A DNA stretch of 64,000 nt from Patescibacteria group bacterium (GCA_016861205.1 BOKX01000001.1:136539-200538), one strand, 5' to 3'; counted from the stretch's first letter, positions 1 to 64,000 are shown. Numbers and translations: made by a program. The notes: generated from the letters alone by a model not told the origin.

Positions 1-12201: not shown

Positions 12202-13926
12202 ATGCAACGCACATCAGGTTTGGTATCAACATTGCAATCGCATCTTTGGTGGGTGGTGATTCTTTTCGCTGCGATCATCTTGAGAGTGTATAACTTGCCG
12301 AGCTTGCCGGCCGGTTTTCACAATGATGAAGCCTCTTTTTTCTACAATGCCTTAGCTATCAAAAATACCGGTTTTGATGAGGATGGCCAACGTTGGCCGC
12401 TGTTTCTACATTCCTACATTGATCCAAAACCGGCGTTGTTCTCATACTTACAGATTCCATTCGTAGCTGCATTTGGACCAACTGTCTGGGCTGCTCGTTT
12501 GCCGAGTGTGGCGTTGGGAGTGATTTCACTGGTGCTGCTTTACCGAGTGCTGTTGAACTATGAAGTGCCAAGTCGACGGGCTAAGATTGTCATTGGGTTA
12601 CTCACAATTTCTCCCTGGCACATCATGATTTCGCGGGCGACGCAAGAAGTGGTGTTGTCGTTTGCGCTGGGGCTGGCGAGTTTGTTGGCACTGCAACTGG
12701 CATTAAAAGCCAGCGGCCAAAAATCAACGTCCATGATGAAATTAGTTGGTTATCTGGTCACGTATGCCCTCTTGGCTGCCCTGGCTATGTACAGTTACCA
12801 CAGCCTCAAGATAGTGTTGCCAGTGTTAACTTTCTTGACGATTATGTTGCGACAGTTCGCAGTTCCCAAGCAAAGTTGGGGATTTGGACTCGGTATATTG
12901 CTGGTTATAGCCAGTTTGGCGGGATTAGTGACATTAGTGGGCACGGCCGGACTCGATAGATTTAGAGATATCAGTATTTTTGCCAAAGGTGACATGTATC
13001 TGATCATGAACGAGCAGATCATGACCGCCACTGGTCATGCCCCGCCCCTCGTGATCAGATTTTTTCATAATAAAGCCGTCAACACAGTCTTGGGTTTGGC
13101 TCAAAACTATGTCACGCACTTCAATCTAGAGTTCCTGTTTTTGCGGGGAGGTGAACCAACTCGGTATGTAGTACCTTTCCACGGGCTACTGTTTCACATT
13201 GAGTTGGTGCTGGTTGTCATCGGTTTACTTGTTGCCTTTCAAAAACCAAGTTTGATTAGCCCAAGTGGTAGACTGGCTTGGTTATTTTTGGGCTGGTGGT
13301 TAGTCTCGCCTGTTCCAGCCATGCTTACCACCCAAGAAGTCCCCAGCACCATTCGCAGCTTTTGGATGGTAGTTCCGTTGGTCTTTTTTGTGGCCACGGC
13401 CATCGAATGGGGCGTCACACACTCGGCTCGCTGGGTTCGGTTGGCAGCCTTCACCACCTTAGTACTCGGGTACGGTTGGGGGGTCAGTTACTTTTGGCAT
13501 CAGTTAACAGTTTTTCAACCACTTTACCACCCGTGGAATCGTAACTTGGCTGATACCGCTATGGCCGAGGTCTTGAAAACGAGGTACACCGAGTATGAAA
13601 CAGTGATGATTGGCAGATTTACTGGCCAACCTTATGTTTACTTGGCTTTGGCAGGTCTAATTCCCGAACAGACGCTTCAAAGCAGTTATCCGGCACGTAT
13701 GCAACCGGACTTTCAACTTGGTCGCTATTATTTCTCAGCTGATAGTTGTCCATTAGAGAAGAAACCAGGAGTGTTGTTTGTAATTCGAGAGAACTGTCCA
13801 CATCCATCGTACTATCGGGTGCTTGAGGAAGCGAACTACGCTGACGGCAATGATGGGTACTCGTTTGTGGTCTACGAACCAAGTTTAGATCTGGAATTCG
13901 CAACGCCTAGTGCCGTTACTCGCTAA
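12202..13926 (+). CDS. Integral membrane glycosyltransferase of the ArnT/PMT family (GT39/GT83-like).
   Basis: FHNDEASFFYNAL...YIDPKPALFSYL matches the DE...KPPL motif. About 12 TM segments. 574 aa. Confidence 0.8.
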   Translation: MQRTSGLVSTLQSHLWWVVILFAAIILRVYNLPSLPAGFHNDEASFFYNALAIKNTGFDEDGQRWPLFLHSYIDPKPALFSYLQIPFVAAFGPTVWAARLPSVALGVISLVLLYRVLLNYEVPSRRAKIVIGLLTISPWHIMISRATQEVVLSFALGLASLLALQLALKASGQKSTSMMKLVGYLVTYALLAALAMYSYHSLKIVLPVLTFLTIMLRQFAVPKQSWGFGLGILLVIASLAGLVTLVGTAGLDRFRDISIFAKGDMYLIMNEQIMTATGHAPPLVIRFFHNKAVNTVLGLAQNYVTHFNLEFLFLRGGEPTRYVVPFHGLLFHIELVLVVIGLLVAFQKPSLISPSGRLAWLFLGWWLVSPVPAMLTTQEVPSTIRSFWMVVPLVFFVATAIEWGVTHSARWVRLAAFTTLVLGYGWGVSYFWHQLTVFQPLYHPWNRNLADTAMAEVLKTRYTEYETVMIGRFTGQPYVYLALAGLIPEQTLQSSYPARMQPDFQLGRYYFSADSCPLEKKPGVLFVIRENCPHPSYYRVLEEANYADGNDGYSFVVYEPSLDLEFATPSAVTR

Positions 13927-13992
13927 CTCAGCAAGCACCTTATCTGGTGGGGATTGGTATAAGTTGGAGAGCTTGGTACAATAAGCCCGCAC

Positions 13993-14067
13993 GGCCGTTT
14001 AGTCTCAGTTGGTTAGAGCGTCCGGTTTACATCCGGAAGGTCGCAGGTTCGAGCCCTGCAACGGCCA
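13993..14067 (+). tRNA. tRNA-Val (anticodon TAC).
   Basis: Acceptor GGCCGTT/AACGGCC-A. Anticodon arm TCCGG-TTTACAT-CCGGA. T arm GCAGG-TTCGAGC-CCTGC. The D-stem is slightly irregular. Confidence 0.8.
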
Positions 14068-14068
14068 C

Positions 14069-14395
14069 TCACATTTGTGGTTCATCACTTGATGACTGAA
14101 GAAGGGCAAACTCAATTGTTTCATCATTCCAGCCTTGTTGCTGAGCAATCTCAATCAGGGCGCACATGTCACAAATAGCGCTGAACGCCATCAGCTGATT
14201 GTTGGCGGCAAAGAAAACATCCGCCATCAGTCGAGTGGCGGTTAACATTTCAAGGGGCTCATCGCTGACACCCCTCTCAATTAAATTTGCTTTAGCCAGA
14301 GGAATTGAATTGATTACAACTGCGTCAAACTTTTCTGTTGCCTCATCAGTTTCACCACCATGTAGTAACACTAACCATTCTGCAGAACTGCGCAT
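14069..14395 (-). CDS. Hypothetical protein, 108 aa.
   Basis: ORF sits tightly between tRNA-Val and the nuclease gene. No motif recognised. Confidence 0.4.
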   Translation of the reverse strand: MRSSAEWLVLLHGGETDEATEKFDAVVINSIPLAKANLIERGVSDEPLEMLTATRLMADVFFAANNQLMAFSAICDMCALIEIAQQQGWNDETIEFALLQSSSDEPQM

Positions 14396-14414
14396 AGCAC
14401 TCCAGTTTTAACTA

Positions 14415-15017
14415 TTATTGTGGGCAAACACCAGGTTGCCACAAGCCGGATTGTAACTGCTGTGCGCGGCTTTGGGCAAGTAAATATTCAGCCCGGTAGC
14501 GATGGGGTGTATCGCTGTACAAAGCCTCTTGGGCGAGGCCTTCTTCTAGTAGTTGCTGGCCGACGTCGGTGCCGTCAGGCAAAAAAACAAATCTGAGCCA
14601 CCGACCGTACCGATCTTGGTCAGCCTGAGTAGGGTCGGTTTCCAGGCCAACTTCAGTGCCAGTTAACAGCTGCTTTAATCGATCAGAAGCGGCCTGGCCC
14701 ATGCACTCAACCGGCTTTCGAGGGTCAACGGTTTCAGGCGTGTTGATTCCGACCAGGCGAACTGTCTTGAGCTGGCCGCCGACTCGAACCTTGATCGTGT
14801 CACCGTCCACCACTTTCTCAACGATGTACGTTTTTGATGAGGTAGTCGCGGTAAGCGAGGTAGTTAGCTGGGTTGTGCCAGCAAGAACTTGAGGCAAAGG
14901 CGTAGCTGTTGGTGCAGTGGTGGTTGGTACCGATGATGAAGAAGACGTGGTGTTTTGCCAAATAGTCCACATCACCAAGATCAAAACTGCTAGGCCACTT
15001 AATGACTTTCGTGTCAT
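14415..15017 (-). CDS. Secreted thermonuclease (staphylococcal nuclease, SNase homologue).
   Basis: N-terminal TM/signal, then a T/S-rich linker. VVDGDTIKVR...VRLVGINTPE...DRYGRWL gives the SNase active-site pattern. Confidence 0.8.
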   Translation of the reverse strand: MTRKSLSGLAVLILVMWTIWQNTTSSSSSVPTTTAPTATPLPQVLAGTTQLTTSLTATTSSKTYIVEKVVDGDTIKVRVGGQLKTVRLVGINTPETVDPRKPVECMGQAASDRLKQLLTGTEVGLETDPTQADQDRYGRWLRFVFLPDGTDVGQQLLEEGLAQEALYSDTPHRYRAEYLLAQSRAQQLQSGLWQPGVCPQ

Positions 15018-15064
15018 ATCCTGAGTATAGAGCCTATTTCAAACCTAGGCTATAATTCCCGCTA

Positions 15065-15937
15065 ATGCAGTCAAACGTCTTGGTCAGTATTATCGGTGGT
15101 TTAGGTGGCATGTTTGGCTGGGGCGTATCAGATTTTTTGGCTAATTTAGCTGCTGATAAAGTTGGTCACAACAAGACGTTATTTTGGTCACAAGTGGCTG
15201 GGCTTGTGACATTAGGTCTGGGATTGTGGTTGGTGGCACCCACCCTGGCCCTGTCCCCTTTTTTGATTTCGCTCGTAGTTTTTTGCGGCTTAGCGTACAC
15301 GTTCGGCTACTTGTTTTTTTATCGAGGTTTTGAAGTTGGAAATGTGTCAGTAGTGTCGGCTGTGATCAACAGTCAGAACCTGTTTGTTGTTGCGATCGGT
15401 TTGCTCCGCGGTCAGACACTGTCGCCCTTCCAAGTGGTAGCATTAGTCTTACTGTTCTTGGGTGTTTTCTTGGTGTCTGTCAATCTACCCGAACTGATGT
15501 CGGGTAAAATTTCTTTAACTAAAGGAGTTAAAGAAACCATAATTGCCTCGGTTCTGTTTGGCGTCTTTTATTGGCCATTGAACGAGTTCATTGTTGAGCA
15601 AGCTAACTGGTTGCTGATCGCTGCTTTGACCAAGGTGGTGGCTCTAGCCACACTGAGCTTTGTGTCACTGTGGCAACGAAAATCATTGGCAGTAGCCAAG
15701 TCTACCCCGAAAATGATGGCGTTACTGATTGGCGTGGGAGTACTGGAAGCCGTTGGTGTCATGGGGGCAAACTTTGGTGTGGCGTATGGTGATGGTGTCA
15801 TCGTCGCCCCAATTGCGTCATCTTTGACGATTGTAACTGTTGGCTTAGCGATGATTTTTCTGAAAGAACGGATTTCTCGAGTGCAAGTGGTGGGGATTGG
15901 ATTGACCATTGTGGGCATTGTGCTGGCAGCGTTTTAG
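15065..15937 (+). CDS. DMT/EamA-family transporter.
   Basis: 290 aa, about 10 TM helices, with the two-repeat EamA-like architecture. Confidence 0.65.
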   Translation: MQSNVLVSIIGGLGGMFGWGVSDFLANLAADKVGHNKTLFWSQVAGLVTLGLGLWLVAPTLALSPFLISLVVFCGLAYTFGYLFFYRGFEVGNVSVVSAVINSQNLFVVAIGLLRGQTLSPFQVVALVLLFLGVFLVSVNLPELMSGKISLTKGVKETIIASVLFGVFYWPLNEFIVEQANWLLIAALTKVVALATLSFVSLWQRKSLAVAKSTPKMMALLIGVGVLEAVGVMGANFGVAYGDGVIVAPIASSLTIVTVGLAMIFLKERISRVQVVGIGLTIVGIVLAAF

Positions 15938-15978
15938 CACCAGCCACGCTTGTTGCCAGAAAAGATAGCTGTGGTTAA

Positions 15979-16839
15979 GTGATCAGGTATAATACCAGAG
16001 TGAGTAACTCACGATTTGTAGAACAATACGCTCTTTTGCATCGTGAACATCACGAGACTTTTTTTTGCACCTTTGCCCAGCAACAACCTCACAGCGCCGA
16101 GATACACATTACAGAAGCCCAAGAAGTAGATACTACCCGGTTTCCAGAGCTGACTTTACCTCTTGAGTTGGAGACCGAGTTGATGTCACTAGTTGGGAGT
16201 GGAAGTGCTCGGCGTGAGAACGTGGTCAAAGAACAGATCGCAGCCATGTTGCTTAGTTTCTTGCAGTCGCAACCCTTAGAAAATGCACAGCTGAGAAATG
16301 CGCTTCAAAATATCTCGCAAGTTGCCACTCGTTGTACCACCACCATATCTGATAGTCACTATGCAGGGATTAATTTTGAGGAAATGAGTGAACATGAACC
16401 ATCAGTGATTCACTTTAAAACCCATCCCGCCATTGTCCGGAACTTATCTCGTTTTGGGACAGAAGGTGGAGCTCAACAGGCATATCTTTTTCTGTCAACA
16501 CATGTACCACACATTCCGATTCACTACTGTCTCGGTAATATTCCATTTCTGCCAAGGCACATCTATATCTCTCTTTACGATCAAGCTAAATTAGATCAAT
16601 ATGTCGGGGCTGGTCAGTTGCGACACTCGAGGCGTAACGGTTACCTGTACTCTATTACTGATTCTGCAGCTATGAAAGATAGTTGGATTGGCACAGTGGT
16701 GTTGGTCAACCCCAGTGTGTCACCACTGAAAGAAGCAGCGCAAATATATGAATGGAATCAGCTTTTTTTAGCAACTCAAGTGCCGGCGTTCCACCAGCAA
16801 GTCTTAGGCGACCTAATTGTCAGTAATCAGGTTGTGTAG
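15979..16839 (+). CDS. Hypothetical protein, 286 aa.
   Basis: Long ORF, no recognised motif. Confidence 0.45.
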   Translation: MIRYNTRVSNSRFVEQYALLHREHHETFFCTFAQQQPHSAEIHITEAQEVDTTRFPELTLPLELETELMSLVGSGSARRENVVKEQIAAMLLSFLQSQPLENAQLRNALQNISQVATRCTTTISDSHYAGINFEEMSEHEPSVIHFKTHPAIVRNLSRFGTEGGAQQAYLFLSTHVPHIPIHYCLGNIPFLPRHIYISLYDQAKLDQYVGAGQLRHSRRNGYLYSITDSAAMKDSWIGTVVLVNPSVSPLKEAAQIYEWNQLFLATQVPAFHQQVLGDLIVSNQVV

Positions 16840-16973
16840 GCTTAGTTCACACATTTACTATCGAGATAGCGAAATTTTCCCGCTCCAAAACCTGTATTTT
16901 CTGGGTATAATAGGGATCTGTATTTTTAGTGTCGCCCGCAATTTTCTTGAGGAGAAGGGTGTGTGACCTACAA

Positions 16974-17046
16974 GCCAAGCTAGCCAAGGTGGTCACGGCG
17001 CGTGTCTGAAAAACACGAGATTGAGGTTCGACTCCTCAGCTTGGCA
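16974..17046 (+). tRNA. tRNA-Phe (anticodon GAA).
   Basis: Acceptor GCCAAGC/GCTTGGC-A. Anticodon arm CGTGT-CTGAAAA-ACACG. T arm TGAGG-TTCGACT-CCTCA. A TGGGTATAAT -10 box lies about 60 bp upstream. Confidence 0.9.
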
Positions 17047-17070
17047 CAGACTTGATATAATAGCCAGGTT

Positions 17071-17144
17071 GCGAGAATAGCTCAGTTGGCTAGAGCGTCT
17101 CCTTGCCAAGGAGAAGGTCGCGGGTTCGAGTCCCGTTTCTCGCT
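17071..17144 (+). tRNA. tRNA-Gly (anticodon GCC).
   Basis: Acceptor GCGAGAA/TTCTCGC-T. Anticodon arm TCTCC-TTGCCAA-GGAGA. GATATAAT lies upstream. Confidence 0.9.
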
Positions 17145-17147
17145 CAG

Positions 17148-17450
17148 ATGCAGAAGCCGAAAGGTACCCTCAAGATCTGCAGCCGAGGTCATCGCTTTTA
17201 CAAAAGCAGTGACTGCCCAGTTTGTCCCCAGTGTTGGTCAGGTTACTATCGCACCAAAAACCAAAGTGATTTCCCGCCCAAGTTAGCCGCGCCGGCTTTG
17301 CGAGCCTTAGCCAACGCGAAACTAGCTAACTTGCGTGCCTTGACTAAGTTGACCGAGGCTGAGCTAGCTGCCTTGCATGGCATAGGCCCGCGTGCTATGG
17401 TTTTACTGAAACAAGCCCTCAAAGCCAAAAAACTACAGCTCAAGAAATAA
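17148..17450 (+). CDS. Small zinc-ribbon plus helix-hairpin-helix protein (about 100 aa).
   Basis: MQKPKGTLKICSRGHRFYKSSDCPVCPQCW is a CxxH...CxxC ribbon. LTEAELAALHGIGPRAMVLLKQAL is an HhH. The ORF track starts it inside tRNA-Gly, so I trimmed it to the first ATG downstream of the tRNA. Confidence 0.45.
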   Translation: MQKPKGTLKICSRGHRFYKSSDCPVCPQCWSGYYRTKNQSDFPPKLAAPALRALANAKLANLRALTKLTEAELAALHGIGPRAMVLLKQALKAKKLQLKK

Positions 17451-17463
17451 TGAGGATCAACGT

Positions 17464-17910
17464 ATGATTCAAACCATTGGTGAAAACGCGATTGATAATG
17501 AATCGAAGGTTGTCGATAGGAAAGCCAATGCCACCAAGAAAATGGCGATGTGGGTGGCCAGTTTTGTTAAAAATGGCACGAAACCAGTCTTTCCACCCTT
17601 TGGTGGCGCACTGGAGGTAAATCCGCTGCTTCAGCAGTACGCAAAAAAACTGTATGGGGCCGACGTGGACAATGCCTTTTTGTCCCCGTTAGCAAGTACT
17701 GTTGAGGCGATGGCCCGCTATACAGCAGCTGCTCAGCGAGGCGCATCAGAGACTGAGCTGGCTCAACTTGGCCAAGTGTTTGAAGAAAACTGGAATAATT
17801 TCTTGCATGATCGACAGAACTTTAAAGATAAGTATGGGTTTGATGAAGATGAGTTCTTGCCCGCCTTAGCTGAGTCAGTCGAGATGATTTTCAAAGATGA
17901 TCGAAACTAA
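17464..17910 (+). CDS. Hypothetical protein, 148 aa.
   Basis: ORF only. Confidence 0.4.
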   Translation: MIQTIGENAIDNESKVVDRKANATKKMAMWVASFVKNGTKPVFPPFGGALEVNPLLQQYAKKLYGADVDNAFLSPLASTVEAMARYTAAAQRGASETELAQLGQVFEENWNNFLHDRQNFKDKYGFDEDEFLPALAESVEMIFKDDRN

Positions 17911-18601
17911 ACCAAGGCCGCCAGTGATCAAAAGTGTTATTGTAGTCGGGGCCTCGAGTGGTTTGGGTAAAGCAGTGGCAGAACAGCTCGCAACACAGGG
18001 GACCACAGTTTTTGCTCTGGCCCGCCACATTGAAGACACAACCATGCCACCGGGAGTGGTGAAAATTACCTGCAACATCCGTGATCTTGAAAGCATTGAC
18101 GCCACTTTTTCCAAGATTGATCAACAGACCGGGCAAATCGATGCCCTGATTAACTGTGCTGGTCGGGGTCTAGTTAAGCCTTTTGAGGACGTGACACGGG
18201 ATGAAATTATGGATGTCTTGGGCATTAATCTTAAAGGCAATATATATATGGCACTTGAAGCGTACAAACGGATGTTGCCCTTCAAAGCTGGTCAGATAGT
18301 TAACGTTGGTTCAACCTCGAGTCTCAAGGCCAGAGAGCTAGAGACAATCTACTGTGCGAGTAAATGGGGGCTCCGAGGTTTTACCGAGAGTTTGCGGTTG
18401 GCTGCTCAGCCACACGGCATTCGCGTTATCGGTGTCTACCCAGGTGGTATGAAGTCAGACCACTTTTGGCAAGTTGTCCCGGGCAAGGATTTGAGCGGAT
18501 ATCTGGAGCCAACCTTAGTTGCCAAACAGCTTATCCAAGTGTTGCAGAGTGATCTCAGTTTGGCTCCAGCGGAGCTAGTCCTTGAACGCGGGCAGAACTA
18601 A
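17897..18601 (+). CDS. Short-chain dehydrogenase/reductase (SDR).
   Basis: VIVVGASSGLGKAVAEQL is the Rossmann motif. NVGS...YCASKWGL gives the catalytic S and Y-x3-K. Confidence 0.85.
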   Translation: MIETKPRPPVIKSVIVVGASSGLGKAVAEQLATQGTTVFALARHIEDTTMPPGVVKITCNIRDLESIDATFSKIDQQTGQIDALINCAGRGLVKPFEDVTRDEIMDVLGINLKGNIYMALEAYKRMLPFKAGQIVNVGSTSSLKARELETIYCASKWGLRGFTESLRLAAQPHGIRVIGVYPGGMKSDHFWQVVPGKDLSGYLEPTLVAKQLIQVLQSDLSLAPAELVLERGQN

Positions 18602-19285
18602 ACTTTTCCACAAAATCCGGGCGGCGTAGGTGCGGTACGGAGCCCAACTGGCGCTGATATGCAGCAATTTTTCTGGTGTACTTGATGCGAGTTGGTACCA
18701 TCGCTCGATGGCTTTGCGTAGGCCAAGATCGCCGGTTGAGAAAACATCGGCTCGACCCAAGCCAAACATTAAGAACATCTCAGCCGTCCAGCGACCGATG
18801 CCTTTGACTTGGGTGAGTTGGCGAATGATTTCTTCATTAGCCAGCTCTGGGAAACTTGCGAGTGGTAGCTGGCCAGAATTGACGGCTTCAGCAAAATTTT
18901 TCAGGTACTTAATTTTTGACCAAGAGGGGCCGGTGGCCCGAATGTGGTCATCGGCTAGATCGAGGACTGCTTGAGGTGTAACCTTCTGGTCAGGGAACAA
19001 GGCGACAAACCGGTTCCAGATCGTGCGGGCGGCTTTATCAGAAAGTTGTTGACCAACAATGGCCTCACAAATATCGACAAATAACTCATCGGTTGGTCGA
19101 CCCTTCACCACGATCTCCCCCTGCCCGGCTTGATCAAGCTGTTGCCAAACTTGGTGCAGAACTGGGTCAACTTTAGCAAAATGGGTAAGTATCTTGGGCT
19201 GCATGTTGGTAGAATACCACAGTGTTACCTGCTTGGCTCGAGCTACCACCTCAATTACAGACCAGAATGGCGGCGTTGTATCCAC
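18575..19285 (-). CDS. HhH-GPD DNA glycosylase, AlkA-like (3-methyladenine DNA glycosylase II).
   Basis: VKGIGRWTAEMFLMFGLGRADVFSTGDLGLRKA gives the HhH and the catalytic Asp. Confidence 0.7.
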   Translation of the reverse strand: MDTTPPFWSVIEVVARAKQVTLWYSTNMQPKILTHFAKVDPVLHQVWQQLDQAGQGEIVVKGRPTDELFVDICEAIVGQQLSDKAARTIWNRFVALFPDQKVTPQAVLDLADDHIRATGPSWSKIKYLKNFAEAVNSGQLPLASFPELANEEIIRQLTQVKGIGRWTAEMFLMFGLGRADVFSTGDLGLRKAIERWYQLASSTPEKLLHISASWAPYRTYAARILWKSLVLPAFKD

Positions 19286-20175
19286 CAGATGAGCTTGACC
19301 AAATCCAGCTGGCTTGGCAAACTGGTCGGCCGAGTACTTTTCGGGTGAACACCCTCAAAGCTACGGCTGACGAAGTTAGTCAGCAGCTGAGGGCTGATGG
19401 CTTTGAGTTGGAGTCTGTGCCATGGTTGCCTGAGGCATTTATCCTGCGATCTCGCACGCTCGGTGAACTGACAGAGCATCCTCTTTATATGTCAGGTCAG
19501 ATTTATGTTCAAGGTTTATCAAGTATGGTGCCGGCACTGGTGCTTGATCCTCAACCGGAAGAACAAGTTTTGGATGTGGCTGCCGCTCCCGGGAGCAAGA
19601 CCACCCAAATGGCTGCCCAGATGCGCAATCAAGGGACAATTATTGCTAACGACACCAGTCGGGTGCGCCTGTATAAGTTGGCCGCCAACTTAAAGATGCA
19701 AGGCGTCGAGATCGTGACCACCATGCACTCACCTGGCGAATTGCTATGGCAAAAATTAGTTCCCGTGTTTGATAAAGCACTCGTGGATGTGCCATGCAGC
19801 ATGGAAGGTCGCATTCGTCTCGATCGCTTCAAAACCTACCAAAACTGGTCGCTTAAGAAAATCAAAGAGTTGGCTCACCGGCAGCGAGCTCTTCTCCACT
19901 CAGCCATTTCCTTGACCAAACCAGGCGGCGTCGTTGTGTACTCAACCTGTACCCTGGCCCCAGAGGAAAATGAGGGCGTGATTGACTGGGCCGTAACGAA
20001 GCTGGCTGGCCAAGTTGCTCTCGAACCAATAGCGATTCCCGACGTAACTTTGCAACCGGCTGTGACTGAGTGGGAAGGTCGGACCTACCGACCAGAGGTC
20101 AACCTGTGTGGCCGCGTCCGACCAACCGAGACTATGGAAGGTTTTTTCGTGGCTAAATTGCGTAAACTTGTGTAG
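19267..20175 (+). CDS. rRNA (cytosine-C5) methyltransferase, RsmB/RsmF (NOL1/NOP2/Sun) family.
   Basis: LDVAAAPGSKTTQMA for SAM binding. DVPCSMEGR with the motif IV Cys. VVYSTCTL with the motif VI Cys. The ORF track offers 19222 as a longer start, which would overlap the upstream gene by 64 nt. Confidence 0.8.
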   Translation: MAALYPPDELDQIQLAWQTGRPSTFRVNTLKATADEVSQQLRADGFELESVPWLPEAFILRSRTLGELTEHPLYMSGQIYVQGLSSMVPALVLDPQPEEQVLDVAAAPGSKTTQMAAQMRNQGTIIANDTSRVRLYKLAANLKMQGVEIVTTMHSPGELLWQKLVPVFDKALVDVPCSMEGRIRLDRFKTYQNWSLKKIKELAHRQRALLHSAISLTKPGGVVVYSTCTLAPEENEGVIDWAVTKLAGQVALEPIAIPDVTLQPAVTEWEGRTYRPEVNLCGRVRPTETMEGFFVAKLRKLV

Positions 20176-20205
20176 CAACGCTGCTGTCCAGTATACTGAT
20201 AGGTA

Positions 20206-21471
20206 ATGCCTCGTCGCACCTTCTATCGGCCATCAGCGCCGATCCTAGTTATTATCATCGGTACAGTGTTTTTAGTTCTAGCTACCTATGGGTGGTGGTG
20301 GTTGCGATCGTATCTGGTGCTCGATGGGTCTCAGATTGAGCCAGGTAAATTGGTCATAGTCAACCAGCTGGTCCCGACGAGTACTCCCTCTGCGTCACCA
20401 AACTCTAGGCGTCGCCAACCCAGCCCTTCACCACTTGATATGTCAACCGATTTTCGGCTCGAAGTAGTGGCAGAGAACCTCGAGGTTCCTTGGCGGGTGG
20501 TATTTACTTCTCCAACTCGCATGTTAGTGACTGAGCGAGCAGGTCGAGTCAGAGTTGTTGAGAATGGTCAACTCAAACCCGACCCAGTGGCAACCTTTCA
20601 AGTTTCAAACAACTCAGAAGAAGGTCTGATGGGTTTGGTTTTAGACCCGGCGTACGCCAATAATCAATTGCTCTATGTTTGTTATGCCTATGAAGTTGGC
20701 AAGGAACTCCGAGATCGCGTGGTCAGACTACAAGATAAAGGTGATCGTTTGGAAGTCATTGGCACAATTCTTGATGACATCCCAGCTGCTAAGTACCACG
20801 CGGGGTGTGACCTGAGCTTCGGTCCTGATGGCAAGCTGTACATCAGTACTGGCGATGCGACCCGTAAAGACCAAGCCCAAGAAAAGGCCAGCTTAGGAGG
20901 CAAGATTTTACGAGTCAACAGCAACGGCACGGTTCCCACTGACAATCCGGTGGCGGGTTCGCCGATTTATAGCCTAGGTCATCGCAACCCCCAAGGTTTG
21001 AGTTGGCACCCGATCACCAAACAGTTGTGGTCAACTGAGCACGGCCCGTCAGGTAATGATGGTCCTGGTGGTGGTGATGAGGTGAACGCGATTGTTGCTG
21101 GGGGTAATTACGGTTGGCCGCTTGTGTCACATCAGCGGTCGCAGCCAGGTTTGATCTCTCCACTGTTAGTTTTCACCCCTGCAGTGGCACCTGCGTCAGC
21201 ACACTTTTATAGTGGCCAGGTTTTTCCAGCTTGGAAAAACAACCTATTCTTCGGTGCTTTGCGTGGCGAAGGTTTATTCAGAGTGGTGGTGAGCGAGTCA
21301 CAACCAGCAACCGTTTTAAGTTTTGAGAAACTGCCTAATATTGATGTCGGTCGAGTTCGAGCCGTGACCGAAGGACCGGATGGAGTCTTGTACTTTACCA
21401 CCAGCAACCGAGATGGTCGTGGGAAGGTAAAAGATGGAGATGACAAGATTTATCGGCTAGTCAGAAAGTAA
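20206..21471 (+). CDS. PQQ-dependent soluble aldose/sorbosone dehydrogenase (YliI/GSDH family), membrane anchored.
   Basis: N-terminal TM. EEGLMGLVLDP, LSFGPDGKLYISTGD, GHRNPQGLSWHP and NYGWP are the beta-propeller signature motifs. Confidence 0.75.
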   Translation: MPRRTFYRPSAPILVIIIGTVFLVLATYGWWWLRSYLVLDGSQIEPGKLVIVNQLVPTSTPSASPNSRRRQPSPSPLDMSTDFRLEVVAENLEVPWRVVFTSPTRMLVTERAGRVRVVENGQLKPDPVATFQVSNNSEEGLMGLVLDPAYANNQLLYVCYAYEVGKELRDRVVRLQDKGDRLEVIGTILDDIPAAKYHAGCDLSFGPDGKLYISTGDATRKDQAQEKASLGGKILRVNSNGTVPTDNPVAGSPIYSLGHRNPQGLSWHPITKQLWSTEHGPSGNDGPGGGDEVNAIVAGGNYGWPLVSHQRSQPGLISPLLVFTPAVAPASAHFYSGQVFPAWKNNLFFGALRGEGLFRVVVSESQPATVLSFEKLPNIDVGRVRAVTEGPDGVLYFTTSNRDGRGKVKDGDDKIYRLVRK

Positions 21472-21474
21472 TTT

Positions 21475-22236
21475 ATGTTGTGGCCAATTGTTGCCTTAGC
21501 CAGTTTATTTCACCTAGCCTTTGGGTTGGCTGTCTGGCGACGTAACAACGGCTTAGCTGATGTGTTTTGGGGGTTGGGATTTATTACCGTTGCTATAACA
21601 GCCACGCTGGTGAGTGGTTCAACTTCTGTTCGAACTTGGCTCGTGTTACTGCTCGTGGTTTGCTGGGGAGTTAGGTTGGCTGTGCACATTGGCCGTCGTA
21701 ACTGGGGCAAAGGTGAAGATTATCGCTATCGGGAGTGGCGTGAACAGTGGGGGCGGTGGTGGCTACTCAGAACGTATCTGCAAGTGTTTGTACTGCAAGG
21801 CTGCTTGCTGGTGGCAATCGCCTTGCCGCTGTGGTGGTTACCTTTTCAGACTAGTGGCCAACTTGGCATTTGGGATGTGGTGGGTGCCATGATTTGGTTA
21901 GTGGGCTTCGGATTTGAAGCCGTAGGCGATTGGCAGCTGACCCAGTTCAAGAAGAACCCGGCCAACAAAGGCCAATTAATGACCGCTGGTTTGTGGAGAT
22001 ACACGCGTCATCCCAACTACTTTGGTGAGGCAACGATGTGGTGGGGTATCGCAGTGATTGCGTGGTCAGGTGGATTGGGTGTCTGGAGTTTAGTTAGTCC
22101 AGTCACGATCACTTGGCTGCTGACACAGGTGTCCGGCATTCCATTACTGGAAAAAAAGTATCTCGGTCGACCTGACTTTGAACGCTACCGGCAACAAACA
22201 AGTGCGTTTATCCCCTGGTTTCCTAAACAGCTCTAG
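21475..22236 (+). CDS. DUF1295 / steroid-reductase-like membrane protein.
   Basis: Multi-TM, with the RHPNYFGE signature. Confidence 0.5.
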   Translation: MLWPIVALASLFHLAFGLAVWRRNNGLADVFWGLGFITVAITATLVSGSTSVRTWLVLLLVVCWGVRLAVHIGRRNWGKGEDYRYREWREQWGRWWLLRTYLQVFVLQGCLLVAIALPLWWLPFQTSGQLGIWDVVGAMIWLVGFGFEAVGDWQLTQFKKNPANKGQLMTAGLWRYTRHPNYFGEATMWWGIAVIAWSGGLGVWSLVSPVTITWLLTQVSGIPLLEKKYLGRPDFERYRQQTSAFIPWFPKQL

Positions 22237-22549
22237 TTTTTCTTGCCTGGGCTAGCTGTTGTTCACCGAGTTCATCGAGAAGTTCAGCAAATTGGTGGCT
22301 GGTTAACAAGTGAAGTTCAGCGGCTGTCCGAATTGTGTCGATGAAGTAGTTAACATCTACCTGTGCTGCTTGCACCCGAGGTTCAAAGATCTTGGGGATG
22401 ACACTTTGTAAGAAATTAAAAACGAGCAGATAACTGACATCTGGTTTCTGACCTTCTTCGCAAGGTGCGTGGATAACCATTTCGGTGCCAGTTATCTGTG
22501 CAATAGTTTCAAAGCGGCGTCTCAACTCGGGATTGATAGTAGTGTTCAT
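22223..22549 (-). CDS. Hypothetical protein, about 108 aa.
   Basis: ORF 22223..22597 trimmed to the internal Met so that it does not overlap the downstream NUDIX gene. Confidence 0.35.
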   Translation of the reverse strand: MNTTINPELRRRFETIAQITGTEMVIHAPCEEGQKPDVSYLLVFNFLQSVIPKIFEPRVQAAQVDVNYFIDTIRTAAELHLLTSHQFAELLDELGEQQLAQARKTRAV

Positions 22550-22556
22550 AGACCTT

Positions 22557-23006
22557 TCACTTGGTTGGATACTTGATACTAACTGTCGGAGGTTCAACGT
22601 TGGTGAGGCAGTCTTTGGCGAGTGGAATTAACCAGTTCAAGTTGGGCATCACTTGTGGTGGCAAATTCGTTGTGGAGTACCAGGCTACAGGCTCGTCGGT
22701 TTTGGAGCTAAGGTCAGTAAGCAAGCCATCGTAACGAACAGCGAACACCTGCACGCGCCAATTTTTGAGCGAAATTTTACCAACTGACTGCCAAGCCTGA
22801 GTTGGAATGTGTAAGTTAGCTTCTTCAAAAACTTCTCGGCTTAAGCAAGTTCGCCATTTTTCTCGGGCTTCCACTTTGCCGCCCAGACCATTCAGCCTGC
22901 CATCTTGCCAGCGGGGTCGGTGCTTCTCAATCAAGATAACTTGTGACAGATCAGGTGTGAATACAAATCCCAAGGTTGCTTTGACAGAGCGAGTGATGAC
23001 AGCCAT
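22557..23006 (-). CDS. NUDIX hydrolase.
   Basis: Nudix box GGKVEAREKWRTCLSREVFEEANL. Confidence 0.8.
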   Translation of the reverse strand: MAVITRSVKATLGFVFTPDLSQVILIEKHRPRWQDGRLNGLGGKVEAREKWRTCLSREVFEEANLHIPTQAWQSVGKISLKNWRVQVFAVRYDGLLTDLSSKTDEPVAWYSTTNLPPQVMPNLNWLIPLAKDCLTNVEPPTVSIKYPTK

Positions 23007-23028
23007 GGCGGGATTCTAGCATTCACGC

Positions 23029-23454
23029 TTAAAGTAGGTCTGACAAACGAGGTTTGTCAGGGTCGAAGTAAAGCTCAAGTCCGGCTTCATGACCTGGTAA
23101 CACATTATCAGGTAAAGTGTCGACACTCACCCACTCCCAACCCTCACATTTATCAGGTTCCATCAGCTGAAGTTGGCCAGAGTACTGATCACAACTGAAA
23201 ATGAAGTGAATAAAACTACCAGCTTCTTGTTTCTCCCGAACAGTACCTACATAGACCAATTTTTGGGCTTCCAAACCAGTTTCTTCACGCAGCTCGCGGG
23301 CAGCCCCATCAATGAGAGACTCATTGGGTTCAACTCGACCTCCAGGCAGACCATAGGTACCAGCAAAGTACGAGTTCTTGCGTTTACCCAAGAGGATAGC
23401 ACGTTGTGTGGCGTTGAAAATGATAACAGCGGCGCCGATGAGTTGGTCAGACAT
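23029..23454 (-). CDS. NUDIX hydrolase.
   Basis: Nudix box GGRVEPNESLIDGAARELREETGL. Start taken at MSDQ. Confidence 0.8.
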   Translation of the reverse strand: MSDQLIGAAVIIFNATQRAILLGKRKNSYFAGTYGLPGGRVEPNESLIDGAARELREETGLEAQKLVYVGTVREKQEAGSFIHFIFSCDQYSGQLQLMEPDKCEGWEWVSVDTLPDNVLPGHEAGLELYFDPDKPRLSDLL

Positions 23455-23539
23455 GAGGTGAGTATAACGAGGTAAGCGAGTAAGGTTAAGCGCAAATTTA
23501 TACATATCAAATGAGTATCAGTGCTATAATCCGACTCGT

Positions 23540-23764
23540 ATGAAAGAGTATTTTGCACAAGCCAAGACAGCTGTTCAAACATTAATTGATCAAGGAGCTT
23601 CACCTGAAGCTATTCACTCATGTATCGCAGAATGGATGATTGCTGGGGCACTTGAGGTGCTTCCAGAAATCGACTGGGAAGCACATGATGATTTTTGGGA
23701 TAGCTTGCTCATTCCTCCATTGACTCGAGTTGGTATGACTGAAGAGAACCGTTACACGCGGTAG
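23540..23764 (+). CDS. Hypothetical small protein, 74 aa.
   Basis: ORF only. Confidence 0.3.
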   Translation: MKEYFAQAKTAVQTLIDQGASPEAIHSCIAEWMIAGALEVLPEIDWEAHDDFWDSLLIPPLTRVGMTEENRYTR

Positions 23765-23868
23765 GTGCTTAAGTTGGTGATATTTATCACAATTTTGGAG
23801 TATAATACCCAAGTTGTAAGAAGTATTTTCACCTCTCTATGGCACTGCTCTAAGTTCAACATCAACCA

Positions 23869-24639
23869 GTGGCTCCTGTTTTAGAATCAGGGTCTCGCCG
23901 CCGCCGAACGTCTCACACTCAGCCAGAATTGCCTTCTCATCCTGACTTGATCCTTAGCCACGGCGCTGATCATTTCAGCATGGCATTTGTTTTGTCGCTC
24001 ATTTTTGAGCCAAAAAAAACAAGTTTTGAACGGTGGTGGGAAGCCACGAGCCAAATCGCAGTGTTGAACTTGATGGCCGAAAGTTTAACTCGTCGGGATC
24101 TCGCTTTTTGTGAAGCTCGTCGGTCAGAGATTAAGATGATGTCCCCAGAGACAGCAGAGCCAGTTTGGAATCAATGCTTTGATGAGTTACAAGCATTTGA
24201 ACAACACTATGGACACCTCAGTGAGAGCGATCAGCAACGAGCGCTCAAGTTGGTTTTTGACACTATTCGCATTTGCCCAGGTGTTACTGTGCTCAGTGGT
24301 ACGCAGCGGTTGTTGCGGTTACAGAATGTCGGGCCAAAAGTTGCGACAGCTATTCTGGATGAAGTTGGCACCAGATGTTATCAATGGGGCGATTTGTGTG
24401 ACCAACGTCGTCACCGATATGGTGCCAAAACGGGCGTCGGTGATGCTCACGAACGATTGGATTCAGTCTTTGGTTTTAATCATCAATTGTTTGAACTGGA
24501 TCGAGAGTTAGGTCAAGAACTTGCTGCCCGTATTACGTTGCCTGAGCTAGCCATACTGGTGGGAGTTCCGGTCAGCACCTTGGTCTCATCTCGTGTGTAT
24601 CAGCCCGTGCTTGATTCGGTAGGCTTCCTCGCTGCCTAA
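23869..24639 (+). CDS. Hypothetical protein with a possible HhH motif.
   Basis: LLRLQNVGPKVATAILDEVG is HhH-like. 256 aa. Start uncertain. Confidence 0.4.
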   Translation: MAPVLESGSRRRRTSHTQPELPSHPDLILSHGADHFSMAFVLSLIFEPKKTSFERWWEATSQIAVLNLMAESLTRRDLAFCEARRSEIKMMSPETAEPVWNQCFDELQAFEQHYGHLSESDQQRALKLVFDTIRICPGVTVLSGTQRLLRLQNVGPKVATAILDEVGTRCYQWGDLCDQRRHRYGAKTGVGDAHERLDSVFGFNHQLFELDRELGQELAARITLPELAILVGVPVSTLVSSRVYQPVLDSVGFLAA

Positions 24640-24702
24640 ACTTTTTTTCTCACCGAGTTTCCATCTTCCCTCTTTTCATAGACCGCTGATTTCTTTAAGC
24701 TG

Positions 24703-25293
24703 GTGAATGTGACCGGTCGCACCCACGATTTAGCTGCATTTACCGCCCTCGTTTTGGTAGCGACGGCTTTGCCAAGTCTGCCATCGATGTCGTACGCCAC
24801 GCTCATCTTGGCTTTTGGTGCCAACTTTGTGGGTGGTTTGTTTCCTGACATTGATCAAAAAACCAGTGATTTCTGGGACAACTTTCGCCTAGGGCCATTT
24901 GTGGCTAAAGTCGTCTGTCCGTTTTTGGGTGGGCATCGAAATGTATCTCACTCATTGGTGGGACTGGTTTTGATTGGTAGCCTCGCCCATTTTAGCTTGC
25001 AGTTACTCGTGAAGCTGGTGAATTTGGAGATCGATCCAAGTGTGGTGTGGTGGGCATTTATGATTGGGGTGGTATCGCACATTATCATGGACTTGCCCAC
25101 TAAGGCTGGCGTGCCTTTCTTGTGGCCGATGGATTGGAAGTTTGGGATTCCCCCATTTCGAGCCTTGCGGATGGAAAGTGGTAAGTTTGTAGAAAAGTGG
25201 GTGGTATTTCCGGGGTTGCTGGCGCTAACTGCCTGGACGCTGTTTTCGCACTATCAGTCAGTACTGACTTTTTTCAAACAGGGACTTCACTAG
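24703..25293 (+). CDS. Membrane-bound metal-dependent hydrolase, YdjM/DUF457 family.
   Basis: Four TM segments. GHRNVSHSL and HIIMDLPT are conserved His/Asp motifs. Confidence 0.5.
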   Translation: MNVTGRTHDLAAFTALVLVATALPSLPSMSYATLILAFGANFVGGLFPDIDQKTSDFWDNFRLGPFVAKVVCPFLGGHRNVSHSLVGLVLIGSLAHFSLQLLVKLVNLEIDPSVVWWAFMIGVVSHIIMDLPTKAGVPFLWPMDWKFGIPPFRALRMESGKFVEKWVVFPGLLALTAWTLFSHYQSVLTFFKQGLH

Positions 25294-25477
25294 CACGTTG
25301 TTTCCGGTATACTCACTCCGTGGCGTTACGATGTTGTGTCACCAGCTGTTGTTGTCAAACCAATGTTTAATTGGTTTGCAGCAGTCTGTCTTTTCCCCAT
25401 ATTTTTTAGCTAGCTGAGAACACAGAGTTTTGCAAATCAAAACTTCTTTTTGATTTGTTATTTGAAGGAAAAACTCT

Positions 25478-25720
25478 ATGTCAAAATTACCAGCGTTAAG
25501 CAGTTTTACATTTCGACTAGCCCACTACGTGGTTCAGGATGACCGCGGAAATGAAGGTGTGCTCAAGATAAATTATCAGGATAACACCTATGAGCTAGAG
25601 GCAGTCTCATCACACCTCAGTCCCAAGTTTGTCAAAACAATTGACGAGGTCGCCGCTAGTTTGTTGCGCCGCAAACATGGCCAAAACTTTGTGGACCGGG
25701 TGCTACGGGGTGAGGGGTGA
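25478..25720 (+). CDS. Hypothetical small protein, 80 aa.
   Basis: ORF preceded by two AT-rich hairpins in a 180-bp intergenic region. Confidence 0.35.
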   Translation: MSKLPALSSFTFRLAHYVVQDDRGNEGVLKINYQDNTYELEAVSSHLSPKFVKTIDEVAASLLRRKHGQNFVDRVLRGEG

Positions 25721-25735
25721 AGATAGAAAATTAAG

Positions 25736-26257
25736 CTAAACTCGTTTGCCCATTTCAATCACGCGTGGCACATAGCCGAGTTTGCGATACAGCTGTTGGG
25801 CTGACTCGTTAGTGGCGTGCACGTCATGGAGCCGAATCAATTGACAACCTTGCTGTTTGAAATGCTGCTCTAATGTTGTGATCAGCGCGGTAGCTACATG
25901 TTGACCGCGGTATGCTGGTAATACGAATAACTCGTAAAAAGTAGCTGATTTGACAACACATTTTTGAAGTTCTTTATCAGGTTTATCAACAGCGCCAAAT
26001 AAAAAGCCAACCGGTTGGTCATCAGCGTTGACCGCGACTAAGAACTTGCCAGTACCATTCCGGTGCTGAGCAGTCAGGCCCAACAAATAATTACGCAACA
26101 ACTTAACAGTGTAGCTTTCAAATCGGATTGGTTTCTGAATGGAGATATGAAACTCAATGGTTTGCACGATCATGTCCAAGATGGCTGACCAGTCACTGTT
26201 ACGGTAATCTCGAATGGTAGGTTTCATTCTCACCAGAATCTCCTCTCTCTTAAGCAT
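25736..26257 (-). CDS. GNAT family N-acetyltransferase.
   Basis: YELFVLPAYRGQHVATALI...QLYRKLGY gives acetyl-CoA motifs A and B. Confidence 0.75.
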   Translation of the reverse strand: MLKREEILVRMKPTIRDYRNSDWSAILDMIVQTIEFHISIQKPIRFESYTVKLLRNYLLGLTAQHRNGTGKFLVAVNADDQPVGFLFGAVDKPDKELQKCVVKSATFYELFVLPAYRGQHVATALITTLEQHFKQQGCQLIRLHDVHATNESAQQLYRKLGYVPRVIEMGKRV

Positions 26258-26508
26258 TTTTTGACCTCATAGTAACGGCGAGTTGGAATGAGGGATCGAT
26301 CGATCCCTAACACTTGGTATTCCTCATTTGTCAGGGTGACTAAGGCATCAAGATTTTTGAACTCACGCGCCACTTTCTCTTCACAGCGATCTTGAAAGTA
26401 ATCTTGAACCAGAATGCTCAAAAACCACAATACTGGGCTCAGTATGATCAAAATAAAAATAAGAAGTAAGGTGTTTTTAAGGTAAGGAAGTAGTGGTTTG
26501 GTCGTCAT
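26230..26508 (-). CDS. Small membrane protein, hypothetical.
   Basis: 92 aa with an N-terminal TM. Confidence 0.35.
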   Translation of the reverse strand: MTTKPLLPYLKNTLLLIFILIILSPVLWFLSILVQDYFQDRCEEKVAREFKNLDALVTLTNEEYQVLGIDRSLIPTRRYYEVKKCLRERRFW

Positions 26509-27080
26509 AGTAGTGATCTTTTTTCTAACTCACGGTGTAGCTCAGGTAAAGATGTAAACTGAATCGAGTCGATACCCATCTTTTGCCCAGCTAGTACGTT
26601 ATCTTTTGTATCATCGATAAAAATTAATTCATGTGGTTTATGGCCACAAGTACTCAGCAGTAGGTTGAAGAACTCAACAGCGGGTTTTTTCATTTTATGC
26701 TCGGATGAAATGATTATTTCATCGAACAGCTCGTTTAGTTGATGTTTATGGAGAAGTTTACGCAGCAACTCACTTAGATGGTTTGAGAACAAAACAATCT
26801 GATATTTCTTTTTAAGTTGTTGAATGAGCGTAATCATTTCGCAATCAACCTGTGTTTTGTCAAAAAACACGTCCCAAATTTGCTCTGATTTAACACCAGT
26901 TGCAGTTTCAATACGATGATATGTTTCCCAGAGTCCAATCTGGCCCAAATCCCAAAGGTGGCTGCTTTCTTTAATGAGCTGGTATCGAGGATCGTCAGGA
27001 GTCAGTTTATCTCTCATCCAACTCATAATAGGGCCAGCTGAGATAACGCCTGTGTAATCAAAAACAATAGTTTTGATCAT
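26505..27080 (-). CDS. HAD-superfamily hydrolase.
   Basis: Motif I is an FDYTGVI-type sequence. IFIDDTKDNV is motif IV. Confidence 0.7.
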   Translation of the reverse strand: MIKTIVFDYTGVISAGPIMSWMRDKLTPDDPRYQLIKESSHLWDLGQIGLWETYHRIETATGVKSEQIWDVFFDKTQVDCEMITLIQQLKKKYQIVLFSNHLSELLRKLLHKHQLNELFDEIIISSEHKMKKPAVEFFNLLLSTCGHKPHELIFIDDTKDNVLAGQKMGIDSIQFTSLPELHRELEKRSLL

Positions 27081-27667
27081 TTTTTATCTGACCCATCAAT
27101 CGATGAGCGACTGTACTCTAATTCCAGCAGTTTCTCGAGCAATGGGAAATGAGTATAGGGCTGCCCAAAAGTGTTGGAGCCCATGTGGCCCTCGCTGTCT
27201 CTCAGAATCAAGGTGCCGCCCAGGTTTTGCCACATGTACAGACCCTCTTCGTGGTTACAGCCCCAAGGGTCATTGTTTGAGTTGAGGAAAATTAAATCGC
27301 GGACGTGTTGTTTAATTTTGGTCCAATCGTAACTGTCTTGCAAAATAGCTTCAGATTCTTTCTTTTCACCTTTTGGTCGAGCATAGCCAGATACTAAAAT
27401 GGCTTTGTGCACCTGGACTGATAGGTTTTCTAAGATACTTAAAATTAATGGCCCGCCGGCCGAGTGGCCAATGATGACCGTGTTTTCGTTAAAAGTTCCT
27501 TCAGACAAAACTGCTGACAACCATTTTTTGAGATCAGGATGATCTGCGTCTGGCAATTGAGGCGCCCAGACCGTGTAGCCCTGAGTTTCCAAAAAGCTCC
27601 GGATACTCGGCAGCCAAAATGCGTTAGGGGTATCGCCCGTGCCGTGTAACAAAATGGCGTTTTTCAT
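27077..27667 (-). CDS. Alpha/beta-fold serine hydrolase (RBBP9/YdeN-like).
   Basis: IGHSAGG nucleophile elbow. ILLHGTGD. Start trimmed to MKNAILLHG. Confidence 0.6.
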   Translation of the reverse strand: MKNAILLHGTGDTPNAFWLPSIRSFLETQGYTVWAPQLPDADHPDLKKWLSAVLSEGTFNENTVIIGHSAGGPLILSILENLSVQVHKAILVSGYARPKGEKKESEAILQDSYDWTKIKQHVRDLIFLNSNNDPWGCNHEEGLYMWQNLGGTLILRDSEGHMGSNTFGQPYTHFPLLEKLLELEYSRSSIDGSDKK

Positions 27668-27715
27668 TAACAGATTATAGCAGGAGAACGTAGGGTGAAG
27701 AGTTTCGCTTGAGTG

Positions 27716-27786
27716 ATGCCCCGCTTGGATTCGAACCAAGATAAACAGCTTCAAAGGCTGCTGTCCTGCCATTAGACCACGGGGCA
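27716..27786 (-). tRNA. tRNA-Gln (anticodon TTG).
   Basis: U1:A72 acceptor pair TGCCCCG/CGGGGCA. U8. Anticodon arm GCAGC-CTTTGAA-GCTGT. T arm CTTGG-TTCGAAT-CCAAG. A one-nt shifted alternative acceptor is possible. Confidence 0.85.
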
Positions 27787-27868
27787 GACAATCTGGACAA
27801 ACGCAGTAATCACCGCAGACCAGAGGCTACTATTGTACCAAACTACCCGGCCAAGTGCCAGCATGTTG

Positions 27869-28645
27869 CTAGGCGGATGGTGAGACAGATTCAGATTCCC
27901 AAACCCAGTAGTGATTCAACTGGCCAGTTTGGCCATCAGCTTTGAAATCAGCCAGCAGACGCAACGGCAGATGGTCAGTTAGGTCTGCCATTTCAGTGGC
28001 GGTAACTAAGTGGCAGTAACGATACTGCGGTTGCGACGGATCACTACTCCAGCTCAAAAAGTAGTCGTTTGGTTCCAGATCGGTTTCAGGAAAGCCTAGC
28101 TTGACGCCAGCTACTTGTTTGGCCACTAATTTTGGACTGTCAGTAAACTGCCAAGCCGCTACGACCAGTTTCCCACCGGGTTTTAAAGATTCAGTGGCGA
28201 GCTTCAAGAATGTATGGCGCAACTCAAAACTTGGTACATGATGGATAAAACCAAACGCGACAACAAGATCTGCAGTTTGGGGACTAAAGTTCGGGACACG
28301 TTTGTTATTGAGCCAATTGTCAATGAGGTCAACGGTGAAGAGCTGATGTCGGACACCGATGCCGGTGAGTTTGGTTGCAGCTTTGGCTAGCAGCGAAGCT
28401 GTTACATCGTAACCAATGTACTGCCAATCCGAAGTTGGGGTGTGCTGGTGTACAAACTCAGCCCATCGAGCATTGCCACAGCCAATGTCGAGCACAACTG
28501 CACGCTCAGAGAGCGGCAAAATGTGTTGTGCAACTTCTTCCCACCCGGCCCAAGCAGTTTGGCGGGTTTGGTCAAAGTCATCGGCAGCTGTTTGGTAGCA
28601 ATCAATGTTGAGCTGATTGAGTTGCGAGATCGTGGTTTTTTGCAC
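27869..28645 (-). CDS. Class I SAM-dependent methyltransferase.
   Basis: VLDIGCGNARW is motif I. Confidence 0.75.
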   Translation of the reverse strand: MQKTTISQLNQLNIDCYQTAADDFDQTRQTAWAGWEEVAQHILPLSERAVVLDIGCGNARWAEFVHQHTPTSDWQYIGYDVTASLLAKAATKLTGIGVRHQLFTVDLIDNWLNNKRVPNFSPQTADLVVAFGFIHHVPSFELRHTFLKLATESLKPGGKLVVAAWQFTDSPKLVAKQVAGVKLGFPETDLEPNDYFLSWSSDPSQPQYRYCHLVTATEMADLTDHLPLRLLADFKADGQTGQLNHYWVWESESVSPSA

Positions 28646-28735
28646 AGTAAAAACTATATGAACTGAACGTCATTTTATCATGATGACAGCGGAGCACTGA
28701 GTGTTATACTTTGCACTGCTTGAAAGCATTACGCC

Positions 28736-29779
28736 ATGGTAAAAAGTTTTGAAACTGAAACCTATTTTGATGAAGATGAGGTAGATCCAAGTCTCGTAGT
28801 GGCGTTAGTATACTCTTCTGACAAAGATCTAAGGGAAACGGTTGAGTTGGAAGACGATGAAGCCGTTCCGACTGAAGCTGAATTAATGGCTGTTGATGCC
28901 GACGAGCCTGAACCACAAGGTGACGTCGATGGCTTAATTGATGAGGACGACCTCGTAGGTTTGTACTTGCTTGAAATTAGACAGTACCCGTTGTTGACAG
29001 AGGATGAAGAAAAAGACCTGCTCACCAAAATTAAAAATGGTGATACAGAGGCTCGAGATCGGTTGCTGAAGTCGAACACGCGATTGGCAATTTGGATGGC
29101 TAAGCGATACAAAGGCCGAGGAGTGAGCTTTTTAGATTTAATCCAAGCTGGCAACGATGGTTTGATGTATGCACTGTCGAAATACGACGAACGCTATGGC
29201 AACAGGTTTGCAACTTACGCCACGTATTGGGTCCGACAAAAAATTGTACGAGAACTTGCCTTACACAGTAGCGCCATTCGTCGACCTTTGCGTCACAATG
29301 GACACCTGCGGTTATACCTGGACACTGTTGATGCATTAGAGGATGAGCTTGGTCGGAAACCGACCAATAAGGAAGTGTCCCTGAAAAGTGGTCTCACCAT
29401 TAAAAATATTCAAAACCTGCGCACAAAAGCGCGAGTGCCGATTAGTCTCAACCAAGTTGCCTCACTCCATGATGACACTCAGCGAGAAATTGGTGAGCTG
29501 ATTGAAGATCCGAGTAATCCCCAACCTGCAATAGTGGCTGAATTGTTAGCAATGAGCGAGCTGGCTGAGCGGATGTTGAGTGTGTTGACAGATAGACAGC
29601 GTCAAGTGATGGAGATGTTGTATGGATTCTATAGCGATATTCCTAAAAAAAACTACACTGAAGTCGGTCGACGATTAGGTGTATCCCACACTCGTATCCA
29701 ACAGATCGAGAGAGACGCCATATTCAAAATCCACCGCAAATTTTATCCTGATCACTATCGTAGCATTCTTTCCGAGTAA
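28736..29779 (+). CDS. rpoD: Primary-type sigma-70 family RNA polymerase sigma factor.
   Basis: Acidic N-terminus. Region 2 is GNDGLMYALSKYDERYGNRFATYATYWVRQ. Region 4 is TEVGRRLGVSHTRIQQIERDAIFKI. Confidence 0.85.
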   Translation: MVKSFETETYFDEDEVDPSLVVALVYSSDKDLRETVELEDDEAVPTEAELMAVDADEPEPQGDVDGLIDEDDLVGLYLLEIRQYPLLTEDEEKDLLTKIKNGDTEARDRLLKSNTRLAIWMAKRYKGRGVSFLDLIQAGNDGLMYALSKYDERYGNRFATYATYWVRQKIVRELALHSSAIRRPLRHNGHLRLYLDTVDALEDELGRKPTNKEVSLKSGLTIKNIQNLRTKARVPISLNQVASLHDDTQREIGELIEDPSNPQPAIVAELLAMSELAERMLSVLTDRQRQVMEMLYGFYSDIPKKNYTEVGRRLGVSHTRIQQIERDAIFKIHRKFYPDHYRSILSE

Positions 29780-29808
29780 ACTGGACTTGACCCTGTATAC
29801 TACCTATT

Positions 29809-31641
29809 GTGCCCGCATATCAGTTTGATTCAGCCAACTATTTAGACCAACTCGTGCCATTATTGCAAGAGTTGGATGCTATCGAGCAGCCAACTGCCAA
29901 AGACGTAAAAAACCTACTTAAAAAATATCGAAAACCAACCGGCGGCTACTTTGCGAAAGATGAGTTGGTTCAGGCCTATCGCCAACTGGCCGGCACCCAC
30001 GGTTTGCGGTCACTCCAAGCACACCTGCTGCACTTGTTGCAAATGAAACCCACGCGCACCATGTCCGGAGTCACACCCGTGACGGTTTTAACGAAGCCCT
30101 TCCCCTGTCCGGGTAAATGCATTTTTTGTCCGAATGATATTCGGATGCCGAAAAGTTACCTCAGCGACGAGCCGGGCGCACAGCGCGCTGAGCGCAACTG
30201 GTTTGATCCGTATCTGCAAACCTACAACCGCTTGCAGGCTTTTGCCAACATTGGCCACAGCGTGGATAAAGTTGAGCTGATTATTTTGGGTGGGACGTGG
30301 TCCTTTTATCCCGAACCATACCAGATTTGGTTTATTAAAGAGTGTTTCCGAGCATTGAATGATTTCGGAGCTGGACGGGATGGTCGTCCAGTAGTGAGTG
30401 AGCACTACCAACAGATGCAAGCCTCACTTGAAGCTAAGGGTGAGTTCGCACCGAGTGATGATCCCACGAAAAACCGAGCCGCGACCGCCAAGCAACAACT
30501 CAAAGGTGATGAGTTGCTGGAAAGTTACAACCAAGTAGTGTCAGAACTGTATGTGGCGCCCGAACGACGTGGTGGATTCGAGCAGTACCAATCGGCAGAG
30601 TGGTCAGCTTTGGAGGCTGAACAACGTGAGAATGAACTGGCCAAGGTTCGTAATGTTGGTTTGGTGATTGAAACGCGACCTGACAACGTTTCAGAGACTG
30701 AAGTCAAAAGAATTCGACGCTTAGGTTGTACCAAAACTCAGATCGGGGTCCAGTCTTTGCAAGATGCGGTACTGACTGCCAACCACCGTGGTCACGACGT
30801 GGCTGCTACGCGGCGAGCTTTTCAACTGTTGCGCCAGGCAGGTTTCAAAATTCATGCGCATTGGATGGCCAATTTACACGGTTCTTCTGTGACTGCCGAC
30901 CAAGCTGACTATGATCTACTATTTAGCGACCCAGATTTTAAACCCGATGAGTTAAAGATTTACCCGTGTTCGCTGATTGAAAGTGCAGAGCTGATGGCCT
31001 ACTACCAACGCGGCGAGTGGCGGCCCTACACACACCAGGAACTTTTGACCGTGCTCAAACACTGTCTGCTGGCTACGCCTGGTTACTGCCGTTTGACGCG
31101 GGTGATTCGTGATATTCCCTCCCCCGACATTGTGGTTGGCAATAAGTTAACCAACTTCCGCCAACTTGTTGAAAACGAACTGGAACAAGCTGGTCAGCGT
31201 TCACAAGACATTCGCAGTCGGGAGATCAAAAGCCAAGCTTTTGATCCTGATGCCGCCCAACTATCTGAAATTGTGTACGAGACAAGTGTGAGTCAGGAAC
31301 ACTTTCTCCAGTATCAAGTGAATGGCAAGCTAGCTGCCTTTTTGCGCTTAAGTTTGCCAACCAAACCGAGCTTAATAGATGAGCTGACGGATGCCGCCAT
31401 CATTCGCGAACTCCATGTGTATGGTCAAGCAGTAGAACTCGGTGCCCAGCGACAAGGCAAGGCACAGCATCAAGGTTTGGGCAAAAAACTGCTGGCAGCA
31501 GCTCAGGCCACTGCCGCCAAAGCTGGCTTTGCCAAGTTGGCAGTCATTTCAGCTATTGGTACTCGTGAGTACTACCGGCAACGTGGTTTCCAAGACGGTG
31601 AGTTGTATCAGAGCTGTATAATTGCTCCTCATGAAAAATGA
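29809..31641 (+). CDS. ELP3-like radical-SAM plus GNAT acetyltransferase (bacterial Elongator Elp3 homologue; tRNA U34 modification).
   Basis: FPCPGKCIFCPN is a CxxxCxxC radical-SAM motif. The C-terminus IRELHVYGQAV...HQGLGKKLL...AVISAIGTREYYRQRGF is very close to the Elp3 HAT-domain consensus. Confidence 0.8.
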   Translation: MPAYQFDSANYLDQLVPLLQELDAIEQPTAKDVKNLLKKYRKPTGGYFAKDELVQAYRQLAGTHGLRSLQAHLLHLLQMKPTRTMSGVTPVTVLTKPFPCPGKCIFCPNDIRMPKSYLSDEPGAQRAERNWFDPYLQTYNRLQAFANIGHSVDKVELIILGGTWSFYPEPYQIWFIKECFRALNDFGAGRDGRPVVSEHYQQMQASLEAKGEFAPSDDPTKNRAATAKQQLKGDELLESYNQVVSELYVAPERRGGFEQYQSAEWSALEAEQRENELAKVRNVGLVIETRPDNVSETEVKRIRRLGCTKTQIGVQSLQDAVLTANHRGHDVAATRRAFQLLRQAGFKIHAHWMANLHGSSVTADQADYDLLFSDPDFKPDELKIYPCSLIESAELMAYYQRGEWRPYTHQELLTVLKHCLLATPGYCRLTRVIRDIPSPDIVVGNKLTNFRQLVENELEQAGQRSQDIRSREIKSQAFDPDAAQLSEIVYETSVSQEHFLQYQVNGKLAAFLRLSLPTKPSLIDELTDAAIIRELHVYGQAVELGAQRQGKAQHQGLGKKLLAAAQATAAKAGFAKLAVISAIGTREYYRQRGFQDGELYQSCIIAPHEK

Positions 31642-32134
31642 AGTAACCCCATCCCAATCAGCTGACGCTGAGTTTAATCGACGGTTTTTACGAGCAGTGA
31701 GCCATCCGTTGAGAGTTGACCTTGGTTTGTACCGGGAAAATATCAGTTCACTGCGTCAGCCGAGTTTGGAAAACACGCCCACAGCGTTTTTGCTCCTCTT
31801 TTTTCAAATTCTAGGCAACGTGACGATTGCGACTTGCCTAATCAAGCCAGAATTAATGATGGAGTCAGCGACTGTTTTTGCGGAACCACCAATTCCCATA
31901 CATGAACGCATGCTACGGATCGGTTTGTTGTCTGCTATCGCTCTCGACAATCGTAAAGCCGGCCAGCCAGCTGAGTCAGTGCCCAGTCCACTTAAAGTTT
32001 TATTGCGCTATCGCTACTATCAAGTCAATCGTTTACTGCAAGGTGCTTGGGACAGAGTTCCATTCAAAAAGCACACAGGTGCTGAATTTTTTGCCACCAG
32101 TTCTCCAACCAACCCTGACCAATTCCCGGAATAA
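31622..32134 (+). CDS. Hypothetical ORF (170 aa). Its coding status is doubtful.
   Basis: It fills the ELP3-recQ gap and overlaps the recQ 3' end by 71 nt on the opposite strand. No motifs. Confidence 0.2.
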   Translation: MLLMKNEVTPSQSADAEFNRRFLRAVSHPLRVDLGLYRENISSLRQPSLENTPTAFLLLFFQILGNVTIATCLIKPELMMESATVFAEPPIPIHERMLRIGLLSAIALDNRKAGQPAESVPSPLKVLLRYRYYQVNRLLQGAWDRVPFKKHTGAEFFATSSPTNPDQFPE

Positions 32135-33449
32135 GTTTCGCCGCCGCTATGTGCTGAGGTTTGAGCAAGGTTAACCAACAGCACATGCTGGCTGGTAAAC
32201 CAAGTGCCCGAAATTGCTGATAGAGTTGCCGATCAGTTACCGACGCGGTTGATGACGATGACAAGCAGTTGTCACATTGGGTACAGCTGAACATTTTTGC
32301 AGGCTCGCCAAAGTAGTTCAGCACAAATTGGTGGCGACAGCGCTTGGTTCTGACATAACGTTGTAGTGCCTGCCAACTCGCCAACGCACCCGGATGTTCG
32401 GGATTGACCATGTTGGCTGAGATTTTCTCAGCTGGTCGATAGTCCAGTATTACACACTCTGCCGGTTGGCCGTCGCGACCAGCCCGACCGGCTTCTTGGT
32501 AGTACTCTTCGAGGCTGGTTGGCAAGTGAAAATGGATAACACAGCGCACATCAGCTTTATCAATCCCCATCCCAAAGGCGCTCGTGGCGACCAACACTTC
32601 CAGCTCACCAGCCACGAACTGGTCTTGCAGTCGCTGGCGAGTGTCTGCTGGCAAACCAGCATGATACGCAGCAACTCGCAGCGGTTGGCAACGTCGCTCT
32701 AAAAACTGAGCCAGCTGTTCGCCTCCACTTTGACTAGAGACATAAATAATGGCTGGCCACTGTCTTTTGGCTAACAACCAATAGGCAATCATGAACTCAC
32801 GCTGCCAGCTGGTTTGGCACCGGAAAATGTGCAGGTGTAAGTTGGTGCGTCTAAAACTGGTAAAAATGCGCCGTGGTGAGCGCAACTGCAGTGTGGACAC
32901 GATTTCATCCTGAACCCGTGGAGTGGCGGTGGCCGTGACGGCCATGATGGTTGGCCGGCGGGGTAGCTGCGTAATAAACTCGGCAATCTTTACGTAGGCA
33001 GGTCGAAAGTCGTGCCCCCACTGGGAGATACAGTGTGCTTCATCGACTGCCAGCAGCGGGATGTTCGCCGATTGGCAGGCCTGTAGCAAGCTCGTTTGGC
33101 CCAGACGTTCAGGAGCGACGTACACCAGCTGCCAGTGTCCTGCTGCCAACTGTGCGGTTCTCTCCGCTAGTTCTGCTGGACTGAGCGTGCTGTTTAGATA
33201 GGTGCTTCTGATCTGTCGGCGGGTCAGCTGTGCCACCTGATCTTGCATGAGGGAAATCAGCGGCGAGATAACTAAGGTGGTGCCACCTAAGATGAGGCTC
33301 GGGACCTGAAAACACACCGACTTTCCCCCACCGGTTGGCAGCACTGCTAGTGTATCCTGTCCCGCCAGGACACTCTGGATACTTTCCAGCTGGCCAGGGC
33401 GAAAACTGGAGTAGCCGTAGTACTTTTGGAGGATCGAAATCGGGTCCAT
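32064..33449 (-). CDS. recQ: ATP-dependent DNA helicase RecQ (helicase core plus RQC zinc module, no HRDC).
   Basis: FRPGQ, LPTGGGKS, DEAHCISQWGHDFRPAY, and the Zn-binding cysteines CRHQFVLNYF...CTQCDNC. Confidence 0.9.
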   Translation of the reverse strand: MDPISILQKYYGYSSFRPGQLESIQSVLAGQDTLAVLPTGGGKSVCFQVPSLILGGTTLVISPLISLMQDQVAQLTRRQIRSTYLNSTLSPAELAERTAQLAAGHWQLVYVAPERLGQTSLLQACQSANIPLLAVDEAHCISQWGHDFRPAYVKIAEFITQLPRRPTIMAVTATATPRVQDEIVSTLQLRSPRRIFTSFRRTNLHLHIFRCQTSWQREFMIAYWLLAKRQWPAIIYVSSQSGGEQLAQFLERRCQPLRVAAYHAGLPADTRQRLQDQFVAGELEVLVATSAFGMGIDKADVRCVIHFHLPTSLEEYYQEAGRAGRDGQPAECVILDYRPAEKISANMVNPEHPGALASWQALQRYVRTKRCRHQFVLNYFGEPAKMFSCTQCDNCLSSSSTASVTDRQLYQQFRALGLPASMCCWLTLLKPQHIAAAKLIPGIGQGWLENWWQKIQHLCAF

Positions 33450-33534
33450 ACTGTCAAGTTACACGCCAAACCTTGCTTTAGGCTTTAGCACCTACTTTGA
33501 TACTAAAAGACACAGAAAAGAGGCGAAGTATGAA

Positions 33535-33596
33535 TTAGCAGACAAGATTGATCTCTGCTAATTTGATAAAAACCAAAATAGAATTGATTTATCAAT
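33535..33596 (-). terminator. Putative intrinsic terminator(s) after rarA. There are two hairpins: ATTGAT-N-ATCAAT overlapping the stop and followed by UAUUUUGGUUUUU, and an 8-bp stem TTAGCAGA..TCTGCTAA.
   Basis: Read on the minus strand immediately 3' of the rarA stop. U-rich tracts follow the hairpins. Confidence 0.35.
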
Positions 33597-34794
33597 CTAA
33601 ATTGAGGTATTTTCTTGAGGAGAGCTTTTTAGGCAGCAAACTCGCGTCTCGAGGTGGATAAGGTTGATAACCCTGCCCGTACCCAAGCTTTTTCATAAAC
33701 TTGGTGGGTGCGTTGCGCAGTTCGAGCGGAATTGGCAGGTTGCCGTGTTTCTCAACATCTGCCAGGGCAGCAAAGTAGGCATCGTAAGCCGAGCGATTTT
33801 TCTTGGCCAAGCTCAAGTAGACCGCGCCATGAGCTAGGTTAATCTGGGCCTCAGGATAGCCAATCTTGGTGACGGCATCAAAAACTGCATTGGCGACCAC
33901 CAGAGCAGTGGGTTGAGCTACGCCGATGTCTTCACTGGCGAAGATGACCATTCGCCGAGCGATAAACTTGGGGTCTTCCCCAGCCGCCACCATGCGGGCT
34001 AAGTAGTACAAGGCCGCATCGGGGTTGGAAGCGCGCATCGATTTGATGAAAGCACTGATGGTGTTGTAGTGTTCTTCGCCGGTTTGATCGTAGCGCAAAT
34101 GTGGTGATTCGAGACTGGCTTGAAGATGCTCAAGGCTCAAGTCACCGTACAGTTGCCATGAGGTGTCGATGAGGGTCAACAACTGGCGGGCGTCGCCGTT
34201 GGCGAATTGGATGAGCCAAGAGCGAGTGGCCTCATCAACTGTGGCGGGCGCTGCATCGGTTGCAGGTTGTGTATCAGCGGCCAAAGCGGTGATGCTACGA
34301 TCGATCAGCGCGTTCAACCCTACTTCACTCAACGACTCCAGTACATAGACCCGAGAGCGTGATAACAAAGCTGGGATGACTTCAAAGCTGGGGTTTTCGG
34401 TGGTGGCGCCGATTAAAATGATGGTTCCCTGCTCTACAAAAGGGAGAAGGTAATCCTGCTGGGCTTTGTTGAAGCGGTGTATTTCGTCCAAGAACAAAAC
34501 GGGGGCGGTGGCAGTTGGTGATTGGGTGGTGTCAGCAATAATTTGTTTGACATCGGCTTTGCCGGCGCTGACGGCAGAGAGTTCGATGAACGGATGACCA
34601 GTTTGCGAAGCTAAGATGCGGGCCAAGGTAGTTTTGCCAACTCCCGGTGGTCCCCAAAAAATCATCGAAAAGAGTTGCTGGCGTTCCACTGCTAAGCGCA
34701 AAGGTTTGTCGGGGCCGATGAGGTGAGTTTGGCCGGCGACTTCATCCAAAGTTTGGGGGCGAAGTTGGACAGCCAACGGAGCGTGAGATGGCAT
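33592..34794 (-). CDS. rarA: Replication-associated recombination protein A (RarA/MgsA AAA+ ATPase).
   Basis: [16 protein letters not shown] Walker [15 protein letters not shown]-terminal MgsA-type domain. Confidence 0.9.
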
Positions 34795-34815
34795 GCCAAC
34801 AGTGTAGCAGTGAGC

Positions 34816-35832
34816 TTAGCTTTGGGAAAGATTTGGATTTTGGCTCAAAATCGCTCGAACCCGAGCTTTGCTGGTTTCCGTCACGGTCAGTTGGACGATG
34901 CCTTGGTCGGGTTGTCCATAAAAAATATGATGATTGAGAGGCAACAACAGCACCAGTGCTACCGCCGCTAGATCTTCTTCCCCATTAACTCGTAAGTGTT
35001 GGTTGAGGGTGGAGGTGGCGATAGATTTTTGGAGGGCGGCCACTAAGTGATGAGAAATGCTGCCGGGTGGGTTGTCGACGCGTTCAGTGACTGGTAGCTG
35101 GTCGATGACATCGGAAGTGACCGTTTGGCGAGCGCGTTTGTGGTCAAAGACCCCCAAATGATATGGCCAGCCATTCTCAATAAATGTTTCCAGACTGTTG
35201 TCCCCGACTACATAGCACTGCTCAGCTGCTGGTGGAGTGAAGTTGTGAAAAGGTGTCACGATTGGACCTTGTGGCTCGGCTAAAGCTCGGCGCTGGTCAC
35301 TCGTAAATGTCACATCTTGGTCCAAGGTTTTGACCCAGAGCCGACCTTCTCGGTCGATAGTGCCGGCTCGAATGCGGTCAGAGTGAATCTCGCCACCGGC
35401 TTCGTCTTTGACCATTGAGCACTGCAAAATCGGCAGCGGCTGAAACCCGCGTTCTTGACGGACTTTGTTGATTAGGTCCGCGCCGGGCTTGGTTTCATAC
35501 GTCACCCAGAGTGCGTCAACTTGGGAGTCATCCAAGGTGGGGCCGTAGGGATCAGTTAACTCAACCAACGTGACGTTGAGGTGATGTTGCTGGCAAAAGG
35601 TTTCGACCGCCTGCCACCGTGTAGCCATCGGTTCCAAACTTTCTGGGTAGGGCTTGTGACGAATGAGCGCGTCGCTGGTGATACCAATCAGTAGCCGGTC
35701 AGCCTGCTCAGCTGCCCGAAGTAAAAACTGGGCGTGACCAGCGTGAAAATGATCAAAGCTGCCGCCCATGCCGAAACAGTGAAACTTGGAAGAAGTGTCT
35801 GCCATAGGTATTTTGTGGAAGTCACCGGTCAA
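34816..35832 (-). CDS. Two-domain protein. The N-terminus is a nucleotidyltransferase of the archaeal-type phosphopantetheine adenylyltransferase / cytidylyltransferase class. The C-terminus is DUF359-like (archaeal-type GTP-dependent dephospho-CoA kinase).
   Basis: N-terminal GGSFDHFHAGH (HxGH) and IHSDRIRAG (ISSTxIR-like). A C-terminal domain of about 170 aa with VVGD and NGEEDLAAV motifs typical of COG1909/DUF359. Confidence 0.55.
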   Translation of the reverse strand: MTGDFHKIPMADTSSKFHCFGMGGSFDHFHAGHAQFLLRAAEQADRLLIGITSDALIRHKPYPESLEPMATRWQAVETFCQQHHLNVTLVELTDPYGPTLDDSQVDALWVTYETKPGADLINKVRQERGFQPLPILQCSMVKDEAGGEIHSDRIRAGTIDREGRLWVKTLDQDVTFTSDQRRALAEPQGPIVTPFHNFTPPAAEQCYVVGDNSLETFIENGWPYHLGVFDHKRARQTVTSDVIDQLPVTERVDNPPGSISHHLVAALQKSIATSTLNQHLRVNGEEDLAAVALVLLLPLNHHIFYGQPDQGIVQLTVTETSKARVRAILSQNPNLSQS

Positions 35833-36658
35833 CTAACTGCCAGTGGTGCTTCAAGTGATTATAGATGATTAAACCATCTTTGGTTAGGCCTTGGATGGCG
35901 TCTGCCAAGTGTGGTGAGGCCTGTGTTGTCGCAGCAAGTTCCTCATGACTAGCTGGTTGGTTGGTGAGGTGTTTTAAAATTTGGCCGCGAACCTGACGGC
36001 GGGAGCCTTGAAACTTGGATTGCGGGGTGTGATGACGGCTGCGTCGGCTGGGATTTGGGACCACTGTTTTTAAGTACGTGCCGTAGTCCATGAGAGCTGA
36101 GTACCAGTGACGAGGTTGGTCGGTATCGAGCGTGCTAGCTATCAAGGGTAGGAGGTCTTGATCGCTGACTTGGTCTTGACCAGGAAAAAAGTGGTAGAGA
36201 TACACGGTGCGAATGTTGGTTTCGATCACTAAACTGGGTTGATTGAAAGCAAACGCGGCGATAGCCGCAGCGGTGTAAGGACCAACCCCAGGCAAACGCT
36301 GGAGGTCTTTTTCTGAAGTTGGCAGTTGACCACCAAACTCAGCCATGACCATCTGAGCCGCCCGCTGCAAATTGAGGCCACGGCGGTTGTAGCCCAGACC
36401 TTGCCAAGCCGTGATGACTTGGGCTGGCGAGGCAGCCGCCAAACGAGCCAGATCAGGAAACTGTTGCAACCAGTTGGCAAACTTGGGTTTGACGCGTTCG
36501 ACTTGGGTTTGTTGGAGCATCAGTTCCGAGACTAATACGTGATATGGATCAAAAGTAGTTCGCCATGGCAAGTCGTGTCGTCCGTGTTGCGCAAAAAAAG
36601 CCAGCACCCAGCGTTGGAAAGCCGGCGTGTTAGGGGCTGAGTTGGTTGACATACTCAA
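35822..36658 (-). CDS. HhH-GPD DNA glycosylase, MutY/Nth-like catalytic domain, lacking the Fe-S cluster cysteines.
   Basis: HDLPWR..DPYHVLVSELMLQQTQV...LPGVGPYTAAAIAAFAFNQP...ETN. There is no CX6CX2CX5C cluster. Confidence 0.7.
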   Translation of the reverse strand: MSMSTNSAPNTPAFQRWVLAFFAQHGRHDLPWRTTFDPYHVLVSELMLQQTQVERVKPKFANWLQQFPDLARLAAASPAQVITAWQGLGYNRRGLNLQRAAQMVMAEFGGQLPTSEKDLQRLPGVGPYTAAAIAAFAFNQPSLVIETNIRTVYLYHFFPGQDQVSDQDLLPLIASTLDTDQPRHWYSALMDYGTYLKTVVPNPSRRSRHHTPQSKFQGSRRQVRGQILKHLTNQPASHEELAATTQASPHLADAIQGLTKDGLIIYNHLKHHWQLVDR

Positions 36659-37991
36659 TGTAAGCCTCGACGTTAAATTTACGGTTGGCGCCTGCGGCGT
36701 TCATGTATCTGATGGCCCCAAAAATAGGTCGCTCCACCCAGGGCCGATCGTGAACACCACCGATCGACCAGGCGATGCCAGTGTATCCATTCGGGTCTCG
36801 GCCATCAAGCTCATACGTGTCGTTTAAGTAAATGGCGATTTTTAGGGCGTCGGCTGGAGTACGCGTCCACTCCAAGATTTTTTTGGCCCAGTACATGCGC
36901 AAGTATCCGTGCATTTTGCCGCGGCGCACCATCTCCAGCTGGGCGGCGTTCCAGAGTGGGTCATGTGTTTGAGCAGCTTCAAACTCGGCTAAGGTGTAGT
37001 GATACTCGCGAGCGTCGCGGAGGTGTTTTTGCAAGGTGGTTTGCCCCCACTTTGGGAACCCAGTCACACTATCATACTCTGGCTGATACAGGCAAAAGTT
37101 ATCGGCCAGTTCACGCCGGACCAGCAGTTCTTCCAAGAAAGCAGCCCGGTCTTTGGCCGGAGCCGAGCTAGCTTGAACCTTGAGCGCGACTTGCTGAGCA
37201 CTGAGCTGTCCGAAGTGCAAGTAGGGCGACAAATCAGACTGGCCAAAGCGATTGGGGTCGTTGCGATGTTCGTCATAGCCGGCCAGTTTGGAAGACACAA
37301 ACTGCGACAAAGCAATGGTGGCAGCTGCAGAGCCAGGTGTGAGCCAAGTAACTGGTTTGACCACGCGGTTGAGGTGAAGTTTAGCTGCTACTGCGGTCCA
37401 GTTGGTTTTTTTGGTGGCTGGCAGGTCTTTGGTGCGTGGTTGATGTGGCACCTTGGGAAACTGTGTTAGAAAAGTTGGCCACAGGCGATGTAGTTTGGGC
37501 CGGATAGTTCTGGCTGCAAACTCTAGTTTGTCAGAAGCCAGCCAGGCCGGGACCACGTTGTGGGCATCCACTTCAATGACTGGAATGCTGAGCCGCTCGG
37601 CAATAGTTTCCCGCCATTTGCGGCCAACTTTGAGTGGTGAAAAATCACACACTACCCCGCCTATTTTATGTTTTTTGACAAAGGCTGGTAGTACCTTATG
37701 CGCTTCACCGATCAGAAGATAAAAAGGGATGTGGAGTTTGGCTAGTTCTGCTTCAACTTCAGCCAACCCTTGCAGCATGAAGTCATACTGTCGCCAGGTG
37801 GCACCTAAAAATCCTGGGCTTAAGCAAAACACCACTCCAAAACTGACCCCATGAGTTTGGGCGTTCGCCGCGGTGTGCAGTAAAGCCCAGTTTTGCTCAA
37901 CCCGTTGGTCCCGAGACATCCAGTACACCCACGGTCCGGTTTGGTATGGGTACTGGTTGAGTGGTCGCTGGCGACGAGGGTCGAGAGGCAT
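36630..37991 (-). CDS. Class II CPD deoxyribodipyrimidine photolyase.
   Basis: VYWMSRDQRVEQNWALL, DFSPLKVGRKW, EVDAHNVVP, THDPLWNAAQLEMVRRGKMHGYLRMYWAKKILEW and DGRDPNGYTGIAWSIGGVHDRPW give near-identity to class II photolyase signature blocks. Confidence 0.92.
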   Translation of the reverse strand: MPLDPRRQRPLNQYPYQTGPWVYWMSRDQRVEQNWALLHTAANAQTHGVSFGVVFCLSPGFLGATWRQYDFMLQGLAEVEAELAKLHIPFYLLIGEAHKVLPAFVKKHKIGGVVCDFSPLKVGRKWRETIAERLSIPVIEVDAHNVVPAWLASDKLEFAARTIRPKLHRLWPTFLTQFPKVPHQPRTKDLPATKKTNWTAVAAKLHLNRVVKPVTWLTPGSAAATIALSQFVSSKLAGYDEHRNDPNRFGQSDLSPYLHFGQLSAQQVALKVQASSAPAKDRAAFLEELLVRRELADNFCLYQPEYDSVTGFPKWGQTTLQKHLRDAREYHYTLAEFEAAQTHDPLWNAAQLEMVRRGKMHGYLRMYWAKKILEWTRTPADALKIAIYLNDTYELDGRDPNGYTGIAWSIGGVHDRPWVERPIFGAIRYMNAAGANRKFNVEAYIEYVNQLSP

Positions 37992-38131
37992 GGACTAAGT
38001 GTACACGCAAACAGTGAACTCTGATCAACCGTTTGGTGATTGCAAATCGGTACTGTGTTAACTATGGTACGCATATCGCAGGTTGTGTCATTTAAAATCT
38101 CTCACCCAGATATAGGCACTTTTCGTGAAAA

Positions 38132-38617
38132 ATGAGAAAACGCACTTGGACAGAAAACCAGCTCCGCACAGCAGCTAGTCAGGTTTTTAGCATCCGACAA
38201 CTCCTGACGAAGCTGGGCTTGCGTGAAGCAGGTGGTAATTACAAACAAATAAAACACTATTTGCAGTTGTACGGAATCGATACAGTACATTTTCGTGGTC
38301 GTGCATGGAACAAAGGTCTGACTGGCTGTGGTCAGCCCAGTGTTTCGCTCGAAAAAATACTAATTAAAGGTAGTCATTTTCAAAGTTTTAAGCTGAAGAA
38401 ACGTCTTTTCCAAGCGGGGCTAAAGTTACCAGTTTGTGAGTTATGTGGCTGGTCAGAAAAGGCAAAAGACGGTAGAATACCCGTTGAGCTGGACCACATC
38501 AATGGTCAGCCGACAGATAACCGACTTGAGAATTTGAGAGTTTTGTGCCCCAATTGCCATAGCCTGCAAGCTACACATCGGGGTAGGAACATTAAGAAAA
38601 AGTCGGCTCGGTGGTGA
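38132..38617 (+). CDS. HNH endonuclease.
   Basis: CELCGW...ELDHINGQPTDNRLENLRVLCPNCHS is an HNH motif with Zn-binding Cys pairs. Its 3' end overlaps the first 13 nt of tRNA-Leu(TAA). Confidence 0.8.
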   Translation: MRKRTWTENQLRTAASQVFSIRQLLTKLGLREAGGNYKQIKHYLQLYGIDTVHFRGRAWNKGLTGCGQPSVSLEKILIKGSHFQSFKLKKRLFQAGLKLPVCELCGWSEKAKDGRIPVELDHINGQPTDNRLENLRVLCPNCHSLQATHRGRNIKKKSARW

Positions 38618-38688
38618 AATTGGTAGACACGCAGCACTTAAAATGCTGTGCTCTTACGAGCATGTGGGTTCGATTCCCGCCCGGGCCA
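38605..38688 (+). tRNA. tRNA-Leu (anticodon TAA), type II.
   Basis: Acceptor GGCTCGG/CCGGGCC-A. Anticodon arm CAGCA-CTTAAAA-TGCTG. A 15-nt variable arm. T arm GTGGG-TTCGATT-CCCGC. Confidence 0.9.
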
Positions 38689-38854
38689 CTACGAGGGAAA
38701 ATGGACATGTTTTTCGAGAGTTCACACTCCCACCAGGGACAGATCGATCCCCTGCCTCGTCGATCGCGATTCGAACCAACTGTTGAAGCCAAGAAACCAG
38801 AGCCGAGTATCGCCTGGTTTTTGTTGATGATGATTTTTGTAACTCCCATGATGT

Positions 38855-40024
38855 TTGAATTTATTGAGTCTCTTGGACCGGTTTTACAAAAATAAGCCTA
38901 TGGTTAATCCAGAAACCTCACCACCTGCCGGTACAGTACTGCGGGTGACCGATTTTTTGACGGGGTTAAGCCTGCTGCAAAGTATTCAAGATTCCAAGAC
39001 GAAGAATTGGTCAAAAGTACCAGTGCCAATTATCGATGGCAAAGTTGCGTTGCAGCCTGGCCAACATTATGAAGTTCGGGTTAAACCTGACATGCGCCTG
39101 GCCCAAACAGGATTGGAGCCATTGTTTTGTCATTTGTTGCACATAGTAGTTCATGATGAAGGTGCCGAGATTGAAGGTAAAGAGCAAGCGGTTCCACGCT
39201 GGCGAAAGTTAGCCACGAGTTTACTTTTCCATGTTAACGGTTACCCAACTGACAAGCAGAAAGTTTGGTTGGGCTTAGATCCGCAGCACAACCAGCAAGC
39301 TTTTGGGCACAGTTTTGAGTTGGAGTATCTGGGCCATCCTGAAACGAGCTTGCGGGCGTTGTTTGAACAGCCATTTAGTGAAGAAGTTTTCTCATTATTT
39401 TCACAACTTGAACTGCCAGGTCGACCGCTTCGCGTGACTCGAAAAACCAAGGAACAGACTATTGAAAGAGGCATCAAACGAACTGTTTTGGTTGCTACAC
39501 CACTATTACATCGGCGTCTGTACAGAGAGCGAGGCGTTGATTTGAGTGGTGGTCACTATCCCCGACGGCGTAGTCAGTTGCCGAACTTCTCGTATGAAGC
39601 CGAGGTGGTTTTGTTCGCAGAGTTGGAAACCACAGTCATCCGAAAAACGACAGCTAAAGACTGGTCAGAGCTGCGTCAGCCACGCGACGTAAGTTTAAAT
39701 GTGGTCGCCCGTGATGAGCAAGGTGTGGTGCGCGTGTATAAAGCGATTGGGCCAGAGTTCCTGCGAGAGCAGTACTATACGGTCGGCGATGATGGTTTGC
39801 CAAAGCTCAAAAGTCGTCCTCGGCCTGAATCGTTGAAAGATGTTCTAGCGGCGATGGCTGATTTGGTTTATCAAGCAGAGTGGCCGCCCATTGATGACTT
39901 AACCAAACAAATTAAAGCTCGGGAAAGTTACAGCCAACTAGTTGAAGACACCTATGCCCGCTTGGCAAAGCGCCTGAGAAGCAAAAAGCGCACGCACGAG
40001 CTCAAGGGGAAGAAACTCAAGTAG
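38855..40024 (+). CDS. Hypothetical protein, 389 aa, very basic C-terminus.
   Basis: Long ORF between tRNA-Leu and tRNA-Pro. No recognised motif. Confidence 0.5.
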   Translation: MNLLSLLDRFYKNKPMVNPETSPPAGTVLRVTDFLTGLSLLQSIQDSKTKNWSKVPVPIIDGKVALQPGQHYEVRVKPDMRLAQTGLEPLFCHLLHIVVHDEGAEIEGKEQAVPRWRKLATSLLFHVNGYPTDKQKVWLGLDPQHNQQAFGHSFELEYLGHPETSLRALFEQPFSEEVFSLFSQLELPGRPLRVTRKTKEQTIERGIKRTVLVATPLLHRRLYRERGVDLSGGHYPRRRSQLPNFSYEAEVVLFAELETTVIRKTTAKDWSELRQPRDVSLNVVARDEQGVVRVYKAIGPEFLREQYYTVGDDGLPKLKSRPRPESLKDVLAAMADLVYQAEWPPIDDLTKQIKARESYSQLVEDTYARLAKRLRSKKRTHELKGKKLK

Positions 40025-40074
40025 TTGCAGTTCAACCAGTCTGGTACAATATAGCCTGGTTTTCATAGCCACTT

Positions 40075-40151
40075 CGGGGAATAGCTCAGATGGCTAGAGC
40101 GCACGCTTTGGGAGCGTGAGGCCGCAGGTTCGAGTCCTGTTTCCCCGACCA
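40075..40151 (+). tRNA. tRNA-Pro (anticodon TGG), with encoded CCA.
   Basis: Acceptor CGGGGAA/TTCCCCG-A-CCA. Anticodon arm CACGC-TTTGGGA-GCGTG. T arm GCAGG-TTCGAGT-CCTGT. Confidence 0.9.
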
Positions 40152-41677
40152 TTTAAGACAAGAGGGTGTTTGAGTAGGGTGTCGAAGGGTTCTTTTAGCC
40201 TGTACAGCGTTACTTTTTCTTCATCAATCCATAAGTTCAAGAAAATAATTCGCACAATTTGGTCTTTAACTTCTGGTGTTCCCGCTTTAATGGATAATCC
40301 AGCGTTTTTCGACAAGTTCAAGAAGTCTTCCAGCGTCAGTACGTCTTGCTCTAAGTCAGGCATGGCTTCCTTGAGTTTGTTGATATCTTCTTCAAGTTGA
40401 GCTTTTTGCTTGTCCAGTTCTTTGACTCTTTCCTCACCAATCTGTCTTACGGTAGAACCTTGTTCTTGGCTTAAGACTTGCAGAGCAACGTTGCGTAACT
40501 CCGTTGTAGTAACTTTGAGTAGACCTTGTTTTGAATGTAGTTCTGCCTCGAGTTTGGTTTTCTGTTTGGTCAGCACGTCAGTCATTTCTTGCAGGTAAAT
40601 TTGGTAATCTTTTTCGGTAAAGTTGAGTCCATCTTTGAGGAATTCATACAACCAATCAAGCACGACTTTGACTCTGACAGACTTCTTGGCTCGCCTGCAT
40701 CCAGTGGTTTCACACCTGAAATTAAGGTATCGTTTCCCACTGCCACCAGTTGAGGGACCAACGGTCATATTGCTGTCACAGAAAGAACACAGGACAAATG
40801 CCTTGAAGGGATAAAAAGTGTAGCGGTGGGTGTTAATTGGCATGAGTCGTGTACCAGATTGTGCCTGAATCTGGAAAAACTCTGCCTCACTTACCGCAGG
40901 TGCAAAGTCATACTTGGTTCGCAAATCAATCTGGTCATCTGCCTGTACCAATACTCCATAGTAAAAGGAATCACGAAAGATAATACTCAAGATTCGCTTG
41001 TCCATGTCCACTTTGCGACCAGTTGATTTAATCACACGGTGGTAGCCAAGAGCGTTGATGGTGTCAGCAATCTTCTCTAGCGACTCACCTTTGAGCTTCA
41101 TCTGCCAGGCTTCTTTAATCAGTTCATGGTTCTTGCCGTCAGGTTGATATCTGCCGAACTCATCAATAGTGTAACCATGTTTGGGGATATGGCTTCTGCC
41201 TTCACTGGCTTTTCTGACCATGCCACGAGTCACATCAGCCGAGAGCTTGTCGGAGTATTGTTTGGAGAGGACAAAGGCAAGTCCGAGCATCATCAAGCCA
41301 TTGGCATCCCGAGTAAAGTGGTGGGTGACAAACTTTAAGTCCTTGATGATGTCCTCATCAATCATGTCAATGACCTCACCACCTTCCTTCATGTTGCGAG
41401 CTAATCGGTCAGGGTTCCAGCACAGTATTCCATCGTATTTACCAGCTTGAATATCTTTGAGCATCTGCCGAAAAACAGGTCTTTTACCAGGTTTCTTGGC
41501 AGACTTCTGTTCAGTCAGTGGAGAGCCAACAACAGTCAAATTGAGGCGTTTGGCAAGCTGGAGGCACTCGGCAATTTGGTCAGGAATAGACCGAGCTTGA
41601 CGCTCAGGGTCATCGGTGGATTTGCGAGCGTAGAGGACATATTTGAGCTTGGTGTGGTCAACTTCATACTCCATCAC
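40094..41677 (-). CDS. Large serine recombinase (phage-type integrase/resolvase family).
   Basis: N-terminal YARKSTDDPERQARSIPDQ is the catalytic Ser motif. There is a recombinase domain, a zinc ribbon CSFCDS...CETTGC, and a C-terminal coiled coil. The last 19 or so codons are antisense to tRNA-Pro. Confidence 0.85.
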   Translation of the reverse strand: MMEYEVDHTKLKYVLYARKSTDDPERQARSIPDQIAECLQLAKRLNLTVVGSPLTEQKSAKKPGKRPVFRQMLKDIQAGKYDGILCWNPDRLARNMKEGGEVIDMIDEDIIKDLKFVTHHFTRDANGLMMLGLAFVLSKQYSDKLSADVTRGMVRKASEGRSHIPKHGYTIDEFGRYQPDGKNHELIKEAWQMKLKGESLEKIADTINALGYHRVIKSTGRKVDMDKRILSIIFRDSFYYGVLVQADDQIDLRTKYDFAPAVSEAEFFQIQAQSGTRLMPINTHRYTFYPFKAFVLCSFCDSNMTVGPSTGGSGKRYLNFRCETTGCRRAKKSVRVKVVLDWLYEFLKDGLNFTEKDYQIYLQEMTDVLTKQKTKLEAELHSKQGLLKVTTTELRNVALQVLSQEQGSTVRQIGEERVKELDKQKAQLEEDINKLKEAMPDLEQDVLTLEDFLNLSKNAGLSIKAGTPEVKDQIVRIIFLNLWIDEEKVTLYRLKEPFDTLLKHPLVLNGRGNRTRTCGLTLPKRAL

Positions 41678-41889
41678 ACCAGATTATCCCACGAAAAAAC
41701 AAAAACAGGAGTACATACCACGCTTTTCCTGTACTCTAACCAGCCTCCCTTGACCCACTCTCTGCCACAGCAGGGGTGGCACAGTAACCACGAAAACCTA
41801 ACAAAACATAACACATTAAAGGAAGCCTATAACTACAAAAAAGAGTCGAGGGTGATGCCATCTGAGTCATACCGTTATATAATACCCAC

Positions 41890-42336
41890 ATGGGAATCAA
41901 TGAGCGAACTACAATCATCGATATCAGGTCTTCAAAATTTGAAGACATACTCACAATGTATCCTGCTGAATCCTTAAAGTTACTGTTTCGTGGTGTTAGA
42001 AATGATGACTCACCATCTGGTGGCAACTGGTGGTCTGAAGATGCCTATTATGCCTTGGGTTGTACTAATGACGACAGGCTTTATGTAACGGCAGTACCTG
42101 TGGGGTTAATCGCTGAACTTCAAGAAACCAACCAATTGACTAACGAGAGTGACCACGAAGGAAACAAATGGCAATTTAGAAGATTCAACTTACCTCACCG
42201 ACAGGTTAATGATGACGAGCTAACGCAATTACTTTCTCAAGCCCGCATAACTAAGTTAGGGGCAACCCGAGCCATAAAAACCAGATTCGGCACTCAAGCA
42301 AGAATTGATTTCTCAAGAGATGTTATATTGAAATGA
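41890..42336 (+). CDS. Hypothetical protein in the low-GC island. It has a weak RES/ART-toxin-like motif (FRGVRNDDSPSGGNWW...YYALG...LIAELQE).
   Basis: 148 aa, AT-rich codon usage unlike its neighbours. The motif resemblance is weak. Confidence 0.45.
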   Translation: MGINERTTIIDIRSSKFEDILTMYPAESLKLLFRGVRNDDSPSGGNWWSEDAYYALGCTNDDRLYVTAVPVGLIAELQETNQLTNESDHEGNKWQFRRFNLPHRQVNDDELTQLLSQARITKLGATRAIKTRFGTQARIDFSRDVILK

Positions 42337-42345
42337 ACTTTGTAT

Positions 42346-42615
42346 TTACTTCTTAGTGAGTTCAAACACCTTCTTCTTGATATTACTGAAAAAGGCAAAG
42401 ATTGGGTTTTTCTTGATGAGAGTATAAAGAATCTCACGTCCCTGACTGTCCCGCATTGCTATTGCATTTCTGACACCATCCTCACCGAGCTTCTGTTGCT
42501 CGTCTATAGCTTTGAGTGCCATCATGATATCAGCACGATTGGCATGAGGTCGTTTGAGTTGTTCTGTCAGTAGTCGCTTATTGAGTGCTAGGTCTTCTTC
42601 AAAGGAAAGTGCCAT
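42346..42615 (-). CDS. Hypothetical protein, 89 aa.
   Basis: ORF in the low-GC segment. Confidence 0.4.
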   Translation of the reverse strand: MALSFEEDLALNKRLLTEQLKRPHANRADIMMALKAIDEQQKLGEDGVRNAIAMRDSQGREILYTLIKKNPIFAFFSNIKKKVFELTKK

Positions 42616-42653
42616 AATTTGACCGCTATTGTATCTTTTTTACCCGAGAAAGC

Positions 42654-42914
42654 CTAGTACATGTACACTAGTCCCATCTTGTTTTCACCACGAGTGGAGT
42701 AATCATCAGAGATGTCTGATTGCGTAACAACCTGAAATGGCTTCCAGCATGATAAAATCACTTCTGTCAGGCGTTCAAAGTCTGTCGCCTTCACTCGACA
42801 CAAACCTTCCAGTCCCCACATCTTTACACCCACGCCGCGAGGAGTAAAATCGCACTCAACCCATGTCAGATGCGTGGGATAGAGAGGTGGTTCATGCCAC
42901 GAGTTGAGGTTCAT
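42654..42914 (-). CDS. Hypothetical protein, 86 aa.
   Basis: ORF only. Confidence 0.35.
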   Translation of the reverse strand: MNLNSWHEPPLYPTHLTWVECDFTPRGVGVKMWGLEGLCRVKATDFERLTEVILSCWKPFQVVTQSDISDDYSTRGENKMGLVYMY

Positions 42915-43592
42915 TCATTTCAAGTTGTTAGCAAGGTACCTGACGAATCGCGTCCCCTGAAGGGAGATGGTTTTTCTGTAGGCAGCAATTGTGAGCTGTA
43001 CGACAGTCCAGAGACAGCACTTAGGTGCGCCAGAGAGTATCAACAAAAAACGCAGCGGGATAATGCAGTGGCTATCACTGTGATCACTGAGCTGGCGACA
43101 CTATCTGACGCTGAGGTGGCGCAGTTGCCCACTGGCTTGGCTTGGGGTAGCGCCATTGATACGCAAACAATTCAATTGGTCGAAGTGGGTCGAACTACTT
43201 TTCAACTGGATGCCAGTCCTCAAACTGTTCAAAGTAGCGAGGAAAATTCAGAATCAGCTAAGATGTTACCAGAAGGCGACTGGAATAGCTCTGAAGTTTT
43301 TCCCACGCTTGAAGAAGCATCATTTTTTGAGTTCCCACGAATAATTGGTAGTGTCGCTACCTTGTATATAGTGGAAACTTTAGTCCGATATGGTTTTACT
43401 CCCGAGCCAGGCAAGATTAAGGCAGCCTATGTCTTTATTTCTGATGATGAAAAGACCAACGTCTATTTAGTCTATTTATTAGGTACTACAGCGTACAGCT
43501 GGTCCGATGTTAATCCAAAGGACTCGGATTACCAAACCATCCTTGAAAAAGAGCGCCAGATTGTGTCACCGGTAATTGGTTTTTATCGTTAA
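42870..43592 (+). CDS. Hypothetical protein, 240 aa.
   Basis: ORF only. It is convergent with the next gene, with a 4-nt overlap. Confidence 0.45.
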   Translation: MRGIERWFMPRVEVHSFQVVSKVPDESRPLKGDGFSVGSNCELYDSPETALRCAREYQQKTQRDNAVAITVITELATLSDAEVAQLPTGLAWGSAIDTQTIQLVEVGRTTFQLDASPQTVQSSEENSESAKMLPEGDWNSSEVFPTLEEASFFEFPRIIGSVATLYIVETLVRYGFTPEPGKIKAAYVFISDDEKTNVYLVYLLGTTAYSWSDVNPKDSDYQTILEKERQIVSPVIGFYR

Positions 43593-44311
43593 GACAAATG
43601 ACTGGTGATGTTCATTGCCAGTGACGAGATAAATGGGATCAGATCGGTCAATTTGGCTCGGTTGTGCTGGTATAGACTGCCCTCCGACCAGTCATCATAG
43701 ATTTCAACGTTATCTAAGTCAGTGATGACCAACCGGTAGCTGCCGTCTGTAGCCAGCACAAAAAAAGTGCTGTCACCTTTAATTCTAATGTGGGCTGAGG
43801 AAATTTCACGCGCGATCAACTCCACTCGCTGCTTAAAGTCCTCCTGCCAAGTTTCGTCAATGATGTCAAAGGTATCACGTACATTTTGGGCGAAGTCAGG
43901 GTCTCTTTGAGTAAGTTGCTGAGTTTGCCTAAGGATATCTTCGCGGAGGTCATTAGTTGACATGACTAGTTTGGTGCCGCCTTCGGTGAGATCGGTCATC
44001 AACAGCCCGCGCTCAGTGTAGCGCAGTGTGGGGACGGTGTACTCGCGTCCATGGGGCAAGCTCATCAGCCGTTGGTGAACAGCCATGGCGTCTTGGATGT
44101 GCTGGGTAGGCTGAGAGTGGGAGTCAAAAGTTTTGTAGGCCAAGTAAAGAGGCGCTTTGTTTTCACCTCGCGATAGTTTAAATCTCCTGACAGAACCCAT
44201 GTGTCCGCCACCGAGTTCAGCGCCTTTTTCCAGAACCAGCTGTAAGGCTTTGGCATCGCCGTCCCCATTTCGAATGGCTTCAACAACTTCGGTCGGTAAG
44301 TTCTCTGGCAT
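43589..44311 (-). CDS. Small protein-kinase-like protein (atypical kinase fold candidate).
   Basis: GGGHMGSV glycine-rich loop (GxGxxGxV). LYLAYK (AxK). VITDLDNV (DLxxN catalytic-loop-like). 240 aa. Confidence 0.45.
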   Translation of the reverse strand: MPENLPTEVVEAIRNGDGDAKALQLVLEKGAELGGGHMGSVRRFKLSRGENKAPLYLAYKTFDSHSQPTQHIQDAMAVHQRLMSLPHGREYTVPTLRYTERGLLMTDLTEGGTKLVMSTNDLREDILRQTQQLTQRDPDFAQNVRDTFDIIDETWQEDFKQRVELIAREISSAHIRIKGDSTFFVLATDGSYRLVITDLDNVEIYDDWSEGSLYQHNRAKLTDLIPFISSLAMNITSHLS

Positions 44312-44420
44312 AGGTTGAGTGTAAACCGCCCTAGGGCAGTTGTCACGTCAGTAACAGGTAAGTTTTTTGGACAGTGATTGACGGCTACCAAAACAGGAAT
44401 AGAATCGGTTTCAATACTAG

Positions 44421-44915
44421 GTGTACATACAGAAAGCATCTATGGTATCTCCTGAATTTGGTATTGAGGACACAGCTCCTGAAAGCCCGGTCTCTTCTAC
44501 GCAGTTACTTTCTTTGATCGCAACAGAGGTGGTCACCGAGGCGGAGGCCCAGGACCACGATGAAGAACCTCTCTTTGATCGAGGTGAAGAATGGCCATCT
44601 TTTGATGAAACACCCTTGTTTGTAATTCCCCGGTGGATAGATGCTTTTCTGACTGTAGGTGCTATCGTGTCATACCTCAATCGGGCCTTTAATTTCAGAG
44701 CAGCCAGCGGAGTTAACAAGGCCGCATTCCTGATTTTCGAAAGTAACGATGGGCCACAACTGAGACACATTACTTTATGTGGTTCTCAGAATATTATGTA
44801 CCACATTCTTGCGCCCAGTGACCCAACTTGGAAGGAAGTCTTAAAGAAAGAACAACAGCTACCTGATCAACAAGCGACTTCTGGTTCTGAAGCCGGGTTA
44901 GAATATCAAACGTAA
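44421..44915 (+). CDS. Hypothetical acidic protein, 164 aa.
   Basis: ORF only. Confidence 0.4.
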   Translation: MYIQKASMVSPEFGIEDTAPESPVSSTQLLSLIATEVVTEAEAQDHDEEPLFDRGEEWPSFDETPLFVIPRWIDAFLTVGAIVSYLNRAFNFRAASGVNKAAFLIFESNDGPQLRHITLCGSQNIMYHILAPSDPTWKEVLKKEQQLPDQQATSGSEAGLEYQT

Positions 44916-44930
44916 GACGTTTTAGACGTC

Positions 44931-45824
44931 TCAAAGTGACTGCAAAACTATCAGCTGTTTCCCGTCGCCTTCAATTTGTGAGTCTCGGTTACTGTCTGTG
45001 TCGAGCAGAAGCCATGGAGCGTGTTGCTCAGCAAACTGAGTGAAGCCGGGATACTTTCGATCAAACAAGAGTTTGCGAACTGGAATATTCAAAATTTGCG
45101 CGGTCAAAAGCTCTAAAGTACAACCGAGTGACGCGGCAAAATCAGGAAACATCACCATCCCAGCCAACGGGTTCACTTGGCACTGGTAATCTGCCAGAAA
45201 GTCTCGATACAGCTGGCTTAAGTGCAAGTAAACTTGGAGTCGTTCTTCTCGAGATTGGGCGAAGTTACTAAAGCAAGCACCGTCAAAAGCGTTGTCAGCT
45301 AAGTAGCTTAGGAACGTTTGGGCATCGCTAGGTTTGAGGCCACCATTATAGAGCAGCCAAAACAAGTTAAAGTGAATTTCATCAAAAGTCGGTCGAGGTG
45401 CAATGCGCGGTGGCAAGGTCACTTCTGGCGCACCGAAGACGGGAAAAGTGTGCGCGACTACCGCATCAGCATACTGGGCATTGGTCCGGATGCTTTGCAT
45501 GGCCAAGTCATGAGGGCTGAGGTCTGGTTGCTGTTGGCGAACATACTCGCGTGCGCCGCCGCCTGTCATGGGCAGACTGAGATAGACAGTTGAGCGAGGG
45601 TTTTCGCCAAAGCCTGTAAAGGTGCGAGTGTAGACGTCGAGCAAAGTTTCACCTGGTTCTGTCGTCGGAAATACCGTCACAATGGGGTGTTCTGGTGCTG
45701 TCATGCCAGGCATTGTACGCAGGTCACAAGGGGATGTACAGCCACAGCTGCTGTAGGATGAGCTAGTAAGTGCGAGTTTCGATTCGCCTTTCCTTCGTGC
45801 TAGCATGGGGCATGTACCAAACAA
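44931..45824 (-). CDS. Hypothetical protein, about 260-297 aa.
   Basis: ORF only. Start uncertain. Confidence 0.45.
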   Translation of the reverse strand: MFGTCPMLARRKGESKLALTSSSYSSCGCTSPCDLRTMPGMTAPEHPIVTVFPTTEPGETLLDVYTRTFTGFGENPRSTVYLSLPMTGGGAREYVRQQQPDLSPHDLAMQSIRTNAQYADAVVAHTFPVFGAPEVTLPPRIAPRPTFDEIHFNLFWLLYNGGLKPSDAQTFLSYLADNAFDGACFSNFAQSREERLQVYLHLSQLYRDFLADYQCQVNPLAGMVMFPDFAASLGCTLELLTAQILNIPVRKLLFDRKYPGFTQFAEQHAPWLLLDTDSNRDSQIEGDGKQLIVLQSL

Positions 45825-46057
45825 TTAGCGAAGGTATCGCGGTGCTCGGTAGCTACCGAGCGGGTCACTTTAAACCACTCCGATTTGCGTGGCGGCAGCG
45901 GACCTACCACATCGAAGAGATTACCTTGGTCAGCGAGAGTCGCAATGGTGGTGTGCGAGGTCGCACCTACAGTGTGTTAGTGAAAGGTACGGTGTATCGA
46001 CTGTTTTTTAACCGAGATACTGAGGAGTGGCGACTGGAGGAGGTGTGGTGTGAGTAG
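45812..46057 (+). CDS. Small protein (about 81 aa) translationally coupled to the downstream Y-family polymerase. It may be a polymerase accessory factor of the YolD/UmuD-functional-analogue type.
   Basis: Its stop TAG overlaps the GTG start of the polymerase ORF (GTGAGTAG). Start taken at MYQTISEG. Confidence 0.4.
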   Translation: MYQTISEGIAVLGSYRAGHFKPLRFAWRQRTYHIEEITLVSESRNGGVRGRTYSVLVKGTVYRLFFNRDTEEWRLEEVWCE

Positions 46058-47366
46058 CTTTGTGACTCGGCCAGTTTCCGCTCAATCATCGCCGAGCGCT
46101 CCAGCCTCTACTGAGCGCCCCATGCGCTGGGCGCACGTTGACATCAACTCGTACTTTGCCACCTTGCTGCAACAAGAAAATCCAGCTCTGCGCGGTAAAC
46201 CAGTGGGCGTGGTCAAAGATGTTGGTCGGACTTGTGTCATTGCTGCTTCGAAGGAAGCTAAAAAGCTGGGAATTCCCACGGGGTGTGGCTTGCGGGAGGC
46301 CCGCCAGAAAGCCCCCAACTTAATAGTCGTACCCGCGGCTTTTGACATGTACTTGTCGGCCACTCGACGGTTGTGTCAGATTTTTGCCAACTTATCGCCC
46401 GAGGTTCATGTTTTTTCGCTCGATGAGGCATTTATCAATCTAACTGGTTGCGAACGCCTCTACCCCACTGGTCAAGTTTTTGGGGAACTTGTGCAACAGC
46501 AAATCAAGGCTGAGCTGGGTGAGTGGGTGACGTGTAACGTGGGGTTGAGTCACACCCGGCTGCTAGCCAAGATGGCTGGTGAAATGGCCCCCAAGGGGAG
46601 CATTGTGGAGATCACTGAAGACAACAAAATCGAGTGGCTGGCGCGAGCGACTTTTGATCAGGTATGTGGGGTGGGTTTTCGGTTGGCGGCCAAACTGGAG
46701 CGCATTGGAGTAACACATCCTTGGCAGATTAACTTTGTGCCCGATGCAGACTTGGAAAAGTTGGTGGGACCATTTTGGGCGAGTGAACTGCGCAAAATTG
46801 GCCAGGGTGAAGAAACCCACTTTTTTACCCATCCGCCCAGTAAACCATATATGCAGTCGGTGGGTCGGTCACTAACTGGCTATCGGCTGTGTGATGATGA
46901 GCGGGTCATCCAGCGGGTGATGTACAACTTAATCATGGAAGTGATGCACAAAGTGCGCAAACTCAACTTGGCTGGTTATCGAGTCAGCTTGGGCTTGCGA
47001 GGTGGTCGAAGTGGCGATCCGCAGTATTGGTATCAAGAGCTACGCGTTGGTGAACCTATCAGGCGAGCTGAAGTTATGTTCGACCTGCTTTATCACCGCT
47101 TGTATCGATCTTGGCGGCGAACGTTCCCGATCATCAAGATCAGCGTTAGACTCAGCGACCTACACCCCTGGGAGACAACGCAGCCAGTGTTGTGGCCAGA
47201 ATGGCACCAGCGGGAGCGAGTGGCCACGGCGCTGGATAAGCTAACTGCTCGGTACGGTTTGTTTACTGTTCGGCCAGGTACATTATTAACGAAGCACCTG
47301 ATTCAGCCAGAAGTCACAGGCTATTTAGGTGATAAAAATTACCAGCTTGATAGCCGGTGGCAGTAA
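46050..47366 (+). CDS. Y-family (DinB/UmuC-type) translesion DNA polymerase.
   Basis: MRWAHVDINSYFATL holds the first catalytic Asp. FSLDEAFINLT gives the D/E pair. GVGFRLAAKL is HhH. Little-finger region. A GTG start at 46050, or an ATG at 46122. Confidence 0.8.
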   Translation: MSSFVTRPVSAQSSPSAPASTERPMRWAHVDINSYFATLLQQENPALRGKPVGVVKDVGRTCVIAASKEAKKLGIPTGCGLREARQKAPNLIVVPAAFDMYLSATRRLCQIFANLSPEVHVFSLDEAFINLTGCERLYPTGQVFGELVQQQIKAELGEWVTCNVGLSHTRLLAKMAGEMAPKGSIVEITEDNKIEWLARATFDQVCGVGFRLAAKLERIGVTHPWQINFVPDADLEKLVGPFWASELRKIGQGEETHFFTHPPSKPYMQSVGRSLTGYRLCDDERVIQRVMYNLIMEVMHKVRKLNLAGYRVSLGLRGGRSGDPQYWYQELRVGEPIRRAEVMFDLLYHRLYRSWRRTFPIIKISVRLSDLHPWETTQPVLWPEWHQRERVATALDKLTARYGLFTVRPGTLLTKHLIQPEVTGYLGDKNYQLDSRWQ

Positions 47367-47385
47367 CCAGTACAATCAATCTCTT

Positions 47386-48582
47386 ATGTCTCAGAGCCCT
47401 GCCCGCAAACCAAATATCTATGTTTTGATGTTGGTGATGATTGTGAATGCCTTAGCGTATGGCATTATTATTCCGCTGCTCTATCCCTATGCTGAGCGGT
47501 TTGGGATTACGGCGGTTGGTTTGAGTTTCTTGTTTGCCTCGTTCTCACTAGCACAGTTGATTGCAACCCCGATTCTGGGTCGGTTATCGGACAAGTATGG
47601 TCGTAAGCCGGTATTGCTGGTGTGTTTGGTGGGAACTGGTTTGTCACTGGCCATGTTCGCATCAGCCAAAAGCCTGGCTGTTTTATTTATTGCTCGCATG
47701 ATTGATGGTGTGACCGGTGGCAATAACTCAGTGGCCCAAGCTATGGTGGCCGACTCCACTACTGGTCCAGAGCGAGCTAAAGCGTTTGGTATGTTGGGAG
47801 CGGCCTTTGGGTTTGGTTTCTTGTTTGGCCCGGCGCTCGGTGGTTTTCTCAGTCAATATGGTTTGACCTTGCCGTTTTGGGCTGCGGCGGTATTAGCGAT
47901 GGTAGCTGCAGGCTTAGGATTTTTCTTCTTGCCCGAAACCCTGACCAAAGCTCACGCCCGAGAGGCGAAGCACGAGTCGCTGTTTACTCTGGAGTCACTG
48001 AAGCAGGCGTTGGTAGTGGGTCCGACAGCGATTGTGTTATGGGTGAGTTTCATTGTGTATATGGCACTGAATGCTTTCATCTTAGGTTTCCAAACCTTTA
48101 CCGTTGATGTGCTGCAAATGAGCTCGCGTGATATTGGTTTGCTGTTTACCGCCTTTGGGTTGGTCAGCATGCTGATGCAAATGGGTGGTATTAAGTACTT
48201 GCTGCAAATTCTGAAGTCCAAGAAAGTGGCTTTGAGCTTAACTTTGGTGGTTGCAGCGGTAGCGATGTGGCTGGTGTCAGGAACTACGACGGTGCTGTTA
48301 TTTGGCATCCTTCTGGTGCCATTCATGATTGCCAGTGCGCCCCACTATCCGATGTTGTCGGCGCTGATTTCTGAGCGCTCTCGGGCTGAAGACCAAGGGG
48401 GAATTTTAGGCATCAACCAAGCCGTGATGTCACTGGGGCAAATTGCTGGGCCGCTGGTGGCTGGGCAAGTGATCACCCGCTCAGTGCCTTTGGCCTTTGT
48501 GATCGCCGGTGGCCTCTACGCAGTGGCAGCATTGTTAACTATCCCGATGTATCGCCCAGTCAAACACAAAGCTGATTTGTAG
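47386..48582 (+). CDS. MFS transporter.
   Basis: Twelve TM helices. GRLSDKYGRKP is MFS motif A. Confidence 0.8.
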   Translation: MSQSPARKPNIYVLMLVMIVNALAYGIIIPLLYPYAERFGITAVGLSFLFASFSLAQLIATPILGRLSDKYGRKPVLLVCLVGTGLSLAMFASAKSLAVLFIARMIDGVTGGNNSVAQAMVADSTTGPERAKAFGMLGAAFGFGFLFGPALGGFLSQYGLTLPFWAAAVLAMVAAGLGFFFLPETLTKAHAREAKHESLFTLESLKQALVVGPTAIVLWVSFIVYMALNAFILGFQTFTVDVLQMSSRDIGLLFTAFGLVSMLMQMGGIKYLLQILKSKKVALSLTLVVAAVAMWLVSGTTTVLLFGILLVPFMIASAPHYPMLSALISERSRAEDQGGILGINQAVMSLGQIAGPLVAGQVITRSVPLAFVIAGGLYAVAALLTIPMYRPVKHKADL

Positions 48583-48638
48583 TTTTACAACTCACGCTAT
48601 CCGACTTGAGAGCCACAGCTGCATGATAGAATCGCCCC

Positions 48639-49118
48639 ATGCCAAAACCTGTTGACGTTTTGTTTAACGCCAGTACCTCGAAAGCAGATTTGATTCAAGC
48701 GTGGCAGCAGATGCCGGCTGATGAGTTGTATCGAGTGTGGGTGAGTATGATTTTCGATCCAACAGGCTACTACGAGACACGCAATGAATGGCAAGAAGCC
48801 AAACTGAAGGAACAGGCCGATAGAACAAGAGAAGTTCTGGAGTATATCCATGAGCACTCGGAGTTATTTCCGTCACTATCGCATATTCAGCTCGAAGTAT
48901 TTGAGTCGATGGGTAGCATTCACACAACCTTGAAAGCGAGTGAGTGTTTGATATTGCTGGCTTTGACGCAGGTAACTGGCGTTGGTCGTATTCAAGTGAT
49001 TAATCGAGAGACACCACCAAGTCGGCCGAGTAATACTGAGTCAGCTGCTTCGGATGGAACCGCGATTTCAGACTCCGGTGAGCCAATCACGCCCCTCGGG
49101 CCAGTGGTCTATCTGTAA
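48639..49118 (+). CDS. Hypothetical protein, 159 aa.
   Basis: ORF only. Confidence 0.4.
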   Translation: MPKPVDVLFNASTSKADLIQAWQQMPADELYRVWVSMIFDPTGYYETRNEWQEAKLKEQADRTREVLEYIHEHSELFPSLSHIQLEVFESMGSIHTTLKASECLILLALTQVTGVGRIQVINRETPPSRPSNTESAASDGTAISDSGEPITPLGPVVYL

Positions 49119-49174
49119 CGTGAGTTGCGACTTGGTAATCTCGACCGGAATGATAAAATGAAGATCGTCACCGC

Positions 49175-49246
49175 GCGGGTGTAGCTCAACGGCTAGAGCT
49201 CCAGTTTTCCAAACTGGCGACGAGGGTTCGATTCCCTTCACCCGCT
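49175..49246 (+). tRNA. tRNA-Gly (anticodon TCC).
   Basis: Acceptor GCGGGTG/CACCCGC-T. Anticodon arm CCAGT-TTTCCAA-ACTGG. T arm GAGGG-TTCGATT-CCCTT. Confidence 0.85.
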
Positions 49247-49271
49247 CCCCAAAAAGAATCTCGTCCAAAGT

Positions 49272-49925
49272 ATGAACAAACTTGACCTCCTTGTAGAATT
49301 TGATCGTCAACTACAAAACTTGATTGACAAGGGATATCCACAGCTTACTCAACTGAGCGAAGCAGTATTTCGAGACACAGTTAATCCCTTACGCCGCACG
49401 TTAGAAACACTAGAGTTACCTGAGGTTGATCTAGAACAGGGTAAGTTGCCGTTCGTAATCGTTGTAAAAAGTGATTTTGTTCCAGCGGAACAAATGATGG
49501 AGCGTGTTCAGAAAGATGGTAAAAATGGTGTCACTATTTTGCGTCCACATACGTCAACATCATTCCAGGTGATAGGTGACGTGAAAATTCCTGATGGTAA
49601 TGCCTACCTTTTGGTTGATATTGATAGAGGCAAGGAAAGCATCAATATGCCACCAGCGGAAGCAATGCAACACATTAAGAATGCTAACCGATCCCCTCTG
49701 ACTATCGACGAAGGCATAGCGATAGTCACTCACTATCCACAGTTTTTGATGAAGAATAACTGCTTTTCACTATTGGCTTCCAGAACAGGCTCGGACCAGC
49801 GAGTGCCAGCGATTTGGATTAATGGCAAAAAAGAGCCAAACCTGGGCTGGTGCTGGGATGGCAATCCCCACACTTGGTTGGGTTCGGCTTCAGGTGGTCG
49901 TAGACTACCCCTCAACTTCGACTGA
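49272..49925 (+). CDS. Hypothetical protein, 217 aa.
   Basis: ORF only. Confidence 0.45.
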   Translation: MNKLDLLVEFDRQLQNLIDKGYPQLTQLSEAVFRDTVNPLRRTLETLELPEVDLEQGKLPFVIVVKSDFVPAEQMMERVQKDGKNGVTILRPHTSTSFQVIGDVKIPDGNAYLLVDIDRGKESINMPPAEAMQHIKNANRSPLTIDEGIAIVTHYPQFLMKNNCFSLLASRTGSDQRVPAIWINGKKEPNLGWCWDGNPHTWLGSASGGRRLPLNFD

Positions 49926-50285
49926 AAACCCGCCGTAGGCCATTTGGTTGACGTCAAAAGGCATGCTCATATCTTTGGTCTCGTCATACTTCTCAGCCAT
50001 TTCTTTCATGACGTTGGCATTGACCTCATCACGATGAGCTTTGGACTTGAAAACAATGAATGAAAACCAGACGCTGTCGTTCTCACCAGCGTTGGCGAGC
50101 TTCACGAAGCTGAGTGGCTTCATACCGCCCATTTCCTTGGTTTCGAGGTCATTGCCCATACACTCGTAGTAGGCTAAGGCACCGTGGCGCATCCAGGTCT
50201 CTTTACCCTCAGCGGCCATTTTTTTGTAGTCTTCGACTTTGTCTTTGGGAACCACTAAGACGAAACCGTCAACGTATTTGGACAT
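49905..50285 (-). CDS. DUF1428-family protein.
   Basis: MSKYVDGFVLVVPKDKVEDYKKMA, typical of the DUF1428 N-terminus. 126 aa. Confidence 0.5.
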   Translation of the reverse strand: MSKYVDGFVLVVPKDKVEDYKKMAAEGKETWMRHGALAYYECMGNDLETKEMGGMKPLSFVKLANAGENDSVWFSFIVFKSKAHRDEVNANVMKEMAEKYDETKDMSMPFDVNQMAYGGFSVEVEG

Positions 50286-50422
50286 AAAGCCTCCTGACTG
50301 TGGGCTAGTGGTAAGTTGTAATATAGATTACTAAATATCAGCCAGATTAACAACCGCAATTGGGAGCCAAAAAATGACAAAGAGTGGCCTTTTACCCGAC
50401 CAATCAGGTATACTGACAGGAC

Positions 50423-51652
50423 GTGTCCAGTTCAAAAACTGAACCCACCCGCTGGCTCAAGCACTTCCCCATCCGGGTTATCCTGAAAGTGGTGTTAGTG
50501 ATCGGCTTTTTGGTGGGATTGGCCATCGGAGCCTACGCCTTTTACCAAACCTACCAACAGCTCCAACACCAACGATCGAGTGCGGCTGGTTTATCGCAAG
50601 AACTCACCCAAGCCCGCCAGAAGCTAGCTCAAGTCGAGGCTGATTTGGTAGCGTTGCAAAACACTGACCAAGTTTTGATCAATAAACAACTCACTGCCGA
50701 GATCAATGATCTGCAGAAGGGTTTTAAAGACGCGACAGTGGCCTATGAAGCCCTGTTGTCACTCACTGATACCAGTGGCAAGAAGAGCACCTTCAGCGCC
50801 CAGTTGGTGCAAGCCTTAACCTTACTCAGTCAGCGCCAATATACCTCGGCCTCAGCCCGTCTGACTTTGTTGACTAAGAATATTCAGGTTGAGAATGAAC
50901 GCCTGGCGGCCCAAACCCCCACGATTGCCGCCAACTTACCTAAAAGTAATACCCCACCCGGGTCTGGTTCTCAGCGACAAGTGGTTGAGACCGACGTGGG
51001 TTCGTTTCAAGTGGATATCATCGCCGCCGATTTAAACTCCACCCGAGTGGTAGTCGAGACCGCTTCGCAAAGCACCTGTACCAACGACTGTCCTGTTAGC
51101 TCTCTATCGGACTTTGTCAGCCGAGCCGGTGGCTTTGCAGGTATCAATGGTCCTTATTTTTGCCCAGCTGAGTACCCCAGCTGTGCCGGCAAAACCAACT
51201 CATTCGACACCTTGTTGATGAATCGCCAAAAAACCTACTTCAACTCAGACAACAATGTCTACAGCAATGTGCCAGCGGTGATTTTCTCAGGTAGCTCAGC
51301 TCGTTTCGTCGGCCAGAGTTCTGAGTGGGGGCGGGATACGAGCCCCGACTCGGTGATTGCGTCGCAACCCTTGCTGTTGTCCGGCGGAGAGGTTCGCTTT
51401 GGCGGTGACGGTGATCCTAAAAAAGGTTCTCGCGGCAACCGCAGTTTTATTGGCACCAAAGGGAGTACAGTTTACATCGGAGTTGTCCGGACAGCCACCG
51501 TAGCCGAGACTGCGCGAGTGCTAAAAGCCGTGGGACTGGAAAATGCATTAAATCTCGACAGCGGTGGCTCGACGGCCCTGATGGCCAACGGTCGGTACTT
51601 AGCTGGTCCTGGTCGAAACACACCATTTGGGATAGTTTTAGTCAGAAAGTAG
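50423..51652 (+). CDS. Phosphodiester glycosidase family protein (NAGPA-like, DUF2233), membrane anchored.
   Basis: N-terminal TM plus coiled coil. The C-terminus LNLDSGGSTALM is the family hallmark. Confidence 0.6.
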   Translation: MSSSKTEPTRWLKHFPIRVILKVVLVIGFLVGLAIGAYAFYQTYQQLQHQRSSAAGLSQELTQARQKLAQVEADLVALQNTDQVLINKQLTAEINDLQKGFKDATVAYEALLSLTDTSGKKSTFSAQLVQALTLLSQRQYTSASARLTLLTKNIQVENERLAAQTPTIAANLPKSNTPPGSGSQRQVVETDVGSFQVDIIAADLNSTRVVVETASQSTCTNDCPVSSLSDFVSRAGGFAGINGPYFCPAEYPSCAGKTNSFDTLLMNRQKTYFNSDNNVYSNVPAVIFSGSSARFVGQSSEWGRDTSPDSVIASQPLLLSGGEVRFGGDGDPKKGSRGNRSFIGTKGSTVYIGVVRTATVAETARVLKAVGLENALNLDSGGSTALMANGRYLAGPGRNTPFGIVLVRK

Positions 51653-51658
51653 TTTGCT

Positions 51659-52015
51659 ATGCCTATGAAAACCTACGCCTCCATCGACGAGTACATCAGC
51701 AACTTTCCGCCAGAAGTGCAAAAAGTACTCACTAAAATTCGCCAAACCATCCAGCGGGCCGCGCCGGAAGCAACCGAAGCAATTCGCTATGGTATTCCTA
51801 CCTTTCAGCTTAAAGGCAACTTAGTTCACTTTGCGGCGTACCAAAAACACTACGGTTTCTACCCCGGAGCGGCGGCTATCAGTGACTTTGCTGCTGAGCT
51901 GAAAGGTTACGAAACCAGCAAAGGGACAGTTCAGTTCCCCATCGATCAACCGGTACCATTTGAGTTGATTACCAAAATCACCAAAGCTCGGGTAAAAGCT
52001 AATTTAGCAAAGTAA
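51659..52015 (+). CDS. DUF1801 (YdhG-like) protein.
   Basis: IDEYISNFPPEVQKVLTKIRQTI...HFAAYQKHYGFYP. Confidence 0.5.
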   Translation: MPMKTYASIDEYISNFPPEVQKVLTKIRQTIQRAAPEATEAIRYGIPTFQLKGNLVHFAAYQKHYGFYPGAAAISDFAAELKGYETSKGTVQFPIDQPVPFELITKITKARVKANLAK

Positions 52016-52147
52016 GTGGCAAAATGCCTGCCGATGTGCAGCAATCAGTGTCGTTGTCACACCAAGGTGAGTTTCTGAGTTGGTATCAAGATGTGACAGT
52101 CGTCATGGACGAACTGCTCATAGACACTATTCATAAAACACTGTTAG

Positions 52148-52375
52148 ATGAAAGTGTTGATGAAAAAGAAGACCCCCAAACGTTGGCACTTCAACCTCAG
52201 AACACTGGTGGAAGTGATAGCAGTGGTGATGGTGTGGCGGGGAGTTTGGATACTGCTTGATCATTTTTTATTGCCTGCTCATCCTCTATTGAGTGGGACG
52301 GTCAGTCTTTGCTTGGGCCTAGTGGTGCTGTTGGTAGATGATTTTTTGCTCAAAGAAATTGACGCTAGGTTATAG
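52148..52375 (+). CDS. Small two-TM membrane protein (75 aa). It is one of two overlapping candidate ORFs here.
   Basis: Basic N-terminus followed by two hydrophobic helices. The competing ORF 52024..52260 is acidic with low complexity. Confidence 0.35.
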   Translation: MKVLMKKKTPKRWHFNLRTLVEVIAVVMVWRGVWILLDHFLLPAHPLLSGTVSLCLGLVVLLVDDFLLKEIDARL

Positions 52376-52401
52376 TACAAACACTCACATAAGGAGGTCC
52401 G

Positions 52402-53007
52402 ATGCGCAAACTGGTCGCGGTGTTGGGATTGGGTGTGATGTTGTCGGGTTGCAGTTGGCAATCGACAGCTGTACAAGACAGTTCCCCAGCGCCGCGGTTT
52501 GTGTGGCGAACCGACCATCAAGATAGTACTCCGCAAGTTTTAGCTACGACCTCTGCCGAAGGTGCACAGCTAGTGCCGGTAACCGACTTGTACCAAACGA
52601 TTAGCTCTTCACCACAGCACACCCAACTCAAACGTGCAGTCGAGGCTGCTGGTCTCATTGACTTGTGGCAAGGACCGGGTCCCTACACAGTGTTGGCCCC
52701 TATCGATGAGGCGTATGCTGATTTCCCCGTTGGCACATTTGCCGAGTTGTTTTCGCCCAATCGACAAAAAGATTTAATCAAAGTTGTGCAGTATCAAATG
52801 ATTCCAGGTCGTTACACGACTCGTGATTTAGTCGAAGGTTTGATTCTGAAAACTGTGCAAGGGCAGCCGGTGACAGTTCGTTTTAATGAAGGCAGCTGGT
52901 ACATTCAAGATGCAGTCGGTAACTATAGCCGCGTTCTAGAGACGAACATTGTGGCCGATAACGGAATAATCTTGGTTCTAGATAGACCAATCGTGCCGTG
53001 GTTTTAA
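52402..53007 (+). CDS. Fasciclin (FAS1) domain lipoprotein.
   Basis: Lipobox LSGC. TVLAPIDEAY and NGIILVLDRPIVP are FAS1 H1/H2 motifs. Confidence 0.75.
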   Translation: MRKLVAVLGLGVMLSGCSWQSTAVQDSSPAPRFVWRTDHQDSTPQVLATTSAEGAQLVPVTDLYQTISSSPQHTQLKRAVEAAGLIDLWQGPGPYTVLAPIDEAYADFPVGTFAELFSPNRQKDLIKVVQYQMIPGRYTTRDLVEGLILKTVQGQPVTVRFNEGSWYIQDAVGNYSRVLETNIVADNGIILVLDRPIVPWF

Positions 53008-53022
53008 CTGAATTTCGAGAAG

Positions 53023-53412
53023 TTATTTTTTAGCGCTGAGCTGACACTGGTGGCAGTAGCCATAGATGGTCAGATGGTGGTGATCGACTGCAAAGTTTTT
53101 ACCGACTTTTGCAGGGAGATTAACTTGGCAGGTAGTCATTTCAACTTTGCCACAGTTACTGCACACCAAGTGATCATGATGGTGGGTGCGCAGCTCGAAG
53201 ACTAACTCATTATCGTGTAAGTTTTGTCGACAGATCAAACCATCTGCGAGTAAGCGATCTAAAGCACGGTAAACACTGGTTTTGTTGTACCGATGGCCTT
53301 GGGCAGCTAAAAACTTGACCATCTCTGGGGCTGTTAAGTAGTGTCGCTCTTTAAGCAGGCTGATGAGCTGGTCAGTTAGGTTGGCTTCAGACATATCTCT
53401 ATTGTAATCCAT
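53023..53412 (-). CDS. Fur-family metalloregulator (Zur/Fur).
   Basis: HHHDHLVCSNCGKV and HHHLTIYGYCHQC are the two Cys pairs. Winged-helix N-terminus. Confidence 0.8.
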   Translation of the reverse strand: MDYNRDMSEANLTDQLISLLKERHYLTAPEMVKFLAAQGHRYNKTSVYRALDRLLADGLICRQNLHDNELVFELRTHHHDHLVCSNCGKVEMTTCQVNLPAKVGKNFAVDHHHLTIYGYCHQCQLSAKK

Positions 53413-53490
53413 CGGTGCAACTCAGACGGAGACTATGAACTATTGTGGATTGTTTGCAGATTACCTAAACATAGGTACAATCGAAGTATG

Positions 53491-54603
53491 TCGAGACTTC
53501 ATAATTTTTTCTTAGTAGTGGTGGGTGTTTGTTTGTTTCTGATGGCGAGTACCTCCCCCATTCAAGCCCAAGCCACCGCTGAGCCTGAGTACTCGCGTGC
53601 GAGAGTGGTTGAAATCTTAGGTGAACGTGAACTCGAGCAAACAGGTGCTGCAAACGGTTTTATTCAAGAAATCAAACTTGAGCGAATCGATACAAAGGAA
53701 ACCGTGGTGCTGACAGTTGGGAGTGAGTTTCAGCCCCTAACACCCCAACAGCGGCTCAGTGAAGGTCGTGACGTGATTCTAGCCAAACAAAGTTTGGGTG
53801 ACGGCAGTTCCCAGTATGTAGTTGCTGATGTTTACCGCCTGCCAATTTTGGCTTGGTTGTTATTTGGGTTTTTAGCCTTAGTCGTGATTGTGGCCAGCTG
53901 GCAGGGTTTGCTGTCTATTGCGGGTATGGGGATAAGTTTATTGGTCTTGTCGGGCTACATTGTGCCACAGATTTTAGCTGGCAGTTCGCCGATGGTGATC
54001 AGTCTGATCGGTGGTGCCATGATTGCTGCCTTGACAGTGTATTTGTGTCATGGTTGGTCGGCTCAATCTCACGTGGCATTGGGATCGATGGTGGCGACCT
54101 TAGTAGCTGTGACTGTTTTATCGTACATGGCAGTTAGGTTGGCTCAACTGGTTGGTTTGGGGAGTGAAGAGGCCTACTTTTTGCAGTTTGGACAGACAGC
54201 CAGAGTTAACTTACAAGGTTTGTTGCTGGGTGGAATTGTGTTGGGTGCCTTGGGTATTTTAGACGACATTACGGTGGCCCAAGCCTCAACGATCAAGCAG
54301 CTCAAGGCAGTCAACAAAAAAATTGGTGTTAAAGAGTTGTACGAACGAGGTTTAGCTGTAGGTAAAGACCACGTTGCGTCATTGGTAAACACGCTCGTGC
54401 TCGCATACGCTGGTGCCAATTTACCGTTGTTCCTACTCTTCAGTGTGAATCAACAAATTCCTTTTTGGGTAACATTGAACAACGAAATCATTGCCGAAGA
54501 AGTGGTGCGGACGTTAGTTGGCTCGATCGGATTAGTTTTAGCGGTACCAATCAGTACGTTACTGGCAGTAATGGTGTTCAGTCGCCAACCCGTTCGCGAA
54601 TAG
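53491..54603 (+). CDS. YibE/F-family membrane protein.
   Basis: Signal peptide, then a soluble domain of about 90 aa, then 8 or so TM helices. The ORF track start 53443 includes a basic leader. Confidence 0.5.
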   Translation, partial: SRLHNFFLVVVGVCLFLMASTSPIQAQATAEPEYSRARVVEILGERELEQTGAANGFIQEIKLERIDTKETVVLTVGSEFQPLTPQQRLSEGRDVILAKQSLGDGSSQYVVADVYRLPILAWLLFGFLALVVIVASWQGLLSIAGMGISLLVLSGYIVPQILAGSSPMVISLIGGAMIAALTVYLCHGWSAQSHVALGSMVATLVAVTVLSYMAVRLAQLVGLGSEEAYFLQFGQTARVNLQGLLLGGIVLGALGILDDITVAQASTIKQLKAVNKKIGVKELYERGLAVGKDHVASLVNTLVLAYAGANLPLFLLFSVNQQIPFWVTLNNEIIAEEVVRTLVGSIGLVLAVPISTLLAVMVFSRQPVRE

Positions 54604-55312
54604 TGGCTGGGTCGAGAAGCAGCGATTGTCGATCCCCTAACTCAGCGAGTGTGAACGGTCCGAACTGAGTGCGGATGAGGGTCAGGACGTCATACCCTGC
54701 TCGTTGCAGCATACGACGTACGTGGTGATTTTTGCCTTCGTGAATGGTAATTTCCAACCAATGAAATCCTGGTGTTCGGTCAAGCACTTCGACCGATTCT
54801 GGTTTGCTAAAACCATCTTTCAACTTTACCCCTTTGCGTAAAAATTCGAGTGCGGCATCTGAGATAGCTCGATCAAGTTCAACTTGGTAGGTTTTAGAAA
54901 AACCAAATTTGGGATGGGTGAGCCGATACGCTAAATCACCATCGTTGGTAATAAGCACCAATCCCTGACTATCTTGATCCAAGCGTCCAACTGGGTAGAG
55001 GCGATACTGCCGTGCAGAAGCAGGGAGCAAATCGAGCACTGTCCGACGATGAAGCTCGTCGTTGGTTGTGGTTACAACATGGCGTGGTTTGTTAAGCAGA
55101 TAGTACTGCAAATCTTGCGACGTTGCGCGGATGATCTGGTTGCGAAATCGAATTTCATCAGTGGCTGGGTTGATACGTTGACCGACCATGGCCGTAGCAC
55201 CATTTACTTTGACCAAACCTTGGGCAACAGCGGCTTCCATAGTTCGCCGGGAGCCCAGCCCTTGTGAGGCCAAAAATGCATGAACTTTAACGGTGTCTGC
55301 AGTACTTGTCAT
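54578..55312 (-). CDS. Pseudouridine synthase, RsuA/RluB family.
   Basis: S4 domain N-terminus. YPVGRLDQDSQGLVLITNDG holds the catalytic Asp. Confidence 0.85.
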   Translation of the reverse strand: MTSTADTVKVHAFLASQGLGSRRTMEAAVAQGLVKVNGATAMVGQRINPATDEIRFRNQIIRATSQDLQYYLLNKPRHVVTTTNDELHRRTVLDLLPASARQYRLYPVGRLDQDSQGLVLITNDGDLAYRLTHPKFGFSKTYQVELDRAISDAALEFLRKGVKLKDGFSKPESVEVLDRTPGFHWLEITIHEGKNHHVRRMLQRAGYDVLTLIRTQFGPFTLAELGDRQSLLLDPATIRERVGD

Positions 55313-56400
55313 GGTGTTGCTACTCCATAATCACTATACGTCACTTTTTTGCCTTCAAAAGTCTCAGTTTGGTAGGTGTGATCATTGAGTTGTTCAAGCC
55401 ACATCACTGGCACTTTGCCGAACCCACCTGGCAGATCGAGTACATACTCAGGCAAAGCTACGGTGCTAAGGTGTCCACGCAGCGACTGATACAGCTTCTG
55501 ACCTTCAGCTATGGAAAGTCGAAAATGATGTGTGCCCAAAGCGCGATCAAGATGATGTAAGTAGTACGGTTTTACACCGACTTTCACCAAGCTTCTAAAA
55601 AGTTCGGCTAGAGTTTGGGTGTTGTCGTTGACGTTTTTTAACAGAACTGTTTGAGAAAGCAACATGATGTTGCGATCTAAACAGTGGTTGATGAACGCAG
55701 TTGTTTCTGATGTCAGCTCTCGCGGGTGGTCAATATGAATGACAATGATCGGTTTGAAGCGATGTTTCTCGGCCAGATTGGTAAGTGTTTCTAGCCAGCT
55801 GATACCCACGCTCTCTGGGTCAACAGCCGGCACTCTCGTATGAAATCGCCACTGATGAATATGTTCAATTGGACCAAGTTGTTGTCCCATTGCCATCAAA
55901 AAACCAACGGGAAAAGTCAGCGGGTCGCCGCCCGAAAAGATAAGTTCATGAACTTCTTGATGGTTTGTTAGGTAAGCACGAATAGCGGCAAAATCGACTG
56001 GTCGGACTTCCCCCACGACATCTTTACGGAAACAAAAGCGACAGTGTACTAAGCAGTACGTTGTTAACAACAGTAAGCATCGGTCAGGATAGCGATGAAT
56101 TAAGCCAGGTACTACTTCACGGTCGTGATCGCCGATCGGATCAGGTAGCTCGTATGGTTGCTGGTCGGCCTCAACCAGTGGCGGTAGCACCAGTTTGCGC
56201 AGTGGGTCATGCGGGTTTTTCCAATCGATAAGATCAGCATAGTGTTGAGGAATGCGAATCGGGAAAGTTTGGTGCAACTTTTGCAGTTGTTCATGACTGG
56301 GTAAGCTCGTAGCTGCCCAATCTATGCCCCTTGTTTGCAAGTATGCAGCGAGGTCGTCGACAGATCGGATGGAGTTTGTATGAGTAATTACTGGTAACAT
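55309..56400 (-). CDS. KamA-family radical SAM aminomutase (lysine 2,3-aminomutase / EF-P beta-lysylation EpmB-like).
   Basis: CLVHCRFCFRKD is the CxxxCRFCxR motif. 363 aa. Confidence 0.8.
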   Translation of the reverse strand: MLPVITHTNSIRSVDDLAAYLQTRGIDWAATSLPSHEQLQKLHQTFPIRIPQHYADLIDWKNPHDPLRKLVLPPLVEADQQPYELPDPIGDHDREVVPGLIHRYPDRCLLLLTTYCLVHCRFCFRKDVVGEVRPVDFAAIRAYLTNHQEVHELIFSGGDPLTFPVGFLMAMGQQLGPIEHIHQWRFHTRVPAVDPESVGISWLETLTNLAEKHRFKPIIVIHIDHPRELTSETTAFINHCLDRNIMLLSQTVLLKNVNDNTQTLAELFRSLVKVGVKPYYLHHLDRALGTHHFRLSIAEGQKLYQSLRGHLSTVALPEYVLDLPGGFGKVPVMWLEQLNDHTYQTETFEGKKVTYSDYGVATP

Positions 56401-56460
56401 CAGGATTGATTATACCCGCTGAATCCGCCATACTGACATTCACTTTATAAAAGGAGTCAG

Positions 56461-56883
56461 ATGTTAACCACCTCGTTGCTACTTTCACCATTCCTTGCCA
56501 TGGTCGCCAGTATGGTGGTCGGGATGGCATGGTACTCACCGTTCATGTTTGGTAATCAATGGATCAAGCTGATGGGTTTGAACGCCAAGAAGATGTCAGC
56601 CATGAAGAAGTCGATGGGTACGATGTACGCATTGAATGCTGTCGGTGCGTTTGTGCAAGCGTTTATTTTGAAGGTGATGGCGGATCTGACGTTGGCCTGG
56701 AGTGTGCAGTCAGTGATCGAGTTGGGTTTTTGGTTGTGGCTAGGTTTCATTGTGCCGACGCTCTTTTTGCAAGTGGCTTTCGCGGGCAAATCACCAAAAT
56801 TGTTTGTTCTGGATGCTGGTTATCAGCTGGCTTCAGTGATTGTGATGGCAGCGGTTTTGGGTGGTTTAAGTTACCGCATGTAG
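56461..56883 (+). CDS. DUF1761-family membrane protein.
   Basis: Four TM helices, 140 aa. Confidence 0.45.
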   Translation: MLTTSLLLSPFLAMVASMVVGMAWYSPFMFGNQWIKLMGLNAKKMSAMKKSMGTMYALNAVGAFVQAFILKVMADLTLAWSVQSVIELGFWLWLGFIVPTLFLQVAFAGKSPKLFVLDAGYQLASVIVMAAVLGGLSYRM

Positions 56884-56903
56884 CTGGTGTTCACACAACG
56901 TTT

Positions 56904-57788
56904 CTAGAGAACTTGACTGTCTGCAGTCTCACCTGAGGGTGAGCTAGGGTTGAGGATGTAGATGTCTGTCCGGTATTCATTGGTACCGACCAGTTCAGCC
57001 TCACCACGAAGTACTGCCTCCAGCGGTCGGCAGGCAAAACAGCCACCTTCACCTTTTGGACACTTCATGACTTGGAGTTTGCGAGCAACCTTAATTTTTT
57101 TGGCAACGTCGAGGACTTGGCGGTGTGCTTCATGCAAATCTGGCAATTCCTGCGGTGTGAGCTGGTTATCACGATCGAGGTACCAGTAAAAGGCTCCTTC
57201 TACGGCGCGTTTTTGGGTGTTAGCGACCAATAGCCGGTAAATAGGCAGCTGGAGCGAGTTGCTGTCCTCTTCCCCTTTACCGGTTTTGAAGTCGATGATC
57301 GACACAGAGTCAGTATCAGGATGGTACTCGAGCCAGTCAATTTTGCCACAGAGAATAATTTCATCTTCTGGTGATAACCAGTAATGAGGCAAGTCTTGGT
57401 TAATTTTAACGGCTAAATTTTTGACGGGACCAGGATACTGCATGACCCGGCGTAGCATTGCCGCTCCGCGTTCTTTGTACTCGTGTTCTTGACTAGTTGA
57501 TCGGAAGCCGCCTAGTTTGCCACTGACCTTTGGCCAGACCTGCTCGTAGCGTTCAATGAGTGAGGTTTTGAAACGATCGTTGGTGGGTATAGTGGATAAA
57601 CTTTCGATAACTTCATGCACGGCCTGTCCCAGAGCTAAAGCCGGACCCATGATAGTGATCTTGTGGCGGGTCTTGGGATCTTTGTAAACATTTTTAAGAA
57701 AGTATGCGCGAGGGCACTTTAAAAAATCACTCATGGATGAGTGAGAAACCCAAGTGGCGCTGTAAGGATCACTAACCATAACCGTCAT
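56904..57788 (-). CDS. PD-(D/E)XK nuclease with a Cas4/AddB-type Fe-S cysteine cluster (RecB-family, stand-alone).
   Basis: N-terminal CPRAYF. GKIDWLEY...IIDFKTGK (D, D/ExK). QLPIY. C-terminal CPKGEGGCFAC. Confidence 0.65.
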   Translation of the reverse strand: MTVMVSDPYSATWVSHSSMSDFLKCPRAYFLKNVYKDPKTRHKITIMGPALALGQAVHEVIESLSTIPTNDRFKTSLIERYEQVWPKVSGKLGGFRSTSQEHEYKERGAAMLRRVMQYPGPVKNLAVKINQDLPHYWLSPEDEIILCGKIDWLEYHPDTDSVSIIDFKTGKGEEDSNSLQLPIYRLLVANTQKRAVEGAFYWYLDRDNQLTPQELPDLHEAHRQVLDVAKKIKVARKLQVMKCPKGEGGCFACRPLEAVLRGEAELVGTNEYRTDIYILNPSSPSGETADSQVL

Positions 57789-57808
57789 TATACCCGACTA
57801 CCGGGTAG

Positions 57809-58363
57809 TTACTCCGTAGCACTTTCTGGTAGGTTGAGCTCTGGAATTAATGTCTCAAACAGATAGAGTGCCAAGATGCCCGCAGCATCTTCCGAAGTCT
57901 TACCTTGTTCATAGAGGTACTGCTTATACTTGGTTAAATCGAGGTACTGATTGATTTCGTCTGACAAAATGAGACCGGTGATGAAATCTTGCGCATCGAG
58001 GCCAGTTTGGGGGTTAAGCTCTTTTAAGAGGCTGATCAATGCGGGTAGCTTAGCCTTAATTTGATCCGCTAAACCAGGTTCGATGATGAACCTTCGAAAC
58101 TCTGGTCTGAGGACGATGGGGCTGTGTGCTTGCCCATACTTATTCGCCACACTTTGCTGAAACTGGAGTTGATATTTATTGCGTAAAACGCCTTGTAACT
58201 CCACCACGCACTTTTCAATTTCATCAGTTCGATCTTTAACCTGCGACAACCGTCGATTGATGAGCGTGTAAAGCACATATCCCACAACCACCAGAGGTGT
58301 CACACTTTCGGGCGTGAAGCCGTAGTAGCTCAGAAAACCAACAAGCTCAGACCAGGATGGCAT
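57809..58363 (-). CDS. Hypothetical protein with an N-terminal TM helix, 184 aa.
   Basis: ORF only. Confidence 0.45.
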   Translation of the reverse strand: MPSWSELVGFLSYYGFTPESVTPLVVVGYVLYTLINRRLSQVKDRTDEIEKCVVELQGVLRNKYQLQFQQSVANKYGQAHSPIVLRPEFRRFIIEPGLADQIKAKLPALISLLKELNPQTGLDAQDFITGLILSDEINQYLDLTKYKQYLYEQGKTSEDAAGILALYLFETLIPELNLPESATE

Positions 58364-58372
58364 AGCTGGGTT

Positions 58373-59038
58373 CTAACATATATGTCCTAGCTGTCGCAAG
58401 CTGCGCCAACCGTCTTTTGCGATGATCAAGTGATCAAACAAAGGGATATCCAAAACCTCTCCTGCTGCAGTTAGTTTGTCAGTGGCTTCCAGATCTTCAG
58501 CCGATGGGTCGGGGTTGCCCGAGGGATGATTGTGGATAATGATTACCCCACTTGCGCGTGTTTCCAAAGCCAATGCATATACTTCCCTTGGGTGAAGCAG
58601 GCTACTGTCAACAGTTCCTACCGTAATAGTTTGCCGCTGCAACAGTTGGTGCCGGGCATCAAGATACAGCCCTATCACGTGTTCTTGGCGTTTTGTGATG
58701 AGATCGTGACAGAGTTTGATGGCATCCTCAGGTTGATGAATAGTTTGCCGCGGTGTGGGTTGGGACAGTAACTGGGCGAGATAAAAAGCTGTTTTGATGG
58801 TGGCGGCTCTCGACGGACCTACACCCTTGAGTTTCGCGAGATCCGGCAGTGGTAATTCGGCCAACTCAGTCAGAGTGAAGCGTTGTAAGAGTTTCTCAGC
58901 CACTTGAATGGCGTTTTGACCCCGATAACCAGTGCGTAACAGAATAGCCAGCAGTTCAGCGGTTCTCAAGCCGTCTCCCCCAGTGAGTGACAATTTCTCT
59001 CGTGGTCGAGCAAAGGCGGGGAGATCGTGGAGGTGCAT
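58373..59038 (-). CDS. RadC-like JAB/MPN domain protein (UPF0758).
   Basis: N-terminal HhH. HNHPSGNPDPSAEDL is the JAMM motif. Confidence 0.8.
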   Translation of the reverse strand: MHLHDLPAFARPREKLSLTGGDGLRTAELLAILLRTGYRGQNAIQVAEKLLQRFTLTELAELPLPDLAKLKGVGPSRAATIKTAFYLAQLLSQPTPRQTIHQPEDAIKLCHDLITKRQEHVIGLYLDARHQLLQRQTITVGTVDSSLLHPREVYALALETRASGVIIIHNHPSGNPDPSAEDLEATDKLTAAGEVLDIPLFDHLIIAKDGWRSLRQLGHIC

Positions 59039-59096
59039 AAACGTAGTTAAACACCCTTAGCTTGCTTCAAACCGTATTTTTCGATACAATATCCGG

Positions 59097-60923
59097 ATGC
59101 TAACAACTGCTCAATTGCGAAATATCGCAATTATCGCCCACGTCGACCACGGCAAAACTACCTTGGTTGATGGTCTGCTCAAACAGGCCCATGTGTTTGC
59201 GGCGCACCAAAGTGAGATGACCCAGACAACTATTCTGGATCGTAACGACTTGGAGCGTGAGCGTGGCGTGACTATTTTAGCCAAGAACACCGCCGTCGAG
59301 TGGAATGGTTACAAGGTCAACATTCTCGACACCCCTGGTCACTCAGACTTTAGTGGTGAAGTAGAACGTGTTCTCAACATGGCCGATGGCTGTTTGTTGC
59401 TGGTCGACGCTTCTGAAGGTGTGTTGTCACAAACCCGTTACGTTTTACACTTGGCACTGTCGATTGGTTTGCGCCCGATTGTGGTGATCAACAAAGTAGA
59501 TCGCAAAGACCAACGTGTCAACGAAGTTTTGGAAGAAGTGAATGATTTGTTTTTGGAGCTGGCCCACACGGAAGATCAGCTCGACTTTCCAGTTATCTAC
59601 GCAGTCGGTCGTTCTGGCGTTGCAGGTTATCAGCTCGAACCACAAGCTGATCAATCATTGAAAATAACTGATAGTGAAAGTTTACAGCCATTATTTGAGG
59701 CTATCATTAAACACATTCCCGCACCCACTGGTACTTTGGAAGGTGGTTTCCAGTTTCAAGTCACTAGTTTAGATGCCGATGACTACAAGGGTAAGTACGT
59801 GATTGGTCGGGTTCAGCGCGGCAAAGTGACCAAGGGGCAGCCTTTGGCAATTTTGCACAACCATGCAATGGTAGGTCAGGCTCGGGCAGATTACGTTTTT
59901 GTGCACCAGGGTCTAGGTCGAGTTGAAGTCAGCGAAGCTGGCGTTGGTGATATCGTGGCTTTGACTGGTTTTGGCGCTGCCAAAATTGGTGACACACTGA
60001 CATCGTTAGATCAACAAGATGCTTTGCCACCTCTGCCGATTGCCGAACCTACAGTTCAGATGCAGTTTGCTGTTTCGAACTCACCGTTTGTGGGCCGAGA
60101 TGGTCAGTACAGCACCTCTCGACAAATTTTAGAACGCTTGCAAAAGGAACTTGAAACTAACGTTGGTCTCCGCTTGCAACCAGGTGCGAGTGCCGACAGT
60201 TTCATTGTGTCAGGTCGTGGTGAGTTGCATCTTTCAATTTTGATTGAGACGATGCGTCGCGAAGGTTTTGAGTTCTCAGTTTCACGTCCTGAAGTTATTT
60301 TCAAAGATGGTGCCGAAGGTGTTGAAGAACCATGGGAAGCCATCACCATTGAGGTGCCGGAAGAGTTTACAGGTGTAGTGACCACTGAGATGGGTCAACG
60401 CAAGGCAATTTTCAAAAACATGAAGCCACAAAAAACCGGCATGCGATTTGAGTACGAGATTGCCACTCGTCACTTAATCGGTTTCCGTAGTCAATTTTTG
60501 ACCCAAACTTCTGGTATGGGAGTGGTGCACAGCTTGCCACTTGGATATCGGCCAAAGGGTGACGACATTCCATGGATGCGCAACGGTGTATTGGTAGCTG
60601 CTGAAACTGGAGCCGCTTTGAGTTATGGTTTGCAGAAAGCCCAAGAGCGTGGCGTAACGTTTATTGAACCAGGTACCGAAGTGTACATGGGTATGATCGT
60701 CGGTCAAAACGCAAAAAAAGAAGATATTTTCATGAACGTGACGAAGGGCAAGAAACTCACCAACATGCGCGCAAGTTCGGCTGATGCGACTATTCGAATG
60801 ACTCCCCCAGTTAAAATGTCACTGGAGCAGTGCTTAACATTCTTGGCTCCAGATGAATTGTTGGAAGTGACGCCGCTTAACTTGCGACTGCGCAAGCGTG
60901 ATCTCTCAGTCGCTCAGCGCTAG
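59097..60923 (+). CDS. typA: Translational GTPase TypA/BipA.
   Basis: AIIAHVDHGKTTL. DTPGH. NKVD. EF-G-like domains and a BipA C-terminal domain. 608 aa. Confidence 0.9.
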   Translation: MLTTAQLRNIAIIAHVDHGKTTLVDGLLKQAHVFAAHQSEMTQTTILDRNDLERERGVTILAKNTAVEWNGYKVNILDTPGHSDFSGEVERVLNMADGCLLLVDASEGVLSQTRYVLHLALSIGLRPIVVINKVDRKDQRVNEVLEEVNDLFLELAHTEDQLDFPVIYAVGRSGVAGYQLEPQADQSLKITDSESLQPLFEAIIKHIPAPTGTLEGGFQFQVTSLDADDYKGKYVIGRVQRGKVTKGQPLAILHNHAMVGQARADYVFVHQGLGRVEVSEAGVGDIVALTGFGAAKIGDTLTSLDQQDALPPLPIAEPTVQMQFAVSNSPFVGRDGQYSTSRQILERLQKELETNVGLRLQPGASADSFIVSGRGELHLSILIETMRREGFEFSVSRPEVIFKDGAEGVEEPWEAITIEVPEEFTGVVTTEMGQRKAIFKNMKPQKTGMRFEYEIATRHLIGFRSQFLTQTSGMGVVHSLPLGYRPKGDDIPWMRNGVLVAAETGAALSYGLQKAQERGVTFIEPGTEVYMGMIVGQNAKKEDIFMNVTKGKKLTNMRASSADATIRMTPPVKMSLEQCLTFLAPDELLEVTPLNLRLRKRDLSVAQR

Positions 60924-60960
60924 TTCCCAACCCAGCCACATGGTCTGATAGAATCGGTGG

Positions 60961-61431
60961 ATGAACGATTTTTCCAATCGAACTTTTGTTGATGCTCATC
61001 ACCAAGTCATTCCCTATGATGGTTCGCCGGTGAAGTGGCGTGTGTCCGCGTATGCAGTGGTGATTCGAGATAATCAGTTACTAGTCGTCAAACATAACTG
61101 GCAAACATACTATGATGTTCCTGGTGGTGGTGTCGAACTTGGCGAAACTTTGACTGAGACAGTTGAACGAGAAGGTTTGGAAGAAGCCGGAGCCAAGTTC
61201 AGACTAGGTGATGTTTTTGGGATAAAACAAGATTGGTTTTTTCACCAAGCTGAACACCAGTTTTATCAGGCGTTACAGGTTTTTTATAAAGCGGAACTTC
61301 AAGGTGAGTTGTTGCCACCCACCCAAGCAGACATCGTAGAAGTGACTTGGTTGTCACTCACCGAAAATAGTTTGTCTCAACTGCAGCCAAATGTAGTTGA
61401 ATTGCTTCGAAATGCACACCATGTTACATGA
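60961..61431 (+). CDS. NUDIX hydrolase.
   Basis: GGGVELGETLTETVEREGLEEAG. Confidence 0.8.
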   Translation: MNDFSNRTFVDAHHQVIPYDGSPVKWRVSAYAVVIRDNQLLVVKHNWQTYYDVPGGGVELGETLTETVEREGLEEAGAKFRLGDVFGIKQDWFFHQAEHQFYQALQVFYKAELQGELLPPTQADIVEVTWLSLTENSLSQLQPNVVELLRNAHHVT

Positions 61432-61879
61432 GGTTGCTTCGCCCACTCGTTTCCAAGCTTTAGTTGCGGTGCATTTATTTTTATTTAAGGGTGAGCAAGT
61501 TTTATTGGCTCGACGTTTCCAAACGGGGTATGAAGATGGCAAGTTTTCAGTGCCGGCCGGACATTTGGACGGCAACGAAACTGTCACAACCGCTATGCTT
61601 CGAGAAGCCCGCGAAGAAATCGGTCTTGAGTTGTTGCCGAGCCAGCTGCACTGTAGTCACGTTATGCACCGGTTGGGAAGCGATGAACGCATCGATTTTT
61701 TTATGAGTTGCCATGATTGGACTGGTGAACCAATCATCGGTGAGCCACACAAGTGCAATGAGTTGCGCTGGAGCAGCATTGACGAGCTACCTGACAACAT
61801 AATCCCCTACGTCAAAGCGGCGCTGTTATCAGTTCAAAAAGGCGAGTTTTACTCGGAATTCGGCTGGTTAGACAGGTAG
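61421..61879 (+). CDS. NUDIX hydrolase.
   Basis: GHLDGNETVTTAMLREAREEIGLEL. The ORF track start is 61397; the start is uncertain within 61397-61421. Confidence 0.75.
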   Translation: MLHEVASPTRFQALVAVHLFLFKGEQVLLARRFQTGYEDGKFSVPAGHLDGNETVTTAMLREAREEIGLELLPSQLHCSHVMHRLGSDERIDFFMSCHDWTGEPIIGEPHKCNELRWSSIDELPDNIIPYVKAALLSVQKGEFYSEFGWLDR

Positions 61880-62800
61880 TTTTAACGAAGCAGTTGCTCG
61901 CCTCCACTGGCGATGCCACCAACTTTCTTTCTCGATGCTGAGGTTGGCTACCACGGTAGCTAAGATAATTAACACTCCGCCCAACAATTCATTTGGCAAA
62001 GCTTGTTCGCCGAAGAATAGCAAGCTGAAGAGTGACGCAAAGAAAATTTCGGACGATAAAACCACGGTCCCTAAGTTAAGATCAAAGTTTTGAAATCCGA
62101 TCAGCGTCAGATAGGAAATCGCCACGATTGAAAAGCCAAAAATAGTACCCACTACCCAGGATAAAGGTGAGATGTTGGGAAGGGTTAGTTGCTGAGTGAG
62201 TACGAGAAAGCTGCCCGCTACAGCGATGCCGCCAATCATTTGTAAAACCACTAAAACCATACGGTCAACTTTGCCAGCCAGGTATTTCCGGAAACTGTTC
62301 GCCACTGCATCCATAGCTCCCGATAAAAAGCCCAGCAAAAAGCCTAGTGATAAAATGCCGCCTTCAAATGGGTATGCGTACACAATGAAACCGATTGTGA
62401 CTAACAACAAGCTCGCTACTTTGAAGTTGGTGATTTTTTCTTTAAAGAAGACTATTCCTAAAAGCAGCGATCCGAGCAAGCCGCCCATGTAGAGTGCGAA
62501 AATGGCGGTAACAATTTTGGTGGAAAGCACGGCCAGAGTGTAGAGTACAACTGTTATTGGAAAAGACACCATATACGCTAGTACAAACTTGGTCGGAATC
62601 TTTTTGATTGACGCAAAAGATTGCCGTGTGAATAGCACCAAACTCGCTGCGATTGCGGCGCCAATTACATTGCGAAAAGCGATTTGTTGGTAGGCGGTAA
62701 AGTCATGGTTTAAAAAGCGAACGAAGATGCCAAAAATCCCAAACAGCACTGCACATGCTAAAAGTGCTAGAAAGCCTTTGAGTTGGGGGGAGATGGACAT
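61868..62800 (-). CDS. DMT/EamA-family transporter.
   Basis: Ten TM helices, 310 aa. Confidence 0.7.
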   Translation of the reverse strand: MSISPQLKGFLALLACAVLFGIFGIFVRFLNHDFTAYQQIAFRNVIGAAIAASLVLFTRQSFASIKKIPTKFVLAYMVSFPITVVLYTLAVLSTKIVTAIFALYMGGLLGSLLLGIVFFKEKITNFKVASLLLVTIGFIVYAYPFEGGILSLGFLLGFLSGAMDAVANSFRKYLAGKVDRMVLVVLQMIGGIAVAGSFLVLTQQLTLPNISPLSWVVGTIFGFSIVAISYLTLIGFQNFDLNLGTVVLSSEIFFASLFSLLFFGEQALPNELLGGVLIILATVVANLSIEKESWWHRQWRRATASLKLPV

Positions 62801-62814
62801 AGGCGTTATGGCTA

Positions 62815-63144
62815 CTATGAATGATACGGGTCTGTCATAGCAAAAAATTCAATCCCGGGTTCTTCGTAAGGATGAGCAGCTTTAACTGCTTCGTAAACTG
62901 CTGTGACGTGTTCAGCTTCACACTCCATCTCAATCTTAGCTTCATTCACGAGACTGACCTCGCCAACTTTGCCAATATGTGGGTGGGCATTTGGTCCAGG
63001 CAGCCAAGTACCTTGTCCGCGGTTAATAAAAGCTGTTTGAGTGTAGTCCCCCATCACGCCGGCTCCAGCCTCACTCGCTACCGTGATTAACTTTTGAATC
63101 AGTGCTTGATCATCTGGGCAAAAAATAAAAACTTTATACTTCAT
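62815..63144 (-). CDS. Small PII/CutA-like fold protein (HPYEEP motif).
   Basis: ...VYEAVKAAHPYEEPGIEFFAM resembles the CutA1 C-terminal signature. 109 aa. Confidence 0.35.
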   Translation of the reverse strand: MKYKVFIFCPDDQALIQKLITVASEAGAGVMGDYTQTAFINRGQGTWLPGPNAHPHIGKVGEVSLVNEAKIEMECEAEHVTAVYEAVKAAHPYEEPGIEFFAMTDPYHS

Positions 63145-63602
63145 GCGCCTCGGCCTCGCTGTTGCAAAATAACGATATCGTCTTGGGTAACTTTGGAGAG
63201 TGGCAACTCAGCTGCCTCACTAATACTAAACCAAGCCAGCCGTTCACATTTCTCAGGTTCCTTAACGGTTGGTGTGCCGGAAACAATTTTGCAGATGTAT
63301 GTCGGTGACACCCAATGCTGACCTTCATCGGGTAAAATGTGATCGCAAACCTGGAGCAGTTCCAAAACTTCAATCTCGACCCCAATTTCCTCTTTGATCT
63401 CGCGCTGTAAAGCCTCGGCCAGTTTCTCGCCAAACTCAACTGCTCCACCGGGGATTTCCCATTTGCCGACCTCATTTTTGGCTCGACGGCCACGCAGCGC
63501 TAGCAGGACTTTGCCTTCGTCATTGAAAATAGCGGCTCCGACCCCGACTCCGATCACATCTTTGCCAATGCGATCTTTTGGGAACTGGGGGGTTACTGCC
63601 AT
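63141..63602 (-). CDS. NUDIX hydrolase.
   Basis: GGAVEFGEKLAEALQREIKEEIG. Start trimmed to MAVT. Confidence 0.8.
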   Translation of the reverse strand: MAVTPQFPKDRIGKDVIGVGVGAAIFNDEGKVLLALRGRRAKNEVGKWEIPGGAVEFGEKLAEALQREIKEEIGVEIEVLELLQVCDHILPDEGQHWVSPTYICKIVSGTPTVKEPEKCERLAWFSISEAAELPLSKVTQDDIVILQQRGRGA

Positions 63603-64000
63603 TCCAGGATTATACCCTGTTCGGCTAGTGCCCAACAGAGTTGTTGACACATGGCTCGCCGGTGGGTAACAGTTTGAAAGGTGGTGTGATCGAGGTCAAC
63701 CACGTCCACAACCCGGAATGCTTGGTCTTGATGTGCGGCTCCGTAGCGCCGGCGCAACTCAACAAACTCGCTCAGGTTTTCCACTGGCACAATGTGGTGT
63801 TGTTTCAGTATGTGCGCTAGCTGGTCGGGTTGAATGTGCGTCGGAACCTTGTCACGATAACTACCGTCGGGTCGGCGCATCCAGACGGCGCACACCAGGG
63901 CACCTTGCGAACGGGTTTGTTCGGTGACCTTCAGAAGTGTATCCAGTTTGTCATCGATAATCAGAAAGATAGGTGGTTTGTTATTTTCAGCTAAATTCAA
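63593..64000 (-). CDS. Hypothetical protein, partial (its N-terminus lies beyond the window end).
   Basis: Open frame to the window edge with its stop at 63593. No motif. Confidence 0.4.
   Translation of the reverse strand: MNLAENNKPPIFLIIDDKLDTLLKVTEQTRSQGALVCAVWMRRPDGSYRDKVPTHIQPDQLAHILKQHHIVPVENLSEFVELRRRYGAAHQDQAFRVVDVVDLDHTTFQTVTHRRAMCQQLCWALAEQGIILEWQ

What the first reader, a model, noticed from the sequence alone, without database searches (positions are those of the whole stretch)
40075..45824. tRNA-Pro-anchored integrative island: large serine recombinase plus low-GC cargo of entirely unknown genes
A 527-aa large serine recombinase gene ends inside tRNA-Pro on the opposite strand. 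Downstream lie seven ORFs with no recognisable function. They are on mixed strands and tightly packed, and they include a marked low-GC stretch (41.7-42.7 kb). This is the signature of a horizontally acquired island. Such islands next to integrases frequently carry anti-phage defence or toxin systems. The ORFs at 42870..43592, 43589..44311 and 44931..45824 are the best candidates for an undescribed system. I could not locate the right-hand att repeat by eye.
Basis: partly seen in the sequence, partly recalled or inferred. Interest (0 to 1): 0.7.

Follow-up and report, generated by a model that had tools for sequence, protein, structure and literature searches.

The report
Self-splitting serine-integrase mini-element at tRNA-Pro
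The "island" is really a 2.65-kb mobile element inserted after a proline tRNA gene. Its integrase gene spans the element's own joining site, so insertion cuts off the enzyme's last 47 codons. This layout was previously described only for archaeal tyrosine integrases. The other unknown genes are ordinary neighbours, not cargo.

Summary
**Observation.** It is real. A large serine recombinase (LSR) gene at 40094-41674 (-) runs 58 nt into tRNA-Pro(tgg) at 40075-40151. The ORFs downstream match no known family. GC is lowest at 42.0-42.75 kb. There is no tRNA direct repeat.

**Interpretation.** It is only partly right.
- The mobile unit is 40150-42799 (2,650 bp). It holds the LSR, one cargo gene (o148), a conserved 89-aa gene (o89) and a 47-codon "exon" (42654-42797).
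- Both ends carry the same 4-nt core, CGAC.
- A sister strain with 98%-identical flanks lacks this unit but keeps the ORFs at 42894-45713. Those ORFs are therefore not its cargo.

**Main result.** Joining the two ends at the core puts the LSR in frame with the 47-codon exon, giving a 556-aa protein.
- The frame holds in 29 of 29 related elements for which both ends are available, plus the window.
- The fused ORF occurs naturally in tandem arrays.
- The core co-varies with the target: GTCG for tRNA-Pro and GTGC for tRNA-Leu.
- The TTGAAC motif sits 5 bp further from the core on the exon arm than on the tRNA arm. This offset is the attP/attB hallmark of LSRs.

So attP lies inside the recombinase gene, and integration swaps the enzyme's C-terminus. 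The family is widespread in Patescibacteria (over 1,200 proteins). Whether the swap has a function is untested.

The parts
40075..40151 (+). tRNA-Pro(tgg), the integration target. Its T-arm and acceptor 3' strand (about 40117-40149) form the attB-type (B) half-site of attL.
   Evidence: The tRNA is called by ARAGORN and by Rfam at 67 bits. It is identical in the element-free strain L002. The family consensus of the B arm is GTCGGGGtga.agGAcTtGAACc.
40146..40149 (.). Left common core CGAC (C71-G72-A73-C74 of the tRNA). It contains the presumed crossover dinucleotide of attL.
   Evidence: The same 4 nt are present at both ends in 29 of 29 tRNA-Pro elements that have both ends available. Window and L002 homology ends at 40152.
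40094..41674 (-). Large serine recombinase, integrated isoform (526 aa). Residues 1-509 are element-encoded, and R509 is the CGG codon that spans the core. The last 17 residues (GNRTRTCGLTLPKRAL) and the stop codon come from the antisense strand of tRNA-Pro.
   Evidence: Domain and fold evidence is. No family member examined has its own stop codon before the core. dN/dS of the body is 0.05-0.13.
41890..42336 (+). o148, the single variable cargo gene of this copy. Its function is unknown. It lies in the lowest-GC stretch.
   Evidence: It is 85% identical in L003. It is replaced by unrelated genes of 124-216 aa in L010, L011, L012, L013 and L019. It has no Pfam, PADLOC or PHROG hit.
42346..42615 (-). 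o89, a conserved small helical protein immediately downstream of the C-terminal exon. It would be co-transcribed with the full-length LSR in the circular form. It is a candidate accessory or directionality factor (inference only).
   Evidence: It is present in all 7 close elements at 55-90% identity, with dN/dS 0.09-0.36. It has no family hit.
42654..42797 (-). Detached C-terminal exon of the LSR (47 codons plus stop, RVKATDFERL...GLVYMY*). It is the conserved part of the mechanical 86-aa ORF 42654..42914, which is a junction chimera.
   Evidence: It has 47 codons with no indel or stop in 7 copies, and dN/dS is about 0.3-0.5. It is in frame with the LSR when the ends are joined at the core. 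It is contiguous with the LSR in P0142, P0050, P0119, L038, L106 and L110.
42770..42799 (-). attP-type (P) half-site plus the right common core (CGAC at 42796-42799): GTCGAGTGAAGGCGACAGACTTTGAACGCC.
   Evidence: It is nearly invariant in 7 elements whose LSR genes have dS of 0.5 to over 2. It occurs once in the window. TTGAAC sits at 22-27 from the core, against 17-22 in the tRNA arm.
40150..42799 (.). The whole integrated element: 2,650 bp, with ends ambiguous within the 4-nt core.
   Evidence: The window and L003 share 40073-42802 at 85% nucleotide identity with unrelated flanks. L002 has a different 1,380 bp between 40152 and 42796.
42894..45713 (.). Outside the element: resident, strain-variable neighbours. 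They are o232 (42894-43592 +), o240 (43589-44311 -, possibly kinase-like), o157 (44442-44915 +, an indel relative to L002) and o260 (44931-45713 -).
   Evidence: They are kept in L002, which has no LSR. o240 homologues in other contexts are shown. A Foldseek kinase lead for o240 is weak.

Best explanation
Window 40150-42799 is a minimal integrative element of a Patescibacteria-wide family. It is inserted by a large serine recombinase at the very 3' end of tRNA-Pro, with the crossover inside CGAC (G72-A73-C74).

The element's attP site lies inside the 3' end of the recombinase gene.
- **Circular form.** The LSR is a 556-aa protein. Its last 47 residues are encoded across the joint, and o89 follows in the same transcription unit.
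- **Integrated form.** The gene is split at the crossover. The LSR keeps all catalytic and DNA-binding domains (residues 1-509). It now ends in a short peptide read from the antisense strand of the tRNA. The 47-codon exon and o89 are stranded 2.6 kb away at the other end, without a conserved start codon.

What is shown:
- the element boundaries;
- the shared core;
- the universal in-frame relation;
- natural fused ORFs;
- the attP-type and attB-type half-site geometry.

What is inferred:
- recombination actually proceeds this way;
- the C-terminal swap and the uncoupling of o89 give the element a built-in record of its state (episomal or integrated) that biases direction or expression.

The element carries one small swappable cargo gene of unknown function. 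The remaining ORFs of the finding are chromosomal neighbours in a strain-variable region.
For: 1. **Presence or absence.** Sister strain L002 has flanks 94-98% identical but lacks 40153-42795.
2. **The same unit elsewhere.** It lies next to tRNA-Pro in other genomes with unrelated flanks. These are L003, L010, L011, L012, L013 and L019, with LSR identity of 72-91% and anticodons tgg, ggg and cgg.
3. **In-frame join.** Joining the ends at the core gives an in-frame 556-aa ORF in all six elements tested first, 571 aa in L013. All 29 tRNA-Pro elements with both ends on the contig, plus the window, begin the exon at GT|CG in the LSR frame. The exon is always upstream on the same strand, 2.6-9.5 kb away.
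4. **Junctions across the family.** Of 55 tRNA-Pro junctions, 52 have GTCG in the LSR codon frame. Of the 120 closest database homologues, nearly all end in '(S/G)RG' followed by tRNA-antisense residues.
5. **Natural fused ORFs.** P0142 sits in a tandem array (L015), where the core lies inside the ORF at 11520. The array ends at tRNA-Pro(cgg) and begins with a free exon at 7116. L085 and L038 are similar.
6. **Core covariation.** tRNA-Leu-targeting relatives (L062, L069) have GTGC at the exon junction.
7. **Half-site geometry.** The P arm is nearly invariant. Its TTGAAC motif is 5 bp further from the core than in the tRNA arm. Rutherford et al. 2013 describe this offset for LSR attP and attB sites (PMC3783163).
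8. **Reconstructed attB sites.** In most loci tRNA-Pro is followed directly by a terminator hairpin or by the next tRNA.
9. **Recombinase family.** The protein is a bona fide LSR.
Against: - **No direct observation.** No circular form, attP junction or simple empty attB of this particular copy was seen. No short contig showed terminal overlap.
- **The window site is not a clean insertion.** L002 carries a terminator, a NUDIX gene and a MOSC gene (1,380 bp) where the window has the element. A secondary deletion or replacement must therefore be assumed.
- **Weak evidence for the 47-aa tail as a protein.** AF2 gives no confident fold for it (pLDDT 25-47). Its dN/dS is only 0.3-0.5. Its most conserved residues, (F/L/I)E(R/L)L, are the translation of the TTGAAC DNA motif, so part of the apparent protein conservation may be att-site conservation.
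- **Arms that do not fit the textbook.** The P' arm is variable and the B' flank shows no conservation. This is unusual for LSR sites.
- **Tandem arrays.** They imply attP x attL or attP x attR events, which canonical LSRs avoid.
- **Non-independence.** The 29 elements are homologous, so the in-frame relation is one conserved trait, not 29 independent events.
Confidence: 0.78

Rival explanations
1. A roughly 5.7-kb tRNA-Pro island (40075-45824) has the recombinase at one end, and all seven unknown ORFs are its cargo, possibly an undescribed defence or toxin system.
For: GC is low across 38-45 kb. All the ORFs lack known families. The region between tRNA-Pro and dinB varies between relatives: o157 is an indel, and o232 is replaced by a lycopene-cyclase-domain gene in L006.
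Against: L002 keeps o232, o240 and o260 at 98-99.6% amino-acid identity without the LSR. The second copy of the element (L003) shares nothing beyond 42802. The conserved P arm and C-terminal exon mark the element's end at 42799. There are no PADLOC hits. o240 relatives occur in unrelated contexts, and also as tandem paralogues.
Confidence: 0.05
2. The 47-codon ORF is an independent small gene, for example a regulator or antitoxin paired with o89. Its frame match with the LSR would then be an accident of att-site conservation. The true LSR would be the roughly 510-526-aa protein, and attP would simply abut two genes.
For: A TTG or ATG lies two codons upstream of the core in the window and in L003. 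The tail has no confident fold. dN/dS is moderate and dS is depressed. The conserved residues coincide with the TTGAAC DNA motif. Most database proteins are of the short form.
Against: There is no conserved start codon or ribosome-binding context across elements. No LSR has its own stop codon before the core. The 7-residue linker between LLK and the junction Arg has constant length across the family despite sequence divergence. Unsplit 552-558-aa proteins carry a homologous tail, including some in non-tandem contexts such as L016-L018, L106 and L110. The tail is conserved beyond the 25-30 bp arm, in IL..W and the terminal Y.Y.
Confidence: 0.15
3. The window copy is an immobilised relic. The element entered at tRNA-Pro, and a later deletion removed its original right flank along with the terminator, NUDIX and MOSC genes. 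It can therefore no longer excise precisely and is now vertically inherited.
For: The right flank lacks the terminator or next tRNA seen at other copies. NUDIX and MOSC are absent from the whole 64-kb window. L002 and L006 show MOSC as the ancestral neighbour.
Against: The LSR, the P arm, the exon and o89 are all intact. The B' flank shows no sequence requirement across the family, so loss of the original flank need not block recombination. This rival is compatible with the main explanation for the family and concerns only the present-day activity of this copy.
Confidence: 0.35

Closest known systems
Phage and ICE large serine recombinases (serine integrases: Bxb1, phiC31, A118/LI, TP901-1)
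   Same: The domain order is the same: catalytic NTD, recombinase domain, and zinc ribbon with an inserted coiled coil. Foldseek gives E = 5e-22 to full-length integrase-att complexes. The crossover core is short rather than a long direct repeat. The distal DNA motif is shifted 5 bp between the attP-type and attB-type half-sites (PMC3783163).
   Different: Here attP lies inside the recombinase ORF, so integration exchanges the last 47 residues. In the studied systems attP lies outside the gene, as far as I know; Durrant et al. 2022 (PMC10083194) mention no such case and no tRNA targets. Only the tRNA half of attB is conserved. The elements are 2.6-9.5 kb with one to a few cargo genes and no phage or conjugation genes. 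Nothing above 32% identity was found in IMG/VR viral contigs.
SSV-type (type I, 'suicidal') tyrosine integrases of archaeal viruses and plasmids
   Same: attP lies within the integrase ORF. The target is a tRNA gene. The integrase gene is partitioned to the two ends of the integrated element. [quoted passage not shown]
   Different: Those are tyrosine recombinases, stated to be 'so far restricted to archaea' (PMC7253208). Their split yields two inactive pseudogenes. Here the enzyme is a bacterial serine recombinase and the cut falls after all known domains. The large fragment stays under strong purifying selection (dN/dS about 0.06). Tandem arrays that rebuild the full gene are observed here (L015, L085), whereas that paper reports not seeing them.
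Tycheposons of Prochlorococcus (small tRNA-targeting cargo elements)
   Same: Both are small site-specific elements at tRNA genes in streamlined genomes. Both have swappable cargo and tandem junctions, and both sit next to strain-variable island DNA that is not itself part of the element (bioRxiv 10.1101/2020.12.28.424599).
   Different: Tycheposons mostly use tyrosine recombinases (910 of 937) and often carry replication genes. The text searched does not describe a split recombinase gene.

Membership tests
Large serine recombinase (serine integrase) | N-terminal resolvase-type catalytic domain with the conserved Arg/Ser motif | tested here: met
   PF00239 scores 7.7e-24, 84.9 bits against a cut-off of 23.3. 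Y15, R17, K18 and S19 are invariant in 121 sequences.
Large serine recombinase (serine integrase) | Recombinase domain followed by a zinc ribbon with an inserted coiled coil | tested here: met
   PF07508 scores 29.2 bits, above its cut-off of 21.1. PF13408 scores only 17.9 bits, below its cut-off of 25.3, but C296, C299, C321 and C326 are invariant. AF2 places long helices at 354-401 and 408-437 between zinc-ribbon strands at pLDDT about 90. Foldseek matches 9y66, 9dxd, Bxb1 and phiC31 at 5e-22 to 1e-13.
Large serine recombinase (serine integrase) | attP and attB half-sites share a proximal motif, and the distal (ZD) motif is about 5 bp closer to the centre in attB | tested here: met
   In the consensus of 29 elements, GA is at 14-15 in both arms. 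TTGAAC is at 22-27 in the P arm and 17-22 in the tRNA arm. The rule is taken from PMC3783163. This holds for the P and B arms only. P' and B' do not show it.
Large serine recombinase (serine integrase) | Catalyses attP x attB recombination at a 2-bp crossover | not testable with these tools
   This is inferred only from the shared 4-nt core at both ends.
SSV-type 'suicidal' integrase | attP located inside the integrase ORF, and the gene partitioned on integration into a tRNA gene | tested here: met
   The exon is in frame across the core in 29 of 29 elements plus the window. Fused ORFs occur in tandem arrays and in unsplit relatives. This is comparative evidence, not an observation of the reaction.
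SSV-type 'suicidal' integrase | Tyrosine recombinase fold; archaeal host | tested here: not met
   The enzyme is a serine recombinase. The host is Patescibacteria-like.
SSV-type 'suicidal' integrase | Both fragments become inactive pseudogenes after integration | tested here: not met
   The large fragment keeps all domains. It is intact in 52 of 55 junctions and has dN/dS of 0.05-0.13. Activity itself was not testable.
Classical tRNA-anchored genomic island (tyrosine-integrase type) | The displaced 3' tRNA fragment (15-45 nt) forms a direct repeat at the far end | tested here: not met
   No repeat was found in 39.9-50.5 kb or anywhere in the window with up to 3 mismatches. Such a 16-nt repeat does exist in the sister strain L002, 155 nt after its tRNA-Pro, marking a different event.
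Known anti-phage defence systems (PADLOC-DB 2.0) | At least one component matching a defence-system model | tested here: not met
   None of the ORFs between 41890 and 46057 matched at E <= 0.1, apart from noise-level hits: GajA at 0.068 on the chimeric 86-aa ORF, and coiled-coil hits of the LSR to LmuB and JetC.
Protein-kinase-like fold (for o240, 43589-44311) | Gly-rich loop, catalytic Lys and a bilobal kinase fold | tested here: inconclusive
   LGxGxxGSV, AxK, GD and DLDN are conserved in 5 homologues. The AF2 model is poor, with mean pLDDT 51.5. All of the top 50 Foldseek hits are protein kinases, but at E >= 6.5e-3 and TM about 0.3. Pfam and PDB sequence searches found nothing.

The most novel reading that the evidence does not exclude
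This would be a widespread bacterial (Patescibacteria) family of minimal integrative elements in which attP lies inside a large-serine-recombinase gene. The element would then exist in two genetically encoded states.
- **Episomal state.** A 556-aa integrase is made and o89 is co-expressed with it.
- **Integrated state.** The integrase is truncated and tagged with a tRNA-antisense peptide, o89 is uncoupled from it, and tRNA read-through runs antisense to the recombinase gene.

This state switch, rather than a classical directionality factor, would set the direction of recombination. If so, it is the first serine-recombinase counterpart of the archaeal 'suicidal' integrases. Unlike them, the integrated enzyme would stay functional.
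Probability: 0.35. Interest if true: 0.8.

Novelty: new variant of a known kind. Interest (0 to 1): 0.66.

Why it matters
- **Correcting the annotation.** The unknown genes at 42.9-45.7 kb should not be treated as integrase cargo or as defence candidates on the strength of their neighbourhood.
- **The architecture.** A self-splitting recombinase gene has, to my knowledge and in the literature I could search, been described only for archaeal tyrosine integrases. Finding it in a serine integrase would show that it evolved convergently in two unrelated recombinase superfamilies. It would also offer a natural way for one LSR gene to yield two isoforms depending on integration state. That bears on the open question of how serine integrases control direction.
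- **Practical uses.** The family gives compact elements of 2.6 kb or more, each with a single swappable cargo slot and a universal, well-defined target (the 3' end of tRNA-Pro). They occur in Patescibacteria, a phylum with almost no genetic tools. Gene callers also truncate these recombinases systematically, giving tails that are translated tRNA.

Tried and rejected
- **Direct repeat of the tRNA 3' end.** None was found.
- **Family searches for every cargo and neighbour ORF.** Pfam, NCBIfam, PADLOC and PHROGs gave nothing usable. The only hint was a weak match of o260 to phrog_355, nucleoside 2-deoxyribosyltransferase (2.9e-4, a 30-residue stretch), which I do not trust.
- **phmmer of the 49-aa exon against 1.84 billion representatives.** It gave one true hit (P0152). 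The other three were TPR/CHAT-type noise.
- **AF2 of the rebuilt 556-aa LSR.** The body is good, but the tail is unmodelled at pLDDT 25-47, so the tail has no structural assignment.
- **AF2 of o240.** Mean pLDDT was 51.5, so the Foldseek kinase hits are a lead only.
- **PDB sequence searches for o240, o260 and o232.** Nothing was found.
- **IMG/VR scan with the family alignment.** Only LSRs of 32% identity or less were found, so there is no evidence that the family is phage-borne.
- **Terminal-overlap test for circular contigs.** It was negative on 15 short contigs.
- **o49-o89 as a toxin-antitoxin pair.** I considered this because a second copy exists in L003. I rejected it once that copy proved to be the end of a second, inverted LSR element (L012).
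- **The element carrying its own tRNA-Pro.** I rejected this because the acceptor-stem 5' and 3' strands co-vary with the host. The window's tRNA is also identical to that of the element-free strain.
- **The motif CGACA.A.A.C at the right junction of the window, L002 and L003.** I could not decide whether it is target preference or chance.

Full report
**1. What is in the window**

ARAGORN and Rfam both find tRNA-Pro(tgg) at 40075-40151 (+). An ORF at 40094..41677 (-) is 527 aa from GTG, or 526 aa from the ATG at 41674. It has Pfam Resolvase (7.7e-24) and Recombinase (29.2 bits, cut-off 21.1) domains, and a sub-threshold zinc-ribbon match. It hits PHROG 'integrase' at 9.7e-63.

An AlphaFold2 model built on 121 sequences is confident over residues 1-504, at about 90 pLDDT. 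It matches full-length serine integrase-att complexes at E = 5e-22. The protein is therefore a genuine large serine recombinase (LSR).

Its stop codon is the TAG in the D-loop of the tRNA, so 58 nt of the gene are antisense tRNA. The ORFs between 41.7 and 45.8 kb have no significant Pfam, NCBIfam, PADLOC or PHROG match. GC is lowest, at 0.41-0.42, between 42.0 and 42.75 kb. No direct repeat of the tRNA 3' end exists.

**2. Host**

The identical sequence occurs on a 1,149,156-bp NCBI contig and in a Logan assembly. Named relatives of the window's RarA (65-70% identity) are 'Patescibacteria group bacterium' and 'Candidatus Pacebacteria'. A named LSR relative is 'Candidatus Microgenomates'. The host is most likely a patescibacterium (CPR). 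The title 'uncultured Pseudomonadales' on the related MAGs looks like a labelling artefact.

**3. True extent of the mobile unit**

- **Sister strain L002 (SRR27901410).**
  - It matches the window at 94-98% nucleotide identity up to 40152 and again from 42796.
  - In between it has 1,380 bp carrying a terminator, a NUDIX gene and a MOSC gene, and no recombinase.
  - It keeps the 232-, 240- and 260-aa genes at 98-99.6% amino-acid identity.
- **A different genome (L003, GCA_964635905.1).**
  - It shares window 40073-42802 at 85% nucleotide identity: LSR 91%, o148 85%, o89 90%.
  - Its flanks are completely unrelated.
- **More distant relatives (L004, L006).** They have a homologue of the 240-aa protein next to tRNA-Pro(tgg) with no LSR.

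The mobile unit is therefore about 40150-42799 (2,650 bp).

**4. A conserved architecture**

A scan of GTDB genomes found five close LSR relatives (72-91% identity). A Logan look-up found one more. Every one has the same layout:

- tRNA-Pro on the opposite strand overlapping the LSR 3' end;
- then one gene that differs from element to element (124-216 aa, on either strand, with no mutual similarity except between the window and L003);
- then o89;
- then a 47-codon ORF.

The anticodon is tgg, ggg or cgg, so the elements use all three isoacceptors. One genome carries two copies (L003 and L012).

**5. The ends and the split gene**

Both ends carry the same four bases.

- In tRNA orientation the left junction is ...CCC**CGAC**|CAT..., at 40146-40149. 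These are C71-G72, the discriminator A73 and C74.
- The right junction is ...CACT**CGAC**|ACA..., at 42796-42799.

No LSR in the family has a stop codon before the core. The 47-codon ORF has no conserved start codon: TTG in the window, ATG in L003 and none elsewhere. It is open into whatever flank it abuts.

When the two ends are joined at the core, as in a circular element, the LSR reads ...LVLNG-R-VKATDFERL...GLVYMY*. This is a 556-aa protein, and all six elements tested were in frame.

I then fetched 80 relatives at 46-74% identity from metagenomes. On these I ran ARAGORN, tblastn and an HMM of the tail.

| Measure | Result |
|---|---|
| Loci with the LSR 3' end present | 84 |
| A tRNA overlaps the 3' end antisense | 58 |
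| ...of which tRNA-Pro | 55 (32 tgg, 12 ggg, 11 cgg) |
| ...of which tRNA-Leu | 3 |
| tRNA-Pro junctions with GTCG in the LSR codon frame | 52 of 55 |
| tRNA-Pro loci where the upstream exon was found (always same strand, 2.6-9.5 kb away) | 29 |
| ...of which begin GT\|CG at the first codon | 29 of 29 |

In the two tRNA-Leu elements with an exon, the junction is GTGC, the antisense of the tRNA-Leu ...GCAC end. The core therefore co-varies with the target.

Of the 120 closest database proteins, nearly all end '(S/G)RG' followed by 3-30 residues of translated tRNA antisense (for example RTRTxxLxxPxRAL). The stop comes from the T-loop or the D-loop. Annotated C-termini of this family are therefore largely artefacts of the insertion site.

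**6. Natural full-length proteins**

Three of the 120 proteins (P0050, P0119, P0142; 552-558 aa) carry a homologous tail contiguous with the LSR, as do several metagenome loci.

P0142 sits in a tandem array (L015):

- a free exon with its core at 7116;
- element 1;
- an LSR of 554 aa with the core inside the ORF at 11520;
- element 2;
- an LSR of 510 aa with its core at 15106, which is tRNA-Pro(cgg).

The joint between the two elements is the predicted attP, and it reconstitutes the full gene. L085 and L038 look similar.

Others (L016-L018, L106/107, L110/111) are unsplit in larger contexts with no nearby tRNA. These include a roughly 17-kb-plus element with relaxase-like, ATPase and methyltransferase genes.

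**7. Are the ends LSR att sites?**

The arm on the exon side (GTCGAGTGAAGGCGACAGACTTTGAACGCC) is almost invariant among seven elements whose LSR genes differ at dS of 0.5 to over 2. This indicates constraint at the DNA level.

Consensus arms across 29 elements:

| Arm | Consensus | TTGAAC position from the core |
|---|---|---|
| Exon arm (P type) | GTCGaG..gaaGCGAcaaA.cTTGAACt | 22-27 |
| tRNA arm (B type) | GTCGGGGtga.agGAcTtGAACc | 17-22 |

A proximal GA sits at the same position in both arms. The distal TTGAAC is the antisense of the T-loop, and it lies exactly 5 bp further out in the exon arm. [quoted passage not shown] The exon arm is thus P-type and the tRNA arm B-type, as the model requires.

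The other two arms fit less well. P' lies within the LSR coding sequence for LLK plus a 7-residue linker, and it varies between subgroups. The linker length is nevertheless constant family-wide. The chromosomal B' flank shows no conservation at all.

Reconstructed attB sites place a terminator hairpin or the next tRNA directly after tRNA-Pro in most loci, consistent with simple insertion.

**8. Is the tail a real peptide?**

It has 47 codons with no indel or stop in seven copies. dN/dS is about 0.3-0.5, against 0.05-0.13 for the LSR body and 0.09-0.36 for o89.

Conservation extends beyond the roughly 25-bp arm, to IL..W and the terminal Y.Y. However, the motif (F/L/I)E(R/L)L is simply TTGAAC translated, and AF2 gives no confident structure.

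In the L015/L038 subgroup the stop of the tail overlaps the start of the next small gene (TATGAATACTAA). This suggests translational coupling of the LSR tail and the o89 analogue in the joined state.

I conclude that the tail is translated as part of the LSR in the circular or tandem state. Its function is open.

**9. Mechanism proposed**

Shown:
- the element limits;
- the common core;
- the in-frame design;
- the fused ORFs;
- the P-type and B-type geometry.

Inferred:
- The LSR recombines attP, which lies within its own 3' end, with the 3' end of tRNA-Pro at A73-C74.
- Integration leaves the tRNA body intact. In the window's subgroup the element even restores the encoded CCA (CGAC|CA).
- Integration replaces the last 47 residues of the LSR by a tRNA-antisense peptide, and it separates o89 from the LSR promoter.

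More speculative (about 0.35): this state-dependent change sets direction or expression. tRNA read-through antisense to the LSR may add to it.

The elements lack replication or transfer genes. Spread by natural transformation, or by hitch-hiking on larger elements, is possible but untested.

**10. The window copy is not a textbook insertion**

Relative to L002 and L006, the terminator, NUDIX and MOSC genes are missing, from the whole 64-kb window as well. A deletion or replacement must have accompanied or followed integration. The copy may or may not still be mobile.

**11. Comparison with known systems**

- **Family membership.** The element is a member of the LSR family (all testable features met).
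- **Resemblance in mechanism.** It works like the archaeal SSV-type 'suicidal' tyrosine integrases. Those have attP in the ORF, a tRNA target and a partitioned gene, and they are said to be 'so far restricted to archaea' (PMC7253208).
- **Why it is not a member of that group.**
  - It belongs to a different recombinase superfamily.
  - Its host is bacterial.
  - The large fragment is not a pseudogene.
- **Literature.** Full-text searches found no description of an LSR with an internal attP, or of this Patescibacteria family. The library is incomplete, so this is not proof of novelty.

**12. The neighbouring genes**

- o240 has kinase-like motifs. A poor model of it hits only protein kinases, weakly.
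- o157 is an indel relative to L002 and a distant paralogue of the C-terminus of o232.
- o260 has one untrustworthy PHROG hit.
- Nothing supports a defence system.

These genes form a strain-variable stretch between tRNA-Pro and dinB, and their function is unknown.

**Verdict**

- The defence-island idea is not supported.
- The recombinase belongs to a widespread family of tRNA-Pro-targeting mini-elements with a self-splitting LSR gene, apparently undescribed.
- I rate it a new variant of a known kind, with interest 0.66.

Noticed in passing
window 38005-38602 (ORF 38132-38617 +): A free-standing HNH endonuclease gene (phrog_10822, 1.2e-41; weak Pfam HNH_3) lies directly upstream of tRNA-Leu(taa), its 3' end overlapping the tRNA start. 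It sits in a roughly 600-bp segment that the sister strain L002 lacks, which looks like a homing-endonuclease insertion.
   Followed up: partly
window 44331-44930 (o157, 44442-44915 +): This is a second roughly 600-bp indel relative to L002. It carries a 157-aa ORF that has a 47% homologue beside the o240 homologue in L006 and 26% similarity to the C-terminal part of o232. o240 is thus flanked by two distant paralogues.
   Followed up: partly
L002 about 7130-7295 (tRNA orientation: 155 nt after tRNA-Pro): The element-free sister strain has a perfect 16-nt direct repeat of the tRNA-Pro 3' end (GTCCTGTTTCCCCGAC) 155 nt downstream of the tRNA. The repeat brackets a terminator-containing insert. 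This is the scar of a different, tyrosine-integrase-style event at the same tRNA.
   Followed up: no
window 38689-40075 (o62 38707-38895, o374 38900-40024): tRNA-Leu(taa) and tRNA-Pro(tgg) are 0-20 nt apart in many relatives (L003, L037, L046, L057-L059, L073, L100). In the window, L002 and L006 they are 1.4 kb apart, separated by two ORFs with no known family. This may be another insertion between the two tRNAs.
   Followed up: no
L003/L012 (GCA_964635905.1, contig CAZWPK010000004.1, about 95.9-110.0 kb): Two LSR elements in inverted orientation, at tRNA-Pro(tgg) and tRNA-Pro(ggg), bracket 8.6 kb of housekeeping genes (PGM, nucleotidyl-transferase, SIS, MPI, holA-like). Recombination between their ends would invert that segment.
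   Followed up: no
L062, L067, L069; L066, L084, L087: Some family members have switched target. Three sit at tRNA-Leu (gag or tag), and the two of these whose exon is available (L062, L069) have junction core GTGC. Another group has core GTGG and LSR tails of the SG(G)DGG type, with no tRNA detected by ARAGORN, so its target is unidentified.
   Followed up: partly
window 43589-44311 (-); L005 50-757 and 1089-1790: The 240-aa protein has conserved kinase-like motifs (LGxGxxGSV, AxK, GD, DLDN). It occurs as two tandem paralogues in L005. The family has only four 90%-identity clusters in 5.8 billion proteins.
   Followed up: partly
window 45812-46057 (+) and 46122-47366 (+): An 81-aa ORF with a weak DUF6504 match (E = 0.028) overlaps the mechanical (GTG) start of a DNA polymerase IV-like gene and lies about 60 nt upstream of its called start. 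The pair is conserved in L002. It may be a small accessory gene paired with a translesion polymerase.
   Followed up: no
L015 11655-11665; L038 about 3200-3217: In one subgroup the stop of the LSR tail overlaps the start of the next small acidic gene (TATGAATACTAA = ...YEY* / MNT...). The overlap implies translational coupling, which can operate only when the LSR gene is intact.
   Followed up: no
record titles of L009-L013: The MAGs carrying the closest elements are titled 'uncultured Pseudomonadales bacterium'. Their gene content, contigs of about 1 Mb and named protein relatives all point to Patescibacteria, so the taxonomy label is probably wrong.
   Followed up: partly
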